From a virus, in the IMG/VR virus record IMGVR_UViG_3300021960_006627, positions 1-64,000 of that record: a stretch of DNA of 64,000 bases; one strand, given 5' to 3'. The position numbers and the translations under genes are program-made. Under the pieces are notes generated by a model. It did not search any database. It was not told where the DNA came from and was given only the letters and a program-made list of their open reading frames with translations. Below are positions 1 to 64,000 of the stretch, in pieces. Position 1 is the first letter of the stretch, and each line of letters opens with the position of its first letter.

Positions 1-2
1 CA

Positions 3-2687
3 GGATTATATGATCCAAGTGGTTATGCTCCTGATTGGAATACAGATCCAGAGAAAGCGGCAGTGGCATACACAGAATACACTTACTTGGTAAACTGGTC
101 AATGTGGGATATGAGTGTATACTGGGATGGCGGCTCCCTTAGTCCTGAATGGGATGATAGTTTAAAGACCCCAGCAGGTATGTTGGCAAATAACCCATTA
201 GGTTATGCATTGTTCAATACATACTTTGCTCCAGTGTTAAGCAAACCAGATTTTGCCACAATAGAAAGTATCTTTGGCGAAAATGACACAGGCGTGTCAG
301 GATATGTTGTTGATGCATTAGTAGGCGGATCACCAGCAGTACCAGCAGTTGGGGATAGTTCTCTTATAACTAATCGAAACGCAGCAATGCCAACATTTAT
401 TGGTGATGGTTCAACGAATACAATTGAAATAGGACAATATATTTCACTTAATAACGGTGATACTTTAATATTTAGACCTCAGGAAAGTGACGGCAGTGTT
501 ACGATTACTGACCCTAATATTATAGACAGTCAAATTAGTGGTGGTACATTATCTGCAATGGGTGGAGCATATGTAACTGCAACAGGATTACCTGCAGAAG
601 AAATTAAAATAGATGGCGGTATCTTTGTAGATAAGGATCAAGTACCAGCACCCGAAGAAAACGTTCCAGGACAAATCCTTGACAGCCTAAGCATAAAAGT
701 TTTCCATTCAACTTCGAGCGGAGCAGCACCTATTCAAAGCAAAGTTTTAGTAGGTGACGATTCAACAGCAACTTACAGCATTGGTCAGAAAGTAATTGAA
801 AGCAAGAATGTAATAGTTTATGTTGATGGTATCAAGAAGGAACAAGGAACTGCTAATGATGAATATTTCGTTGATATTATTAATAGCACAATTACTCTTA
901 ATACCACTCCTAGCGCAGGAAGCAAGATAGAAATTATTTCAATTGGAATAGGTGGTGTTGCTATACTAGATTATCAAGAATTTATAGCAGACGGTGAAAC
1001 AAGTTTCTTCCTTACGAATGCTAATTTTGCAGACAGCTCAACGATATTTGCAACTATCGATGGAGTTGAAACAGATGCAGGATTTGTTAATAGCACTGAT
1101 ATTGTAGATACCACTGACAGAACACTAGTTCAGTTTGGTACAGTACCTGCAAAGGATAAAATTATAAAAATAATTGTGATGGGAACTGCTGAAGATGTTG
1201 ATAGTACAAGCATACCTATTGTAAGAATAAACCAACAGTCATTATTATTTGACGGAAGCAGTAGATTACTTGATCTAGATAATTTTGTTAATTTAACAAG
1301 AGCCAACGCAGCATCCGCTGTTATAGTTGAAGTTGATGGTGTAAAACTCAAAGGAGTAGATACCACTTTTGCAATTTATGACGGTACAACAAATAAATTT
1401 ATTTTAGGAGTAGATCCTGAAGAAGCACCTGGCGCAATTTTGACTTCAAACATAGAAGTGTATGTTAATGATGTTCAGCAAGAATTTATTAATGATTATG
1501 TTTATAATGGTACAACAAAAGAATTAGAAATTGTTGCTCCACTCACAACAGGCGATGAAATAAAAATAATAAATGATTTAAGATCTGAATACACGGTCAG
1601 CGGAAATTCATTAACAATTAAAGGTTCGGTGTCAATGACAGAAGGATCAACTATTGACGTTACATGGTTTAGCGAGTATCCTTCCATGGGAATAGTAACT
1701 GATAGATTTACGGGAGGTAAGGTAAATTATAAACTTCCATTTGCTCCATTGGCAACCAGTTATGTTTGGGTTTATAAAAATGGTATCAGATTAATTTCTG
1801 ACATTGATTACAGCGTTTCGTTACCAAGAGGAGTTGTTTATCTCACAGATGCAACTACTGAGTCTGATATTATAACAATTACAATATATGGAACTGATGT
1901 ATTTAGATTGCCAGTAGGATACGAAGTAAGCAAGGATATGCTAAACGTTTATCATTTCAATAGATTTAATTACAATAATGAAGTAAGATTATTAACTAAC
2001 CTTAACTATTATGATCAAAGCATTACAGTTACAAATGCTTCCACACTGGCTGTACCATTACCAGAAAGAAATGTTCCAGGTGCAGTAATGATCAATAATG
2101 AAAGAATAGAATATCTAGAAAAGAATGGTAATGTCTTAAGCAAACTGAGAAGAGGAACACAGGGTACAGCAATTAAGGAAACACATTCTGCTAATGATTT
2201 AGTAGTTGATGTAAGCATAGCAGAACAACTTCCTTACACCGAGTCACAGGAAAGACTGGACTATGTGAGTGATGGTAGTAGTTTATTGATTGGCCCATTG
2301 AATTTTGTACCATCACAGACTGAAGATCCTAACTGGTATTCAGAGACAATACCGTCGGAATTTAACAGATGTGATACAATAGAAGTATTTGCTGGTGGAA
2401 AGAGACTTAGAAAAACATCATTAACAGTATTTGATGAAACTCTAGGAGCAACTAGCCCAGCAGGTGATAAACAACTAGAAGCGGAATTTGCAGTTGATGG
2501 AGTTAATCCTTATGTAAGATTAAGTCAATCATTGCCTGCAGGAACTAGAATAACGATAATTAAAAGGGTAGGAAATACTTGGTACGACAGGGGTACAAAT
2601 ACCGCTACATCAGGCGTTACATTGCTTGATAACGCTACTCCAATCAGTCAATTCATTGCTGCTAAGAGTACCGGATTGCCTGAATAA
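3..2687 (+). CDS. Large virion structural protein (baseplate wedge-like), 5'-truncated by window
   Basis: Frame is open from nt 3; repeated beta-rich modules (VYVDG, VYVND, VYKNG), INNERIEY...LRRGTQGT motif; lies upstream of tail genes. Confidence 0.65.
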   Translation, partial: GLYDPSGYAPDWNTDPEKAAVAYTEYTYLVNWSMWDMSVYWDGGSLSPEWDDSLKTPAGMLANNPLGYALFNTYFAPVLSKPDFATIESIFGENDTGVSGYVVDALVGGSPAVPAVGDSSLITNRNAAMPTFIGDGSTNTIEIGQYISLNNGDTLIFRPQESDGSVTITDPNIIDSQISGGTLSAMGGAYVTATGLPAEEIKIDGGIFVDKDQVPAPEENVPGQILDSLSIKVFHSTSSGAAPIQSKVLVGDDSTATYSIGQKVIESKNVIVYVDGIKKEQGTANDEYFVDIINSTITLNTTPSAGSKIEIISIGIGGVAILDYQEFIADGETSFFLTNANFADSSTIFATIDGVETDAGFVNSTDIVDTTDRTLVQFGTVPAKDKIIKIIVMGTAEDVDSTSIPIVRINQQSLLFDGSSRLLDLDNFVNLTRANAASAVIVEVDGVKLKGVDTTFAIYDGTTNKFILGVDPEEAPGAILTSNIEVYVNDVQQEFINDYVYNGTTKELEIVAPLTTGDEIKIINDLRSEYTVSGNSLTIKGSVSMTEGSTIDVTWFSEYPSMGIVTDRFTGGKVNYKLPFAPLATSYVWVYKNGIRLISDIDYSVSLPRGVVYLTDATTESDIITITIYGTDVFRLPVGYEVSKDMLNVYHFNRFNYNNEVRLLTNLNYYDQSITVTNASTLAVPLPERNVPGAVMINNERIEYLEKNGNVLSKLRRGTQGTAIKETHSANDLVVDVSIAEQLPYTESQERLDYVSDGSSLLIGPLNFVPSQTEDPNWYSETIPSEFNRCDTIEVFAGGKRLRKTSLTVFDETLGATSPAGDKQLEAEFAVDGVNPYVRLSQSLPAGTRITIIKRVGNTWYDRGTNTATSGVTLLDNATPISQFIAAKSTGLPE

Positions 2688-2690
2688 ATA
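2685..2690 (+). promoter_or_regulatory. Putative late promoter TAAATA, 4 nt before ATG (leaderless)
   Basis: TAAATAcagtATG; identical context recurs at 50840-50845 on the - strand. Confidence 0.55.
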
Positions 2691-2694
2691 CAGT

Positions 2695-3357
2695 ATGGAA
2701 ACCAAAGAGAATATGATGCCAAACACTGATAAAAACAACACAGATAAACCTGCTGTAAATGAGACCGGTGGTTTTCATTTCGAAGGTCATATCAAGATAT
2801 TTGACCCTGAAACTGGTGAAGTTTTCCAGGACAAAAGAAACGCTATACACTATGAAAACATGAGTATTGCTATGGTTAATAGTTTAAGTAACCAAGGGCT
2901 AGGTACTGTGTATTCCATGGTATTTGGAAGTGGGGGAACAACAGTTGATCCTACGGGTTTAATTACATATCTAACCCCAAACACTGTAGGAACAAATTCA
3001 AGTTTATATAACCAAACATACTCTAAGGTTGTAGATCAAAATGCTGTTGCAAACGTTGATCCGGTGAGAAATAAAATGGAAATTAGACATGTAAGTGGCG
3101 CAACATACAGTGATATAGTTATTACATGCTTATTAGATTATGGTGAGCCAGATGGCCAACAAGCATTTGACAATTCAGTCAATATGGACGATAACTTTGT
3201 GTTTGATGAATTAGGATTGAAATCATACAATCCAGATGGTGAGGGCAAGTTGCTTACACACGTTGTATTCCATCCAGTTCAAAAGTCTCTTAATAGATTA
3301 CTACAGATTGATTACACTATAAGAGTGCAAAGTTTAACAGGTTTTACTGAGGTATAA
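2695..3357 (+). CDS. Virion structural/baseplate-associated protein
   Basis: ORF between baseplate and fibre genes; FVFDELGL, THVVFHPVQKSLNR; start moved to METKEN. Confidence 0.55.
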   Translation: METKENMMPNTDKNNTDKPAVNETGGFHFEGHIKIFDPETGEVFQDKRNAIHYENMSIAMVNSLSNQGLGTVYSMVFGSGGTTVDPTGLITYLTPNTVGTNSSLYNQTYSKVVDQNAVANVDPVRNKMEIRHVSGATYSDIVITCLLDYGEPDGQQAFDNSVNMDDNFVFDELGLKSYNPDGEGKLLTHVVFHPVQKSLNRLLQIDYTIRVQSLTGFTEV

Positions 3358-3360
3358 TAG

Positions 3361-5508
3361 ATGCCATATATTGTAAATTTTACAGATAGAGAAAATAAGA
3401 CGCCAATTACGGTATTTGATAATACTTCCAGTCAGGATACAAGTTTAACTTTTCCAGGAAGAAACGTAACAGGTTACGGTCAGATTATTGCGGAAAATTT
3501 CCTAGCAATTTTAGAAAACTTTGCAAGTGCATCAGAGCCTGTTAATCCGGTTGAAGGACAACTTTGGTATGATACAGAAAATAATGTATTACAGTTATGG
3601 GACAACACAAATTGGAAAGCCGCATCAAATATTCAAAAATCACCAGTTGAACCAAGCGTTGATAATTCAAAGGTTGGCGAACTATGGGTAGATACAACAA
3701 ATCAACAGTTAAGAATTTATACAGGCACAAGATGGTTACTTGTGGGACCTAGCGAAAGTTCGATAGATGGTTTAAGATACGGTCCAGCAGTAGAAAGAAT
3801 TACAGACAGTGATAACAATACGAGAAACATATTAATACTTTATATTGCTGATCAACCTGTCGCAATTGTATCCAAGGATTCATTTACACCCAAGATTGAT
3901 ATTATTGGGTTTGATACTATTAAATCAGGAATCAATATTGCCATACCTGCCAATGACACTGAGATTGCAGCGTTTGCGAGTATTTTCGAAGGAGGTAATC
4001 TTCCTAAGATTATTGGAACAGCATCAGATGCTGATGCGCTAAATGTTGGTGGTACAACTGTTGCAGCAGGAAAATTTTTAAGATCAGATCAAATCAACAC
4101 AACTGAATTTGGATTTAACGTTAGAAATAATTCCGGATTAACCGTTGGTGCAGATGGTAACTTCAATCTATCAACATCGACCACTTCTGCAAAAATTTAT
4201 AACTCAACCTCAGGTAGTTCCATTGATTTACAAACAAATAGAAATGGCATTCCTAGTACGATATTAAGAGTAGTTGATAACAAGATAGGAATAAACGTTG
4301 CTGATCCAGATACAGCGTTAGAAGTAGATGGTGACATAAGCCTATCCGGTCAAATCATAATTAATAATACAAATGAATCGATCAATTTACAGACTGGTAG
4401 TTTTATTACCACTGGTGGTGCAGCAATAACTAAAAATTTAAAAGTAGGTACAACTTTAGATGTTGCTGGAGCAACACAACTACGAGATACATATCCAGCC
4501 GTTTCTGATGTAAGCGATCTAGGAAGTACATCCAATAGATGGAAGAATGTTTATGCTGCCAAAATTATTGCTGATGAAATTGAAGGAACTATTAATGGTA
4601 ATATCACAGGTAATGCTAACACAGCAACAAACCTTAAAAATGTAACAAGTTTTTCACTGGCAGGAGACGTAATTTCTCCGGCAGTAAGATTTGATGGTCA
4701 GGTTGATGGATTATCAAAAGTTTTTAACACAGAACTTACAGCCAACATTATTAAAAACAAAGATGAACCAACTCCTAATGAGTCTGAATCAAACGATTTT
4801 GTTTTAGTATATAGAGCATCTGCTGAAACAGGTGGGTCGTCAGGCCTATTAAAACAAACAAGAAACACATTTATTGCAGATCTTGGAGTTCCGATAGGAG
4901 CAATAATGCCATATGCAGGTTCAAATCTTCCAGAAGGATATTTGTTATGCGATGGCGGCGAAGTTGAAAGAGCAAAATTTCCTCAACTGTATGATGTAAT
5001 AGGTACAACATACAATGGTTTAGCAGCACTAAATGGATTTGGAACATTTAGATTGCCTGACTTGAGAGGTCGATTTGCTCTTGGTAGGCATAACATGGAT
5101 AATAATATTTCGGTTCCTACAGCAGCAGGAGGATTTGTTGATAATGGTGGCGGAACACCGGTTCCTGCTAGAGTTGAAGGTACAGAAGCAGAAACACTTG
5201 CAGCAACTAGTGGATCAAGTTCGGTTTCATTGACACTGGGAAATATTCCGGAACACACACATGATATGACTGCTAATGGTATTCAGTACAGTGCAGTTAG
5301 AATTGATACAGCAATTAGTCCTCCAGGTGTAACTGGCTCAGGACCAACTGCTCCTGGACAAGCACAGTATCTACAGGATTCAGGCGGAGTAAAAAAACCA
5401 AGTGCAGACTTTACTCTTGGAAGTCCTGTTGGTATAATGAATCCATACCAAACATTAAATTATATAATTAGATCTGGACCACCAGCATTTGAAACAATAG
5501 GATTATAA
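3361..5508 (+). CDS. Tail fibre/baseplate protein with phage tail-collar domain
   Basis: GVPIGAIMPYAG...GYLLCDG...LYDVIGTTY...FRLPDLRGRF collar motif; N-terminal module shared with paralogs. Confidence 0.8.
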   Translation: MPYIVNFTDRENKTPITVFDNTSSQDTSLTFPGRNVTGYGQIIAENFLAILENFASASEPVNPVEGQLWYDTENNVLQLWDNTNWKAASNIQKSPVEPSVDNSKVGELWVDTTNQQLRIYTGTRWLLVGPSESSIDGLRYGPAVERITDSDNNTRNILILYIADQPVAIVSKDSFTPKIDIIGFDTIKSGINIAIPANDTEIAAFASIFEGGNLPKIIGTASDADALNVGGTTVAAGKFLRSDQINTTEFGFNVRNNSGLTVGADGNFNLSTSTTSAKIYNSTSGSSIDLQTNRNGIPSTILRVVDNKIGINVADPDTALEVDGDISLSGQIIINNTNESINLQTGSFITTGGAAITKNLKVGTTLDVAGATQLRDTYPAVSDVSDLGSTSNRWKNVYAAKIIADEIEGTINGNITGNANTATNLKNVTSFSLAGDVISPAVRFDGQVDGLSKVFNTELTANIIKNKDEPTPNESESNDFVLVYRASAETGGSSGLLKQTRNTFIADLGVPIGAIMPYAGSNLPEGYLLCDGGEVERAKFPQLYDVIGTTYNGLAALNGFGTFRLPDLRGRFALGRHNMDNNISVPTAAGGFVDNGGGTPVPARVEGTEAETLAATSGSSSVSLTLGNIPEHTHDMTANGIQYSAVRIDTAISPPGVTGSGPTAPGQAQYLQDSGGVKKPSADFTLGSPVGIMNPYQTLNYIIRSGPPAFETIGL

Positions 5509-5509
5509 G

Positions 5510-7396
5510 ATGGCATATCAAATTAATAAAACAGACGGAACTATTGTAGCAACTGTTGCTGACGGTCAGATTGATAACGTATCGACTGATATCACGCTCA
5601 TAGGTAAAAACTATAGTGGATTCGGTGAAGCACTAAATGAAAATTTTATTAAATTATTAGAAAATTTTTCAGGAACTGGCATTCCTGAGCATCCTATTAG
5701 AGGACAGATTTGGTTTGATGCAAATGAATTAAAATTAAAAGTTTATTCTGGTACAGCATTTGTACCTGTTAGTTCTGCAACTATTTCAAATACACAACCA
5801 TCAACACTAGGTGTTGGGGATTTATGGTTTAATGATTCTGCCAAACAGTTATACTTCTTTGATGGAACAAACACAATTCTTCTTGGTCCTGATTATTCAG
5901 AATCACAAGGATTGAGCGGACTTAGAGTATCAAGCATATTAGATTCACTAAACCAAACACGTGTTATTACTTTATTATATAATAACGGTGTCCTATTAGG
6001 AATTTTTGCAAAGGATTCATTTACTCCCAAGAATGCAATAGAAGGATTCAGCGGAAGCATAGCGCCTGGTTTCAACCAGGGAACGCTGTCCGGAATGAAA
6101 TTTGATGTAACATGTACGAACTCCGAACAACTTGGTGGTGCAATTGCAACACAATATGTTAGAAAGGACACTGCTAATAACCTGAGTAACACACTTAGAA
6201 TTGAAAGTGATCTTGGTCTCGTTGTTGGTACTGCTGGTCAGGCAAACTTAACTGTTGATAATGGTAACGTAAAATTATCCAACAGTGCCACGGACAAACA
6301 ATTAATTATTGATGTGCGTAAAGGGATTACGCAGGAACAAGCGATAGTTATCAATGCCTCTACTAGAACTATAGGAATGTATGAAGCATTTTCAAATAGC
6401 CAAATAAACGTTGGCGGCGGCATGGAAGTTAATGGAAATGTTACAATCAAGGGTAGCCTTATTATCAACGATGGTGACATATCTGTAATTAGGGAAACTG
6501 AACTTGCCGTAGAAGACAAATACATTACGCTGGCACAGACTGGAGACAGTGGATCAAATTCAGATTCAATAGCAGATGGTGGTGGCCTTATTCTAAAAGG
6601 AACCACTGACCACGTGTTAATGTGGAGTGAAAATGGTCTAGGAGGAACACCAGAGTATCCAGAACTTGCTGCACAGGCTTGGACTTCCTCAGAACACATA
6701 AACCTAGCAAGCGGAAAAGAATTTAAAATTAACGGTGTAACGGTTATAAGTGGTAATTCATTAGGACCAGGTATTACTAGTATTCCGGGTGTTACTAGTT
6801 TTGGTACTCAGAATGTAATTAACATAGGTCCTGGACTTCCACCAACTGCTGAATTAAAGATAGAATCAGATAGCGGAAGTGGTAATCCAAGAATAACAAC
6901 ACTAAGCGGTAACCTGGATCTTGAACTGGCACCAAACGGAACGGGAAATGTTTCGCTGATAGGATCACCAAAGATAACTGGTATGGCAGATCCTACTGAT
7001 GCACAGGATGCTTCCACCAAGGAATACGTGGATGATACCGTTGAAAGAAGAAACCTTGCATTCTCGATGGATCTATCGGATGGTAAGCCGAACAGTTATA
7101 TTGCAAATACAATTCTAGCAGATCTAGCACCAGTTGCTGAATACAGAGACGGAACAATTGCAAGAATACTATGTACCGTTATAAACATTTCGACCACTTC
7201 ATTGGATATTAATCCTTTGATTAGTCAGAGTACCGCAACATTTAATACGCCTACTGGTACTGCACCCGCTGTAACAAACGTTGCGATTAGCACTGCAACA
7301 GTTTCAGCACCGAGCGTAACAACAACAAGAATTCTAAAGACTTTCCAATTGTTATCGAGCACTTGGACTTTTATTTCGGAAACGGTATTACCATAG
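5510..7396 (+). CDS. Tail fibre-like protein (paralog family)
   Basis: N-terminal GKNYxGxGExxNENFxxLLENF...GQIWFD module; DPTDAQDASTKEYVD fibre motif. Confidence 0.75.
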   Translation: MAYQINKTDGTIVATVADGQIDNVSTDITLIGKNYSGFGEALNENFIKLLENFSGTGIPEHPIRGQIWFDANELKLKVYSGTAFVPVSSATISNTQPSTLGVGDLWFNDSAKQLYFFDGTNTILLGPDYSESQGLSGLRVSSILDSLNQTRVITLLYNNGVLLGIFAKDSFTPKNAIEGFSGSIAPGFNQGTLSGMKFDVTCTNSEQLGGAIATQYVRKDTANNLSNTLRIESDLGLVVGTAGQANLTVDNGNVKLSNSATDKQLIIDVRKGITQEQAIVINASTRTIGMYEAFSNSQINVGGGMEVNGNVTIKGSLIINDGDISVIRETELAVEDKYITLAQTGDSGSNSDSIADGGGLILKGTTDHVLMWSENGLGGTPEYPELAAQAWTSSEHINLASGKEFKINGVTVISGNSLGPGITSIPGVTSFGTQNVINIGPGLPPTAELKIESDSGSGNPRITTLSGNLDLELAPNGTGNVSLIGSPKITGMADPTDAQDASTKEYVDDTVERRNLAFSMDLSDGKPNSYIANTILADLAPVAEYRDGTIARILCTVINISTTSLDINPLISQSTATFNTPTGTAPAVTNVAISTATVSAPSVTTTRILKTFQLLSSTWTFISETVLP

Positions 7397-7417
7397 GAAG
7401 GATTAGGAGCGTAAAGT

Positions 7418-9667
7418 ATGGCATATATTATAAACAAGAGTGATGGAACCCAACTAGTAAGCCTAGAGGATGCCAGTCTCGATACCACTACTAGCCTTAC
7501 GCTGGTAGGTAGAAATTACATTGGTTACGGTGAAATTCAAAACGAAAACTTCCTATACCTCCTCGAAAATTTTGCAAACAATACCGCTCCGCTAAGACCC
7601 ATTGCAGGACAGTTATGGTTTGACACGGGATCAAGCGTTCTCAAGAGCTACGACGGAACCAAATGGATAGAAGTTGGTGCGTCTGCCATGAGTGCAACGC
7701 CACCAGTTGATCCACAGTTGGGAGGATTTTGGTTCAAGACCCCTTCAAACACTCTTCATGTTTGGGATGGAACACAGTGGGTGTTCATAGGACCAGAAAC
7801 AGCAGAAGGATTTGGAATTACCAGAGCACAGGCGGATACACTTTTATCAACCACGGGTTCTAGATATCCTGTAATTAAATTAATGGTAAATGGAGTTGCC
7901 ACTGCAATCATTAGTTCGGTAGGGTTCACCATAGATGCCAGCGAAGCAATAGCAGGATTTTCTGATCTAGCAGCAGGAATAACCCTAAGCACGTCACACA
8001 AGGCAAAGGGAAATTTAGAGGGTGTTGCGGACAGGGCAACCATACTAGACACAACAAGATTAATAAATGGTGTAGGATTCAACGGTAGCAGAGACATTAC
8101 CATTAAATCCAGCACAACAAGCAAGTTGATTGGTGGGGATTACATAGTCGGCAGTGATTTCGATGGAAGTACTGCGGAGACCTGGGCAGTTGATGCAACA
8201 GCAAACAACACGATCGGCAAGGTGGTAGCAAGAGATGCAAGCGGAAACTTTGCCGCAGGCACAATCACAGCAGATTTAGTGGGAGACGTTCAGGGTAACG
8301 TTACAGTCACAACTGGAAATAGCACATTTAATACGGTAACAGCAAATGCTTTCATAGGTGCAACGCTAAGTGGTAATTCAAACACCACGACCAAGTTAAG
8401 AACTCCAAGAAATATTAACGGAGTTGCATTTGATGGTACGGCAGACATTACGGTTACTGCTGATGCATTCACCCTTACTGGATCAGCACTGGCAAATAAC
8501 GTAACAACATCAGCACTTGAAAACGTTGGAACGCTAACCAATCTGGGTGTTGCTGGTAACATAACCATAAACAGTAATTTAATCATAAGCAATTCAAGCG
8601 GTGCAATAGTAACAGCAAACAGAACATTTGACATCAAGGCAAGTGATGGTACTGGTAGCACCACTCTTAAATTAATTTCACCGGATGTGTCATCATTGGC
8701 AGGTACCGGAGCAATAGGAGGATTGGTTCCTTCAACAACGCTTGGAGCGGATCTTGGTAAGAGCAATCTTAAGTTCAAGAATGCACATGCGGAAACATTC
8801 AATGGTGATCTAATTGGAAATGCCAGCACGGCAACACTGGCTGGAACTGCAACAAACATAGGTGGAGGCACTGGTGGTGATATTCCTTATCAAACCGCCG
8901 CTGGCGCAACTTCGTTGCTTCCTGCAGGAACCGCGGGGCAGGTTCTTCGAACCGGCGGACCTGGCAATCCACCGACTTGGGGAACAGTTACTTTTGCGAC
9001 ACTTAATGTTGGTGCATACCTAACAGGTTCTAATTACGATGGTATTGCAAACACTACCTTAAACGTCGATGCTGATACTGCAAATGCTGCCAACAAGGTA
9101 GTTGCTAGAGATGGTTCAGGAAATTTTGCAGCAGGAACAATTACAGCAAATCTTACAGGTAACGTTACAGGTAATACGAATGGTACTCATACTGGAAATG
9201 TTGTTGGAAATGTAACAGGAAATGTTGTAGGTGATCTTACAGGAACTGCTACTAATGCAACTAACGCTTCCTTGAGTACGACACAACCTGCAGGAACAAG
9301 CAACACAACGATTGCAACAACGGCATTTGTACAATCAGAAATTAATAGAAATGTTCCTAGAACGATGACGATATCAGGACCATTTCCAAATACAACATCA
9401 CCTGATCCTGAATACATTGATTTGATACAGGCATATATACCTGCTAATTCTGTTGCTTCAGGAACAACTTTTGAATTAATTATCAATCAATTATTTACGA
9501 GTTCGGTTAGTTCGTTTAGTGCGGCTAGATGGATTCTAGCATATAGATGGGCAACTGCGAGTGTAAGTACAAGCACAACACTTTATGAGAGCGGAGTTGA
9601 TTACATATTAACTTACAGCTCGAATGGTAGTGCTTGGTCATACACAGGGACTTGGAGAACGATTTAA
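7418..9667 (+). CDS. Long tail fibre-like protein
   Basis: Same N-terminal module; RxINGVxFxGxxDIT repeats, VVARDxSGNFAAGTITA twice, GNVT repeats, IATTAFVQ. Confidence 0.8.
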   Translation: MAYIINKSDGTQLVSLEDASLDTTTSLTLVGRNYIGYGEIQNENFLYLLENFANNTAPLRPIAGQLWFDTGSSVLKSYDGTKWIEVGASAMSATPPVDPQLGGFWFKTPSNTLHVWDGTQWVFIGPETAEGFGITRAQADTLLSTTGSRYPVIKLMVNGVATAIISSVGFTIDASEAIAGFSDLAAGITLSTSHKAKGNLEGVADRATILDTTRLINGVGFNGSRDITIKSSTTSKLIGGDYIVGSDFDGSTAETWAVDATANNTIGKVVARDASGNFAAGTITADLVGDVQGNVTVTTGNSTFNTVTANAFIGATLSGNSNTTTKLRTPRNINGVAFDGTADITVTADAFTLTGSALANNVTTSALENVGTLTNLGVAGNITINSNLIISNSSGAIVTANRTFDIKASDGTGSTTLKLISPDVSSLAGTGAIGGLVPSTTLGADLGKSNLKFKNAHAETFNGDLIGNASTATLAGTATNIGGGTGGDIPYQTAAGATSLLPAGTAGQVLRTGGPGNPPTWGTVTFATLNVGAYLTGSNYDGIANTTLNVDADTANAANKVVARDGSGNFAAGTITANLTGNVTGNTNGTHTGNVVGNVTGNVVGDLTGTATNATNASLSTTQPAGTSNTTIATTAFVQSEINRNVPRTMTISGPFPNTTSPDPEYIDLIQAYIPANSVASGTTFELIINQLFTSSVSSFSAARWILAYRWATASVSTSTTLYESGVDYILTYSSNGSAWSYTGTWRTI

Positions 9668-10167
9668 TGAGTAAGGTATCATTGATACCTGACTATTGTA
9701 AAAATGTTAATGAAATAATTTCATTGGCAGAAAAATACGAGGACGAATTTTTCGTTCGAGCGCCGGGGGAAGAGTTTAATTTTGTAACTGCCTACGGTGA
9801 AAGTAGTTTGAAAAGCATGTTTCGTTGGAACATGCCAGAGGATTTGAAGGAATTGATTTACGAATCACTTCCTGAGGAAGATAAATCCTGCGATGGTTTC
9901 TGCATAAACAGATACGATCCAGGAGATTACTTGAAGAAGCACAGAGATAGTGCTGGGGGATATTGGAAATTTAAACTGATATTCCTAAGAGCAGATGCTC
10001 CGCACTTCAAGTGGTATGATGATAAAACGGAGATAGGATATTTGGTAGATGAAAAACCAGGAATGTTAATTGATATGCCGGTTAATCTACCACATGAGGT
10101 AACAAAAATAGGAAATAATGAAAGACCTAAGTTTAGTCTTGCATTAAGTTGGGGAAGAACACAATGA
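9667..10167 (+). CDS. 2OG-Fe(II) oxygenase-like protein
   Basis: NRY...HRD (HxD), distal PHEV His and downstream R.x.S-type residues; coupled by TAATG to fibre gene. Confidence 0.65.
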   Translation: MSKVSLIPDYCKNVNEIISLAEKYEDEFFVRAPGEEFNFVTAYGESSLKSMFRWNMPEDLKELIYESLPEEDKSCDGFCINRYDPGDYLKKHRDSAGGYWKFKLIFLRADAPHFKWYDDKTEIGYLVDEKPGMLIDMPVNLPHEVTKIGNNERPKFSLALSWGRTQ

Positions 10168-10607
10168 CAAAGATGATTATAGTTTTTAATAGAGATGGAT
10201 CTAAACCGGTCACGGCACAGCCTTATGATTCACAGTTTGAATCTAATCTTGTTGCTGGTAACTTGAAGCACAAGGTTCTTGAATACGATACAGACAACGA
10301 ATATTATTGGGGCGATTTTAATAGTGGTGGAATTCGTTCTCTCAACGATGTTCCTATCATAGAAGAACTAGCAATTGACGAACTAACAAACAAGCAGATT
10401 CTAGTAAAATATCCAGTTCATAAGCAGATCAACATAATTGCTGAGTGTTTGGAACAGGCAGGAATACCTCTAACGGATGCATTTACAGAAATGCGCAATT
10501 ACGTCAATCAGAAGGTAGAAAATCATAATACAGCGGTTGAAACCTATGCGGAAAACCCAAATACGTATAGTTTTAATCCTAAACCACCAGCACCTGCAGA
10601 TGACTAA
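10164..10607 (+). CDS. Hypothetical protein, possible tail-fibre assembly chaperone
   Basis: ATGA overlap; KYPVHKQINI helical C-terminus; position after fibre gene. Confidence 0.4.
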   Translation: MTKMIIVFNRDGSKPVTAQPYDSQFESNLVAGNLKHKVLEYDTDNEYYWGDFNSGGIRSLNDVPIIEELAIDELTNKQILVKYPVHKQINIIAECLEQAGIPLTDAFTEMRNYVNQKVENHNTAVETYAENPNTYSFNPKPPAPADD

Positions 10608-10645
10608 AGTGCATAAATACAACAGTAAAATAGGAAAAACGCATA

Positions 10646-12409
10646 ATGGCATATCAAGTAGATAAATTTAATGGAACGTTTTTAACATCCGTAGAAGACG
10701 GCACTATCGATACTACCACGGATCTTAGATTCGTAGGTAAGAATTACGCTGGATACGGTGAAGTACAAAACGAAAACTTCCTTCATTTGCTTGAAAATTT
10801 TGCAAACACTTCATCACCACCAAAGGCTATTACTGGTCAAGTATGGTATGATAGTGGAAACAAGAAATTAAAGTTCTATGATGGAAATCAATGGAAATCA
10901 GCGACTGGTTCAGAAGTAAGTGCTACTGCACCTAGCGGATTACAATCAGGAGAACTTTGGTGGGACACATCTGCTAAACAATTATATGCATATTCAGGAA
11001 CTGAATTTATACTAGTTGGACCTGAAGCATCACCAGATTTAGGAACAAGTGGTGTTACAGCACAAGTAGTAAAAGATTCAGGTAATGCCAACCATTCTAT
11101 TTTAAAGATACAAGCCGGCGGAAAAACAATGGCAATTGTGTCTCAAACAGAATTTACTCTTAACACATCAGTAAATCCGATAGATGATTTTACTGTTGTT
11201 AAAAAAGGTATTACACTTGCCAAAGCAAACAGCAGTGGTGTTACGTCAGACAATTATATTTTCTGGGGAACGGCAAGCAATGCATTATCACTTGATGGAT
11301 TTTCAGCATCAGATTTTGTAACTACCGGATCACCCACTCTACCATCCGGATCTAGATTTGTAGATAGTGGATTCACGGTAGGCGATGGTAATGATCTAAG
11401 AGTAAGAGTTGAAAATGATGATGAAATAGTTTTAGAAAGTGTTCTTGGAAATCCAATTAAAATAATTATTAATGAAAATGCTCTAACTAGAAGAACTATC
11501 GCTGAATTAGGTGATACAGGTATTGTTCCTGGATTGACTAACCAGTATGATCTAGGATCAACTACTAAAGCATGGAAAAATGTTTATGCTACAACTGTAA
11601 CTGGAAATCTCGTTGGTAACGTTACTGGAAATACAACAGGAACACATACGGGTAACGTATTAGCAACTGATACACAAATTTTAATAAACGGTACATCAAA
11701 AGAAATTGGTTATTCAGGTGCTACATTAAGAGGAACACTCTTTGGATCAGTACAAGGTAACTTAACAGGAACAGCATCTAATGCAAGTGCATTAAACAGT
11801 ATTCAACCTTCAGAAACAGTGCCGGTAGCACAAAACAGTATCCCTATTAGGAACACTTCTGGTACAATTTTTGCAACAACATTTTCAGGTGTTGCCACAA
11901 AAACAGATAGAGTAAAAATTGATAACACCGCGACAGATTCAGATCCAGACTATAGAAGTGCCAAGACAACAGCAACACCTAGCACGATTGCTGCTAGAGA
12001 TAGTGCAGGCGATCTTACAGCCAATTTATTTAAAGGAACTGCAACAGCAGCAAGATATGCTGACCTAGCAGAAAAATATTTAACAGATGCAGAGTACGAA
12101 GTAGGAACTGTTATTTCTGTAGGCGGAGAAAATGAAGTTACTGCTTGTAATTCAGGCGATAAGGCAATTGGTGTTATTTCAGAAAATCCTGCGTTCATGA
12201 TGAATACGCATTTAGCCGGCGGACAATATGTTGCACTTAAAGGAAGAGTTCCTGTAAAAGTTGTTGGAGCCGTAAGTAAGGGTGACAGATTAGTTGCATC
12301 ACACAATGGTACTGCCGAGCGTTCAGATAGTTCTGCTGATACTTTTGCTATTGCCTTAGAAACAAGTAGTGAAACATCAGAAAAACTAATTGAAGCGGTG
12401 GTACTATAA
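10646..12409 (+). CDS. Tail fibre protein with C-terminal intramolecular chaperone/autocleavage (peptidase G2-like) domain
   Basis: Shared N-terminal module; C-terminal ADLAEKY...GVISENPA...VALKGRVPVKV. Confidence 0.75.
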   Translation: MAYQVDKFNGTFLTSVEDGTIDTTTDLRFVGKNYAGYGEVQNENFLHLLENFANTSSPPKAITGQVWYDSGNKKLKFYDGNQWKSATGSEVSATAPSGLQSGELWWDTSAKQLYAYSGTEFILVGPEASPDLGTSGVTAQVVKDSGNANHSILKIQAGGKTMAIVSQTEFTLNTSVNPIDDFTVVKKGITLAKANSSGVTSDNYIFWGTASNALSLDGFSASDFVTTGSPTLPSGSRFVDSGFTVGDGNDLRVRVENDDEIVLESVLGNPIKIIINENALTRRTIAELGDTGIVPGLTNQYDLGSTTKAWKNVYATTVTGNLVGNVTGNTTGTHTGNVLATDTQILINGTSKEIGYSGATLRGTLFGSVQGNLTGTASNASALNSIQPSETVPVAQNSIPIRNTSGTIFATTFSGVATKTDRVKIDNTATDSDPDYRSAKTTATPSTIAARDSAGDLTANLFKGTATAARYADLAEKYLTDAEYEVGTVISVGGENEVTACNSGDKAIGVISENPAFMMNTHLAGGQYVALKGRVPVKVVGAVSKGDRLVASHNGTAERSDSSADTFAIALETSSETSEKLIEAVVL

Positions 12410-13308
12410 TGGCAAGCGTCGGCAACGATATATTATCAACAGATATAAACACATTACAAACTAAGGCATCAGAAGTCTTAGGACCTGGAAGTGGAACATA
12501 CGGATATGGACAGAGCCTAAATAGTTCTCCTATTTCTTCAGGACAGCAAATTGCTAAGTCAGATTTTGATGCCATTAGATTTGATATTGTTAATATTCTA
12601 GTCCATCAGACTGGCTCCACGCCTAGTGCAGCACTAGCACAAAATAATATTCCTATAAGAGCAGGTGCAGGTGATCCTATCAATAATTATGATTCATTAT
12701 TAACCACGGCACGAAGCAATAGATTCGATATAGATTCAACACAACAAACATTAAGTTCGATAACAACAAAAACATATTCTGGAACATGGAGTACTACTGC
12801 TGAAGCAGTATTGACAGTTACTTTTTCAACAGCCACACAGGCAAGATACTTTTTTAATTCAGGCGGAAAAATAAGATTTTCTGCATCAAGGACAGGTGGA
12901 ACAAGTTCTCAGCAAAATAATGCCTGGACGAATTTACTAGATTCTGTAGGTGATCAAACCTTTGGTGCTAAAAATTCAACTCCGATAGGGTTTTACGAAT
13001 TAACAAATACTTACGAAACTTTTTATACGCTTTCTGCAAGCACTCCTTATTCGGCAAATAATTTTACACTGTCTGCAAAGTGTAATGTTGCTAGTAATTC
13101 TGCAGGAACTGCAACAACTGTTGATATTAAGATCGCTTTAAATGATACCTACGCAGATGCAGGCCCTCCAGCCCCAGGCGATAGTGTTGATGGAAATTTA
13201 GAAATTACAGCAGAAGAATTAAAAGCATCTGGAATACTTCAACCTACTTTGGCTTCATGGGTGATTTCATCACCTAGTTACAGTATGTCAAATATTACAG
13301 CAACGTAA
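12409..13308 (+). CDS. Virion structural protein (paralog of 13341-14345)
   Basis: EVLGxGSxxxGYGQ and ARxFFNSG...FSxSRxGGTSxxQN shared with next gene; Ser/Thr-rich. Confidence 0.6.
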   Translation: MASVGNDILSTDINTLQTKASEVLGPGSGTYGYGQSLNSSPISSGQQIAKSDFDAIRFDIVNILVHQTGSTPSAALAQNNIPIRAGAGDPINNYDSLLTTARSNRFDIDSTQQTLSSITTKTYSGTWSTTAEAVLTVTFSTATQARYFFNSGGKIRFSASRTGGTSSQQNNAWTNLLDSVGDQTFGAKNSTPIGFYELTNTYETFYTLSASTPYSANNFTLSAKCNVASNSAGTATTVDIKIALNDTYADAGPPAPGDSVDGNLEITAEELKASGILQPTLASWVISSPSYSMSNITAT

Positions 13309-13340
13309 TATCTGGATACTAAATAGTTTTGAGGTAAATT

Positions 13341-14345
13341 ATGGCCGCAGTACATGAAAAAATAAGAGTTCAAGATTACAACATCATTCAATCCTTAATT
13401 TCTGAAGTATTAGGTACAGGATCGGCAAATTTTGGGTATGGACAGGTTGTTCAAAGCAGCCAGGTGAGCCTTTCTAGCAGAGTCACAGTTAATGAATATG
13501 CTGCTCTGAGATATGACATAATCAATGCCTACAAACATCTTAATAATACAGCACCAAGTGGTGTTGATGCCCAAGTGATTGGATCATTGGTTAGATATAA
13601 TCTTGCTGATGCACCGGTTGAGTACTGGGAAACAATTTGTAATAATATTAGATTCAATAGATTAAACACACCTCCTGCCGGTCAAAGAAGATCTGTTGTA
13701 CATGGTCCCCAGTCAGAATCATGGCCCAATGCAACATACGGAGCATCATGGGGAGGATCAACACCTAACGATGTATTACAATGCAATGTAAATATATTTT
13801 GGCCTACATCTGCAGATGCAAGACATTTTTTTAATTCTGGTTCAGCAGTGCAATTTAGTAGTAGTAGAGTTGGCGGAACTTCTAATAATCAAAATGCATC
13901 TTGGAGTTCAATACTAACTACAGCGGGAACAAGAACTTTCCAAGGAAACTCTCCCGGAACAGGAACCGAACCAAATGATGGAACAAACTATTTTAGACTA
14001 AGCAGTACCTATCAAGTATGGAGCACGGTGACAGGATCATCACCATACACTCTTAATCAATGGAGAATTTCTGCTAGAACACCTACAGTTGCTGACAATA
14101 GTGCAGGAACAGCACGCGAAATAGACTTTTTAGTTGAATGGGTGGACAACCACGTTCCTCTAGGTGGTGATACAGAAAGTGGATCACCCGTAAGACCTGG
14201 ACCGTTTGGACCTGACTTTGTTGATGGAACAATCACACTTAATGTTGATACTCTTGAAGCAACAGGAGTTCTTGAACCCATTACAGCAGGAAACTTTACC
14301 ATAATTACACCAACCGTTACGATTGGTAGCATCATACCAACATAA
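13341..14345 (+). CDS. Virion structural protein (paralog of 12409-13308)
   Basis: Same shared motifs; TAAATA at 13320-13325 upstream. Confidence 0.6.
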   Translation: MAAVHEKIRVQDYNIIQSLISEVLGTGSANFGYGQVVQSSQVSLSSRVTVNEYAALRYDIINAYKHLNNTAPSGVDAQVIGSLVRYNLADAPVEYWETICNNIRFNRLNTPPAGQRRSVVHGPQSESWPNATYGASWGGSTPNDVLQCNVNIFWPTSADARHFFNSGSAVQFSSSRVGGTSNNQNASWSSILTTAGTRTFQGNSPGTGTEPNDGTNYFRLSSTYQVWSTVTGSSPYTLNQWRISARTPTVADNSAGTAREIDFLVEWVDNHVPLGGDTESGSPVRPGPFGPDFVDGTITLNVDTLEATGVLEPITAGNFTIITPTVTIGSIIPT

Positions 14346-14373
14346 AAATTTTTCCACCCCGCCCAACTCCTAA

Positions 14374-14408
14374 TAAATAATATGCTACTTTAATAAGGAG
14401 AAGCATAT
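14374..14408 (+). promoter_or_regulatory. Late promoter TAAATA plus RBS/start-occluding hairpin
   Basis: TAAATA 14374-14379; ATATGCT (14380-14386) pairs with AGCATAT (14402-14408), which includes the start AT; AAGGAG in the loop. Confidence 0.55.
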
Positions 14409-14757
14409 GCAGGAACAATACAAAAAGGCTTTGGATTTTTCTAAGTATAGACAGACTTTTTCGATCCAAAGAAAAACCCTAAAAGAAAAAATTGATGCCA
14501 AATTAACCTATGGGTTTAATGGTGGCATATTCAAAATTGATAGAACACTATTGAATTTTGTGGAAATGCTGATCTACAAGGATAGATCGGAAAACGTAGT
14601 TCTATTAGATTCTAACGAAACACCAATTTTGATTGAAGATTTGGTTACATTCAGAGAAGAAGTTTTTGATAGATATTTTTCAGCAACCTTTGAATATCAT
14701 GAGGAATATCAAAAAATTAAAAAAGCACGCTCAGTAGAATCATTGCTTGAATCATGA
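14407..14757 (+). CDS. Hypothetical protein, first gene of glycan cluster
   Basis: Good RBS; ATGA overlap with the glycosyltransferase gene. Confidence 0.6.
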   Translation: MQEQYKKALDFSKYRQTFSIQRKTLKEKIDAKLTYGFNGGIFKIDRTLLNFVEMLIYKDRSENVVLLDSNETPILIEDLVTFREEVFDRYFSATFEYHEEYQKIKKARSVESLLES

Positions 14758-15614
14758 ATAAAGGTGTCTTAGTTTTCGCTCACAATAGCCGCCAGATCGA
14801 TTATGCAAAGATTGCAATGGTGTGCGGTTCATTAGCCAAGAAAAATCTAAACGTTCCTGTTAGTCTGGCCACTGATTCATCAACGGTTGAGTGGATGAAA
14901 GAGTCTAAAATTTTTAAGAAAGCAAGCGAAATTTTTGACAAGATTATAATAACTGAACCACCTCTTTCAAATCAAAATAGAACATTTTCAGATGGAACTG
15001 AAAAAATTATTGCACCTTTCAGAAATTCAAATAGAAATAGTGTTTGGAACATTACACCCTATGATAGAACATTATTGATAGATTGTGATTATTTTATTTT
15101 TTCTGATACACTTAACAACTTTTGGGATGTTGATAGCGATATTCTTATTTCAAACAAATATAATGACGTGTATGGCGATGACAGGATAGGATACCTTGAT
15201 AAATTTGTTTCTGAAACTAGCGTGAAACTTTTATGGGCTACAACAGTAATGTTTTCTAAAAATGAAAATACAAAAATTTTCTTTGATCTAGTAGAATACA
15301 TTAGAGAAAATTATACATTGTTTGCCGACACATACAGATTTGACAATAGGCTCTATAGGAATGATATATCGTTTAGCATAGCAAGACACATCATGTATGG
15401 ATATGAAACTGATGATGACTATGCATTACCGCCGGTGCTATCAGTTCCTGACAAGGATATTCTATATGATGCTGACGAAACAGGTTTAACTTTTTTAGTA
15501 TCACAACATCTGGATAAAAATTATTTTGCTACAAAGATCAAAGGAAGAGATATTCACATAATGAATAAGCAAAGCATAACAAGAAATATAGATAAGTTAA
15601 TGGAGTTAGCATGA
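14754..15614 (+). CDS. GT-A fold glycosyltransferase (GT8-like)
   Basis: TPYDRTLLIDCD DxD motif; RNDISFSIA. Confidence 0.65.
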   Translation: MNKGVLVFAHNSRQIDYAKIAMVCGSLAKKNLNVPVSLATDSSTVEWMKESKIFKKASEIFDKIIITEPPLSNQNRTFSDGTEKIIAPFRNSNRNSVWNITPYDRTLLIDCDYFIFSDTLNNFWDVDSDILISNKYNDVYGDDRIGYLDKFVSETSVKLLWATTVMFSKNENTKIFFDLVEYIRENYTLFADTYRFDNRLYRNDISFSIARHIMYGYETDDDYALPPVLSVPDKDILYDADETGLTFLVSQHLDKNYFATKIKGRDIHIMNKQSITRNIDKLMELA

Positions 15615-16453
15615 ACTTTGGTTATCTAATAATTGTAAGCGACAAGGGTGACACAAACTATGCCAAACTGGCATATGCACTTGCACTTAGCATTAAGAAT
15701 ACTCAACGAGAAGGATACGACAAGGTAGCATTGGTAATCAATGACAAGGAACGAATAAAGAGTTTCACATCAACATGGGTGTTTGATAAAATAATAGAAT
15801 GGGATGGTGCTGAACACTGGGATGGCCGCTCATACATGGATCAACTAACACCTTTTGAACATACAGTGTGTCTTGATGCAGACATGTTATTCCTAAGAGA
15901 TTATAGCCATTGGGCAGAATATTTTATTAAAAATTGCGAATTATATATTGCTAATAAATCATTTACCTACAGGGGAGATGTAGTAACAAATGATTATTAC
16001 AGAAAGTGTTTTACAGCAAACGATTTACCTAATTTATATTCCTTTTATACGTTTTTTGTTAAAGATAGTGCGTTAGCAAAAGATTTCTTTAACTTACAAA
16101 GAGCAATTATTGAGAATCCTAATGAGTATGGTAATTTGTTTTTGACAAATTATAAGCCTAGCGTATTAGGAACGGATGAAGCATTTGCACTTGCTGCAAA
16201 AATATTAGATGTAACTAATGAGATAGCATATCCTTTAGAATTTCCTAGAGTAGTTCATTGCAAGGGAATGATACAAGATTGGCCATGGCCCGCTGAAAGT
16301 GTATTTGATCACGTTGGATTTTATTTTAACACACAAGCACAATTAAAAATAGGAAATTATCAACAGCACGATATTGTTCATTATGTAGAGAAGGATAGAG
16401 TTACACTAGAAACAATAAACATTTTGGAGGAGATAGCATGGAAGAAAAATTAA
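15611..16453 (+). CDS. GT-A fold glycosyltransferase (paralog of previous)
   Basis: TPFEHTVCLDADML DxD; TDEAFALA; HYVEK. Confidence 0.65.
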   Translation: MNFGYLIIVSDKGDTNYAKLAYALALSIKNTQREGYDKVALVINDKERIKSFTSTWVFDKIIEWDGAEHWDGRSYMDQLTPFEHTVCLDADMLFLRDYSHWAEYFIKNCELYIANKSFTYRGDVVTNDYYRKCFTANDLPNLYSFYTFFVKDSALAKDFFNLQRAIIENPNEYGNLFLTNYKPSVLGTDEAFALAAKILDVTNEIAYPLEFPRVVHCKGMIQDWPWPAESVFDHVGFYFNTQAQLKIGNYQQHDIVHYVEKDRVTLETINILEEIAWKKN

Positions 16454-17073
16454 AACTTCCTGATTTTGACGAATGGTTGAAAAACTATGTCGCACCAGAA
16501 GTAAAGTATCTTGCTGCATATGATAAAGAGACTGGTAGAGTACTAGCAGTTGGCCCAGACTATTCCATTGATACTGATAGATTTAAAAATACAATTTCTA
16601 TAGAAAATAAAATAGCAGAAGACATAATCACAGGTGAAATAAGAATAAGCAAGTGTTTCATTGATGCAATGTCAGGAAAATTAGAAATAACAGAAGTAAA
16701 AAATTTACACAAGATTGATGATATTCTACATAGGATAGTGGAAGTTCAATGGAGTGAAGTTGAAAAACCTGATATATTCTTAACTTACAATAGTAATAAT
16801 TTAATTGTTGAATTGTCGGAAGAATTTAGCGGCACTAAAAAATTAGATGATAAATTCCAACCAGTATCAAAAAGGAATGTATTCTGGGATGGCGAAACTG
16901 AATTAAATTTTTTAATTACTGACTATAATGATCCTCACGTTGTTTATGAGGAAGTAAATGTAAAAATAGGTGATTTAAAAAATGCTGTAGAATTTAAGAA
17001 CTTAAAATTACCTAAAAGGTTTAGCATATACACCAGAAGATTATTTAAGAATTACGTGTTGGATATTAAATGA
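16438..17073 (+). CDS. Hypothetical protein
   Basis: Coupled ORF in the glycan operon; no recognisable motif. Confidence 0.55.
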   Translation: MEEKLKLPDFDEWLKNYVAPEVKYLAAYDKETGRVLAVGPDYSIDTDRFKNTISIENKIAEDIITGEIRISKCFIDAMSGKLEITEVKNLHKIDDILHRIVEVQWSEVEKPDIFLTYNSNNLIVELSEEFSGTKKLDDKFQPVSKRNVFWDGETELNFLITDYNDPHVVYEEVNVKIGDLKNAVEFKNLKLPKRFSIYTRRLFKNYVLDIK

Positions 17074-17978
17074 AAAAGGTAGTAGAGTTTGATGTTTTCT
17101 TTCTTAGTTATGATGAGCCCAATGCTGATCTAAACTATGCGGATCTCTGCAACAAGGTGCCTTGGGCCAAAAGAATACACGGTGTAAAGGGTTCGGATCA
17201 TGCACACAAGGCAGCAGCAGAACAATCAGAAACTGATTGGGTATTAACAGTGGATGCGGATAACATTGTGTATCCGGAATTCTTTGACATAGAAATAGAC
17301 ATGGACAATCCGGACATTCGTGCATACAGTTGGTGCGGCCGCAACAACGTGAATGGCCTGCGCTATGGCAATGGTGGATTGAAACTGTGGAATAGAGATC
17401 ACGTGCTAAACATGAAGACGCATGAAAATGCTGATTCAGAAAGGGCACAGGTTGATTTTTGTTGGGAAGAAGGATACAGAAACTTTCCAAGAACATACAG
17501 CGATACCGTAATCAACGCAACACCATACATGGCATGGCGTGCTGGATTCAGAGAAGGTGTCAAGATGACGCTGGATGGCGGACTAAAGGTGCCCGCACAG
17601 GAAATTGAAAAGCGTGTGTGGTGGCATAACATTCATCGCTTAAGGCAGTGGAGCACTGTGGGCAGCCACACAGAGAATGGTCTGTTTGCAATCCTGGGTG
17701 CGAGGCAGGGCAACTATCTTACCAACTGCACGGACTGGGATCATGTGCGTGTGAGGGATTTTGAATTGCTAAAGGAAGAATACGAAACGCATGCCAAGAA
17801 ATTTGAGAATGACGAAACGGCAATGATAGAGGAAATTAAATCATTGGGGGAAAAATTAAAACACGGCCTTGGGTTTAACTATCCGTATCTTGATCCTGCG
17901 ATGAGCAAATACACCGTGGATCTATACAACGAATCCATTAACATGGGAACAACCTACTACAGCCAAACTTATGTATGA
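17070..17978 (+). CDS. GT-A fold glycosyltransferase-like protein
   Basis: FLSYDEPNA, TVDADN DxD, YGNGGLKLW, AWRAGFREGVK. Confidence 0.65.
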   Translation: MKKVVEFDVFFLSYDEPNADLNYADLCNKVPWAKRIHGVKGSDHAHKAAAEQSETDWVLTVDADNIVYPEFFDIEIDMDNPDIRAYSWCGRNNVNGLRYGNGGLKLWNRDHVLNMKTHENADSERAQVDFCWEEGYRNFPRTYSDTVINATPYMAWRAGFREGVKMTLDGGLKVPAQEIEKRVWWHNIHRLRQWSTVGSHTENGLFAILGARQGNYLTNCTDWDHVRVRDFELLKEEYETHAKKFENDETAMIEEIKSLGEKLKHGLGFNYPYLDPAMSKYTVDLYNESINMGTTYYSQTYV

Positions 17979-19026
17979 TGTATTTTATGTTAGCAGGGGA
18001 GCGGTAGATCAAGCGGCTTGGGAAAGTTTCAAGCAGCGTGTTCCCAATGCTCAGAAGGCAGAACACTGCGATACATTTGAAAAGGTAGCAAACAAATCAC
18101 TCACAAAACACTTCTGGGCAGTGTGGGATAACATAATCCTGGAGGATAGTTTTGAGTTTGACTATCGCATACCAGAGTGGGATGAAAAATATATCCACGT
18201 GTTCCGCAATGGTGCATACCATGATGGCATCTGCATATTTCCCAAGCGTGCAAGAATATTACAGAGAGAATGGGACTATCGTTTCTTTACCAACAAGAAG
18301 GAAATGGATATTACTGCAAGCCAACCAGTTCCATATGATGTTGCTTTCATATCCTATCATGAAGAAAACGCAGAAACAAATTTTAATAAACTGCTTGAAA
18401 AAGCACCGCATGCGAAATGGACAAGAGATGTCAAGGGCATACACCAAGCACACATAGAAGCAGCAAGGCGTGCAACCACGGACATGTTCTACATAGTTGA
18501 TGCGGATGCTGACGTGTTGGAAGATTTTAACTTTGACATGCAGATACCCTACTATGATTTTAATGCGAGAAAGAGCGTGTATGTTTGGCGCAGCCGTAAT
18601 CCAATAACGGATTTGGAATATGGATACGGTGGAGTAAAACTGTTTCCAAGAGAAGCAACGCTGAACATGGATACAAACACTCCGGACATGACCACGAGCC
18701 TTTCTGACAGTTTCCGTGCAATGGAACAAGTAAGTAACATAACAGCATTTAACACGGATGCATTCAGCACTTGGAAGAGCGCATTCAGAGAGTGTTGCAA
18801 GTTGGCAAGCAGAACCATACGGGGACAGAACGATGATGAAACGGATCAAAGACTTAGCAAGTGGTGTTCGGACTATGGGCGTGACAGACCTTTTGGCGAC
18901 CATGCGATCAATGGCGCCCGTGCTGGCAGGACTTATGGTGTGGCTAACAGTGCTAATCATGATGCTCTTAGGTTAATAAATGATTTTGATTGGTTAAAGG
19001 AACAGTTTGATGCAGGACAAGGATAG
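17971..19026 (+). CDS. GT-A fold glycosyltransferase-like protein with partially duplicated N-terminal domain
   Basis: FISYHEENA, IVDADA, YGYGGVKLF, TWKSAFRECCK (paralog of previous); YDVFYVS/YDVAFIS duplication. Confidence 0.65.
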   Translation: MYDVFYVSRGAVDQAAWESFKQRVPNAQKAEHCDTFEKVANKSLTKHFWAVWDNIILEDSFEFDYRIPEWDEKYIHVFRNGAYHDGICIFPKRARILQREWDYRFFTNKKEMDITASQPVPYDVAFISYHEENAETNFNKLLEKAPHAKWTRDVKGIHQAHIEAARRATTDMFYIVDADADVLEDFNFDMQIPYYDFNARKSVYVWRSRNPITDLEYGYGGVKLFPREATLNMDTNTPDMTTSLSDSFRAMEQVSNITAFNTDAFSTWKSAFRECCKLASRTIRGQNDDETDQRLSKWCSDYGRDRPFGDHAINGARAGRTYGVANSANHDALRLINDFDWLKEQFDAGQG

Positions 19027-20371
19027 AATACAAAGTTTTGAGCCTATCATGGACGAGATATCGCCCACCTTCTGCATGGCCAAGTGGCACCATACCACAA
19101 TATATCTGCAGACGGGAGAAACGCACAGTTGCTATCATCCCGCACCACACAAGATTCCACTGGAAGGATTGGAAGAGAATCCAAGCCAACTGCATAACAC
19201 TCCACAGAAGAAAGCGGAGCGACAGCAGATGATCAATGGCGAAAAGCCAAGCGGTTGCCAATACTGCTGGAACATTGAATGCATGGGCAAGGATTACATA
19301 AGCGATAGGAAGGAAAGAAATGCGAGTATCCATACTGAAGAAAGATTTGCTGCAATTAAGGCAGACCCTATGGCTGATGTTAATCCGCAGTATGTAGAAA
19401 TTTCATTTGGTAATGAGTGTAACTTCAAGTGCGGTTACTGCCATCCCAAGCACAGCAGCACATATCACAAGGAGATTAGGGATCACGGTCCATACACCAT
19501 GGTCAAGAATCATCGCAACGACATTGACTGGTTCAAGATACACAAGGAAGAGGACAATCCATACGTGAAAGCGTTTTGGAAGTGGTGGCCTGAACTGCGT
19601 AAGACGCTTACAATTTTACGCATCACGGGAGGCGAGCCTCTGCTACAGCAGAGCACGTGGCGCATGTTTGATGAGTTGGAAAAGAATCCAATGCCCAACC
19701 TTGAACTAAACATCAATTCAAACTTTGGTGTCAAGCACATACTGATAGAACGATTTGCTGACAAGGTTAATAGTTTAGTGGAGAAAGGTTGCATCAAGGA
19801 CTTCAAGGTATTCACCAGCATGGACACCTGGGGCGAACAGGCGGAATACATCCGCACTGGATTGGATTTGGAGTTATGGGAAAAGAACTTTGACACATAC
19901 ATGACCAAGACCAATCATCCACTAACGTTCATGGTCACATTCAACATACTAACCGTTACCAACTTTCACAAATTGTTGGAGAAGTTCCTATACTGGCGCA
20001 AGAAGTATAACGGTAATGAACAAACCAAGTGGCAGCGCATACGCTTTGATACACCCTACCTAAAGGAGCCACTACAGTATGACATGAACATACTGCCCAA
20101 GGAATACTTCATGCCCTACATGGAAAAGCATTTGCAGTTCATTAAGGACAACATGGATGATATGGATAGGCACAAGTTCAGCGAACTTGAATATGAAAAG
20201 TTTCGCCGCGTAGTTGATTACATGCGAACAACAAATTACTCTGCTGAGAAACTCGCAGAAGGTCACAAGGATTTTTTTAATTGGTTTGCAGAATACGACC
20301 GCAGACGCGGTCTTGACTTTGTCAAGACGTTTCCTGAACTGGAAGAATTTTATTATGACTGCGCCAAGTAA
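19010..20371 (+). CDS. Radical SAM protein with N-terminal Cys-rich (SPASM/twitch-like) segment
   Basis: CNFKCGYC, ITGGEP; N-terminal FCMAKW, SCYH, CQYCW. Confidence 0.85.
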   Translation: MQDKDRIQSFEPIMDEISPTFCMAKWHHTTIYLQTGETHSCYHPAPHKIPLEGLEENPSQLHNTPQKKAERQQMINGEKPSGCQYCWNIECMGKDYISDRKERNASIHTEERFAAIKADPMADVNPQYVEISFGNECNFKCGYCHPKHSSTYHKEIRDHGPYTMVKNHRNDIDWFKIHKEEDNPYVKAFWKWWPELRKTLTILRITGGEPLLQQSTWRMFDELEKNPMPNLELNINSNFGVKHILIERFADKVNSLVEKGCIKDFKVFTSMDTWGEQAEYIRTGLDLELWEKNFDTYMTKTNHPLTFMVTFNILTVTNFHKLLEKFLYWRKKYNGNEQTKWQRIRFDTPYLKEPLQYDMNILPKEYFMPYMEKHLQFIKDNMDDMDRHKFSELEYEKFRRVVDYMRTTNYSAEKLAEGHKDFFNWFAEYDRRRGLDFVKTFPELEEFYYDCAK

Positions 20372-21545
20372 GACTTTTTGTATTCTACCTTGGATTCATC
20401 TATATTCAAATCCTGATGGAACGGTATTACCTTGCTGCGTTGGAGATTGGCAACAATCTATGGGCAATGTCCAGGATGGCGATCTTGGAACAGTGTTTAA
20501 CAATGAAAGTTTCAAGACAATGCGCAAAAATATGTTGGCTGGAGAAAAATGCAGCCAATGCACTGCATGTTATCGAGATGAGGATGCCGGTAATAGCAGT
20601 TTTCGCAAGCATTCAAATGAACAGTTTTCTAAATACATAGACGATGCAATTGCCAATACCAATCCAGATGGAACCCTTGACGATTTCAAACTGAGATATC
20701 TTGACGTAAGGTGGAGCAATATCTGTAACTTTAAGTGCCGTTCATGTGGTCCGCTTTACTCGAGCAGTTGGGCGCAGGAGCATGGCAGCGAAAAAATCTT
20801 TACCTATGCTGGCGGAGCAAACAATGATGCACTGTATGAACAGTTTTTACCCCATTTTGATACCATAGAGGAGTTTTATTTTGCCGGAGGCGAACCATTA
20901 TTAACTGACAAACATTACGATATCCTCGAATACTTAATTAAGCATGGAAGAACAGATGTAAAATTAAGATACAACACAAACATGAGCGTTTTAAAATACA
21001 AAGATAAGAATGTGTTAGACATGTGGAAGCAGTTTTCTAACGTATATATCGGTGCTAGTTTAGATAGTTGGGGACCGCGTGCTGAATATATTAGGCATGG
21101 AACTATATGGAATGTTATAGAACAAAATATTAGAACTGTAAGAGAACAAGCACCACACGTTCATATGCAAACAAATACAGTTGTATCTATTCTCAATATC
21201 AAAACACTTACTAATTTTATTGACTACATGCTGGACAGTGGTTTGGTTGATACTAAAAATTACAATCCGCATTTTTATGTAATAATGAATCCTGAATTCT
21301 TAAGCCTACAACTTCTTACAGATGAAGAAATAGCAGATACTATAAAAAAATTAACAGAGTATGCTGATAACAAAGGCGGAAATATTAAAGAAGCACTACA
21401 AACTGTTATTAATGGCTTAAAATCGACAAAACATAATCCTGATATTATACATAAATTTAAAATTACCATTGATCATCATGATAGAAAACGTAAAGAAGAC
21501 GGACCTCTTATATTTCCTGAACTAGAGGAGTTGATGGAAGAATGA
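20355..21545 (+). CDS. Radical SAM protein with N-terminal SPASM/twitch-like domain
   Basis: CNFKCRSC, FAGGEP; FCILPW, DGTVLPCC, CSQCTAC. Confidence 0.85.
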   Translation: MTAPSKTFCILPWIHLYSNPDGTVLPCCVGDWQQSMGNVQDGDLGTVFNNESFKTMRKNMLAGEKCSQCTACYRDEDAGNSSFRKHSNEQFSKYIDDAIANTNPDGTLDDFKLRYLDVRWSNICNFKCRSCGPLYSSSWAQEHGSEKIFTYAGGANNDALYEQFLPHFDTIEEFYFAGGEPLLTDKHYDILEYLIKHGRTDVKLRYNTNMSVLKYKDKNVLDMWKQFSNVYIGASLDSWGPRAEYIRHGTIWNVIEQNIRTVREQAPHVHMQTNTVVSILNIKTLTNFIDYMLDSGLVDTKNYNPHFYVIMNPEFLSLQLLTDEEIADTIKKLTEYADNKGGNIKEALQTVINGLKSTKHNPDIIHKFKITIDHHDRKRKEDGPLIFPELEELMEE

Positions 21546-22768
21546 AAATCTACTTTGACACACTGCAAAATAACGACTCTAATCAGAACCAACTAGCCTC
21601 AAACGGTAAAAATGACTATTGGTTAGTTGCACCAGGAGCACCTATCAAACAAAAGTGTATGGAAATGCAGTTAGATGTTTCGAAGTTAACAGATCTTAAC
21701 GAAAAAGGAATATATTTTGTGGATGTAAGGGGAGATCCCAATTGGTGGGCAGGAGTATTGACTAATGCAGGAGTCCCACATAGGCACATATTGTCCAGCC
21801 TAACCAAGGAAATAAGAAAACTAGCCAAGGAAAAGAAGATTAGGATCGTAATTAATGCGGATAGAGAAGGCGGACCCATGATTACACAGCATTGGGATTG
21901 CTTTTTAACCACGCATATCGCAATGGTTGAACTTGGATTGCCCAAGGACAGCGTTCTAATACTACAGGGCAATAAGAAGATAGAGCATCAGTATCGCAGA
22001 TGGCTAAAAGCCAAGGGCCTGGATAGGCTGTATGATGTAATGTATAGCAATCACTTCGGAAACATATTCGGAGATGATAAACTACCAACTGCTCCTGTCA
22101 TAAAATATGCCATGGCAAATCCTAACAGCAAGGATTACAACAGCCTTAATAGAGTTTATCGTCCTCAGCGAGGCGCACACCTATATAGATTAATAAAGGA
22201 TGGAGCATTGAACAAAGGAATAGTAAGTGGCAATGAAATAAGACTAAGAGATAGAGATACCGAAAGTCTAGTAGGAGATTATTCGGACATAGCCAAGGAG
22301 TTTCCTAAATTCATAGACGGAGATTGGAGCAAGATAAATGCTGCCAATCAGTATAATGTTGAAATTTATAAAAATAGTTTGCTTACTGTGATCACAGAAA
22401 CCATATTCCTACACGATGTTGCATTCATCACGGAAAAGATATTCAAACCCATCACAATGGGGCATCCACTAATACTATTTGCCAGCCAAGGAACCCTGAG
22501 ATGCCTGGAGGACATGGGCTTTAGAACGGACTGGTGCGGAATAGATCCTGCATACAATGATATACAAGATAATGTTGAACGCTTTAATGCCACGCAGCAG
22601 ATTCTCAATGATTGGATCGCACTGCCACAGGAAGAAAAGATAGCAAGATTAGAAAAGAGCATGGATACAATTCAGCACAATTTTGATTTAATAAGGCGTA
22701 GTGACTTCTATGCGGATGCAATTAGAGAAGCAGTTGCCAGAACGGAGAAGTATTATGAAACCGTTTAA
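21542..22768 (+). CDS. Putative GT-B glycosyltransferase-like protein (GT10-like C-terminus)
   Basis: VITET...FITEKIFKPI..GHP motif; paralog of 23516-24667. Confidence 0.45.
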   Translation: MKIYFDTLQNNDSNQNQLASNGKNDYWLVAPGAPIKQKCMEMQLDVSKLTDLNEKGIYFVDVRGDPNWWAGVLTNAGVPHRHILSSLTKEIRKLAKEKKIRIVINADREGGPMITQHWDCFLTTHIAMVELGLPKDSVLILQGNKKIEHQYRRWLKAKGLDRLYDVMYSNHFGNIFGDDKLPTAPVIKYAMANPNSKDYNSLNRVYRPQRGAHLYRLIKDGALNKGIVSGNEIRLRDRDTESLVGDYSDIAKEFPKFIDGDWSKINAANQYNVEIYKNSLLTVITETIFLHDVAFITEKIFKPITMGHPLILFASQGTLRCLEDMGFRTDWCGIDPAYNDIQDNVERFNATQQILNDWIALPQEEKIARLEKSMDTIQHNFDLIRRSDFYADAIREAVARTEKYYETV

Positions 22769-23516
22769 TGAATACAAGAGATTCTTTGCGTTTGGTTGCA
22801 GCCTAACAAACTACAACTGGCCCACATGGGCTGACATAATAGCAACCGAAGTTCCAGAGTATTACAACTATGGACAGAGTGGTGGCGGCAATCTATTCAT
22901 AGCCAACAGCATTGTGGAAGCAAACCTCACACACAAATTTACTGAAGATGATTTGGTTATCGTTATGTGGAGCAGCGTTAGCAGGGAGGATAGATATAAG
23001 AACAACAGATGGGAAACACCGGGAAACATATACACCCAGGGCGTGATAGACATGGAGTTCGTATATAAGTGGGCAGATGATAGATTCTATCTTATGAGAG
23101 ATCTAGGATTGGTTGAACAGACTAGAGTTTATCTTGAACATCTGCCATGCGACTCGGACATGTTAAAGATGGTGGATTTTGAGGAAACAAAAATGTCTGA
23201 CAATATAAAAGGAAATCATCTAGAGGACATATTAAAACTATATTCATCAACGCTTGAATGCGTAAAACCCGCAGTGGTTGATGTTGTGTATGACGGCGTA
23301 TGGCCCCAAACACCGATCAAGGGTTGGGGAGGCAAGGGTCAGACAGCAGACTATCATCCCACTCCACTGGGCTATCTTAAATATCTTGAAAAGTTTTATC
23401 CAGTCACTGATGGCATGAGAAGTTATGCACAGGAATATGAGAAGAAAGTATTAGAGTGTAAGACACTGGATGACACACTTAAATTCTGGACACCAAGCGG
23501 AGTGAGTAGATTATAA
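22755..23516 (+). CDS. SGNH/GDSL-like hydrolase/acyltransferase
   Basis: FAFGCSLT, NYGQSGGGN, DYHPT blocks. Confidence 0.55.
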   Translation: MKPFNEYKRFFAFGCSLTNYNWPTWADIIATEVPEYYNYGQSGGGNLFIANSIVEANLTHKFTEDDLVIVMWSSVSREDRYKNNRWETPGNIYTQGVIDMEFVYKWADDRFYLMRDLGLVEQTRVYLEHLPCDSDMLKMVDFEETKMSDNIKGNHLEDILKLYSSTLECVKPAVVDVVYDGVWPQTPIKGWGGKGQTADYHPTPLGYLKYLEKFYPVTDGMRSYAQEYEKKVLECKTLDDTLKFWTPSGVSRL

Positions 23517-24667
23517 TGCCCTGCATAAACAAAGATAACCTACCATACGTTTTAACCTACAGCCTGCACGACAAGGAAATTGTTAAAATAAATCCCAATG
23601 TTGGAGTTCGTGCCAAGGATCATGAACCTTATGATTTTTTCTACATACAATTTTCAAATGCTGATAGTTTCAAAATGTTTAGCATAGAAAATATGGTACC
23701 TGAAGATGTTTTGCAGAAAATTAGGAATAGAGAAGTTTTTCTAATGCTTGACAACGGACTGGAACACTTTTATGAATGTGCGGATGCAATTTATCAAGAC
23801 ATTGTCATCAAGCACAACATACCAGCAGAGCAGATAATATTTCTTTCTGCGATTCCTGATATGAATAAACACGTTGCTAAGGTTGCACGCCAATTACAGC
23901 AATCTGAAATAAAAGTAGATTGGTTTAGCCTATTTGAAGCCACGGGCAAGGATGCGGCAAGAAATAGTCCAATGGCTCTGCCAAAGAAAAAAGAATATAC
24001 CAAGAAGTTTTTAAATCTTAATAGGCGTTGGAGGCTACACCGTCCACTGCTTTTAACTCTTCTCAAATCAAAAAATTTATTGGATGAAGGATACATAAGT
24101 TTTGCACCTAGTGATGATAATAAAGGTTGGAATCATGTATATCCCCAACTACAGTATCTACACCGCGACAACAAGAAAATATCCGCAATATTGGAACAGA
24201 ATAAAGACATCGTGGGCATGAAACCCTTGTACCTTGACACAAAGGATCTTGTTACTAACAGAGCAATACATGAAAACTCCATAAATGAATTTTACATGGA
24301 AACCTATTTCAGCATAGTTAATGAAACTACGTATTATGAAGGAGTTCCTTTTTTAAGTGAAAAGATATTTAAAACCATTGCAATGGGGCATCCGTTCATA
24401 ATGGTAACAGCAGCCAACAGCCTACAGTATTTGAAGGAACTTGGATATAAAACTTATGCTCCATTCATAGATGAATCCTATGATACCATAAAGGATGATG
24501 GTGATAGGATGCTGGCTATTTTGGATGAGGTTAATAGGCTTTGCAAAATGAGTCCAAAGGAATTGCGCAAGACATGGTTGCCAAACGTAAGAACAATAGC
24601 AAGGCACAATAGAAGCATTTTGGTAGGCAAGGATTATGAAAAATTAATAAGGACCATGAACTACTAG
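23516..24667 (+). CDS. Putative GT-B glycosyltransferase-like protein (GT10-like C-terminus)
   Basis: FLNLNRRWRLHR, IVNET...FLSEKIFKTI..GHPF, DESYD. Confidence 0.45.
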   Translation: MPCINKDNLPYVLTYSLHDKEIVKINPNVGVRAKDHEPYDFFYIQFSNADSFKMFSIENMVPEDVLQKIRNREVFLMLDNGLEHFYECADAIYQDIVIKHNIPAEQIIFLSAIPDMNKHVAKVARQLQQSEIKVDWFSLFEATGKDAARNSPMALPKKKEYTKKFLNLNRRWRLHRPLLLTLLKSKNLLDEGYISFAPSDDNKGWNHVYPQLQYLHRDNKKISAILEQNKDIVGMKPLYLDTKDLVTNRAIHENSINEFYMETYFSIVNETTYYEGVPFLSEKIFKTIAMGHPFIMVTAANSLQYLKELGYKTYAPFIDESYDTIKDDGDRMLAILDEVNRLCKMSPKELRKTWLPNVRTIARHNRSILVGKDYEKLIRTMNY

Positions 24668-24786
24668 CACCGTTTTAAGGCGCCTTAAACGCATTTTAAG
24701 CGTCATACAGCGGTGGTATTAGGTGTAGTGCTATAGTTGAACCCAAGCACAAAAACCAGGTTTAAAAGGCGCTTAAATGCGTTTTT
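24668..24786. repeat. Palindrome/inverted-repeat-rich intergenic element
   Basis: Perfect 16-bp palindrome TTTAAGGCGCCTTAAA (24674-24689); AAACGCATTTTAAGCG vs CGCTTAAATGCGTTT; CACCG/CGGTG and GTGCT/AGCAC stems. Confidence 0.6.
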
Positions 24787-24822
24787 GTAAATACTTTTGG
24801 TATAACGGTAAAGGAACGATAA

Positions 24823-25998
24823 ATGAAAATTGGATTTATAGGATTGGGTAAATTGGGCTTGCCCTGCGCAGAAGTAGTAGCCCAAAAAGGACATGACGTA
24901 ACCGGGTATGATATAGTTGATGTCCAAACAGATAAAGTCCAATTTAAGACTACCATAGAAGATTGTGTTAAGGATAGAGAAATAGTATTTGTTGCTGTTC
25001 CTACACCACACGATCCTGCATATGATGGCAGGGCACCTACGGCACACCTTGAACCAAAGGATTTTTCATACGATATAGTCCAAAGTGTTCTCAAGGAAGC
25101 AAATGAATACATGAACAAGGATCAATTGCTTGTTCTTATATCAACTGTGTTACCTGGAACAGTACGCCGAGAATTTTATCCGTTAGTAACTAATACTAGA
25201 TTTGTTTATAATCCATATCTTATTGCAATGGGAACAGTGGCATGGGATATGGTCAATCCTGATATTGTTATGATAGGAACTGAAGATGGAAGCGCCACAG
25301 GTGATGCGATTGAACTGGTTAGATTCTATCAAACCATAATGGAAAACAATCCCAAGTATGAAATCGGAACCTGGGATGAATGTGAATGCATCAAGGTATT
25401 CTACAACACATTCATTTCAACCAAGATTGGTTTAGTTAATATGATGCAGGATGTTGCTGAGCGACAGGGCAACATAAACGTGGATAAGGTTACCGAAGCA
25501 TTATCAAACTGCACAAAGAGAATTACAAGTTCAGCATACATGAAGGCAGGCATGGGAGATGGCGGCGGCTGCCATCCAAGAGACAATATCGCACTTCGTT
25601 ATATGGCAGACAAATTAAATCTAGGTTACGATTTGTTTGATGCCGTGATGAATGCACGTGAAAAGCAAGCCAAGAACATGGCTGAAAAATTAGTCGCACT
25701 TGCCAAGGAACATGACCTTCCTATATTATTAAATGGAATAGCATACAAGCCAGGAGTCCCATATCAGGACGGTAGTTACAGTCTATTGGTAGGTCATTAT
25801 TGCCATGAATTAGGAAGAGGTCCAATGACTATTGATCCTGCTATTGATTTGGGCAATGGAATGGAATTTAGAGCAGTCGTTCTTCTTGCTCATCCTACTC
25901 TTTATGTTAAACTCTCAAGTGATAGCATTGTGGTCGATCCTTGGAGAGAACATACTTCGGACAATTATAAAGTTATTCATTACGGAAATACCAGATAA
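24823..25998 (+). CDS. ugd: UDP-glucose/GDP-mannose 6-dehydrogenase
   Basis: GLGKLG Rossmann motif, VAVPTP, STVLPGT, KVFYNTF, GGGCHPRD catalytic Cys, GIAYKP. Confidence 0.9.
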   Translation: MKIGFIGLGKLGLPCAEVVAQKGHDVTGYDIVDVQTDKVQFKTTIEDCVKDREIVFVAVPTPHDPAYDGRAPTAHLEPKDFSYDIVQSVLKEANEYMNKDQLLVLISTVLPGTVRREFYPLVTNTRFVYNPYLIAMGTVAWDMVNPDIVMIGTEDGSATGDAIELVRFYQTIMENNPKYEIGTWDECECIKVFYNTFISTKIGLVNMMQDVAERQGNINVDKVTEALSNCTKRITSSAYMKAGMGDGGGCHPRDNIALRYMADKLNLGYDLFDAVMNAREKQAKNMAEKLVALAKEHDLPILLNGIAYKPGVPYQDGSYSLLVGHYCHELGRGPMTIDPAIDLGNGMEFRAVVLLAHPTLYVKLSSDSIVVDPWREHTSDNYKVIHYGNTR

Positions 25999-26029
25999 AA
26001 AAAGGGCCATTTAGGCCCTTTCTTGTTTT
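25997..26029. terminator. Bidirectional intrinsic terminator at strand-convergence point
   Basis: AAAGGGCC-ATTTA-GGCCCTTT flanked by A and T tracts. Confidence 0.8.
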
Positions 26030-26040
26030 AGTTGGAGAAA

Positions 26041-26349
26041 CTAAAATATTTTATCTGTGCGATTTTTTATTTCGTCTTTCAATTTTTGAATATTAATCTT
26101 AAAGTCTATCTTTTTAATCGTATCTTTGTATTCAGATAGAGTATCCAACAACCTCTTTGCAACATCATTTGGATCTGCATCTTTGAGTTGTTCTCTAATA
26201 TCTATCTGCCAAACACGACCATCGTTAAATTCTAAGATCATAGTATCCACATAAGCGACCGGCATGGTATTCATATACAAATCTTCGAATACTTCTGGCC
26301 ACTCCTTAACAATGTGCTTCGGCGGTCTAAAGTACTGCCTATGCGTCAC
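26041..26349 (-). CDS. Hypothetical protein
   Basis: ORF in - strand operon. Confidence 0.6.
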   Translation of the reverse strand: MTHRQYFRPPKHIVKEWPEVFEDLYMNTMPVAYVDTMILEFNDGRVWQIDIREQLKDADPNDVAKRLLDTLSEYKDTIKKIDFKINIQKLKDEIKNRTDKIF

Positions 26350-26352
26350 TGT

Positions 26353-26982
26353 TTATGCTTCTGCTTTAGCCTTAGTTGTAGTCTTTTTCTTTGGCGGATC
26401 TAGTTCGTCTGCTTCTCTGCGTAAGCGAGCCGCTTCCTTGTACATAGCATCAGCCTGACTACGATATGACCTTGCAAGATCAGAGTCCGAAAGAACACCG
26501 TCAGTTGCAGGAGCCGCAATAGGCTCTTCACTAGGTGTTGTTTCTGGTACAACTGGTTCTGCCACAGTTTCACCTGCTTTTGGAGCACCACTAACAAATG
26601 TGTAAAGTTCATCAACTGCAACATTTTTTTGTTCTGCAATCAAAACGTTTAGTTCAGAAAGAGCAATCTCTTGTGTTGGAGTTGGAGTCATCATTACAGT
26701 ATCAGTATCTACTTTCTTAAGTCTTCCCTGTTGCTGAACTCTCTGTAGCATAGGAGTCCCATCAGAGAAATACTTATGGAACATGATCTCACCAAGTTCA
26801 AATGTTTCTTGCGCTTGTTCTGATTCAATCAGTTTCATTAGTCCATCATGATATTCATCTGGTAAAGTTGCTGTTGGTAATACCAACGCTTTGTTTGACT
26901 CACCCGGTACGGTTCTAAAAACCACGGCAACTTTATCGCCGGTATTTTTCATTTTACCTACGTGTTTTGTTGTTTTAGCCAT
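26353..26982 (-). CDS. Hypothetical protein with C-terminal coiled coil
   Basis: ORF with RBS, overlaps upstream gene. Confidence 0.65.
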   Translation of the reverse strand: MAKTTKHVGKMKNTGDKVAVVFRTVPGESNKALVLPTATLPDEYHDGLMKLIESEQAQETFELGEIMFHKYFSDGTPMLQRVQQQGRLKKVDTDTVMMTPTPTQEIALSELNVLIAEQKNVAVDELYTFVSGAPKAGETVAEPVVPETTPSEEPIAAPATDGVLSDSDLARSYRSQADAMYKEAARLRREADELDPPKKKTTTKAKAEA

Positions 26983-27286
26983 TGTTCTCTTCCTTAGGTT
27001 CTTGATTTGCTTGTTGTTGTTTTGTTACATGATCTAGGAATGCTGTAAGTTTATTATATGTCTTACCAACTGCTTCTAGTTCATTTGCCTTAAATGCACC
27101 TCTTTGTGTAGCAATATCAATAATGCTACGAACTGAATTTAGATCGCTAACATTAAGATCTGGTGCTACAGGTGCCTGTGCATTTTGTGCGTCGGGTGTA
27201 GGAACGGGTCCTGATCCTGCCGCAGGTTGTGTATCTTGTTTTGGAGTTGATTGTTCTGTATCAACTGCTTTTGCTTCTTCTGCCAT
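26975..27286 (-). CDS. Hypothetical protein
   Basis: AGGAG RBS; IIDIATQRGAFKANEL core. Confidence 0.65.
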   Translation of the reverse strand: MAEEAKAVDTEQSTPKQDTQPAAGSGPVPTPDAQNAQAPVAPDLNVSDLNSVRSIIDIATQRGAFKANELEAVGKTYNKLTAFLDHVTKQQQANQEPKEENNG

Positions 27287-27287
27287 A

Positions 27288-27563
27288 TTAGTTTCTCCTT
27301 AAGTATGGGCAACCTAACATAAAGTAGGTTAGTTCTTTTTCATCTTCAAAACCCACAAACGTAGAGTTTTTGAATCTGTTTCCATTATCAATGGAAGGAT
27401 AATTTACAATACAATATCTTCCATTCAATTTCGCCTTGATCCATCCAACAATATTGCTGTCATATCTTTCCCCATCCGAAATTTTGATGGTAGAAAAATG
27501 AGGAGGTAACGTTTTGCTTTCACGCACATTAAGCACGTCTAATGGATTAAGTTCTATCATCAT
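27288..27563 (-). CDS. Hypothetical protein
   Basis: TAAATA (27568-27573) 4 nt before ATG. Confidence 0.55.
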   Translation of the reverse strand: MMIELNPLDVLNVRESKTLPPHFSTIKISDGERYDSNIVGWIKAKLNGRYCIVNYPSIDNGNRFKNSTFVGFEDEKELTYFMLGCPYLRRN

Positions 27564-27595
27564 AAAATATTTATTAACTGCTACTATAATTCTGA

Positions 27596-27988
27596 TTAAT
27601 CTTGGCTGAGTCTTTTGGATAGTGCTTTGTTGTATCCCATCTTTTTAACATCACCCGAAAACAAATAAAGTTCAAAAGCGGCTTTTTCCTTTAAAACTGT
27701 AATTGATTTCTTAGTAATATAATACGGAGATTCGATGAAATTGTCAAGCCATAAAAGCACTTGTGGAGTAATTGAGAAGTCTTTTGGAAAATCAATCTTA
27801 TAAATTTTTATTTTGGCAATTAATTCTATATACTTAATTGCATCGTCAGTTAATCTTAATCCACCAGAATCCTTGCTTCTGATATTCCACCACCATACTA
27901 ATTTGTGTTTTTTTATTTCTTCTTCGGTAATTGGATCGTGATTTGCTGCTTTTAAAAATGTTTCCGTGTATTGGTCTTTAACATCCAT
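27596..27988 (-). CDS. Hypothetical protein
   Basis: ORF; start moved to MDVKDQ. Confidence 0.6.
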   Translation of the reverse strand: MDVKDQYTETFLKAANHDPITEEEIKKHKLVWWWNIRSKDSGGLRLTDDAIKYIELIAKIKIYKIDFPKDFSITPQVLLWLDNFIESPYYITKKSITVLKEKAAFELYLFSGDVKKMGYNKALSKRLSQD

Positions 27989-27989
27989 T

Positions 27990-28274
27990 TCATTTTTCTT
28001 TTGCACCATCAGTAAGTTTATAAACTCCAAACTCATCTGTTTTAAAAAGTCTGTTTAATTTTTTTGCAAGATTTCTAGCATGACCTGGATTTGAAAAGGA
28101 AACTTTTTTATACTTAGGTCCAGGATAACTGGATACCATGCTGCCGCTCTTAAGATTGAAAGGTTTTCCTTGGTAGAAAACTGCCCATATGGCTTCGCTC
28201 TCAAGTATCTGTTCTAATTTATATGTTTCTCGATTTGTATGTTCGAGTATAACATTAGGTTTAGGTCTGCTCAT
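27990..28274 (-). CDS. Hypothetical basic protein
   Basis: ORF preceded by TAAATA and hairpin. Confidence 0.65.
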   Translation of the reverse strand: MSRPKPNVILEHTNRETYKLEQILESEAIWAVFYQGKPFNLKSGSMVSSYPGPKYKKVSFSNPGHARNLAKKLNRLFKTDEFGVYKLTDGAKEK

Positions 28275-28311
28275 TATATACGTAATCCTTTATTAACTAC
28301 GTATATATTTA
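28275..28311 (-). promoter_or_regulatory. Late promoter TAAATA overlapping 5' arm of RBS hairpin
   Basis: TATATACGTA/TACGTATATA 10-bp inverted repeat with AAGGA in loop, directly before ATG. Confidence 0.6.
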
Positions 28312-28317
28312 TCCTTT

Positions 28318-28566
28318 TTAGAAAGATCCCCCGTCCATCTTTACATCTACTTCAGTAGTTGATTGCTTTAAATCCTGTAGCATTTGATGTATTTCACCCA
28401 CTGTTTTTCCTAGTTTTGACGTTATGAGTGCTAGTTCAGTAGTAAGGGCTCTTGCTTCTTCAATACTGATTCTAATCTCTTTTTGTTGTGATTTTTCCGC
28501 AACAGCCGCACGCTGTAACAGCCTCTCAACGCTGGGTAATGAATCGGGTATGTTATTTTGAGACAT
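28318..28566 (-). CDS. Hypothetical protein
   Basis: Coupled ORF. Confidence 0.55.
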   Translation of the reverse strand: MSQNNIPDSLPSVERLLQRAAVAEKSQQKEIRISIEEARALTTELALITSKLGKTVGEIHQMLQDLKQSTTEVDVKMDGGSF

Positions 28567-29026
28567 TTGCTAGTACCTGTTTCATTTCTATGTCTGTTTT
28601 AAATGGGCCTCTATATTCATAGCGTTGTAGTGTTATAAGTTTAGGACAGAAACTTTTTACCCATCCTTTTTCAAATTTAATGGTATAATATCCTGCACAG
28701 TATAGACTCTTACTATCCTTGCTCTTTGTGAATAACGGAAGTTTCTTTTGTATATCGTACATGCTATTGTGTGGTTTAGTACTGCAAGAATATCCATGAA
28801 CTTCATTTGGAAGCGAATTATCTGCTTCTTTAATAATCTTTGCAAAAAATCCCTTGCCAAATTGTTGTGTTACGCTTTCTTTATTATTAAAAACTTTCAC
28901 ACCTTGTTCATTGCTCAATATAAATTTATTTTCTTCGTTCTTTCTAAGTGTTGCTACCTTAAATCCATCTTCTTCTACGATCCAAAATTTGTTTGCAATA
29001 ATTGGTTTTGCTTGAATGATAGTCAT
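28553..29026 (-). CDS. Hypothetical protein
   Basis: Coupled ORF; SLYCAGYY, SFCPKLITL. Confidence 0.6.
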   Translation of the reverse strand: MTIIQAKPIIANKFWIVEEDGFKVATLRKNEENKFILSNEQGVKVFNNKESVTQQFGKGFFAKIIKEADNSLPNEVHGYSCSTKPHNSMYDIQKKLPLFTKSKDSKSLYCAGYYTIKFEKGWVKSFCPKLITLQRYEYRGPFKTDIEMKQVLANVSK

Positions 29027-30018
29027 CCGTTATACCTCGCATTTAATGGCTCAGAATAAGCCTGTGCTTGATCTGAAATCTTTTTCAAATCATAAAGGTG
29101 ACAAAACTTCATTAGTCTAATACCCACCTGGCTTATATTTTTATCTGCTGAAACAGCCTTGTTAATAGTTTCCTTAATAATTTCTTTTATATCATTAGGT
29201 TGATGAGCTAAATCTATTAGCACTCTATTTCTTTCATAGTCTTCAAGAACTCGATGCTCTTTACCATTATGATCAACCCAACGTTGTAACATAAGATTGT
29301 TCCAACTAAATCCTTTAGTTTGCCTGTCATTAAATGCTTCTTGTAAGCCCACTTTGTTTTTAGTGCCTTTTGTACGCACACCTGGATAAGCACTGAATAC
29401 ATTATCACTAGTGTCACCTCTCATGCATTTTTCAAATAGTAACCATTCTGGATTAGGAACGGCCTTAGGTTCTTTAGTTTTTTTATCAATTACAACTTGT
29501 CCTTTTTTATCAAAGAAGCCTTCGTGTGTTGTTGTGATTTCTTGCACACCATTGTATAGTTTTACATTAGGTGCAATTAACTGTTGAAAGTCTGTGTCTG
29601 TTGAAATAATCACGTGTTTGCTATCAGGATGTTGCTGTATCCAGCCTGCAATAAGATCATCTGCTTCCAGTTGTGGGTGCTGTAGTACCGTGCAGTTAGT
29701 CTTATCTGTTACGAATTCCTTAAATGTATCAAACGCTTCCCAGAATACAGTTTCCTCATCCTGCTGTTTTTCAGTAAGAGCATCACGTGCTTCTTGCCTA
29801 TTACGCTTGTAAGGCTCATAATGGTCCTTACGCCAACTGCGTCCTTCTAAGCAAAACACAACATGACTGCCATTAAAATCTTGCCAAGCCTTCTTGATGC
29901 TGTTTAGCGTGATATGAAAAGCCATGCCCAACTTAATGTCAGCATCTCCATTTATTACATGCCTCGCACGAAAGAACGTGTTCGCAGTATCTACTATTAT
30001 ATGACACATTTTACTCAT
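29023..30018 (-). CDS. rnh: RNase H / 5'-3' exonuclease (T4 Rnh/FEN family)
   Basis: IVDTAN, SWRK...YKRNR, LEADDLIA, ISTDTDF, GDTSDNV. Confidence 0.9.
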   Translation of the reverse strand: MSKMCHIIVDTANTFFRARHVINGDADIKLGMAFHITLNSIKKAWQDFNGSHVVFCLEGRSWRKDHYEPYKRNRQEARDALTEKQQDEETVFWEAFDTFKEFVTDKTNCTVLQHPQLEADDLIAGWIQQHPDSKHVIISTDTDFQQLIAPNVKLYNGVQEITTTHEGFFDKKGQVVIDKKTKEPKAVPNPEWLLFEKCMRGDTSDNVFSAYPGVRTKGTKNKVGLQEAFNDRQTKGFSWNNLMLQRWVDHNGKEHRVLEDYERNRVLIDLAHQPNDIKEIIKETINKAVSADKNISQVGIRLMKFCHLYDLKKISDQAQAYSEPLNARYNG

Positions 30019-30364
30019 TATCTCTTTTAACAGCACTGGCATCTATGCTACCAGTGTCAAGTGGTCCTCCGTAGTCACCATCGACTACAACGTTTGCACA
30101 AAGTTCTCGGAACCAACGATCAACAATTTCCTCATCCTTGTCGCCTTCTACTCCGTAACCCTGTTGTTTTAATTGTACTATGAAATGTTCATTCCAGTCA
30201 AGTTCAAAAAAGCCATTTCGAACATTTTCCTTATTAACGTGAGTATTCAAAACACCCACCCAAGGTTCCTTCTTCATCGTTGCCTTTTCCTTTTCTGTAA
30301 GTCCAGGCTTAGATGTGTCCGGCTCTTTCTTCTTGAACATTTTCTTTATAAAGTCCATACTCAT
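30011..30364 (-). CDS. Hypothetical protein
   Basis: ORF; GFFELDWN. Confidence 0.6.
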   Translation of the reverse strand: MSMDFIKKMFKKKEPDTSKPGLTEKEKATMKKEPWVGVLNTHVNKENVRNGFFELDWNEHFIVQLKQQGYGVEGDKDEEIVDRWFRELCANVVVDGDYGGPLDTGSIDASAVKRDNE

Positions 30365-30367
30365 TCC

Positions 30368-31288
30368 TTATGTTCCGATCGCATTACCAAAAAGATAAAC
30401 ATGAACCCTTGCCGCCACGTTGTATCCTCTTTGGAAAGCCATCTTAGCAACTGCTCCGGCCGTTGCTGTTTGTTCTTCTTCTCTGGCACCAACGGGCATT
30501 ACCCATATTGGATAATCAACACCCTGTGCCTTAAATTGTGCGATGACACTCTCCATCTCATCCCACTGTTGCTGTTCGGAACCTACAACAAATTTTAGTT
30601 GTCCTCTGTCACTCAAACTTCTGTATTCTGCTACCACTTCAGGCTTAATCGCCTTCTTCGCAGTCTCACCTGCCACCGTCCATAGTTTAGGACTCACACT
30701 AAAGAACAATTCAACGTCCTTGGTAACTTCGTTATCCACGTGCCAAAAGTCCTTGAACTCCTGTGTAAGTGCCTGTGTGCCGTTAGTTTCAAACGTAACA
30801 CTTGCTGGCATATTGTTTAATCTTTTAAATTCTGTCATGATACCGATGAACGCTTCCTGTGCGTGTTTCATCAGCGGCTCGCCGCCCGTAACACAGAAGT
30901 GCTGTCTCTGTCCTGTTACAGGATGTAAAAATAAACCTTCTGGATTACTATCCGTTCTAAGTGTGTCAATTAGTTGATGTGCAAGTTCAACTGCGGTCTT
31001 TTGCCCCATTAGGTGCTTAAACTTCTTGCTCCACGTGTAACTGCTGTCACAACCCTTATCCCATACAGGCAAATCTTCAACACGAGTTACCGTGCTTGTG
31101 TCAAACTTTTCAAACGGCAAATCATGAGTATCAGGATTAGTAGGATCAGTCTGTCCAAAACCATTGCACTGTAGATTGCACAAAAAGAAACGCACCCAAG
31201 CAGTGGGCACACCCGTGTAATGTCCTTCACCCTGTATGCTGTGAAAGATTTCGCTATAGTAATATTTCTTGTCAGTTGCTATTGTCAT
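30368..31288 (-). CDS. queE: 7-carboxy-7-deazaguanine synthase (radical SAM)
   Basis: EIFHSIQGEG..TGVP..VRF..CNLQC...CDS, TGGEP, ETNG, SVSPK, RVHVYLFG. Confidence 0.88.
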   Translation of the reverse strand: MTIATDKKYYYSEIFHSIQGEGHYTGVPTAWVRFFLCNLQCNGFGQTDPTNPDTHDLPFEKFDTSTVTRVEDLPVWDKGCDSSYTWSKKFKHLMGQKTAVELAHQLIDTLRTDSNPEGLFLHPVTGQRQHFCVTGGEPLMKHAQEAFIGIMTEFKRLNNMPASVTFETNGTQALTQEFKDFWHVDNEVTKDVELFFSVSPKLWTVAGETAKKAIKPEVVAEYRSLSDRGQLKFVVGSEQQQWDEMESVIAQFKAQGVDYPIWVMPVGAREEEQTATAGAVAKMAFQRGYNVAARVHVYLFGNAIGT

Positions 31289-31487
31289 TATCTATATTAT
31301 ACGCTTTCTGTCCTGAATTGTCAAGAACTTTCTTGAGTGACCACGTGCCATTGCCGTTATCAGCCCAATCCAAAGTATCTCCAATTTGCCATCCAATTGA
31401 TTCAAGCATATCCGGGGGAAGTGGCAAAACCAAATTGTCCTCATCCTCCGGATCCTGCTCCACTGTTACGGTCCAAGTCTTGGACAT
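31272..31487 (-). CDS. AbrB/MazE/SpoVT-like DNA-binding protein
   Basis: LVLPLPPDMLESIGWQIGDTLDW pattern. Confidence 0.6.
   Translation of the reverse strand: MSKTWTVTVEQDPEDEDNLVLPLPPDMLESIGWQIGDTLDWADNGNGTWSLKKVLDNSGQKAYNIDNDNSN
31296..31324 (-). promoter_or_regulatory. Consensus sigma70 promoter, 7 nt before queE ATG (leaderless)
   Basis: TTGACA-17 nt-TATAAT-atagata-ATG. Confidence 0.8.
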
Positions 31488-31498
31488 GTTTCAACTCC

Positions 31499-31717
31499 TT
31501 ATTCGATGAAGTATTTTTTCAAGACTGACAGTTGATCATCATATTCCGCAATAATTTTCAACTCCTTCTCGATCGCTTCCAAAATGTCTGGATGCTCACC
31601 AACGCCCGCAGCACGTTTTAGATAGACTTCAACGTTCATTGCGTGTTTGGCAATATGACCTTCCGCATGCTGTTTAATAGCGTTGATCATATTATCTCGA
31701 TTGTATTCCTTAGCCAT
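31499..31717 (-). CDS. Hypothetical protein
   Basis: AGGAG RBS; GVGEHPDI motif. Confidence 0.6.
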   Translation of the reverse strand: MAKEYNRDNMINAIKQHAEGHIAKHAMNVEVYLKRAAGVGEHPDILEAIEKELKIIAEYDDQLSVLKKYFIE

Positions 31718-31728
31718 TGTTTTCTCCT

Positions 31729-32133
31729 TTAACACCCTTCACCATTCACAATGTCTTCTATGTCCATTTGTGATGGATCGGGTTCATTTTTTCTGTAATT
31801 GCCCTTTTCGGGTATTACGTGTCTTACTCCACCCCGAGGATCTTCCATGTCACCCTTGCGGCGTGGGATTAGATGTACGTGTGGCCACATGACTGTTTGT
31901 CCTGCTGCCTCACCGATGTTCTGCCCTAAGTTATAGGCATCACAGTATCCCCTTTGCACCCAATCGTATCCCCAGGCATATGCGGCCTTGTAACAGGCAG
32001 CAAGTTTATCCCAGGTTTCTTCCTTGGGCACAAAAAGAATGTGTCCTTCCGTTACCGGAAAACCATCCTTAAAAACGGTAAAATCTCTCGTGTCAATCAC
32101 GATGTCCGTCCAAGGTATGTCCTTAAATTCCAT
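31729..32133 (-). CDS. HIT family hydrolase
   Basis: PVTEGHILFVPK, AAGQTVMWPHVHLIPR. Confidence 0.88.
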   Translation of the reverse strand: MEFKDIPWTDIVIDTRDFTVFKDGFPVTEGHILFVPKEETWDKLAACYKAAYAWGYDWVQRGYCDAYNLGQNIGEAAGQTVMWPHVHLIPRRKGDMEDPRGGVRHVIPEKGNYRKNEPDPSQMDIEDIVNGEGC

Positions 32134-32459
32134 TATTCAGTCTCAACCTCTGCAATGTGTTCCTCGAATTCCTCATAACCATACCAAGACTTTAGGTCCT
32201 CCGCAAAGTCATCATCCTTCTTGGCCCACTGCCAAATGGCGTCCTGTTGGTCTTGTTTGAGTTCATTGAAACTGGCTCGGAAGTATCCTGCCTGCTCGGC
32301 GCTGGCTTCCTCACGAAGTTCTTCCGCTGATGCCCAATCCTCTTCCTCATCACTCTCGCTCAATTCGTCAGCCTCAACCCAACTGTCCCAAGCGGCCGAG
32401 TGTGCTTCTTCATTTAGATTGCTTATGATGCTATGAGCCTCATCCTTGCTTATTGTCAT
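32133..32459 (-). CDS. Acidic hypothetical protein
   Basis: Very Asp/Glu-rich, several Trp. Confidence 0.55.
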   Translation of the reverse strand: MTISKDEAHSIISNLNEEAHSAAWDSWVEADELSESDEEEDWASAEELREEASAEQAGYFRASFNELKQDQQDAIWQWAKKDDDFAEDLKSWYGYEEFEEHIAEVETE

Positions 32460-32604
32460 TCATGTACTCCCTTTTGTACCATTTATAAAATTCTGGATTC
32501 TCATTAAAAATTAGTGGAATTTGATCCGCTGGAACCTGCTCGGATCTAATGCAGGTTGCGAGTGCTTCCCAATCTTCCTTTCTGTAGATAACCTTGATTG
32601 CCAT
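32440..32604 (-). CDS. Small hypothetical protein (54 aa; not in ORF track)
   Basis: MAIKVIYRKEDWEALATCIRSEQVP..., fills gap between coupled genes. Confidence 0.55.
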   Translation of the reverse strand: MAIKVIYRKEDWEALATCIRSEQVPADQIPLIFNENPEFYKWYKREYMNDNKQG

Positions 32605-32835
32605 CTAAAACCCCCTACCTCTGTTTATTTGATATACCTTTGGACCGGGTGTTGTAAATTCAAAACCCATCTTGTTGCCAACATAAACTCTACCATTGTA
32701 TTCCATGTGAATCTTGTTTGTTGCTAACCAAATATCTAAAAATTGTTTTTCTTCAAATCTTTCAACTTCTGCTTCTGCTACCTTGTCATTGTCAGTGCAG
32801 GTTACGGTGCAGGTTTTATCGTATTCTGTTGGCAT
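32605..32835 (-). CDS. Hypothetical protein
   Basis: AGGAG RBS, TAATG coupling. Confidence 0.55.
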   Translation of the reverse strand: MPTEYDKTCTVTCTDNDKVAEAEVERFEEKQFLDIWLATNKIHMEYNGRVYVGNKMGFEFTTPGPKVYQINRGRGF

Positions 32836-33392
32836 TAATATTCTCCTACGTTTTCCCAAGGATAAACTAACCATACATCTTCCTCGGCTTTGTTTACTTC
32901 ATTACAATAGTACGAAACACCATCAAAATTACTTGCTAGATTTTCTGTTAATACTGCGAAACGTACATTGTCTCCCCAAATCTGATCCCATACAGGACTA
33001 TGTGATAAACAACTGCTCTTCCAATCTTGTTTAATCCAATTAAATGTTGCACCAGTATCATTAATGTCGTCTATGATAAGAATGTTCTTGCCCATTGGCG
33101 TATTTTTAAACTGTCCCATCTCCGGAGCAAATGATCCTTCGTTGTCATAACCGTAGGCATCCTCGGCCATCCAAGCATTGCTTTCTAAATGGCTTGTATC
33201 ATCACGTAGTGCAACCTTGAGTGCTTCACAACGAATGCCTGTCATATTACTAATAATAGTAGCAGGAACATTACCTCCACGTGTAATGCCCACGATGTAG
33301 TCTGGCTTCCAGTTATCCTTGTACATTTGTGTGACTATATTTACACACATTTTTTCTACGTCCTGCCATGTGTAATAAACTTTTTTAACCAT
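32835..33392 (-). CDS. Type I phosphoribosyltransferase (Gpt/Hpt-like)
   Basis: IVGITRGG, ILIIDDINDTGAT PRPP motif, WLVYPWE. Confidence 0.88.
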   Translation of the reverse strand: MVKKVYYTWQDVEKMCVNIVTQMYKDNWKPDYIVGITRGGNVPATIISNMTGIRCEALKVALRDDTSHLESNAWMAEDAYGYDNEGSFAPEMGQFKNTPMGKNILIIDDINDTGATFNWIKQDWKSSCLSHSPVWDQIWGDNVRFAVLTENLASNFDGVSYYCNEVNKAEEDVWLVYPWENVGEY

Positions 33393-33693
33393 TTTGCTCC
33401 CCTAGAGTAAAATCAATTTTCTTTACATTTGCCCAGAGGAAACTTCTCCAGCCCTTGGCATTAACATCATAAACAGCCAATGACGTAGGAACTTTATCTT
33501 CCTTTTTATCTTCTGTTACCTGGGTCTTGGGATGAAACTCTTTTGGTATTAGATCAAAGTTAAGAGTGGAATTCATTTTTCTTTCCTCGCCATCCTTTTT
33601 AGTAAAGGTAACAACTACTTCCTGCTTCCTTAGAAGACCCAATAACCAATCACGTCCCTCAGGCGTGTCTATTTCATTATGTGTTTCTTGCAT
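33385..33693 (-). CDS. WYL_2/SH3-like barrel protein
   Basis: VTFTKKDGEERKM..TL...YDVNAKGWRSF. Confidence 0.7.
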   Translation of the reverse strand: MQETHNEIDTPEGRDWLLGLLRKQEVVVTFTKKDGEERKMNSTLNFDLIPKEFHPKTQVTEDKKEDKVPTSLAVYDVNAKGWRSFLWANVKKIDFTLGEQNG

Positions 33694-34174
33694 TCAAATA
33701 TTCCTCATTGTGTATCCACTTGTAACCACGGTCCATGTCTTCTGTATCGACGTATGGAAGGAATCCCCATTCCTTCTTTTTCTTGCCCATGAAGAACAGG
33801 CTCCAGCACGGAATCTCATTTCCCGCTTCATCCTTCTCCAGTTCAAGCCAGTGTAGATCATCTGCTGATCTAATGCGGAAGTGTCCAGGACCTCTCCATA
33901 CTCTGGTGCTGCCTATCACGCCTCCCGTTGTTTCGTTGGTTAGTGGAATGTGTTCCCAGTATCCACCCTTTAGTATCAGTGTTGCATATCCCCAGGGATG
34001 ATCGTGTAGCACGGGTTCATCACTTACCATTACCTTGTGAAGGGTAATGTTGAAAGGAAAACGATTCCTGTCCTTTAAAAAAACATAATAGCGGTCAAGA
34101 TAGGGTATCTTGCCGTCTCTGTCATATATGGTTCGCTTGCGACCAATCTTATCAAGCAGTTTCAAAAACATCAA
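33677..34174 (-). CDS. Cupin-like hypothetical protein
   Basis: LHDHPW, ILKGGYWE, HWLEL. Confidence 0.55.
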   Translation of the reverse strand: MMFLKLLDKIGRKRTIYDRDGKIPYLDRYYVFLKDRNRFPFNITLHKVMVSDEPVLHDHPWGYATLILKGGYWEHIPLTNETTGGVIGSTRVWRGPGHFRIRSADDLHWLELEKDEAGNEIPCWSLFFMGKKKKEWGFLPYVDTEDMDRGYKWIHNEEYLNARNT

Positions 34175-34586
34175 TGCCTCTTTCTTTTAGATAGCGTTTC
34201 AGTTCCTTGTCCGTGGGCTGAACGCCATAGTTTTGCTTGAAAAATATCTCGTAACTATCACTGCCATACTTTCCAATGCCATATAACATTGTAGCATCAT
34301 TTCCGTCCCATGTCAAGTAGTCTTGTGACATTTGGCGCAGAGCACGTTCTCGCCTGTTATAAAAGCCCAATTCTCGTATGATTTCTATCACCTGTTCTGG
34401 TGTGCTTTTTAGGAACTTTCGTGGAGTATTCCATTTGGATAGGAATTTTGGAAGCACTCGCTTTACCTGCACTCGATCAGTTTGGTTGAGCATGATCACT
34501 CCAACCATGTGCTGCCAGGCGCCATCAATCTGTTCCTGCACCATTAGATCATCACGCAAGGGTTTTCCAGGGCTGAACTTTCGCAT
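34152..34586 (-). CDS. MBD4-like HhH-GPD DNA glycosylase
   Basis: IMLNQT, LGFYNRR, LYGIGKYGSDSY HhH motif, PTDKEL acidic residue. Confidence 0.8.
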   Translation of the reverse strand: MRKFSPGKPLRDDLMVQEQIDGAWQHMVGVIMLNQTDRVQVKRVLPKFLSKWNTPRKFLKSTPEQVIEIIRELGFYNRRERALRQMSQDYLTWDGNDATMLYGIGKYGSDSYEIFFKQNYGVQPTDKELKRYLKERGIDVFETA

Positions 34587-34749
34587 ATACTTCCTTCACT
34601 CTCTTGTTATACTCGTCCTCGTTAACAGCAAGATTATTTAGGTGCTGTTTCCAAATCCTCTTCATATCGTCCGATATGTTCGGAGTTGCAAGTATTAGTT
34701 TTAGATTCTTACAACGCTTCTGCTGTAGTTCTTCCGAATAAGGTCCCAT
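34552..34749 (-). CDS. Hypothetical protein
   Basis: Coupled ORF. Confidence 0.45.
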   Translation of the reverse strand: MGPYSEELQQKRCKNLKLILATPNISDDMKRIWKQHLNNLAVNEDEYNKRVKEVYAKVQPWKTLA

Positions 34750-34945
34750 AGTCTATTCCTTTCATTGGACAGTGCTTTCTGCTCAGCCTTACCTTGTGAG
34801 GAGTAAGGTCATGTAGTGTGGTCATATCGACTAACTTAATACCACGCAAATTATACATCAGTGCTTCGTTGGGTGTTAGAATCTTGATGTCCGTTTGTGT
34901 CTTCTGTGGTTGAACGGCATACACTCGTTCTTGGTTAAGATTCAT
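34709..34945 (-). CDS. Hypothetical protein
   Basis: TAATG coupling. Confidence 0.4.
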   Translation of the reverse strand: MNLNQERVYAVQPQKTQTDIKILTPNEALMYNLRGIKLVDMTTLHDLTPHKVRLSRKHCPMKGIDYGTLFGRTTAEAL

Positions 34946-35136
34946 TATACCAACTCCTCTGCAATGCCTAGTATTTCAGCCGCAGCAAGAGCCAGTGCAA
35001 GTAATACTATTGAACCCGTATAGACTGCAACCAAACAACCTATCAGTCTTAAGCCGCTTTTAATTAAACTTACATAAAAATGTCCCTTGCCTGGATCTTT
35101 GGCTGCTGGAACATATACTCTTTCTGGTATTGGCAT
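34945..35136 (-). CDS. Small membrane protein
   Basis: AGGAG RBS; hydrophobic C-terminal half. Confidence 0.6.
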   Translation of the reverse strand: MPIPERVYVPAAKDPGKGHFYVSLIKSGLRLIGCLVAVYTGSIVLLALALAAAEILGIAEELV

Positions 35137-35147
35137 ATTTAATCTCC

Positions 35148-35834
35148 TTATCTTGGTGCAAACTCTTGTTGCAATTTAATATTGTCCATGAACTCTTTCT
35201 TAGTTCCTGGATCATCCTTGAAACTGCCTTCCAACACGGTTGTCTGCGTTAGACTGCTGTGTGCCATGATGCCTCTATTCTCACAGCAACCATGCGTTGC
35301 TTGAATATACACACCAATGTTCTTTGAGTTCGTTGCTTTCTTAATTTCACGTGCAATGTCATTGCACAGTTCTTCCTGTAAGGTTCCACGCCTTGCACAC
35401 CACTGTGCGATACGTGTGTATTTAGAAAGTCCAATTACCTTGCCATTTGGAATAATACCAATGTATGCCACGCCTGTTACTGGTTGATGATGATGCGAAC
35501 AAACACTCTTTAGTTCGCTTCTTACAACCAACATGCCCGTGTAAGCATCTTCACCTTCGTTTGGAAATGCTGTTGCCGTAGGAATCTTATCATAACGACC
35601 CTGCATTAGTTCATTGTAATACATTTTAGCAAGGCGTTTAGCAGTACCGTGGCTGTTAGGATCAGTTGCCCTATCAATGATAAGACTGTCCAAAACACCC
35701 TCAAACTTTTCCGCGGCTTCCTCGATTAGTTTTTCTTTTTCGCCAGCATAGATGAATTCACTAATATTATCGCCGGCCCAGTAACGCTTGTTAGCGTCCT
35801 TAATTCTGCGTGTTACTTCTTCGTATTTTTTCAA
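35148..35834 (-). CDS. folE: GTP cyclohydrolase I
   Basis: SVCSHHHQP, IGLSKYTRI, LQEEL, HGCCENRG. Confidence 0.95.
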   Translation of the reverse strand: MKKYEEVTRRIKDANKRYWAGDNISEFIYAGEKEKLIEEAAEKFEGVLDSLIIDRATDPNSHGTAKRLAKMYYNELMQGRYDKIPTATAFPNEGEDAYTGMLVVRSELKSVCSHHHQPVTGVAYIGIIPNGKVIGLSKYTRIAQWCARRGTLQEELCNDIAREIKKATNSKNIGVYIQATHGCCENRGIMAHSSLTQTTVLEGSFKDDPGTKKEFMDNIKLQQEFAPR

Positions 35835-35874
35835 TTTGTGTCTCCGATGTTAAGGCAGTGGATTGCCATTGTTG

Positions 35875-36915
35875 TTATTTTAAAACCTTTAGTAGATTTC
35901 CGCAACCGAAATAATCTCCATTCAGTTTATACACCTGTTTATTTAGGCTTACGAGATAATCCTTGTAATTTTCCATATAATCAACAATCTTGTCCATTAC
36001 TTGTTTCTTGTGCTTCTTGTAAGATTCCATTGATTCAGTCCATTCTGATGGATACTTGAATCTATCAAGTGCCATCTCACTGTAACTCAATCTGTCCGGA
36101 ACCATGGGCAATGCTCCTACCAGAGCACCCTCATACCAACTAATGCCCAGCGTTTCTTGTAGGTTCGCACTAAACACAAGTTTCGCCTCTCCCAGCAGGT
36201 TGTGGTATTCGTTCTTTGTTAGTGGCCTTTCCTGGCACACCACAAAGTTGTATTGTGGTAAGGATTCTTTTAGATCCTGGAATATGGGCAGTTGCTTTTC
36301 TGGAGCAATTCTGTGCGGAAATAGCACAGTATTAGTTTTCTTCATGCCCTTGTACATTGTGAGTGTTTGATCCATGTATTCAAATGGCCATCCCGTTCTT
36401 ACTACTTTGCTTCTGTCCAATTCTGGAAATGATTCAAAGAACATGTCGATGTGGAATTCACTTGCGAAGAAATTATGATCAAAGCATTCATACATGCTTC
36501 TTTCTGCATTTCTTACCCAAGGTTTATCACCTATAAGCCTGCCAAGGAAATCAGCAGGATCGTAACTACCAGCGTGCCAAAGACCACCGATTCTAATGTT
36601 AATGCCCAGTAACTCAGCCATGTATTTAAGTTGGATAACAGTCGGGTTCCAAGCGTCCGTATATAGGAAATAATCTCCATCCTTCACTTCTCCTTTGCAG
36701 AATGCTTCCGCGATCTGCATCAATTGGTTTGATTTATAAACATTGGTTCCACCAAAGTTGAGGAACGCCCCGGGCGTTGTTGCCTGAGGCGTATCCCCAC
36801 CATTTAATACTCTAACGGTATGGCCGTGAGCCTTCAGCAGTTTGGGAAATTCAGTCTTCCACTGTTTTGTGTAGCGTGTTTCTACTGCTTCGAGATCAAC
36901 CAACCATACATTCAT
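35875..36915 (-). CDS. GT-B (GT4-like) glycosyltransferase
   Basis: FPHRIAPEK, SANLQETLGISWYEG (E-x7-E), PMVPDRLSYSE. Confidence 0.8.
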   Translation of the reverse strand: MNVWLVDLEAVETRYTKQWKTEFPKLLKAHGHTVRVLNGGDTPQATTPGAFLNFGGTNVYKSNQLMQIAEAFCKGEVKDGDYFLYTDAWNPTVIQLKYMAELLGINIRIGGLWHAGSYDPADFLGRLIGDKPWVRNAERSMYECFDHNFFASEFHIDMFFESFPELDRSKVVRTGWPFEYMDQTLTMYKGMKKTNTVLFPHRIAPEKQLPIFQDLKESLPQYNFVVCQERPLTKNEYHNLLGEAKLVFSANLQETLGISWYEGALVGALPMVPDRLSYSEMALDRFKYPSEWTESMESYKKHKKQVMDKIVDYMENYKDYLVSLNKQVYKLNGDYFGCGNLLKVLK

Positions 36916-37118
36916 TAGTTCTTCCTTTTAAATTTTTTATTCTTTCGATTGCGGTTACTGTACATTCTCCACGCATAACTTGCGTTGTTGTAGAGATCCT
37001 TTTCATTGAAAGGAAGTAAGTTACCGCGGTTGTCAAGATTGAAACGACAGAAGTCCTTAAAACGCTCAAGATCGTTAAAAACTTTATCGTAGGCTTCACG
37101 ATTGAATTGAATAGCCAT
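36915..37118 (-). CDS. Hypothetical protein
   Basis: RBS; TAATG coupling to the glycosyltransferase. Confidence 0.6.
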   Translation of the reverse strand: MAIQFNREAYDKVFNDLERFKDFCRFNLDNRGNLLPFNEKDLYNNASYAWRMYSNRNRKNKKFKRKN

Positions 37119-37133
37119 TTTATTTCACCTTTA

Positions 37134-37574
37134 TTACTTTGCATACTCAATGTGGGCACCGTTTTCTCCATCTTCACTTACGTCAATATGGACTTCACGG
37201 CCTGGGTGTTTGGCAATGATCTGTTCATACAAATCATCTGCCATCATTTCACAACTCTTATAATCTAACTCAAGTGTCTTCTCCTGATACAGTTTTTCTA
37301 ACCAACGTTTAAATTGAATAAACTCAATATCTCTGTCGTTGTGTGTTACAGTGATACCGACCTTAAAATGGAATATGTGTCTGTGGGGATAACCCAAGAA
37401 CGAAACATCATATTCATCACCTGTTGCAAGACTGGGATCATCCAGTGCCGCAGGATACTTGTGGATACCTTCCTTGCGGAACGTAACCCAAATCATTCTC
37501 TTTGCCGTATTCATGATACGTCTGTGATTGTCTTCTGCCATTGCTTCTTTCATCATTTCATCAGTTATGCTCAT
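37134..37574 (-). CDS. QueD-like T-fold protein (DpdL-like)
   Basis: EGIH, LGYPHRHIF, DRDIEF, SCEMMA, VSEDGENGA; lacks canonical QueD CxxxHGH. Confidence 0.7.
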   Translation of the reverse strand: MSITDEMMKEAMAEDNHRRIMNTAKRMIWVTFRKEGIHKYPAALDDPSLATGDEYDVSFLGYPHRHIFHFKVGITVTHNDRDIEFIQFKRWLEKLYQEKTLELDYKSCEMMADDLYEQIIAKHPGREVHIDVSEDGENGAHIEYAK

Positions 37575-37592
37575 AGTATAGCGCCTTTTCTG

Positions 37593-38123
37593 TTAGTTGT
37601 CATCCACAATCTTATCGTTTTTGTATTCATTCCATTCCGTAAATTTGGAACGGTCCATCAAGTCATGTAGGCTGTGGCACCATACACCTGGATTGGTTGC
37701 TTCAAAACCCTTGTCATCAATTTTGAGCATTGTGTTATAGTTCCAAAGTTTTATGTAAGGTATTGGAACCCTAATCTGTGGAATGAATCTATCATACTCA
37801 ACCAATGGTCCTTCGAGAAACTCCCCGGCAGCATTGATTGGAATATCCAAACTGCAAAACAAATCATCCTTGAGAAATGGTTCAATCATCTTTTCCCATT
37901 CCTCATAATAGTCCGCACTGTGATTCTGTGAAGCAGGATCGAAACTGTGATTGGCACCAAAGAAGATGTGTTTAACATCCTGTGCATGATCCCTAATGAT
38001 GCTCGGATCATTTAGACCCGTAACGAATAGAGTTTGCATTCCGTGTGCAGGAGTTTTTTCAACTTCTACACCTGTAAAAAATCCTACGTCACTTGCACTA
38101 CCAGTTTCATAATCACGTTGCAT
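37593..38123 (-). CDS. Hypothetical protein in deazaguanine cluster
   Basis: FTGVEVE, HIFFGAN, KIDDKGFEATNPGVWCH. Confidence 0.65.
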   Translation of the reverse strand: MQRDYETGSASDVGFFTGVEVEKTPAHGMQTLFVTGLNDPSIIRDHAQDVKHIFFGANHSFDPASQNHSADYYEEWEKMIEPFLKDDLFCSLDIPINAAGEFLEGPLVEYDRFIPQIRVPIPYIKLWNYNTMLKIDDKGFEATNPGVWCHSLHDLMDRSKFTEWNEYKNDKIVDDN

Positions 38124-38299
38124 TATGCGTGTTCCTTCTCCAGTTTCTCGATTTCATCCTTCATCTTGAGTCGATCTCGTTTCATTTCGGAAATTTCCTC
38201 ATCAGTAAATTTACCGGTCTTCTCCATAGTATCGATCTTCTTATTTAGGTATTGGTGTGTTTCCCTTAACCATTTCAGCCTTTGTGTATAGTCACCCAT
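38123..38299 (-). CDS. DUF465/YdcH-like small coiled-coil protein
   Basis: L..L...H..L...I...MKRDRLKMKDEI. Confidence 0.6.
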   Translation of the reverse strand: MGDYTQRLKWLRETHQYLNKKIDTMEKTGKFTDEEISEMKRDRLKMKDEIEKLEKEHA

Positions 38300-38300
38300 A

Positions 38301-39848
38301 TCACGCCTCCTGTAGTTGTTTCTCCAATTTGTCCAACTCGCCATCTTCTCGATCATCTGACCAAGGCGTTTTCTCTTCTCCATCGTTGTCTACCTCCACG
38401 AACATCCTGTTAAATTCGTTAGTAACACCACCACGCAGCCTTGCACCTTCGAGATCCTTAAGGAAACTGTCTGCTAGTTTAATCATAGCAAATGCTTCAT
38501 CCTTGGTCTTGCACTCAAACAGTTCTTCTACGAATCTATCAAAGTATAGGATGTTGCGTGGCACCCAATCACTGTATTCATCACTCTTGTCTGCTTCTTT
38601 AACTTTTCTCCAACGTCTCCAGTCTGGACGTTCTTTAGCCAATTCAATATCAGTTAAGTTATTAGCACGTTGAACAGCAACAATGTGTTGATAAACATTG
38701 TGTGCCATCATAAGTGCATAACCAAAACTATCCCACGATGTTTTTCCTTCCTTACCGATCTTGTTAAGCATTCCTGGCGCATAGTGGCATATGTCCGCGA
38801 TGCTAAGGCGTCTGCCAATTTCGCTTTCGAACGGGAAAGGAATATCATGCCGCTTGGCAAGACTCTTATTATCAGGGGCCTTGTCCATAATAACTGACCA
38901 ACGCTTACTTGTGTGTTGGGAGTTAGTATATACCAACCCGTGTGCTGTAGCAATAAAAGGACTTGCGCAGTCGAAACTGATTGTAAAGTTTTCATTGATG
39001 TGTTTGCGAACCTGTCTTTGAATTGAAGTTAAGTAGCATGACCAATCAAGTTGTGCCGTGCCTAGGAAGTGCATCCAGTCCTTGCCTTCCAGCATGCCAT
39101 CAAACTTCATAGTCATTAAGCGTCTTAGTGTAATTGGCATCTTGCACATGTTAGCACCACCCATAGCCCAACCTTCGCAGGCCTTGTCCTTCCATATCTT
39201 AGGATCGGAGAATTCTTTAACACCTTCATACCACTTCTCAGCGGTATCCCAGTCTGAACCCTGTAATACGTTTAGGAATTTAGTAGCACCAAGTCTGCGC
39301 TCTAGCCAATACTTGTTGTTAAAACGTGTCTTGTCCAAGCAGTCCTCAAAACTCTTTAGTCCTGTCTTAGGCGAATGAATGTGGTCACATGCCCAAGTCG
39401 GAACGTCAAGTAGCATTGACCAATCTGCTGTTAGTTCAAGCCAATTAAGAATATCATCTCTAACCTTATTAGCAGCCGCACCTTCAAAGTTTAGCCAATC
39501 AAACTTAAGAACACCCTTACCAACCTGATATCCACCCGAGTCACCAAGTATCATGGTCTTTCCTCTATCTCGACTCTGTACCATTGCATCCTGATCCATT
39601 GTCTTATCAAGATTTAATTGTGCGTGTCCTGCTGAATACAATCCATACTTGTATGTAAAGTATCCTTCTTCTTCATTTAAAAAGTTCATACCTTCGATGC
39701 CGCGATCAAAACCCTGCGGAATACGTTCTTTAGGAACAAACTCTTCCTTACGTTGTTTAGCAATATAAGTGCTGAAGAAAGAACTAATAGCAGGCAAATA
39801 CACTGCGTAGTCTTTCTGTAATGGTGTTAGATTGACTGGTTTTTTCAT
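38301..39848 (-). CDS. dpdA: tRNA-guanine transglycosylase-fold protein (DpdA-like)
   Basis: GDSGGYQ, LDVP, LNVLQG, HFLG, ISFDCAS; context with folE/queE. Confidence 0.75.
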   Translation of the reverse strand: MKKPVNLTPLQKDYAVYLPAISSFFSTYIAKQRKEEFVPKERIPQGFDRGIEGMNFLNEEEGYFTYKYGLYSAGHAQLNLDKTMDQDAMVQSRDRGKTMILGDSGGYQVGKGVLKFDWLNFEGAAANKVRDDILNWLELTADWSMLLDVPTWACDHIHSPKTGLKSFEDCLDKTRFNNKYWLERRLGATKFLNVLQGSDWDTAEKWYEGVKEFSDPKIWKDKACEGWAMGGANMCKMPITLRRLMTMKFDGMLEGKDWMHFLGTAQLDWSCYLTSIQRQVRKHINENFTISFDCASPFIATAHGLVYTNSQHTSKRWSVIMDKAPDNKSLAKRHDIPFPFESEIGRRLSIADICHYAPGMLNKIGKEGKTSWDSFGYALMMAHNVYQHIVAVQRANNLTDIELAKERPDWRRWRKVKEADKSDEYSDWVPRNILYFDRFVEELFECKTKDEAFAMIKLADSFLKDLEGARLRGGVTNEFNRMFVEVDNDGEEKTPWSDDREDGELDKLEKQLQEA

Positions 39849-39856
39849 AACTTTAT

Positions 39857-40594
39857 TTAGGCCGCCTGTGCTGGAATGATATATTTGTATTTTGCCAAAC
39901 CGCTATCTAATTCAATCTGAATGGCCCCTTCGTTTGAAATACTCATCTTGGTGTTATTCACATCAGCAATTTTTAGAATTGCAAGGATGCTCGCAACAGG
40001 CCAAGTCCAACCACGATCCAACTTACCTTCAACATTAGTAGCAAAAATAAATTCACCGCCATGCGTTGAAGCATCACCAAAGATAAACTTCAAATTACCA
40101 TCTTCAGTCTTTGCTAAGAATGTTGGATGTTCTGGATTTGCACCAGCCTGGAAATTAAAACGCTGAACGCCTGCCAGTGTAGGCACAACTTCCACGTCCC
40201 AATTAACTCCACGGAACTTTACCGTTTTCATCTTTTCGTTAATGATTTCCATGTTCATAAAACGATAATCGTTCTTGAAGTCACCATCCTTGTTTTCAAA
40301 GTGAATGCCTACAGGAATAGTTGCACCATTGCGTTCCGCACTTGTGATACTAATCTTTGCATCATCCTTGTATTCACTACCATCTAGCAAATACTTTAGT
40401 TTTTGTAGTTGTGGCATGCCAAATACACCTAGCATATCCGGATAAGGATTGTTTGTATCCGCCTCCATAATTACTGATCTATCATCAGCCATAGAAAACA
40501 TTGCAGTCTTATCTCCCTCACCTGTAACCTTTACAGTTGTAAGAAAGCCTAAGTTCTGTGTATGTCCTACGATATCTTGTAAAATGTCTTTCAT
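39857..40594 (-). CDS. Sliding clamp (gp45/PCNA-like)
   Basis: 245 aa, immediately downstream of polymerase; C-terminal MSISNEGAIQI...YKYIIPA is PCNA-like. Confidence 0.65.
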   Translation of the reverse strand: MKDILQDIVGHTQNLGFLTTVKVTGEGDKTAMFSMADDRSVIMEADTNNPYPDMLGVFGMPQLQKLKYLLDGSEYKDDAKISITSAERNGATIPVGIHFENKDGDFKNDYRFMNMEIINEKMKTVKFRGVNWDVEVVPTLAGVQRFNFQAGANPEHPTFLAKTEDGNLKFIFGDASTHGGEFIFATNVEGKLDRGWTWPVASILAILKIADVNNTKMSISNEGAIQIELDSGLAKYKYIIPAQAA

Positions 40595-40651
40595 TGAATT
40601 CTCCTATACATTACATTATATTTAGGTTTTGTATAAAACACAAGTCCTTTT

Positions 40652-43315
40652 TTACTCAAAATCAAATAATTTATTAAAGTTATTGTCATTTCGAGTTTGA
40701 CTAATGTCCCATTCCAATACACCAATTAAGTTTTTAAGTTTTTCATCGATAACTGTATTTTCCATAGTAGCATCATCGAATGGTAAATCCTTAAACCATT
40801 CCGGCAGTCTTAGTTCATCTACCGGATATGCCACACTTGTGTAACCCATTGGGTTATCCTTAACCTTACAGACAATGACCTTTGCACCGTCTGTGATATT
40901 CACTGAATACTTGTCACCGTTCATGCGTTTAAGTGTGTTCCAATTAATACTTGCTCGAACGTGTCCAGGCATATTTGCCTTTCCTGCTTTCTTTTCTTTG
41001 GCTTCATACTCAGTAATCTTGTTTGCACGTTTAGGCGAACCTTTTTCCCAACCAGGACGTGCTTTGAATTCTGTTCTAAATTCTGTAATGTAATCCAATA
41101 CATCTTCCTTTTCTTTTCCTGACAGAACCATTTCCAATACGTTACTTAGGAAGTCTTGGATGACAACAGGAGTATCCGAACGCTTGAGATCGAGACCCAT
41201 CGCCTTAATTTTACCTGGCTTGCCCTCTGTGTCTGTTCTAAAACCTTCAATGTCATAGTAGAGAACTGCATATCTTTTCTTTGTAATAAACAGTCCTTTG
41301 CTCGCAACAATTTCTCTAGCAGCCGCAATCACTTCCGAACGCTTCTTGGGACAGTGAAATGCTTGGCTCATAAATTTTCCAAATGTGGCATTTGTAGTTT
41401 CGCCGATAGTGTCATACAGTTCTACAACGCTATCCTTTGTCCAAGGAATAGTTCCTGCGTCAATATCTTTCTTAAGTGTGCTATATGCACTAAAGTATGT
41501 AGAATCTGTATCACCATAAACAATTGCCTTACCTGTATGATCATAGTCGCCTGTTACGATCTCATTGATTTTAGCAGCCATGTGTTTGGTAATGCTTCGT
41601 CCTGTAAGTGTAACACTCTGACCAATCCTGTTGTCGAAAAATCTACAGCCTGGATTTAGGATTGCACCATACAAACTGTTGAGCAAAATCTTCTTGACCA
41701 ACTGTCGCTTTGCCCAGTATTCTTCTTCAATCTTGTTGCCTGCGTTCTGGCTTTCCTTCTGCTTGGCCTGCATCTCCTTACGTTCCTTGTACCAACGTGC
41801 GAGTAGGCCGGGTATCACGCCTTCCTTTTCATAAGTGAAGATTGTGCCATTGGCACTCAGCATCCAAGGTTGGTTGCTTTCATAGATTAAATCATATATC
41901 TGTGCGGCACTTAATGTATCGTTGTCACCGTTCTCCCAATCAATTGTGATCTGTCTGCCTATTTCCTTTTCCATTACAGAACTGTATTCAACACTACCAA
42001 ACATACCTTCCCATGCACTTGCAAAGGATTTGCCCTTGGCCATTTGTCCATCAATGTGTGCTTTGGTACCATCCTGCCGTAGTTGCCCAACAACAGTTTC
42101 AGGCCCCATGTTCAATGCTCTAATAACACTAGGATACAGTGAATTCAAGTCAACCGATCCAATCCACTCGTGTATGCCCTTCTTAGGATACGCAACATAA
42201 GCACCTGCTGCCGGCTCTGAGCCAGGCTCACGTTTCACTCTGTTCGGAACAATCATTCCACGTCTGTGTGCTTCGTTGATAATGCCCTGTTCTGTAACAG
42301 CAACAGCACCCATTGTGGTTTGTATAAGCACAGTGTTTTCGTGTGCAATAGTGTTTGCAAGGTCAATAAACTTTAGTTTCTTGTCCAGTTTATCAAGCAG
42401 TGCAGTATCCTGCCTGTTGTATTCAATGAACGTTCTAAAGTCATTGTTGTATAGTGCATCAAGGCTTCCTTCATACACGGTTTTCTTTTCGCCTACTTCT
42501 AGTTCGCCAATAGCATCTAGTCGATATGTGTGTCTTTCTTCATAGTTGTATTTTCTGTAAAGTTCCAAACTATCCACATGCACACGACCAACTAGATCAT
42601 ATGTTGTAGATTCCTTACCAAACTTTTCATATGTTCTTTTTTTAGGATATTGATCCCACAAGCACAAACGTCTTGTATCTTCTTTGCTTAAAACTTTAAT
42701 AATACGGTTAACAGTGTAGGGCATATCATAACCTTCACTGTTCCAGCCACTTAGCACATCCGCATCCTGTATCAGGTCAAGAAACGCATCAAGCATATCC
42801 GCTTCGTTTTCATAAAGTATTGTGTTTGGAATACCTTCAATTGCCTTTTGTGCTTCTGCCATCGATAGTGTCTTAGGTGGAATAGCAAGACAGATTAGTT
42901 CTTCCATCCACTGCAAATGCACCGCAATGGAAGTGATTGGCATGAATGCATCCTCAGGAGAAGCATAGCCACGCTCCGGATCGAAATCAACCTCAATATC
43001 CCAAAATGCAACATTCAGTTTTGGTGCATCAATGTTTAGATAGTTGTCTTCAAGACAACGATAGATAGGATTAATATCGCTTTCGTATAATTTCTTGTTG
43101 GAATGGATCGCAAGTTCCTTGCGAAGTTCTTTAATATTCTTTGCACTTACTCGCTGTAGTGCTTCACCATAGATTGATTGGTGCTTTCCTCTTGGATCTT
43201 TATAATAGAATATGTGTCGGGGTTGATACTCTGTGAAACTTCTCTTGCCGTTCTTTCTTTCGACAATTCGAATAATGTCTTCGTTGCGATCATAGAACGC
43301 ATCTACGTAACTCAT
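40652..43315 (-). CDS. Family B DNA polymerase (gp43-like)
   Basis: DIEVD, GWNSEGYD, YNRQD exonuclease motifs; DLNSLYPS, KILLNSLYG, YGDTDS, KKRY; C-terminal KLFDF clamp-binding-like tail. Confidence 0.97.
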   Translation of the reverse strand: MSYVDAFYDRNEDIIRIVERKNGKRSFTEYQPRHIFYYKDPRGKHQSIYGEALQRVSAKNIKELRKELAIHSNKKLYESDINPIYRCLEDNYLNIDAPKLNVAFWDIEVDFDPERGYASPEDAFMPITSIAVHLQWMEELICLAIPPKTLSMAEAQKAIEGIPNTILYENEADMLDAFLDLIQDADVLSGWNSEGYDMPYTVNRIIKVLSKEDTRRLCLWDQYPKKRTYEKFGKESTTYDLVGRVHVDSLELYRKYNYEERHTYRLDAIGELEVGEKKTVYEGSLDALYNNDFRTFIEYNRQDTALLDKLDKKLKFIDLANTIAHENTVLIQTTMGAVAVTEQGIINEAHRRGMIVPNRVKREPGSEPAAGAYVAYPKKGIHEWIGSVDLNSLYPSVIRALNMGPETVVGQLRQDGTKAHIDGQMAKGKSFASAWEGMFGSVEYSSVMEKEIGRQITIDWENGDNDTLSAAQIYDLIYESNQPWMLSANGTIFTYEKEGVIPGLLARWYKERKEMQAKQKESQNAGNKIEEEYWAKRQLVKKILLNSLYGAILNPGCRFFDNRIGQSVTLTGRSITKHMAAKINEIVTGDYDHTGKAIVYGDTDSTYFSAYSTLKKDIDAGTIPWTKDSVVELYDTIGETTNATFGKFMSQAFHCPKKRSEVIAAAREIVASKGLFITKKRYAVLYYDIEGFRTDTEGKPGKIKAMGLDLKRSDTPVVIQDFLSNVLEMVLSGKEKEDVLDYITEFRTEFKARPGWEKGSPKRANKITEYEAKEKKAGKANMPGHVRASINWNTLKRMNGDKYSVNITDGAKVIVCKVKDNPMGYTSVAYPVDELRLPEWFKDLPFDDATMENTVIDEKLKNLIGVLEWDISQTRNDNNFNKLFDFE

Positions 43316-43411
43316 CTTTTCTCCTTACATGCCATTTTCGGCTGGCAAATACCAAACAGTCCTTTAGTGGCGGACAAAACCTTCTTCACTATTATATATC
43401 CTTGCAAATCA

Positions 43412-43642
43412 TCATGCAAGATAAAACAGGCTAATACCAATAATGCCCACTGCGCTTAGAACCGCATTTGTAACTATCAGTGCAGGTTCCTTCCACATGA
43501 ACGAAACAATCAACCAAACTATACCACCCGCGGCAAGCAGTGCTGGCCCCAGCGGATACAAATTAGGAAATGTTGCATTAACAAATGTTCCTATGATTAA
43601 GATTATAGTTGCTACCCATTTGAGTATTGAATCAATTTTCAT
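43412..43642 (-). CDS. Small membrane protein
   Basis: Three hydrophobic segments. Confidence 0.6.
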   Translation of the reverse strand: MKIDSILKWVATIILIIGTFVNATFPNLYPLGPALLAAGGIVWLIVSFMWKEPALIVTNAVLSAVGIIGISLFYLA

Positions 43643-44012
43643 TTATTTTTTCTTCCACTGTAGCCACAGTTGTATCAGTTTCATTCGATGCTTGAATTCC
43701 TTCTTCTGCGTTTTGGCTATCTTCTGTTCCGTTGTCTTCATCTTCTATGACCTCTGTTGGTTTTAACATTGGAATTCCGGTTCTATCAAACCACCTACCA
43801 TCGTCAGTGACGAAGCAGTGTGATTTAAAATTGTTTCCGTCTATTCCCCTTAGGATAAGTTGCTTCTTGTGTATCTTTCCTTTATAAGTCGAATAATCTG
43901 CCTGTATTAATCTTAACTGACCACCACTTGCTGGGCTTCCGTAAATTCTGTCCGCCGGCTCTCCGTTCATACCTATGTGATTAGAAACAATGATGTAATT
44001 GTTATTTTCCAT
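43632..44012 (-). CDS. Hypothetical protein
   Basis: Coupled ORF. Confidence 0.55.
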   Translation of the reverse strand: MENNNYIIVSNHIGMNGEPADRIYGSPASGGQLRLIQADYSTYKGKIHKKQLILRGIDGNNFKSHCFVTDDGRWFDRTGIPMLKPTEVIEDEDNGTEDSQNAEEGIQASNETDTTVATVEEKINEN

Positions 44013-44229
44013 TGCGTTGATCAATAATTTTCTTTATGTGCATTAGGTTTTCAGGAACTTCCCAACCAAAAACTGATGCTAGATTAACACCACTGTTTTC
44101 GTATTCTAGTTCCTTAGCACCTCTTTTCATTCCAAAACCGAGACCTCCTTTTGTCTTGGTATGTCTCTTAGGGTCGTATTGAGATTCGTCTTTGTATTGC
44201 ACTTTTTTATATCTCTTTCTTTGTCTCAT
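44002..44229 (-). CDS. Small basic hypothetical protein
   Basis: Directly behind a sigma70 promoter. Confidence 0.55.
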   Translation of the reverse strand: MRQRKRYKKVQYKDESQYDPKRHTKTKGGLGFGMKRGAKELEYENSGVNLASVFGWEVPENLMHIKKIIDQRNGK

Positions 44230-44237
44230 ATGTTAGT

Positions 44238-44266
44238 ATTGTAACACAGACTAGAGTGTCTGTCAA
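44238..44266 (-). promoter_or_regulatory. Sigma70 promoter, 8 nt before ATG (near-leaderless)
   Basis: TTGACA-17 nt-TACAAT. Confidence 0.75.
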
Positions 44267-44430
44267 GAGGGATTTTTAACTTCTTTTGCGTGTCCTGACT
44301 TTTGGCATATTGGACAGGAATATTTGTTTTTTTCTATTTGTAATTTTTCTTCCATGGTTGGCATGGTCCAATAGAATCCACAATTTTGGCATGAAAGGTG
44401 CCATATTATTTCTTTTTGTGCTCTGAACAT
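44263..44430 (-). CDS. Small zinc-ribbon protein (55 aa; not in ORF track)
   Basis: MFRAQKEIIWHLSCQNCG...YSCPICQKSGH; two CxxC; TAATG coupling. Confidence 0.65.
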   Translation of the reverse strand: MFRAQKEIIWHLSCQNCGFYWTMPTMEEKLQIEKNKYSCPICQKSGHAKEVKNPS

Positions 44431-44717
44431 TACCACAAATTTGCTGCTATGCCAAATCCAAAGATATTGACAATGCTAAAGTAAAAAGTAAGTACCATTA
44501 CCCATGCTGCTCCTCTTCTATATGCAGCGTAGCATTGAGTAATACTACCAATGAAAAAATTAGGATAAACAATAAGCATATTAGGATCACGTGCATTGAA
44601 AGCAAGTGTTAGGCTTGCACCAACCGTAAATATAAAACTTACAAGTTCAAAACAAAATGCAACTTTGTCACTGTGAAAACTGTTTAGCCAGAAGGCTTTT
44701 ATATTAGTGAGAATCAA
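44430..44717 (-). CDS. Small membrane protein
   Basis: Three hydrophobic segments. Confidence 0.55.
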   Translation of the reverse strand: MILTNIKAFWLNSFHSDKVAFCFELVSFIFTVGASLTLAFNARDPNMLIVYPNFFIGSITQCYAAYRRGAAWVMVLTFYFSIVNIFGFGIAANLW

Positions 44718-44726
44718 AATTTATCC

Positions 44727-45002
44727 TTATTGTGCTGAATTATCTGATGGAAGATTATTTGTGATTCCTAGGATACTTTCAATTTCTTCCCATTCTTCAC
44801 TGTGTCTTGACCAATCACCTTTGTGTGCAATTTTAATTGCCTTGTTAATTGTGCTTGGTTTGATTTGTAATTCTTCTGCTACTGCTTTAACAGTATCTTT
44901 TAAACCTTCATTTAAATCTTCAACTTCTCTTAGTACGTTTGATCCTTCTTTGATTAAGCGATCTAGTTTTGCTTTTTCTTCTGGTCCATAATGTCTTGAC
45001 AT
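44727..45002 (-). CDS. dsDNA-binding protein (T4 DsbA/GapR-like)
   Basis: EVEDLNEGLKDTVKAVAEELQIKPSTINKAIK helical pattern; own promoter. Confidence 0.55.
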   Translation of the reverse strand: MSRHYGPEEKAKLDRLIKEGSNVLREVEDLNEGLKDTVKAVAEELQIKPSTINKAIKIAHKGDWSRHSEEWEEIESILGITNNLPSDNSAQ

Positions 45003-45026
45003 TTATTTCTCCTAGTTAATGTGTAT

Positions 45027-45055
45027 ATTATATAGTCACAAAAAAAGCCAGTCAA
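45027..45055 (-). promoter_or_regulatory. Sigma70 promoter overlapping terminator
   Basis: TTGACT-17 nt-TATAAT. Confidence 0.7.
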
Positions 45056-45073
45056 CTAATTAACTGGCTTTTT
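45040..45073 (-). terminator. Intrinsic terminator
   Basis: AAAAAGCCAGT...ACTGGCTTTTT inverted repeat ending the 45-50 kb array. Confidence 0.75.
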
Positions 45074-45091
45074 GTTAATTTTGGTAAAAAA

Positions 45092-46033
45092 TTATTTGCC
45101 GCAGTTTGGACCACAGTTGCAATCGTCGCCGCAATTGCCTTTGCACTCGCAATCTGGACCACAGTTACAATCCTTTCCTTCGTTTAAGCCTTTTTCAACA
45201 ACGTCATACATTTCAAAACGTCCGCCGTTTCTTTCATATAGCATTGCAGCAAAAATTTCCTGCTTGTTTGTTTCTTCAACTTTTGAAACAGCAACTCTGT
45301 TTGCCCAGTTCCAAAGAACATCGTCCATAGGATCGATAGCCTGCTGTCCGCCGCTTTCGCGTACCATCTTCATCATTTCAACGAATGACATCTTAGGTTC
45401 AACGGATTCCTTGACCGTTTCTTTTTTCTTTTTAGGTTCTTTGGCTTCGTCCATTTCTTTATCATCAGACTTCTTGCCTTTTACCATATTCTTAAATTTT
45501 TCCTGTGCTTTCTTCTGTGCTGCTGATTTCTTAGCCTCAACTATTTCGCCGTCCATGTCTTCAAATGTAACGGATTCGTTTTTCTTTTTCTTCTTGTATT
45601 CTTCCATACAAGACTCAATCATTTCTTTTAATTTTTCTTGATCGCAGCCTGAATATTCCTTGCAAATTGCTGCTTTAGTCATGCCCTTGCCACACATTAA
45701 TAAAACTTCTTTCTTGCTAGGCATTTTTTCTTTGTTGTCGCCTTTTTCTGCTTTGACAACTTGTTCTGCTTCTTTTACAGGCTCTTTCTTTTTCTTAGCA
45801 TCTTTAGCAGCCTTCTTCATAGGCTCTTTCTTGTCGCCATCTTTGTCCATATCAAGAAAGTCTGGTTTTGCTGCTTCTTTTACTTTTGAATCTTTTTTCG
45901 CTTCGGTAACTACTTCTTTAGCACCCAGCGCAATACCTGTTGATTCCGCCAGTTGTGTGAAATGCTGTAAATCCTGACCTGGCGTAGTAGGATCTAATTC
46001 GCGCATCTTTTTAATTATATTTCTAAAGTCCAT
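45092..46033 (-). CDS. Lys/Glu-rich putative prohead core/internal protein with Cys-rich C-terminal tail
   Basis: Many (V/I/L/M)-x-E-(A/S/G) sites; DMDKDGD motif; 8-Cys tail; TAAATA at 46057-46062. Confidence 0.5.
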   Translation of the reverse strand: MDFRNIIKKMRELDPTTPGQDLQHFTQLAESTGIALGAKEVVTEAKKDSKVKEAAKPDFLDMDKDGDKKEPMKKAAKDAKKKKEPVKEAEQVVKAEKGDNKEKMPSKKEVLLMCGKGMTKAAICKEYSGCDQEKLKEMIESCMEEYKKKKKNESVTFEDMDGEIVEAKKSAAQKKAQEKFKNMVKGKKSDDKEMDEAKEPKKKKETVKESVEPKMSFVEMMKMVRESGGQQAIDPMDDVLWNWANRVAVSKVEETNKQEIFAAMLYERNGGRFEMYDVVEKGLNEGKDCNCGPDCECKGNCGDDCNCGPNCGK

Positions 46034-46059
46034 CGTAGTTTCCTTTGTATAGTAAGTAT

Positions 46060-46473
46060 TTATCTTCTTACCGGGTTCTCACCAAAAATACTATTCTTCA
46101 TATCCAGCGCATTTTTAGCAGTTCCGTTGGCTGCTTTTGGCTGTTTAACCACAGGTTGTGGTGGTGCTTTTGTACCTGATTTACCAGGACTTCCTGTATA
46201 TGACTTCTTACCACGTGCTTTGCCTGGGCTTAGATGTGGTGCTTCTACACTTGCTATATTACCAGAACTCGTAGCGCCTGCTGTGGCAGATTCCATCTTT
46301 TCTTTATCCTTGTCCAATGCTGCTTTACGCTTCATTATTTCTTTTTTAAGTTCAGGATCCTTTGATGTGTTTGGATCTGCCTGTAGATCCTGTAGTGCTT
46401 TTTGTTTCGCGTGGTAATCAGCCTTGTCTTTTGTAGGCGTATATGCTTCTGAAAATAGTTCGTTTAATTTCAT
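46060..46473 (-). CDS. Putative internal virion protein
   Basis: Starts MKLNELFSE; TAAATA 5 nt upstream; ESATAGATSSGNIA module. Confidence 0.55.
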   Translation of the reverse strand: MKLNELFSEAYTPTKDKADYHAKQKALQDLQADPNTSKDPELKKEIMKRKAALDKDKEKMESATAGATSSGNIASVEAPHLSPGKARGKKSYTGSPGKSGTKAPPQPVVKQPKAANGTAKNALDMKNSIFGENPVRR

Positions 46474-46481
46474 ATTATTAT

Positions 46482-46682
46482 TTAGCCCTTGTTGCGTCCG
46501 CTTTTCATATTTGCGCACCAGTGATACATTTTAGCACGTTCTCCACTAGCATTTTTAGCCTTTTTACGTAGGCTAGTTACGCTTCCTTTACAACTAGCAC
46601 CAGCACGTTTTACACGTCCTGGACGGCTCTTGCCCTTCTTCTTACCATCAGCAAAGTTTTCAACTAGTTCAAATATTCTCAT
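46482..46682 (-). CDS. Small basic putative internal virion protein
   Basis: Starts MRIFELVE; highly basic remainder. Confidence 0.55.
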   Translation of the reverse strand: MRIFELVENFADGKKKGKSRPGRVKRAGASCKGSVTSLRKKAKNASGERAKMYHWCANMKSGRNKG

Positions 46683-47656
46683 TTCTTCTTGCGTCCTGCG
46701 CAGTGTGCTTTTTGGCTAAAGCCCTTTGGATTAGAGCAGTTGATGCTTTTCTTGTATTTGGCACTCCACTTTTCTTCTATGTAATTTCTAATTAGGCTTT
46801 GGAAACTTTCTTCTATCTCTGCCTTTAGTTTTTTAGCAGTCCTCTCAAACTTGTGATCCTTGTGCTTGAACCCTATGCCTCCGGCACTTTCCCACGCTGC
46901 AATATTAACACCATAATCGTCAATGAGGATATTAGGTGTGCCGTCGGGGTTTGTCGCATACTTCGCCTTATCCTTTGTTATGATGACTTCAGTTGGTGGG
47001 AAGAAGTCTAGATTCTTTTCAATCCATTCGCGCTTGTGTGGTTCCGATTTAGGATCGTTAGCCAATGGTGAACTTAGAATCTTGTAGTTTCCTTTAACCT
47101 GTTTAATAATGCCGAGTAATTTTTTTGCGTTTGATGTAAGAGGAATGTTTAACCAAAAGTCTTCCTCGTCTCTAATTTTTTTAAGTGCTGGTTCGATTTC
47201 GTCCTTATTAATTTCTCTCCAGTCCTTGCCTACCAACTTCTTCCACTCACCAAAGAAGTCTGCTAGAACACCATCCATATCAACATATATTTCTGATTTA
47301 GGATTTAGTCCTTGGAACATATCCTCATAGGCTATGCTTTCCTTTTTCTTTTTCTTCTTGGGGAATAATTTCTTAACGTTCATGTATTCGCCGCCTACGG
47401 GAACGTCTGCTGTTGCATTCTGTTTTGTAACTATGCCAACACCTGCTGCTTCTTCAGATGTTTTCTTTTTGGTAGGTAATCCCTTGTGCTTGGTTTTAGC
47501 AAAGTCTTTGACATCACTCTTTTTCATATCTTTAGCAACTTTGCCTGCTTCGCCAGACTTTTTCATATCGCCCTTTTGCATTGCTCTTACAATACCAAAG
47601 AACTGCTGCTGCTTTTTGCTAACTGCTTTTTCAGATATGATCTCGTATGCTCTCAT
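46679..47656 (-). CDS. Modular protein containing a HAD 5'(3')-deoxyribonucleotidase-like domain and small basic modules
   Basis: IYVDMDGVLADF, LSSP, ILIDD; N-terminal MRAYEIISE and AVSKKQQ...FAKTKHKGLP (DUF3008-like). Confidence 0.7.
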   Translation of the reverse strand: MRAYEIISEKAVSKKQQQFFGIVRAMQKGDMKKSGEAGKVAKDMKKSDVKDFAKTKHKGLPTKKKTSEEAAGVGIVTKQNATADVPVGGEYMNVKKLFPKKKKKKESIAYEDMFQGLNPKSEIYVDMDGVLADFFGEWKKLVGKDWREINKDEIEPALKKIRDEEDFWLNIPLTSNAKKLLGIIKQVKGNYKILSSPLANDPKSEPHKREWIEKNLDFFPPTEVIITKDKAKYATNPDGTPNILIDDYGVNIAAWESAGGIGFKHKDHKFERTAKKLKAEIEESFQSLIRNYIEEKWSAKYKKSINCSNPKGFSQKAHCAGRKKK

Positions 47657-47853
47657 TCTATGGGTTTCTCGCCTGTTAGTTTTGGTAGTGCGAACCACAA
47701 CTTAAACCATTCAGGGGTTCCTGGTTGTATGTTGTGTTTCTTTTCTAGATATTGTTTTTCCGTGCCTGTGATCGATAGATTGGGTCCGTCATATGCTTTC
47801 CAGCCATGACGTTCATAGATGCCCGCAAGTCTTTTTAACTCTTCTATCTCCAT
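47653..47853 (-). CDS. Hypothetical protein
   Basis: MEIEELKRLAGI...IQPGTPEWFKLWF. Confidence 0.55.
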   Translation of the reverse strand: MEIEELKRLAGIYERHGWKAYDGPNLSITGTEKQYLEKKHNIQPGTPEWFKLWFALPKLTGEKPIE

Positions 47854-48794
47854 TACATCTTAACACAATTATCAACTCGTTTGCCACCCTTCATCTTGGT
47901 GCCCATGCGCTTGTAGCCTTTCCAGCATACCTTGCCATCAACGCCCTTTTGCTTTTCTTCATTAACACTTTCATACTGCTTTTGCATTTCTTCTGGTAGT
48001 GCCGTAAAGCGAGCCTTGCCACATTCTGAACATACTGCTTCGTTTGTTCTTTTTAATGCTTTGGCTACACTAGGATGGTCTGCTAGTCCAGGAGCAATTT
48101 TGTTTATCACTTCCACTGCACCCGTGTAGTTACCGCCCTTGTATCTTGGATCGTTTAAAACACCAAAGGCCATCTTGATTTCCTTGTCGGAAAATCCTAT
48201 GTTGTCCTTGTCGTGCATGTCCTCTTCTGTTCTATCTCCATCAACATCAGGAACGTTTAGTTCATTTTCCAAGTAATGTTTGGCCTTGCTGATCATTTGT
48301 AGGCTCTTAACAACCTTTGCCTGCCACCAGTGGGGGAAATCACTGTCAGCGGGTAGGTCTTCTAGCATTTCAAACATCTCTTTGGCATACTTTGCCATTT
48401 GGTAAAGTTCCTTGCGAATCATGTTACGCTCATCATCTGTATGTCCGATAGGGGTATTTTCGGTTGCTACAGATTCTTCTTTTTCATCTTCATCTGGCTT
48501 AGGATCCGGATCCTTAACTTTTTGTAATGAAGTGTCCTTTTGCTGTTGAGCCCATTTCATCATCTTCAAGATCTGTTCCTTACTCAGTCTAACCTTTTTA
48601 GAAAGTTCGTCTATGCTTGATGCTCCGCCAGGCTCACCGTATCTTGTTAGTTCGTCACCGAGTCTACCTAGCACGTTTGATAGTGCGTCATCCTTGACTG
48701 TGACTGATTTATCCATTAGTATTCTTCCCATTCGGGCAAGTTCTCCACCTGCCGGATTAGTATATGCCGATCTTTCTTTATCCATTATACCCAT
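47853..48794 (-). CDS. Modular hypothetical protein
   Basis: Several helical modules plus C-terminal CWKGYKRMGTKMKGGKRVDNCV. Confidence 0.6.
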   Translation of the reverse strand: MGIMDKERSAYTNPAGGELARMGRILMDKSVTVKDDALSNVLGRLGDELTRYGEPGGASSIDELSKKVRLSKEQILKMMKWAQQQKDTSLQKVKDPDPKPDEDEKEESVATENTPIGHTDDERNMIRKELYQMAKYAKEMFEMLEDLPADSDFPHWWQAKVVKSLQMISKAKHYLENELNVPDVDGDRTEEDMHDKDNIGFSDKEIKMAFGVLNDPRYKGGNYTGAVEVINKIAPGLADHPSVAKALKRTNEAVCSECGKARFTALPEEMQKQYESVNEEKQKGVDGKVCWKGYKRMGTKMKGGKRVDNCVKM

Positions 48795-48808
48795 TGTTTT
48801 CCCCTTGT

Positions 48809-49423
48809 TTAATCCTCGGTATTATCCGATAATCCCATTCCTTTTCTTACTGCGGCGAATAATTCTTCCGCATGTTCTCCAGCACCTGTGTGTGCTGTGA
48901 AACTTTTTAAATCGTTATTAGCGGCATCTTCTCTTGCTTTGGTTCCGCTTATGCCTTCAACACCCTCTGCTCCGTCCTCTCTTGCGCCTGCGCTTACAAA
49001 CTCAAGAGTTTCAAATTTGTATTTGTTTTCCAAAGGACCCTTCTTTCCCTCTTCCTTTCCGTTGTATGCAACCAATTGATCGTATAAATTCTTTCTATCA
49101 TCTCCACCCACGAATGTTGCATGTGTGTAGCCTTGGTCATTTAGATATTGTGCAACCTTGGTTATTGTGTTTAGGTTCGTGTCCTCAACTACATTATCTG
49201 CATATTCAGAATGTATCTTTCTAATAAAATCTACCTTGGCAGAATAGTCTAGTGGATTCTTTTTTGCGTCCTGGCTCATGGTAGTAAAGATTTTCATGTC
49301 TCCTCCTTGTGCCTTCATTTTTTTGAAAACTTCCTTGTGTCCTAAGGTAGGAGGATTAAACCTTCCAAAGCAGAAGGTTACGTGTTTGTCAGTATCTGCT
49401 TCGAATAATTCTCTAATCTTCAT
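48809..49423 (-). CDS. Cytidyltransferase-like (HxGH-class) nucleotidyltransferase
   Basis: FGRFNPPTLGH, KNPL, VGGDDR, ISGTKAR; starts MKIRELFE. Confidence 0.75.
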   Translation of the reverse strand: MKIRELFEADTDKHVTFCFGRFNPPTLGHKEVFKKMKAQGGDMKIFTTMSQDAKKNPLDYSAKVDFIRKIHSEYADNVVEDTNLNTITKVAQYLNDQGYTHATFVGGDDRKNLYDQLVAYNGKEEGKKGPLENKYKFETLEFVSAGAREDGAEGVEGISGTKAREDAANNDLKSFTAHTGAGEHAEELFAAVRKGMGLSDNTED

Positions 49424-49748
49424 AGTCGCCACGCTCTATGTATTTTTCCTGTTCTCCGGAAATAGTTCTCGCTAATGCTATAATATTTTCCTTATTAATT
49501 TTGTCCTGCATGTCTTCTATAGAAAATTTATTACAGTACATTTCTTTACACTGTTCTAATGGCTTGATATATATTTTATAAGCGTCAGGATGACCTTTAT
49601 ATTTCATGTGTTTCTTAATTGCAGGAAACAATACTTTACTCATTACTTCATTATCACTATCGATGAATATCTTTAGATCTTCGATATAGTTTATGTCATC
49701 GTTATCCGATGGTGCGCCTATGGGTGAGAATAATTCATTTAGTTTCAT
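49413..49748 (-). CDS. Hypothetical protein
   Basis: Starts MKLNELFS, identical to the 46473 gene. Confidence 0.6.
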   Translation of the reverse strand: MKLNELFSPIGAPSDNDDINYIEDLKIFIDSDNEVMSKVLFPAIKKHMKYKGHPDAYKIYIKPLEQCKEMYCNKFSIEDMQDKINKENIIALARTISGEQEKYIERGDYED

Positions 49749-49751
49749 CAG

Positions 49752-50432
49752 TTACCATTTCCTACATGACCAGTATCGTGCTTTTGTTCTTGGACCCGGG
49801 TTATCACAATTGTGTCTAGCACGGAATGATTTTCTACGTGCTGGATTAGATTTTTTAATACGCATATTAGGATCACCAAAATTTACTTTCTTTACATTTT
49901 TAGTCTTTGGATCTCTGACATATACCTTAAACTTTTTAACATCACCCTGCATGGGTTTGCCAAGTTTAACCTTGCGTCCTCTGTATTCTGCTTCATCTAC
50001 AATATCTTCGTGCCAAGGTAAGAAACCATAATACTCGTAGAACTCCTCACCTTCAAATGTTTGTTCGTCGGATTCGTCTGCGCTTTCCCCTTGCGAGTAT
50101 TTGTTATCGGAATTCTTGATAATATCCATAGCATCGTCAAATGCAGCATCCATTGCTGCTTCGTGATCCGGACCATCGGATTGGACAACAGCAGTTGCTA
50201 GTTCGTCGTCTAGTTTATTGTTGCCGTCGCCTTCTGCTTCACCTCTTAGCGAGTTAGGATCAACTTCAGCATAGTAACCATGCTCATCGCTTTGCTTAAT
50301 TTGTGCTTTGTAGTATAGTGTTCCGAAGCCTGTTTCACCATCATCACCAGTAAATTCAAATTCAGTCTCACCCTCCATTTCCTTGGGCATGAAACCTTCT
50401 AATAGTTGTAGTTTGTCCAATAGATCTCGCAT
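49752..50432 (-). CDS. Modular protein: acidic N-terminal half plus basic C-terminal module
   Basis: VDE-AEYRGRKVKLGKP...NFGD...RRKSFRARHNC...ARYWSC; TAAATA at 50461-50466. Confidence 0.6.
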   Translation of the reverse strand: MRDLLDKLQLLEGFMPKEMEGETEFEFTGDDGETGFGTLYYKAQIKQSDEHGYYAEVDPNSLRGEAEGDGNNKLDDELATAVVQSDGPDHEAAMDAAFDDAMDIIKNSDNKYSQGESADESDEQTFEGEEFYEYYGFLPWHEDIVDEAEYRGRKVKLGKPMQGDVKKFKVYVRDPKTKNVKKVNFGDPNMRIKKSNPARRKSFRARHNCDNPGPRTKARYWSCRKW

Positions 50433-50481
50433 AGCATAATCCCTTTATAGATTTATACTGTATTTAGCGCAGAATGTAAAG

Positions 50482-50835
50482 TTAATAGTTATAGCGAATT
50501 TCGGTAATAGTACCGTTTTGCAGGTTATATCCTGCCCTAATCCACACAAATTTGCCAGTAAATGTGCGTGTGTATGTGCCCTGAGAGAATAAACTGCTAT
50601 CTCCACCAATTTCTGTAGATCCTATATCAACCCAGTCATTATCTCCGGGATATTGCTCGAGCGTTCCTTGAATTTTGACTGTGCCAACAAAATTATCTAA
50701 TACGTATGCAACTGTATGCACTCCATCACCATTACTATGATATCCAGCCCCCTTAGACTTTTCTCCATAGGAAAATGTGGAATCTGCTGCTACTGCATCG
50801 ATGTTTGATAATAATGTTTTAGTTTCTATAGGCAT
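50482..50835 (-). CDS. Hypothetical beta-rich (possibly structural) protein
   Basis: TAAATAcagtATG; FTGKFVWIRA. Confidence 0.55.
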   Translation of the reverse strand: MPIETKTLLSNIDAVAADSTFSYGEKSKGAGYHSNGDGVHTVAYVLDNFVGTVKIQGTLEQYPGDNDWVDIGSTEIGGDSSLFSQGTYTRTFTGKFVWIRAGYNLQNGTITEIRYNY

Positions 50836-50842
50836 ACTGTAT

Positions 50843-51526
50843 TTATCGGTTTATCACGTATTTGTGAACTCTGCCTAGTACTTCTGATGACCTTAATTTA
50901 ATCATTAGTAGTGTGGATTCACTATCAACGTATATGTATCTACGGTCCCAATTTGATTCAGTAGAAAGCAACCACTTTTTAATAGAACTAGTAAATGTAA
51001 TATTTGGTCTTTGATTATCTAACCAATTTGCTAATGCAGCCTTTTCGTCCCGTCTAACTCTATGTGGTTTGAGATATACCTTAAATTGATACTTGTCGTG
51101 TGGTAATTTCTTGCAAAAAATTTCTTTATTGCTTTCTAGCAATTGTTGTTCCTTGCCTTTTTCCGGTTGTGATCTTAATACACAAAATTGTTCGAATTCT
51201 AATCCTATTGTATTATACATAGATTTATCATTGGTGTAAAAATCTATATAATCCCCTTCTAGTCTCTTGGACCATGTCTTATTATCATATTGATTTAATA
51301 TGCCTATAAGTTTTATCCAATGATGTGAATTATCACGTAGTTCCTTAAATACTCTATCTCTCCATTTTGTTCCTTCAGAGAAGTCCTGCTGAACGCATTT
51401 GTTTAATACTTCATCCAATGAATTATATCTAAGAGATGCGCTTCCTTTTAAGTTTAACGTAATTTTATAGATGTATTTGTTATAAAACTTTTTTTTCGTT
51501 TTTTTAGGTGTCGGAAGTTTGTTCAT
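50843..51526 (-). CDS. Hypothetical protein
   Basis: ORF overlapping clpA end. Confidence 0.6.
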   Translation of the reverse strand: MNKLPTPKKTKKKFYNKYIYKITLNLKGSASLRYNSLDEVLNKCVQQDFSEGTKWRDRVFKELRDNSHHWIKLIGILNQYDNKTWSKRLEGDYIDFYTNDKSMYNTIGLEFEQFCVLRSQPEKGKEQQLLESNKEIFCKKLPHDKYQFKVYLKPHRVRRDEKAALANWLDNQRPNITFTSSIKKWLLSTESNWDRRYIYVDSESTLLMIKLRSSEVLGRVHKYVINR

Positions 51527-53861
51527 TTTCCTGCTGTTCCTTGCTTGCTTTTTCCTCTAGGGCTTTTGCTTTAAGTGCTTTCTTTTCAGCCTTTGTAAGA
51601 GGTTTAGGCATCTCTTGGATGTCAAAAACAGGTTCATTATCCGAAATGCTAATAGTAACCTTTCCGCCATTAACTAAATCGCCAAACAATACTTTTTTAC
51701 TTAAAGGTGTTTTAATCTTGTTATCGATTATTCTTGACAATGGTCTAGCACCCATCTTAGGACTATACCCTTCTTTAGATAACCAATCAATAGCATCCTG
51801 TTCTGCATTAATTAAAATATTTTTATCTTTTAATTGTGCATTTAAGTCGCTTATAAATTTCTTTACAATGCTTGACATAACACTTGATGATAATTTATTG
51901 AACTTAATAGTACCATCTAATCTGTTTCTAAATTCAGGAGTAAAGAATTTTTTAACTGCCTTCTCGTCCTCATCATCTTTTTCGAGGTCATCAAAGCCAA
52001 TTGTATTTGTTTCATTATCGGCAGCACCGAGATTTGATGTCATAATAAGAATTGTGTTTCTACCGTCAGCCTGCTTGCCGTTGCTTCCCGTAACAAATCC
52101 ATTATCCATAAATTGTAAAAGTATGTTAGATACATCTTGGTGTGCTTTTTCTATTTCATCTAATAATAGTATAGCGTTTGGACTTTCTTGCAATTTAGTA
52201 ATCAACTGTCCTGCATTTTCTTCATAACCAACGTATCCCGGAGGAGCACCAATTAATCTTGCCACCGAGTGTTTCTCTTGATATTCACTCATGTCAAAAC
52301 GTAAAAGTGTCATGCCCATTTTTTCAGCAAGTTGTTTCGCTGTTTCGGTCTTACCACAGCCTGTTGGTCCAAGGAATAAGAAACTACCGATTGGTTTATT
52401 AGGTGATTTTAATCCTGCTTGGGCAACAAATATTTTATCCAAGAGTGTTTCAACGGCACTATCCTGGCCATATACCACTGACTTCATTGAGCCTTCAAGG
52501 CCTGAAAGATTTTTACTTTCCTTCTGGGCAACAGTTTCTAAAGGCATATTAATCATCTTAGAAAGTTCGTATGTAATTTGTTCAACATCGACTATCTGTT
52601 GTACTCCTTCTTCAACTGGATCATCATTTAATTTGTATCTTGCTGATGCACAGTCTATGATATCAATAGCCTTGTCAGGTAGTTTTTTATCAGCCATGTA
52701 TTTTACTGATAACTTAACTGCCTGATCGATCGCTTCATCGGTAATGGCAACATTGTGATGATTCTCGTAATACTTTTTTAGGCCCTTGATAATTTTTACA
52801 GTAAGTTCTGCTGTAGGCTCGTCAATGGTCAATCTATGAAAACGTCTCATTAAAGCACGATCCTTTTCAAAGTACTTGCGATATTCCTCCCAGGTAGTTG
52901 AAGCAATCACTTTAAGATTTCCTTTAGCAAGAGCAGGTTTAAGCATGTTTGCTAGATCGTTTGAATTTTGACTCGCAGTTCCTGCACCACTCATCATGTG
53001 TGCTTCATCAATGAAAAGAATAATTTTTCCTTTTCTATCCAGCGCCATAAGAACCGCTTTAATTCTTTCTTCAAAATCGCCACGGTATTTTGAACCAGCA
53101 ACAAGTGCTCCGATATCCAAACTAAAAACGGAATGATCCTGAATAAACTTAGGAACTTTCTTTTCAAAAATCTTTCTTGCTAGTCCTTCTGCTATAGCGG
53201 TTTTACCCACCCCAGGATCACCAACTAATAAAACATTGGATTTATTTCTTCTAGCGAGTACTAGTTCTATGTTTTCTATTTCATCGTCACGTCCAATTAC
53301 AGGATCAATAACTTTTTGTTTTGCTTTTAAGGATAGATTATCACAGAAAGTGTTAATAATTTTATCCATTTGATCGTTTGACAATGCTGCTTCTCTTCCT
53401 TCTTCTGCAAATGGATCTTCATCACCTATGAAATGATCTTGGAAATGCTGTACAAATTTTTCTTTTGTTATACCACCTTTGGTAAGGAAGTAAAATGCAA
53501 ATGAATTCTTTTCAGATAATATGCTTATAATAACATCAGCAGTTTCCATTTGATTACGACCGCTGAATAACACTTGTGTGAAGCATCTATTTAAAACACG
53601 TTCGACGGTGTTTGTTTTTTTAGGAACAAAAATTTCTTCTGTTGTTATAATATCTTTTAGATTGTTCTTTAGATAGTGTTCAATATTTGATCTAATATAT
53701 TCAACATCAGCACCATATGCCTTTAAGCCTTCGTACGAATCTTTATCAGAAAAGATTGCAAAAGTAAGATGTTCAATTGTAATAAGTTTGTGCTTGAACT
53801 TTTTTGCTATTTCAATTGAGTCGTCAAAAATCTTTTGTAGTTGTTGGCTAGGCTCTATCAT
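51504..53861 (-). CDS. clpA: ClpA-like AAA+ unfoldase
   Basis: N-domain; GDPGVGKT/LFIDEAH; GPTGCGKT/LLLDEIEK; IGF loop (NTIGFDD); PEFRNRLD; MGARPL. Confidence 0.92.
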   Translation of the reverse strand: MIEPSQQLQKIFDDSIEIAKKFKHKLITIEHLTFAIFSDKDSYEGLKAYGADVEYIRSNIEHYLKNNLKDIITTEEIFVPKKTNTVERVLNRCFTQVLFSGRNQMETADVIISILSEKNSFAFYFLTKGGITKEKFVQHFQDHFIGDEDPFAEEGREAALSNDQMDKIINTFCDNLSLKAKQKVIDPVIGRDDEIENIELVLARRNKSNVLLVGDPGVGKTAIAEGLARKIFEKKVPKFIQDHSVFSLDIGALVAGSKYRGDFEERIKAVLMALDRKGKIILFIDEAHMMSGAGTASQNSNDLANMLKPALAKGNLKVIASTTWEEYRKYFEKDRALMRRFHRLTIDEPTAELTVKIIKGLKKYYENHHNVAITDEAIDQAVKLSVKYMADKKLPDKAIDIIDCASARYKLNDDPVEEGVQQIVDVEQITYELSKMINMPLETVAQKESKNLSGLEGSMKSVVYGQDSAVETLLDKIFVAQAGLKSPNKPIGSFLFLGPTGCGKTETAKQLAEKMGMTLLRFDMSEYQEKHSVARLIGAPPGYVGYEENAGQLITKLQESPNAILLLDEIEKAHQDVSNILLQFMDNGFVTGSNGKQADGRNTILIMTSNLGAADNETNTIGFDDLEKDDEDEKAVKKFFTPEFRNRLDGTIKFNKLSSSVMSSIVKKFISDLNAQLKDKNILINAEQDAIDWLSKEGYSPKMGARPLSRIIDNKIKTPLSKKVLFGDLVNGGKVTISISDNEPVFDIQEMPKPLTKAEKKALKAKALEEKASKEQQENEQTSDT

Positions 53862-54387
53862 TTTTTATTTTTTTCCTTAACTTATTTAATTTCTTCATTG
53901 CTAATTGTAACTTCAGTTTCCCCACTCTGTCAAGAAAAGTTACGCCATTTAGGTGATCAAACTCATGCTGAAAACATTTGGCTAGATATCCTTCAATTCT
54001 ACCTTCTTTGGTTTCGCCCTTGGCATTTTGCCATTGGCCTACTATCCATGTGGGTCTAGTAACCTTTAATAATAATCCTGGAAAACTTAAACACCCTTCG
54101 GTGTCTAATATTGTTTCTTTGCTGGCTTCTAACACTGTTGGGTTAAAAAGAGCAAATGGTTTTGGAAAGTTAGGCAAATCTTCACTACCCATTACAAAGA
54201 CACGTTTCTTGAGATCAATTTGATTAGCCGCTAACCCTATTCCTTTATGCTGGATCATAAAATTACACATGTCCCATTCTAATTTTTCAGGATCATATTT
54301 TTCCTTATCGAACTCCCAAACATCGCTGGCTTGGTTTAGTGCTTCGTGCAATCCTAATTTATAATCTATGTCTAGTTTATATTCCAT
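53848..54387 (-). CDS. def: Peptide deformylase
   Basis: GIGLAANQ, EGCLS, QHEFDHLNG. Confidence 0.95.
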   Translation of the reverse strand: MEYKLDIDYKLGLHEALNQASDVWEFDKEKYDPEKLEWDMCNFMIQHKGIGLAANQIDLKKRVFVMGSEDLPNFPKPFALFNPTVLEASKETILDTEGCLSFPGLLLKVTRPTWIVGQWQNAKGETKEGRIEGYLAKCFQHEFDHLNGVTFLDRVGKLKLQLAMKKLNKLRKKIKNDRA

Positions 54388-55225
54388 TTTTTAATTTTGC
54401 AATTATTTCTAATTGATCCTTGGTTAATTTTTTTGGTACCTGTGCCTTAATCCTAATAAGCAGATCACCATTTCTTTTTGTTCTAATGTTTGGTAATCCT
54501 TCGCTTTTACAACTTAGGACAGTATCCGGTTGTGTTCCAGCAGGAATGTTAATTTCTAAATTCTTGCCAGTGAGTGTTTTGATATTTGTTTTGCAACCTA
54601 ACATAAGATCGAAAACATTTATTTTAGACTCACATAGTATATTATCCCCGTGTCTTTCAAACACCGGGTGATTCCGAACACGGATAGTAACAATCAAATC
54701 ACCGGGCCTAAATCCAGGATGTAGATCCTCACCCATTCCTTGATATCTTATTTGTTGTCCCGACTCAATACCTTTTGGTATGTTTATCGTTATCAATTTA
54801 GTTTGACCATTCGACATCTGTAATTCCACGGCAACGTCCTTGCCCGTCATTACATCTTCCAAAAATACATCAAATGCTATATTGGTTGAATGATTTTGTC
54901 TAGGAGCTCTGTTTCTATTTCCAAACCCCATTCCCCTGAATAGGTCTTCCATATCATCAAATGCACTCCCTGCACCACCCCATCTAAAGTCAAATCCTTG
55001 GAAGCCATTTCGGAATTGATCGCCTTTTGGACCTTTATAATCGTAATTTGATTTTGTTTCGGGATTACTAAGACAATCGTATGCTTCCCTAATGTGCATG
55101 AATTTTACTTCATCACCGCCTCTGTCAGGGTGATGTTGCATGGCTAATTTTCTGTAGGCGGCCTTTATTTCAGCAGGTGATGCGTCTCTTTTTACACCTA
55201 AAGTTTCGTAATAATCTCGAGCCAT
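54377..55225 (-). CDS. dnaJ: DnaJ/CbpA-like co-chaperone (no Zn finger)
   Basis: J-domain with HPD, G/F region, C-terminal domain. Confidence 0.9.
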   Translation of the reverse strand: MARDYYETLGVKRDASPAEIKAAYRKLAMQHHPDRGGDEVKFMHIREAYDCLSNPETKSNYDYKGPKGDQFRNGFQGFDFRWGGAGSAFDDMEDLFRGMGFGNRNRAPRQNHSTNIAFDVFLEDVMTGKDVAVELQMSNGQTKLITINIPKGIESGQQIRYQGMGEDLHPGFRPGDLIVTIRVRNHPVFERHGDNILCESKINVFDLMLGCKTNIKTLTGKNLEINIPAGTQPDTVLSCKSEGLPNIRTKRNGDLLIRIKAQVPKKLTKDQLEIIAKLKNGI

Positions 55226-55264
55226 AATAAAAAGGATCCTCCTTAAGCAATCCTTTATTATTTA
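55226..55264 (-). promoter_or_regulatory. Late promoter TAAATA plus RBS-occluding hairpin
   Basis: TAAATA-ATAAAGGAT...AAGGAG-GATCCTTTTTATT-ATG. Confidence 0.55.
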
Positions 55265-55292
55265 ACTGAAATGTTAAGGGGACAAAAATTTT

Positions 55293-55622
55293 TTATTTGT
55301 CAATTTTCTTGCTGGATCCAGTATATAAACCAAACCAAGCAGCACCAGCACCAACAACAATACTAATCAAACCTGATTGTTCCATAGTTGGATTTGGAAG
55401 TTCCATATACCAAATTACACATTTGTATAACAAAATAATGTATGTTGTAATGAATACTCTTGGAAAAATTCTCCAACTATCCACTGCTCTTGCTAAATGG
55501 ATTAACTTTGCGTAAGGATTAGGACCGAGGTCCTTAACTGAAGTATCAACTTCAAGTTGAACATTTACCTTTTTAGAAACAGCATCCTTATCTGCTGGAA
55601 CTACAATTTTATCTTCTGCCAT
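55293..55622 (-). CDS. Putative holin
   Basis: Two TM helices; in lysis cassette. Confidence 0.55.
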   Translation of the reverse strand: MAEDKIVVPADKDAVSKKVNVQLEVDTSVKDLGPNPYAKLIHLARAVDSWRIFPRVFITTYIILLYKCVIWYMELPNPTMEQSGLISIVVGAGAAWFGLYTGSSKKIDK

Positions 55623-55647
55623 TTTACACGCTCCTTAATATACATAT

Positions 55648-56034
55648 TTATTCTGATTTGGCTGGGTTTTCTTCTGGCTTAACAGCGTTTTCATAATAAA
55701 CGATAATTTGTTTTTGCTGTTCAATGTAACGTCTTAGTTCAGCAAAGTTTAAAGATAAGTTTTCGTAGTCTTTTACGCTAATGGCAATGTATGCATCCGC
55801 TCCATTCTTGGCTTCAAATTCCTTAACGAATTCTTCATAGTTCTCTTTTGAGACCACATAGATCTTAACATCGTTCAATTGAACGGCTTTAGGTTGTGCA
55901 ACGATAGGAACTGTAGTTTTTACAGTATTAGTTACTATTTTTATCTGCGGTTCCGGTCTGAGCAGGCTGCACCCCGATGTTAGCATTAGGGTCAGTGATA
56001 GACTCAAGATCATCCCATAGTTTATCAGTCGCAT
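55648..56034 (-). CDS. Putative o-spanin lipoprotein
   Basis: Lipobox LTSGC; overlaps 3' end of i-spanin gene. Confidence 0.7.
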   Translation of the reverse strand: MRLINYGMILSLSLTLMLTSGCSLLRPEPQIKIVTNTVKTTVPIVAQPKAVQLNDVKIYVVSKENYEEFVKEFEAKNGADAYIAISVKDYENLSLNFAELRRYIEQQKQIIVYYENAVKPEENPAKSE

Positions 56035-56359
56035 TTTGCATCCTCTTTTCAATTAAACCTGGCTTCTTGTTAGCCAAGTGTGTTAAGTTATGTTTCTGTA
56101 GAGTAGCACGAAGTTCATCTCCATACTTCTCCGCCTTTTGTAAATCGCTTGATAACTGAAGATTGAGTTCTCCCAATCTAACAGTTTCGGCTCTTTCAAG
56201 TTTCAATGAGTTCTCGCTAGTTTCCAGCGCCACTTCCATCTTTGCTACATTGGCTCTTGCTGTTTCCAAATCACTCTGTAATTTTTTAACATAGAAAAAC
56301 CCTCCAGCGGCTGCTGTGATTACCACTAGTATGATAGCGATTCTAATTGAACTAAACAT
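55928..56359 (-). CDS. Putative i-spanin
   Basis: N-terminal TM then coiled coil; GGAGG RBS. Confidence 0.7.
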   Translation of the reverse strand: MFSSIRIAIILVVITAAAGGFFYVKKLQSDLETARANVAKMEVALETSENSLKLERAETVRLGELNLQLSSDLQKAEKYGDELRATLQKHNLTHLANKKPGLIEKRMQNATDKLWDDLESITDPNANIGVQPAQTGTADKNSN

Positions 56360-56507
56360 GGTTCCTCCAAAATTCATCTAAGGTCATAGTATCATGCCTT
56401 GCGTTTTCACACACTACTATTTCAATAGGTTGGTTGTCGCCATCTGTGAAAGTTTCTACCAACTTACCTTCGTGTTCTCTTCCGCAATTTAGACAGGCTT
56501 TACTCAT
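56352..56507 (-). CDS. Small Cys/His protein (51 aa; not in ORF track)
   Basis: MSKACLNCGREH...VVCENARH; ATGA-coupled to endolysin. Confidence 0.55.
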   Translation of the reverse strand: MSKACLNCGREHEGKLVETFTDGDNQPIEIVVCENARHDTMTLDEFWRNHV

Positions 56508-57016
56508 ACCATTGATAGTGCAAGTTCGGTAGTTTCATCAACTCTGCGAGTCCAACCTCTGCCAAATGTTTCAAAAGTTGAAAGTGATTCGTAGTATGAC
56601 TGTCGTGCTGCTTGGAAGTTCTTAATGGCATTCTCAATACCGTGTTCATCGATGTATTCACCTAACTTTCTAAGTGTGTTAGGACCAATGCCACCGTCAG
56701 CAACAGTGCCAATCATTGTCTGCAAATATTTTGCTGAACGTCCTGTTCCTGCATTGACACCAAAGTCAAATACACATAAGTCAAGACCTGCTGGAATGTC
56801 ATCGCACTTCATACGTCCCCAGTAGTTCTTTTCGTAGATCGGCGCAACGTCTTCGACAGTTAAATCTTTCATGTCCTTGGTACCACCGAAATCTTCGTAA
56901 ACTCTTTTTGTAACACCTAGGTTAGTTTCACCACCTGGATCCTTTGGATGATTTACATATCCACCTTCGTGATGTAAAATTGTTTCTAAACATTTTTGAT
57001 AGTTTTCTTTTGCCAT
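56504..57016 (-). CDS. Endolysin, glycoside hydrolase family 108
   Basis: HEGGYVNHPKDPGGETNLGVT, FDFGVNAG, DGGIGPNT, FGRGWTRR. Confidence 0.92.
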   Translation of the reverse strand: MAKENYQKCLETILHHEGGYVNHPKDPGGETNLGVTKRVYEDFGGTKDMKDLTVEDVAPIYEKNYWGRMKCDDIPAGLDLCVFDFGVNAGTGRSAKYLQTMIGTVADGGIGPNTLRKLGEYIDEHGIENAIKNFQAARQSYYESLSTFETFGRGWTRRVDETTELALSMV

Positions 57017-57019
57017 TGT

Positions 57020-57760
57020 TTATATCCTTTTTAAAACCATTGACTTTGTATCGTTGGTGAATAAGAAATTATCACCAAATTTAGTAATGTTATAGTCTCC
57101 CATAACTTTAGTTAGCCAGAAAATTTCCGCAGTAGAATTATCATCTACCTGCATATCTTCTAAGCCTTCAATAAGTTTGCTATCACCTTCTTGGACAATT
57201 TCAAACTCAACCGAAACATCAAAAGGTTTTAGAATTTTTATTTTGTTATTTTCTAAAACTAAATCGTCCATTAACGTTTTGCTAAAGAAACTTTTTACTT
57301 CATCCGTTCTGAACTTTTGCATTTTTTGTTCGTAAATTTTATTAGAACTAGGAACAATCTCTTTAAGATTTTCCTTTGTTGCTTCTCTTTTCTTCTTGTC
57401 TTTGTAATAGGTAAATTTCCAATCATCTATGTTTGCAATTTTGCTAATTCCAAAAAGCATTTCGGTTATATGATCTGCTATTTTAGAACTTCTTTCAACT
57501 TCTACAAAAATAGAATATTCACCTTCCTCATTTTCGCCTGCGCTTACATCAGCGTCAAGAACAAAAGGATATCCTTTTTCTATAAACTCCATCATGTCCT
57601 TTGCTGGGTATCTGTCTTTTGCCTGGAATGTAAGTACGCAAACATCCTTATCCTCGCCCATCTTTGAACGGAATGTATCTATTTCAAATATAGGATATAT
57701 GGTATCTTCTAAATCACCACGTCGCAAACCTTCATTTATGATCTTATTCTGGTTGCTCAT
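57020..57760 (-). CDS. Hypothetical protein
   Basis: Coupled ORF. Confidence 0.65.
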   Translation of the reverse strand: MSNQNKIINEGLRRGDLEDTIYPIFEIDTFRSKMGEDKDVCVLTFQAKDRYPAKDMMEFIEKGYPFVLDADVSAGENEEGEYSIFVEVERSSKIADHITEMLFGISKIANIDDWKFTYYKDKKKREATKENLKEIVPSSNKIYEQKMQKFRTDEVKSFFSKTLMDDLVLENNKIKILKPFDVSVEFEIVQEGDSKLIEGLEDMQVDDNSTAEIFWLTKVMGDYNITKFGDNFLFTNDTKSMVLKRI

Positions 57761-58268
57761 TTTCTGTTCCTTGTGCTGCCTGTTCAGCAGGTTCTAGTTG
57801 TGCATTTACACCTACCTGTGAAAGAATATCTTGAACTTTGTTTTTATCAAGATTAGTATAACCTCTATCGATATTCTTCATTAATCTCTTAGGCATCTTA
57901 ATTCTAACCATCCATATGTTATCGTAGTCTAACTTACCTTTTCTTGTTCCTGGTCTGATATCGTCTGGTGTTTTAATTTTTCTAACGCTGGACATAACAC
58001 TTTCAGCATATCCTACCTTGCATCCGTACTCTAACAGTCTCTTACCTCCCGCAGGCTCCGGCATCTTATCTTTTGGCCACATAAATGTGCATTCGATAAA
58101 ATATCTATCTTCCTTGGGTCCTTCGACTAATTCACCGTCTAACCAGTTGTCGAATACGTATATGTCTAATTCGTCAAATACACGCTCAAAGTCCTTAAGA
58201 AGGTTTAAACTGTTGTTTGAACCATAAATCTGTTCTATGTTTGCTATAATGTCTTTTATTTCGGCCAT
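57744..58268 (-). CDS. Hypothetical protein
   Basis: TAAATA (58284-58289) plus ATTAG-GAGA-CTAAT hairpin over RBS. Confidence 0.65.
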   Translation of the reverse strand: MAEIKDIIANIEQIYGSNNSLNLLKDFERVFDELDIYVFDNWLDGELVEGPKEDRYFIECTFMWPKDKMPEPAGGKRLLEYGCKVGYAESVMSSVRKIKTPDDIRPGTRKGKLDYDNIWMVRIKMPKRLMKNIDRGYTNLDKNKVQDILSQVGVNAQLEPAEQAAQGTENEQPE

Positions 58269-58427
58269 ATTAGTCTCCTAATGTATTTATCGTTTTTAAT
58301 ATGTTATGCTATAATTTTCCTTTTTATCTATTAAATACTTGTATGTTCGATTACGGACTTTTGACAATTTACACACCTTTAAACTCCGTTGTCGAGCACA
58401 TCTTACAAACGGAGGACATTCCTTAAT

Positions 58428-59147
58428 ATGAAGAGAAAACACAAGGCTCACGCGGCCCATAACGCAGCGTATAACAACATTGTGAATATCAATTCGCGTA
58501 AATCAAAAAGAATAGACATCATCCCAAAAAACTTCAATCAAGAAATTTACCTTAAAAAGTTAAACCAAGAGCATAATCATATATTATTTGCCATTGGTCC
58601 TGCTGGAACGGGTAAAACAATGATTGCAGTTCAATGGGCAATTAATGAGTTTAAGGACAATTTATGCGATAAGATCGTAATCACGAGACCTGCGGTATCG
58701 GTGGATGAACAACATGGATTTTTGCCAGGGGATCTAAATGAAAAGATGGCTCCATGGACTCGTCCAATATTTGACGTTTTTTCGGACAATTTCTGCCAAG
58801 CAGAGATTGAAAGACAAGTAAGGGAGGGGATAGTTGAAGTAGCACCTTTAGCATACATGCGAGGAAGAACATTTAAAAACTCTGTTATCATAGCAGATGA
58901 AATGCAAAACGCAACACCTAGTCAGATGAAAATGCTTTTAACTAGGTTAGGAGAAGGATCGAAGATGGTGGTAACCGGAGACTTGCAACAGGCAGATCGA
59001 CCTAGCAACAACGGATTACTTCAGTTCCTCGAGTTGTATAACAACTTTAGTAACCATCAGTATGTTGATATCTGTCGTTTCTCAAGACAGGATATCGAGA
59101 GACACGAAGCGGTTAAGGAAATTTTAGAAATTTACGGAGACGAGTAA
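58428..59147 (+). CDS. phoH: PhoH-like ATPase
   Basis: GPAGTGKT, GFLPG, YMRGRTF, DEMQN, LTRLG, TGDLQQ; GGAGG RBS. Confidence 0.95.
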   Translation: MKRKHKAHAAHNAAYNNIVNINSRKSKRIDIIPKNFNQEIYLKKLNQEHNHILFAIGPAGTGKTMIAVQWAINEFKDNLCDKIVITRPAVSVDEQHGFLPGDLNEKMAPWTRPIFDVFSDNFCQAEIERQVREGIVEVAPLAYMRGRTFKNSVIIADEMQNATPSQMKMLLTRLGEGSKMVVTGDLQQADRPSNNGLLQFLELYNNFSNHQYVDICRFSRQDIERHEAVKEILEIYGDE

Positions 59148-59152
59148 TAGAA

Positions 59153-59180
59153 TGGTGGGGGCTCACGCTCCCACTATTTT
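59153..59180. terminator. Terminator between convergent genes
   Basis: GTGGGGGC-TCAC-GCTCCCAC followed by TATTTT. Confidence 0.65.
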
Positions 59181-59497
59181 GCTTTAAACAATTTAATTTT
59201 ATCTGAGTGTTTGCCATCTGAATACTCTAGCCAATCTTCCATTGGTTCTTTTTCTTCAGTAATATTTGGCCAAAGATTAGAAAAATATTCATTGTGCTTG
59301 TACCATTTATCATCAACATCATCGGTTTGATAAATTGCTTTTTCAGGACACTCAGGAATACATACTCCGCAATCAATACATTCGTCTGGATTAATTACTA
59401 GCATGTTGGGACCTTCATAAAAACAATCAACTGGACAAACACTTACGCAAGTAGTGTGTTTGCAATTAATACATTTGTCATCTACTAAATGTGCCAT
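59174..59497 (-). CDS. fdxA: Dicluster ferredoxin (FdxA-type)
   Basis: [17 protein letters not shown]...[12 protein letters not shown]. Confidence 0.9.
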
Positions 59498-59506
59498 ATT
59501 ATACTC

Positions 59507-59908
59507 CTAAGCGTTTGCTATTCTTATTATTCTACTAATTAGTTGTCCCAAGCCATTCTGCCTCTGCAGAGTAAGCAGTTCCTTGATTCCCAGTTGTTCA
59601 AAGTCATCAACAGTAAGGTGTGCTACCTCGCTTTTGTGACAACCATTTACTATGTCCGTCACTACCTTGGCAGTTCCCTTTGTTATGAAAGCATCACCAT
59701 CTGCACGATAACGCATCAAGTTATCATTGTCCGCACCGCCTATGATCCATAACTTTGAGGCACAGCCGTGTATTCTGTTTTGTTCTGTCTTGGCTTCTTC
59801 TGGTAGGGGTTCCACTTCGCGTGCCTTATCCACCAAATATTGTAGCCTGTCATGCCCTTCAAGCAACTTAAGATCCTCACCAGCCTCTCTAATTCTGTCC
59901 AAGATCAT
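59507..59908 (-). CDS. sufE: SufE-family Fe-S sulfur-transfer protein
   Basis: NRIHGCASKLW, DAFITKG, LTLQRQNGL. Confidence 0.85.
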   Translation of the reverse strand: MILDRIREAGEDLKLLEGHDRLQYLVDKAREVEPLPEEAKTEQNRIHGCASKLWIIGGADNDNLMRYRADGDAFITKGTAKVVTDIVNGCHKSEVAHLTVDDFEQLGIKELLTLQRQNGLGQLISRIIRIANA

Positions 59909-60153
59909 ACTCCTACCCAATTCCATACTCCTCTTACAGCAAGAAGCAAGTACATTAATTCCATTAACGCCCTCGGAACGTCTTTATCTTTTATTCCCAT
60001 CCATATCCATATGCTACAGGATGCCAACGCAACTGCCCATCCAAGCCACTGCACATTGGGATTACCTCCACTCAGTGTGAATGCACTGACCATTGCCAGT
60101 ATGAATCCCAACCATCTCCAACCATCTATCTTATTATAATATCTTATTTTCAA
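59905..60153 (-). CDS. Small membrane protein
   Basis: Three hydrophobic segments. Confidence 0.55.
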   Translation of the reverse strand: MKIRYYNKIDGWRWLGFILAMVSAFTLSGGNPNVQWLGWAVALASCSIWIWMGIKDKDVPRALMELMYLLLAVRGVWNWVGV

Positions 60154-61068
60154 CTATAACCTTGCCAGTTTAATTAACACTGCGGCAAGATTTATTTCAG
60201 GATCAGCAACCAATGTGTGATCCACGAGTCCCTGTTTAATAATCAAGACAGCCGTGTCCTGTTTTTCTTCTTCACCAAAAATTTCTAAATTGTCATACAG
60301 CCAACGATACACTTCTTCCATTTCTTCTGCTTTTAGTTTTCCGCAAAGCAATTGTCTTGCTTCTGTAATCTTGCCTGCCTTAAACAATTCAACCATGTCA
60401 AATTTCCAATCAGCAGCACCCTCATCGCCCTTGCTTGGAGCATGTAGTTTGCCATCACTGACATTCTGTTGCACCATGTTGATGCATTTTCTCAAATCCG
60501 GATATGTTGCTTTTACGTACAGATCAAGTGTTTCAAGATCAACATCTACTTTTTCTTCTACGAGGATTGTTGCTACTCTTGCCGTAAATTCTGTCTGGTC
60601 AATTCGTTCAATGTGATAGCCCTGGCATCTTGAATGCAGTGCAGGAATAATTCTGTTAGGGTAGTTACAGGTTAAAATAAAACGTGCCGTGTTATGATAC
60701 TCTTCCATAACACCACGCAGTGCTGCCTGTGCGTTTGGACTCAAGTAATCAGCCTCATCAAGTAGCACAACCTTGAATGGACCAAATGGAATCATCTGCA
60801 CAAAGTTTGTGATCTTGTCACGAACAGCATCCACACTGTTTGTTCGACTTGCATTAATCTCTAGCACATCATAGTCGGGTATCTCAAGTTCGTTAATAAG
60901 AATCTTAGCCATTGTGGTCTTACCAATTCCTGCTGCACCACTAAACAATAAATGTGGAATTGATTTTTCTTTGATCCAACTTTGCGCTTGTTTTCGTTGA
61001 TTGTCATCTCTGAAAACATAGCCATCTAGTGACTTGGGACGATATTTTTCAACCCATAATTCTTTCAT
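60154..61068 (-). CDS. Clamp loader ATPase subunit (RFC/gp44-like)
   Basis: WVEKYRP, GAAGIGKT, LDEAD, SRC. Confidence 0.93.
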   Translation of the reverse strand: MKELWVEKYRPKSLDGYVFRDDNQRKQAQSWIKEKSIPHLLFSGAAGIGKTTMAKILINELEIPDYDVLEINASRTNSVDAVRDKITNFVQMIPFGPFKVVLLDEADYLSPNAQAALRGVMEEYHNTARFILTCNYPNRIIPALHSRCQGYHIERIDQTEFTARVATILVEEKVDVDLETLDLYVKATYPDLRKCINMVQQNVSDGKLHAPSKGDEGAADWKFDMVELFKAGKITEARQLLCGKLKAEEMEEVYRWLYDNLEIFGEEEKQDTAVLIIKQGLVDHTLVADPEINLAAVLIKLARL

Positions 61069-61244
61069 TACATTCTCACTCTATTTGATGTTTCTGATGC
61101 AAAGGCCATTAGTATCATAGACACATATAATATAGGCCATGCCCAGCCTGTTAGGTGTCCTAGGATGTGTAATACCATAAGTGAAATGCCTGCTGCACCC
61201 ATAGTTGTTATTCCTGTTTTTTGTAATCCATCTGGTAGTTTCAT
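61068..61244 (-). CDS. Small membrane protein (58 aa; not in ORF track)
   Basis: MKLPDGLQKTG..., two TM segments; TAATG coupling. Confidence 0.5.
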   Translation of the reverse strand: MKLPDGLQKTGITTMGAAGISLMVLHILGHLTGWAWPILYVSMILMAFASETSNRVRM

Positions 61245-61247
61245 GTT

Positions 61248-61658
61248 TTATCCTTTATCCTTTATCCTTTTTCTTAAGCCGCTTGTGCTGAAAGAGTGTT
61301 TCCTACTATTATAGTATATTTTTATCCCCTTGTCAAGACATAATTGCTTGCCCGTATAATCTTTGGACTTGTATTCCTCTCCAATAAAACGCACATCAAT
61401 TTTATATGTTAGAAATATGTCCAAAAGGTCCTGTTCAGTGGCATAGGGAATAATTTCATCAATATACTTGCAGCCTTCCAATTGCACGTATCTTTCAAAT
61501 ACACTTTGGATGGGTTTGTTCTTTTCGGGTCTATCAATTGTGGGATCAGTTTGTAGTCCTACAATCATATAATCACAGTTTGATCTTGCTTCTTTTAACA
61601 TTGCCACGTGTCCGCTGTGGAACAAATCAAATGCTGATGCCGTGAATCCTACTTTCAC
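61248..61658 (-). CDS. Glycerol-3-phosphate cytidylyltransferase-like (TagD family)
   Basis: AFDLFHSGH, ERY, FSTS. Confidence 0.85.
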   Translation of the reverse strand: MKVGFTASAFDLFHSGHVAMLKEARSNCDYMIVGLQTDPTIDRPEKNKPIQSVFERYVQLEGCKYIDEIIPYATEQDLLDIFLTYKIDVRFIGEEYKSKDYTGKQLCLDKGIKIYYNSRKHSFSTSGLRKRIKDKG

Positions 61659-61831
61659 GAAACACCTCCGGGTGGCGTTAGATCAGGAGTAATGCAGTGT
61701 AGTGCAACATATCCTGGGTAGAAATTATTTGCTGTGGCAATGCCTTGATCACAGTTTTCAAATTCACCTACCACAATGGGATTGCCATTGTAGGCTGCGA
61801 TCATCCATACATATACTATAAATGATTTCAA
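61655..61831 (-). CDS. Small hypothetical protein (58 aa; not in ORF track)
   Basis: TTG start after AAGGAG; two Cys; overlaps both neighbours by 4 nt. Confidence 0.5.
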   Translation of the reverse strand: MKSFIVYVWMIAAYNGNPIVVGEFENCDQGIATANNFYPGYVALHCITPDLTPPGGVS

Positions 61832-62154
61832 AACTTTCTCCTTCCGTCAAACACACAAACAAAATATAATTCTTCGTTACCTGCATGAACACGATGAAAC
61901 ACACCGTCCTCGATTAATACAGTATCACCCGCTTCAACATTGTGTGTAACATCATCAAGTTCCATGGTTCCACTGCCTTCTAAAAACATATAGACCTCTT
62001 CTTGCCCTTCGTGCTTGTGTCCGCTTGTGCTTTTGCGTGGATTTAATCTTGTGCTACTCACAACAAGATTTTTTAGTGTTGTATTATCTTTTACAATATA
62101 GCGGTCGTCATTCTTAACAACTACGCCTTCTATACTTGAACTTTTAAATTTCAT
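61828..62154 (-). CDS. Cupin domain protein
   Basis: HKHEGQEEVY..G.G, GDTVLI..GVFHRV. Confidence 0.8.
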   Translation of the reverse strand: MKFKSSSIEGVVVKNDDRYIVKDNTTLKNLVVSSTRLNPRKSTSGHKHEGQEEVYMFLEGSGTMELDDVTHNVEAGDTVLIEDGVFHRVHAGNEELYFVCVFDGRRKF

Positions 62155-62564
62155 TGTCTCTCCCAAGTGCTGTCTGCTGTGAGTTTAAAACTGCCCTTGC
62201 AATCCCAAGAAACTCTTTCCGGTTCTATTATGCTTAGGAACAGTTTATCATCATAACCAACGTATAGATGATATGTCTTACCCACGACAGGAATAAAAGC
62301 ATACTTTGCATTATACACTAGTTCAGTGTCGTTTGCAAGTTCTACCAGTTCAAAATATTGCCGTTTTAGATCTTCAAAACGTGTTTCCAAAAGATGCGTG
62401 GCATTGACTCCTCGTTCATTCTTGTGTTTAAGCACGTCAGGAATGGTAAATGCAGGAGCACCAACATTCGTAGGATATGGTAGTGAGTTTGGATTATCCA
62501 CTACATTATCTGGCTTCTTCTTAGAGATCTCCGTCCTTCCTATTTTCGCTGTAATGCACATCAA
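62151..62564 (-). CDS. DUF2452-like protein (start uncertain)
   Basis: LPYPTNVGAP, YNAKYAFIPVVGKTYHLY, FLSIIEP. Confidence 0.6.
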   Translation of the reverse strand: MMCITAKIGRTEISKKKPDNVVDNPNSLPYPTNVGAPAFTIPDVLKHKNERGVNATHLLETRFEDLKRQYFELVELANDTELVYNAKYAFIPVVGKTYHLYVGYDDKLFLSIIEPERVSWDCKGSFKLTADSTWERQ

Positions 62565-62964
62565 ACTCTCCGCCTGGATATCGTGCCTTGAGTTTCTCCA
62601 CGTTTTCCTCCACTACTTCGTTAGGGTCAAGATCCAATGCTCTGCAAGTATTAACCCAATACCAAAGAATATCGCCCAGTTCTCGTTTAAGGTGAAAGCG
62701 AACATCCTCGTTCCAAGGTTTGCCTTGGAATATAACCTTTTTAATAATTTCATTTAGTTCTCCAGTTTCTGAACTCAAACCGATGCCACCCGTAAGCAGT
62801 AATGAAACATTGCACGGTGCTTCGTCCTGCACTTCTGCTTCTGTTTTGTGTGCATAGCCACTTAGATATCCCAAGCGTCCATACAAGCGATTTGGATCAT
62901 TTGATTCGTCAGATGTAACCTTTTCTACGAATTCCTTGTATTTGTTTAGATCAATGTTAGACAA
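62521..62964 (-). CDS. mazG: MazG-like NTP pyrophosphohydrolase
   Basis: SETGELNEIIKK, RELGDILWY, NVEKLKARYP. Confidence 0.85.
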   Translation of the reverse strand: MSNIDLNKYKEFVEKVTSDESNDPNRLYGRLGYLSGYAHKTEAEVQDEAPCNVSLLLTGGIGLSSETGELNEIIKKVIFQGKPWNEDVRFHLKRELGDILWYWVNTCRALDLDPNEVVEENVEKLKARYPGGEFDVHYSENRKDGDL

Positions 62965-62988
62965 TTTAAACTCCTCTAATTTACATAT

Positions 62989-63017
62989 ATTATATACTAT
63001 CTGTTAATACATGTCAA
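62989..63017 (-). promoter_or_regulatory. Consensus sigma70 promoter
   Basis: TTGACA-17 nt-TATAAT upstream of mazG operon. Confidence 0.8.
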
Positions 63018-63067
63018 GAGTTCTGGTAAATATTTTTATAACAATCGTTATGCAAAAGGAGAATCCC

Positions 63068-63256
63068 ATGATTAGAAATCTTAACGTAAACCTCGAAGTA
63101 GGGCAAGAAATCCTTGTTGGCAAGAACAATAGCAAGGCTAAGATTACCAAAATTGAATTCCATCCAAAGTCAGGGGAGGTATCCATAAACACCACACGTG
63201 GGCCGAGAAAGGCATTGACCTTTAGGCTGTGTCCAGATAAAGCACTCAGTTATTAA
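63068..63256 (+). CDS. Small basic beta-rich hypothetical protein
   Basis: AAGGAG RBS; TAAATA at 63027-63032. Confidence 0.55.
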   Translation: MIRNLNVNLEVGQEILVGKNNSKAKITKIEFHPKSGEVSINTTRGPRKALTFRLCPDKALSY

Positions 63257-63282
63257 CTGCTAGTTTATATCTAAATACTATT

Positions 63283-63519
63283 ATGAAATGGTTCATAATA
63301 GTGTTAATGATGGGAACCTATCCCGACGGCAGCAAGGATGTATTCTGGTATCAGCAACCTAAGTTTGATACCGTGGAAGAATGCAAACTTTATGTTGGCT
63401 ACAATGCTGGTTCAATCAAACGAGATATGCAGATAGAGTTTCAACTAAAACCAGTAGAAATGGTCTATTGTGTTCGTGAAGATAAACTTGATGTTTTTGG
63501 AGTTCCTACAGCAATCTAG
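63283..63519 (+). CDS. Small hypothetical protein
   Basis: TAAATA 5 nt before ATG; hydrophobic N-terminus, two Cys. Confidence 0.55.
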   Translation: MKWFIIVLMMGTYPDGSKDVFWYQQPKFDTVEECKLYVGYNAGSIKRDMQIEFQLKPVEMVYCVREDKLDVFGVPTAI

Positions 63520-63908
63520 TTATTGACAAACATTCCAGGGTCGAATGTTGCCTGAGAACCGTCACTGTATTCTTTACCGAAGTATGCAAGATCCGACGGT
63601 GCTTCGTTTTGCCATGCAATAATAGATTCAACTTCCACTTTTTGTAAATCTATCTTTTTGCCCTGCTCGTCTTCTATGTCAATTTTTCTGGTCCATCGAC
63701 CATGCTCGATTAAAATCCAGTCACCCACATTGTATGGATCAGTATTCTCAGGTCCTTTTGCATATACCTGAGCCCATCTTGGTTTTACACCATGTGCCTT
63801 TGCATCATCCGATTGAATGATGATACCGCCTGCTGTTTTAGTTTCTCCGAAGTGCATATTTGTAACTAAAACATCCGCATGAATTGGTCTGATCTTTCCT
63901 TTAATCAT
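63516..63908 (-). CDS. groES: GroES-like co-chaperonin
   Basis: IRPIHADVLV, KTAGGIII, V.AKGP, VGDWIL. Confidence 0.75.
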   Translation of the reverse strand: MIKGKIRPIHADVLVTNMHFGETKTAGGIIIQSDDAKAHGVKPRWAQVYAKGPENTDPYNVGDWILIEHGRWTRKIDIEDEQGKKIDLQKVEVESIIAWQNEAPSDLAYFGKEYSDGSQATFDPGMFVNN

Positions 63909-64000
63909 GTTCTACCTTTCTAAGTATTTTTCTTTGATCTGCTTACTATTTCTTCTTTTACTGCTCTAGGATTGCGCTTATAGTAATCTGCTAAAACTTC

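Follow-up and report, generated by a model that had tools for sequence, protein, structure and literature searches.

A candidate late head-cargo operon of leader-bearing, shuffled protein modules in a marine T4-related phage

The capsid targeting sequence (CTS)-bearing internal proteins of phage T4 were reportedly described by Mullaney and Black in 1996, processed head proteins of the giant phages phiKZ, 201phi2-1 and SPN3US by Thomas et al. in 2010 and 2012, and the polyvalent proteins of phages and conjugative elements by Iyer et al. in 2017. In T4, the CTS-bearing proteins IPI, IPII, IPIII and Alt are processed by the prohead protease gp21 (reviewed in PMC9026906 and PMC3012670); the CTS is 10 residues long, its processing is governed by residues 8 and 10, and a CTS with Asp at position 10 is not cut (PMC9026906). 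Head, inner-body and ejection proteins of phiKZ, 201phi2-1 and SPN3US are also proteolytically processed (PMC5694885; PMC7411985). In purified virions of cyanomyophage S-SM1, mass spectrometry (MS) identified the product of T4-GC190 with 25 peptides and those of its neighbors GC1453, GC1454 and GC1455 with 12, 10 and 7 (Sullivan et al. 2010, PMC3037559); that study lists the products of this locus only as structural or hypothetical and proposes no CTS, processing or cargo role. Polyvalent proteins are, as summarized from Iyer et al. 2017 in PMC9503650, large multidomain proteins, and effectors packaged in the head often come as fusions with a MuF head domain; an embedded peptidase is another common feature of the class. 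We found no paper that describes a cargo operon with protease-jointed modules of the kind considered here.

The locus is a minus-strand block of nine tightly packed genes (g1 to g9, from 50432 to 45092) within a window of 64,000 nucleotides (the whole stretch of DNA analyzed) from a 79.8-kb contig (CheckV completeness, 22%). All nine ORFs, with the N-termini quoted for them in the preliminary description, were found on the minus strand, and all six internal sites quoted there are present (IEE/KWSAKYKK, VNE/EKQKG, VDE/AEYRGRK, VKE/AAKPDF, LNE/GKDCNC and ISE/KAVSKK; a slash follows the Glu). Its account of nine late-promoter genes was, however, overstated: only three TAAATA late-promoter-like cores occur in the block, all on the minus strand and just upstream of g1 (TAAATA at 50461-50466 plus TATAAAT at 50451-50457, ~20-30 nt upstream of the start), g8 (46479-46484, 5 nt before the ATG) and g9 (46057-46062), and g2 to g7 overlap or abut their neighbors. 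With no room for promoters between g2 and g7, the block reads as a single operon-like unit served by one, two or three late-type promoters and not as nine promoter-bearing genes. Across the window, TAAATA is under-represented (41 found versus 78 expected) and lies mostly just upstream of genes. An intrinsic-terminator-like hairpin (AGCCAGT...ACTGGCT, then T7; minus strand, ~45040-45069) closes the block 3′ of g9; it was read by eye, having been missed by the automated hairpin scan because its loop exceeds 8 nt.

All coordinates of genes and modules given here are on the minus strand. The 226-amino-acid (aa) product of g1 (49752-50432) starts with the leader MRDLLDKLQLLE/ (50397-50432), of an MRDLL-KL type kept in relatives, followed by an acidic spacer domain, VDE/ at residue 147 and the basic two-Cys module C (AEYRGRKVKLGKP...HNC...YWSCRKW; 79 aa, 49755-49991), which matches phrog_7595; residues 12 and 147 are its only [LIVM]xE sites, and module C together with the DE of the VDE site forms an 81-aa stretch of pI 10.8. 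In g2 (111 aa, 49413-49748), the leader MKLNELFS (N-terminus MKLNELFSP) is followed by a conserved PIGAP motif, and Pfam, PHROG and NCBIfam scans gave no match. The g3 product (204 aa, 48809-49423; N-terminus MKIRELFEA) joins the leader MKIRELFE/ (49400-49423) to a HIGH-motif nucleotidyltransferase, cytidylyltransferase-like or NMNAT-like (Pfam CTP_transf_like, 1.7e-7; phrog_3041/395 cytidyltransferase, 5e-39). The leaderless g4 product (313 aa, 47853-48794) starts MGIMDKERS and consists of a body, VNE/ at residue 279 and the two-Cys module B (EKQKGVDGKVCWKGY...NCVKM; 47856-47957), which is shared with phages Kolga, S-RIM32 and Melnitz-2. A second leader type, MEIEELKRLAGIYE/ (47812-47853), opens the 66-aa g5 product (47653-47853). 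Behind the leader MRAYEIISE/ (47630-47656) of g6 (325 aa, 46679-47656) stand DUF3008 (47459-47629; Pfam, 1.8e-4), an NT5C-type 5′(3′)-deoxyribonucleotidase (~46865-47290; Pfam NT5C, 4.5e-8; PHROG 5′-3′ deoxyribonucleotidase, 1.8e-24) and, after IEE/ at residue 295, the two-Cys module A (KWSAKYKKSINC...HCAGRKKK; 46682-46771). The 66-aa g7 product (46482-46682) is the leader MRIFELVE/ (46659-46682) plus the basic two-Cys module D (NFADGKKKGKSRPG...HWCANMK; pI 11.2). That of g8 (137 aa, 46060-46473) comprises the leader MKLNELFSE/ (46447-46473), a 52-aa module, KME/ at residue 61, the segment SATAGATSSGNIASV (46246-46290) and a basic tail; it has 265 relatives in IMG/VR, and no match was found in any cultured phage. 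Finally, g9 (313 aa, 45092-46033) has the N-terminus MDFRNIIKKMRELDP, VKE/ at residue 53, a PDFLDMDKDGDKKEPMKKA module, a Lys/Glu-rich body, LNE/ at residue 285 and a Cys-rich tail (45095-45178; 8 Cys in 28 aa).

Taken whole, with leader docking, protease cuts at leader and joints, and delivery with the DNA, the late head-cargo operon is to us the probable explanation of this block. The phage would be a marine T4-related jumbo phage of roughly 350 kb. By analogy with the T4 CTS and the gp24 propeptide, the leader would dock each protein on the scaffolding core during prohead assembly, and an S77 (gp21-type) prohead protease, as suggested by site statistics and by identity with the capsid protein's maturation site, would then cut after Glu, removing the leader and probably also cleaving the [LIVM]-x-E joints between modules. 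Cutting would free enzymes (the NMNAT/cytidylyltransferase-like nucleotidyltransferase and the NT5C-type deoxyribonucleotidase) and small, very basic, often two-Cys peptides. These peptides could remain beside the packaged DNA, acidic spacers could exit the head, and the cargo would reach the next host with the DNA. The preliminary description had expected many small basic, often two-Cys peptides besides enzymes; only some predicted fragments are of the small basic kind (pI 10-11, 30-81 aa), and others are acidic spacers and enzyme domains of 200-290 aa. For the parts of this explanation, we infer packaging and N-terminal trimming with good support, cutting at internal joints is likely from the site patterns, and the shuffling of modules is seen directly in related contigs.

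We place the block with the T4 internal-protein system, as a probable variant form. As in T4, a short conserved leader with an aliphatic-x-Glu end precedes proteins that are variable, often small and basic, and unrelated to one another past the leader; enzymes are part of the putative cargo of the block (a nucleotidyltransferase and a nucleotidase), as Alt is in T4. Unlike T4 internal proteins, those of the block are encoded in one operon, share no homology with T4 internal-protein sequences beyond the leader pattern, and are chains of shuffled mini-modules with the leader-type site at internal joints; Pfam, PHROG and NCBIfam scans of the block proteins returned CTP_transf_like, NT5C, DUF3008 or nothing, and no IPI, IPII, IPIII or Alt family. 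Polyvalent proteins, in the summary of PMC9503650, likewise bring diverse effector domains together in virion-embedded proteins, for which injection along with the DNA and early action are predicted, but the block proteins are small to medium (66-325 aa), have a T4-type leader and carry sites for a separate prohead protease; a Pfam scan of all nine found no MuF or peptidase domain.

All block proteins except g4 have a leader of 8-14 residues with an aliphatic-x-Glu end (in the window: ISE, LVE, LFE, IYE, LLE and FSE), the g2 leader being without Glu at positions 8-10. The main type is M-[KR]-[LIA]-x-E-[LFI]-[FIL]-x-E, and MRDLLxKL...E and MExxELKRLAGIxE are minor types. Starts of the form M-[KR]-[LIA]-x-E-[LI]-[FIV] occur in five of nine block genes versus none of the 101 other ORFs on the contig (regular expression M[KRE][LIVAFTY]x(1-2)E[LIVFM][LIVFMA], per-position chance rate of 0.0015; Fisher P = 1e-6), and three further block genes carry other conserved, variant leaders, so that the relatedness of the N-termini noted at the outset goes beyond chance. 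MKLNELFS is encoded twice in the block, with codings that differ at 5 synonymous positions, and conservation therefore acts on the protein. Across 89 related loci, ~10% of ORFs have such a leader start; among the 88 distinct leaders there, E occupies position 8-10 in 65 and Asp alone does so in 1. The g5-type string [KRQ]LAG[IMLV] falls within the first 15 residues in 36 of 56 occurrences and precedes E/SATAG joints in the remainder; compare the scaffold protein of a relative (G005), which ends ILDIRKLAGLK. Somewhere among the relatives, each module sits directly on a leader (MRAQEFILE/KWSKKYK, MRIFEVVE/NFADG, MRAHQFVDE/EAAGVGI, MRAYQFLTE/EKKVTVYTDP, MRAYQFISE/KAVSKK and MKIREIFE/TATAG). Block leaders resemble both the IPII/IPIII leader MKTYQEFIAE/A and the gp24 propeptide MAKINELLRE/S of T4 (read from NC_000866); unlike in T4, however, the main leader has 8-9 residues (closest to MAKINELLRE minus one residue) and several types coexist.

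Module boundaries were drawn from shuffling in homologues and from stand-alone genes. Across 89 related viral contigs, modules of the block are shuffled, fused, split or set directly on a leader. The residue before the module (P1) was Glu in 49 of 50 distinct joint contexts (versus a background of 8.3%) and Asp in none, although the background of Asp is 7.8%, so that the mix-and-match organization and the Glu boundaries both withstood the refuting condition set in the preliminary description; P3 was L, I, V or M in 30 of 50 (18% background; P = 7e-11). These joint P values are optimistic, since the joint column of each module was picked after seeing the data and the contexts of one module share ancestry. 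Module C has nine distinct upstream contexts, all ending in E, and module D is preceded by VVE, ILE, IIE, IEE, LKE and ITE in six unrelated contexts; E precedes the ATAGATSSGN segment of g8 in 11 of 12 contexts, and Glu lies 2-5 residues upstream of the PDFLD module of g9 in all 20. Rearranged forms include g7 fused to the ends of g6 homologues (~21 ORFs), g6 relatives with a ParB-like module inserted, with DUF3008 or module A dropped, or with g7 appended, and fusions of the g8 leader, module B and module C. In cultured phages, module B is embedded in proteins of cyanophage S-RIM32 and of Melnitz-2, and the PDFLD module, as a clear match, in one of cyanophage P-TIM68. Stand-alone genes of Kolga and S-SM2 begin exactly at joints; in Kolga, a Pelagibacter siphophage, module C is a separate 79-aa gene starting MAKYQGRTVKL at the joint and module B a separate 32-aa gene. 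Kolga shows no visible T4-type leader, and modules B and C are therefore independent of this loading route. Leader and joints obey the same short grammar, which lets modules merge into one protein, separate into genes with leaders of their own, drop out or be exchanged at the joints. A comparable case is that of phiKZ, 201phi2-1 and SPN3US: in these jumbo phages a gp21-related protease cuts many head proteins after Glu, some at several sites, and paralogues have conserved N-termini “reminiscent of T4 CTSs” (PMC5694885). The block differs in P3, where proteases of the phiKZ/SPN3US type prefer small residues (S/A/G-x-E, A-x-E) and the block has mostly V, I, L or M, and in exchanging modules of 30-80 aa at joints in place of large paralogue families; that lineage (Chimalliviridae-like) is unrelated to the Rak2/Atu_ph07-like, T4-distant group of the window.

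An alternative we consider unlikely, though the strongest of those weighed, is that the leader alone is a real signal: proteins would be packaged and trimmed N-terminally but act as intact multidomain proteins, with uncut xxE joints as relics of former leaders after fusions or as repeated linker codons (ATT GAA GAA-like) providing microhomology for recombination. Split and fused forms of g6/g7 are indeed set apart by nothing more than small indels where they join, with MRIFELVE in place of the linker NEDIEE, and in one related locus (L015), module A was apparently lost precisely from one I-x-E site to the next, an outcome that recombination between repeated joints would give. Moreover, IPIII and most CTS proteins of T4 are cut only N-terminally (PMC9026906), and [LIVM]xE is not significantly depleted within modules (20 observed versus 25.8 expected, z = −1.3; 16 sites in g9 alone), so the motif is insufficient for cutting. 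However, Glu-only joints with an aliphatic P3 occur even after sequence unrelated to leaders (LKE after the ParB-like domain, ILE, ITE), and a relic or mere linker would tolerate Asp. E/SATAGATS joints reproduce the maturation site of the capsid protein itself: E/SATAGATSSGNIASV of g8 aligns with the site LAE/AATAGATSSGNVATL (LAE/AATAGATSSGN) in the Gp23-family capsid protein of G005, which by our reading would correspond to the T4 gp23 site LTE/AEIGG, although MAFFT put YLAEA elsewhere. Cutting at internal or multiple sites also has precedent in T4 gp22, gp67, gp68 and Alt and in phiKZ/SPN3US head proteins (PMC5694885).

Packaging itself was evaluated against relatives. Protease, capsid and scaffold genes were not found on the 79.8-kb fragment, and the cognate protease is therefore predicted from G005, whose DNA polymerase is 71% identical and which has a T4-type head module (portal, Peptidase_S77 prohead protease and Gp23-family capsid). 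A leader-bearing 61-aa gene lies right behind the capsid gene in G005, and its head-core proteins start MSKKFEKLLDYLVNE and MLLREF. The g3 protein is 38% identical (E = 2e-42) to cyanophage T4-GC190, whose orthologues have T4-like N-termini (MKKFSAFLNE/A, MKSFSQFLTE/T and MKSFFQFLSE/A) and whose locus also encodes DUF3008, module B, DxDNDGD-type module proteins and NT5C (S-SM2, S-RIM32, P-SSM2 and Melnitz-2). Virion protein GC1454 of S-SM1 has a looser DxDNDGD motif (LDPVGQEDDDVDNDGD), with a possible relation to the PDFLD module of g9. Cyanophage leaders are of the 10-residue T4 type (MKxFxxFLxE), while those of the window are shorter and differently combined. T4 CTS-like leaders, T4-GC190 in S-SM1 virions, and the S77 protease and Gp23 of G005 argue for the capsid targeting put forward in the preliminary description. 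We think it quite improbable that the proteins are not packaged at all and that the shared N-termini instead serve as tags, for example for recognition by the phage's own ClpA-like unfoldase and DnaJ, for membrane or pole targeting, or for translation initiation. A ClpA/ClpB-like AAA+ gene (51504-53861) and a DnaJ-like gene (54377-55225) do lie 1-4 kb upstream on the same strand, on a contig without head genes, but synonymous variation in leader codons argues against an mRNA-level signal, the leader fits the T4 CTS and gp24 propeptide patterns, homologues are virion proteins in S-SM1, and G005 places a leader gene directly behind the capsid gene and gives its head-core proteins similar N-termini. 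Plain paralogy or chance (N-termini alike as recent duplicates, boundary Glu from Glu-rich linkers) suits the Lys/Glu-rich proteins and the many [LIVM]xE sites of g9 but has next to no chance of being right, being already contradicted by the leader enrichment, by the Glu-without-Asp P1 and by nine proteins that are unrelated past the leader and fall into different Pfam and PHROG families.

A broader reading of the head-cargo operon, to which we give somewhat less than even credence, is that a plug-and-play capsid-cargo grammar is common to abundant T4-related phages of the sea, ranging from Kyanoviridae-type myophages up to ~350-kb jumbo phages. Any module placed after a leader or an aliphatic-x-Glu joint may then be loaded into the prohead and freed by S77, and the head may act as a programmable vehicle that delivers enzymes and tiny basic peptides by the dozen, all subject to rapid shuffling. 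E/SATAGATSSGN modules among the cargo may mimic the N-arm and maturation site of the capsid protein, and a TAT-like segment after IEE/ in one related locus (L084) may be a cryptic N-terminal-type export signal, functional only after cutting. If true, this explains the presence in virions of non-structural enzymes, the cyanophage ‘cytidylyltransferase’ among them, and phages could vary their first-minute arsenal fast via module swaps at protease joints. With these natural leaders and joints, the protein-packaging tools built on T4 could be made to work in other hosts. It would also give a purpose to much of the small hypothetical gene content of very abundant ocean phages; module C alone is matched by >7900 protein clusters.

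The nine genes of the block lie on the minus strand from 50432 to 45092, running head to tail, most of them overlapping and the others separated by only a few bases (genes 1 to 9: 49752-50432, 49413-49748, 48809-49423, 47853-48794, 47653-47853, 46679-47656, 46482-46682, 46060-46473 and 45092-46033). A motif scan placed three TAAATA cores on this strand, directly 5' of genes 1, 8 and 9, and reading of the sequence located a hairpin and T-run 3' of gene 9. The block is thus a single operon-like unit served by between one and three promoters of late type; of the "nine late-promoter genes" of the preliminary description, the nine consecutive genes stand, with three promoter cores rather than nine promoters. 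TAAATA is strongly depleted across the window (41 found versus 78 ± 8 expected) and most copies are on the coding strand immediately 5' of gene starts, as would be expected of a late-promoter core avoided at other positions. Directly 5' of gene 1, a 117-aa gene (50482-50835, minus strand) bears its own TAAATAcagtATG and has weak PHROG matches including phrog_14467 "virion structural protein" (E = 1.9e-4). Genes for a ClpA/ClpB-like double-AAA+ protein (785 aa, 51504-53861, minus strand), whose start resembles a Clp N-domain, and a DnaJ-like protein (MARDYYETLGV..., 54377-55225, minus strand), both identified by eye from translation, lie just 5' of the operon on the same strand; a phage unfoldase and co-chaperone in this position could have a role in loading, or no relation to the cargo genes.

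Module shuffling was surveyed by blastp of the nine block proteins against ORFs of related loci, among which modules recombine freely. The body of gene 7 (two-Cys module D) is joined to the C-terminal end of gene 6 homologues in ∼21 ORFs, an insertion of a ParB-like module occurs behind DUF3008 or behind module A (the two-Cys end of gene 6), chains of a gene 8-type N-terminus with modules B and C (the two-Cys ends of genes 4 and 1) exist, and every module is also found somewhere immediately after a leader, a short N-terminal tag like the T4 capsid targeting sequence (CTS). Internal aliphatic-x-Glu sites (joints) had been proposed as module boundaries, and stand-alone versions begin exactly at the proposed positions (a slash marks the presumed cut): Kolga gp56 (MAKYQGRTVKL...) is the module after VDE/AEYRGRK, Kolga gp57 is module B, and SSM2_163 of S-SM2, MPAVSKAQQKFFG, is the DUF3008 found directly after ISE/K. 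Modules B and C occur in the siphophage Kolga without any leader. These matches to cultured phages come solely from blastn and reading of annotated loci; gene 8 and module B, searched with tblastn in 50,697 records of cultured phages, gave no match. Module C (49755-49991, minus strand) matches >7900 protein clusters at E below 1e-3 in a search limited to 8000 candidates, so few small viral protein modules are more common in ocean data. Many of these matches are 93-99% identical, on contigs of up to 330 kb, with module C proteins of 98-99% identity on contigs of 258-330 kb, and the leaders over module C include MTKSFKDYLGE, MKNFKEYLSE and MKITEIILE. An AlphaFold2 fold for module C from a 13-row alignment was unusable (mean pLDDT 46, pTM 0.21), and ESM Atlas matches were viral "hypothetical protein" clusters only, with DUF5754 on 25% of one cluster.

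The preliminary description had specified beforehand that module boundaries in homologues should coincide with Glu sites beyond what Glu-richness predicts, and its proposal survives this test. Across 50 mutually dissimilar upstream contexts of eight modules, the residue preceding the module was Glu in 49 and Asp in none (background in these proteins 8.3 and 7.8%, respectively), and the residue two positions earlier was L, I, V or M in 30 of 50 versus 18% background, with P values that are optimistic because the joint column was set after inspection and the contexts share ancestry. Depletion of [LIVM]xE within modules was not significant, and gene 9 holds 16 copies, so accessibility must select the sites that are cut. 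The main rival to cleavage at joints is that the protease cuts at the leader only, the joints being leader relics or recombination microhomology. The split or fusion of genes 6 and 7 is indel-mediated, which also fits this rival, whereas the strict rule of Glu and not Asp at joints argues against it, as does the mimicry of a capsid site by cargo proteins described below. As a separate observation, the related locus L084:7847-9469 (plus strand; the same contig as L011:5805-7427) encodes a 540-aa gene 6 homologue reading ...RKKKESIEE/ITRRDLLKGLGVAGAAAATGAKVDIAQA/AEW... after module A; the segment right behind the I-E-E joint resembles a twin-arginine export signal, N-terminal only once cut. A search for internal TAT-like signals gave this single case, insufficient as evidence.

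The parent IMG/VR fragment, whose first 64 kb make up the window, is linear and 79.8 kb long with a CheckV completeness of 22%, implying a genome of ∼350 kb. The closest counterparts of its family-B DNA polymerase belong to Sinorhizobium phage Phosso (51%), Agrobacterium phage Atu_ph07, Vibrio phage 2.275.O and the CBB/PBECO4 group, all T4-distant jumbo myophages. No head genes were found on the 79.8-kb fragment, and Pfam PF03420 had no match on this contig or in 14 of 15 related fragments, whose completeness is just 9-28%. A related contig, G005, with a 71% identical DNA polymerase and matching gene order around it, does carry a T4-type head module: a portal, an acidic core protein (N-terminus MSKKFEKLLDYLVNE), an 81-aa protein (N-terminus MLLREF), a Peptidase_S77 protease (6.8e-26; L093:11490-12125, minus strand), a scaffold protein (L093:10381-11472, minus strand), a Gp23-family capsid protein (1e-96; L093:9178-10359, minus strand) and, immediately after the capsid gene, a leader gene of 61 aa (MRIHEIITE...). 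We read ...RRYLAE/AATAGATSSGNVATL in the capsid protein as its maturation site, equivalent to ...FLTE/AEIGG... of T4 gp23, an equivalence seen by eye, the alignment itself having put YLAEA elsewhere. KME/SATAGATSSGNIASV of gene 8 aligns with the capsid LAE/ site and many genes of the gene 8 family start MKIxEIxE/TATAGATSxGNIATV, so the joints obey the same local pattern as the putative capsid cleavage site. Gene 8 (at 46246-46290, minus strand) and many relatives contain E/[ST]ATAGATSxGN[IV]A, near-identical to the residues just after that site; such a copy of the capsid N-arm could act as a decoy substrate or as a piece docking to the capsid wall. The G005 portal ORF (L093:13659-16640, minus strand; 993 aa) has an apparent intein-like insert (...NPLCLDLNTKIPLLDG ... 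HNFHTFAIESGIFVKNS...), judged by eye.

Related N-termini in most block genes, also noted previously, hold up: the start M-[KR]-[LIA]-x-E-[LI]-[FIV] is present in five of the nine versus none of 101 other ORFs of the contig (Fisher P = 1e-6). Genes 1, 5 and 9 have other starts kept in relatives (MRDLLDKLQLLE, MEIEELKRLAGIYE and MDFRNIIKKMRELDP), gene 4 has no leader and gene 2 no Glu at positions 8 to 10. Such starts make up ∼10% of all ORFs in 89 related viral contigs; 88 distinct leaders have the consensus M-[KRL]-[LAI]-x-E-[LFI]-[FIL], with Glu at positions 8 to 10 in 65 and Asp alone in one. The T4 genome (NC_000866) has MKTYQEFIAE/A in IPII and IPIII, MKTFKEFTST...ITE/A in IPI and MAKINELLRE/S in gp24, whose propeptide the window leaders resemble, minus one residue. 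An mRNA-level "regulatory cassette" behind the common 5' ends was rejected, as the two genes starting MKLNELFS encode it with differences at five synonymous positions, which points to selection on the peptide. A second leader type, [KR]LAG[IMV]xE, occurs in gene 5 (at 47812-47853, minus strand) and before internal joints (e.g., DIMRLAGMEE/SATAG); the G005 scaffold protein ends in the comparable ILDIRKLAGLK.

Gene 3, a nucleotidyltransferase whose NCBIfam matches are sub-threshold ones of NMNAT/PPAT type only, is 38% identical to cyanophage T4-GC190 (E = 2e-42). In purified S-SM1 virions, T4-GC190 was detected with 25 peptide counts versus 8 for gp21, and GC1453, GC1454 and GC1455 with 12, 10 and 7 (Sullivan et al. 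2010, PMC3037559); the last three are encoded on either side of T4-GC190 in the S-SM1 genome. T4-GC190 starts MKKFSAFLNE/A in S-SM1, MKKFSAFLTE/A in S-RIM2, MKSFSQFLTE/T in P-SSM2 and MKSFFQFLSE/A in S-SM2, a near-canonical T4 CTS, and GC1455 starts MLSFKELQE/K. The cultured T4-like phage Melnitz-2 encodes a 650-aa protein composed of MKKFSEIIE/A, a nucleotidyltransferase, a module B-like segment and module C, together with genes starting MQGFKTFLSE/A and MKKFSELTSELIE/R and an NT5C gene. A CTS with variable internal proteins is textbook knowledge for T-even phages, and phiKZ-like phages are known to cut head proteins at multiple sites. A full-text literature search found no paper that connects cyanophages or marine T4-like phages with a CTS, and a review of T4-like cyanophages nowhere mentions internal proteins. 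The nearest concept is that of polyvalent proteins (Aravind), which PMC9503650 summarises as a class of much larger proteins, many head-packaged effectors being MuF fusions.

The arrangement of leaders and joints is confirmed, and its interpretation as capsid cargo made of protease-matured polyproteins is partly supported. Against the interpretation count the lack of head genes on the fragment, the gaps in the leaders of genes 2 and 4, the undepleted motif within modules and the leaderless modules B and C of Kolga. In T4, a 10-residue CTS is enough for packaging, and its processing is governed by residues 8 and 10, Asp at position 10 being blocking (PMC9026906); gp21-type proteases always cleave after Glu, some head proteins being cleaved at several sites (PMC5694885). 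The genes would be expressed late, as the promoter motif suggests; by analogy, the leader may dock onto the scaffolding core, and the S77 protease very probably cleaves after the leader Glu. Subsequent cleavage at exposed [LIVM]-x-E joints is likely, if only somewhat so, and would release the cargo. Predicted products are an NMNAT/cytidylyltransferase-like enzyme (196 aa), a DUF3008-NT5C piece (286 aa), basic peptides of 30-81 aa and pI 10-11 (modules A, B, C and D and the gene 8 tail), a Cys-rich 28-mer and acidic spacers. Arrival of nucleotide-pool enzymes along with the DNA, and carriage of small basic peptides on it, are reasonable guesses only. The C-terminal 28 residues of gene 9 (45095-45178, minus strand; GKDCNCGPDCECKGNCGDDCNCGPNCGK) contain eight Cys in CxC/CG repeats, metallothionein-like in appearance, and the repeat number differs among relatives.
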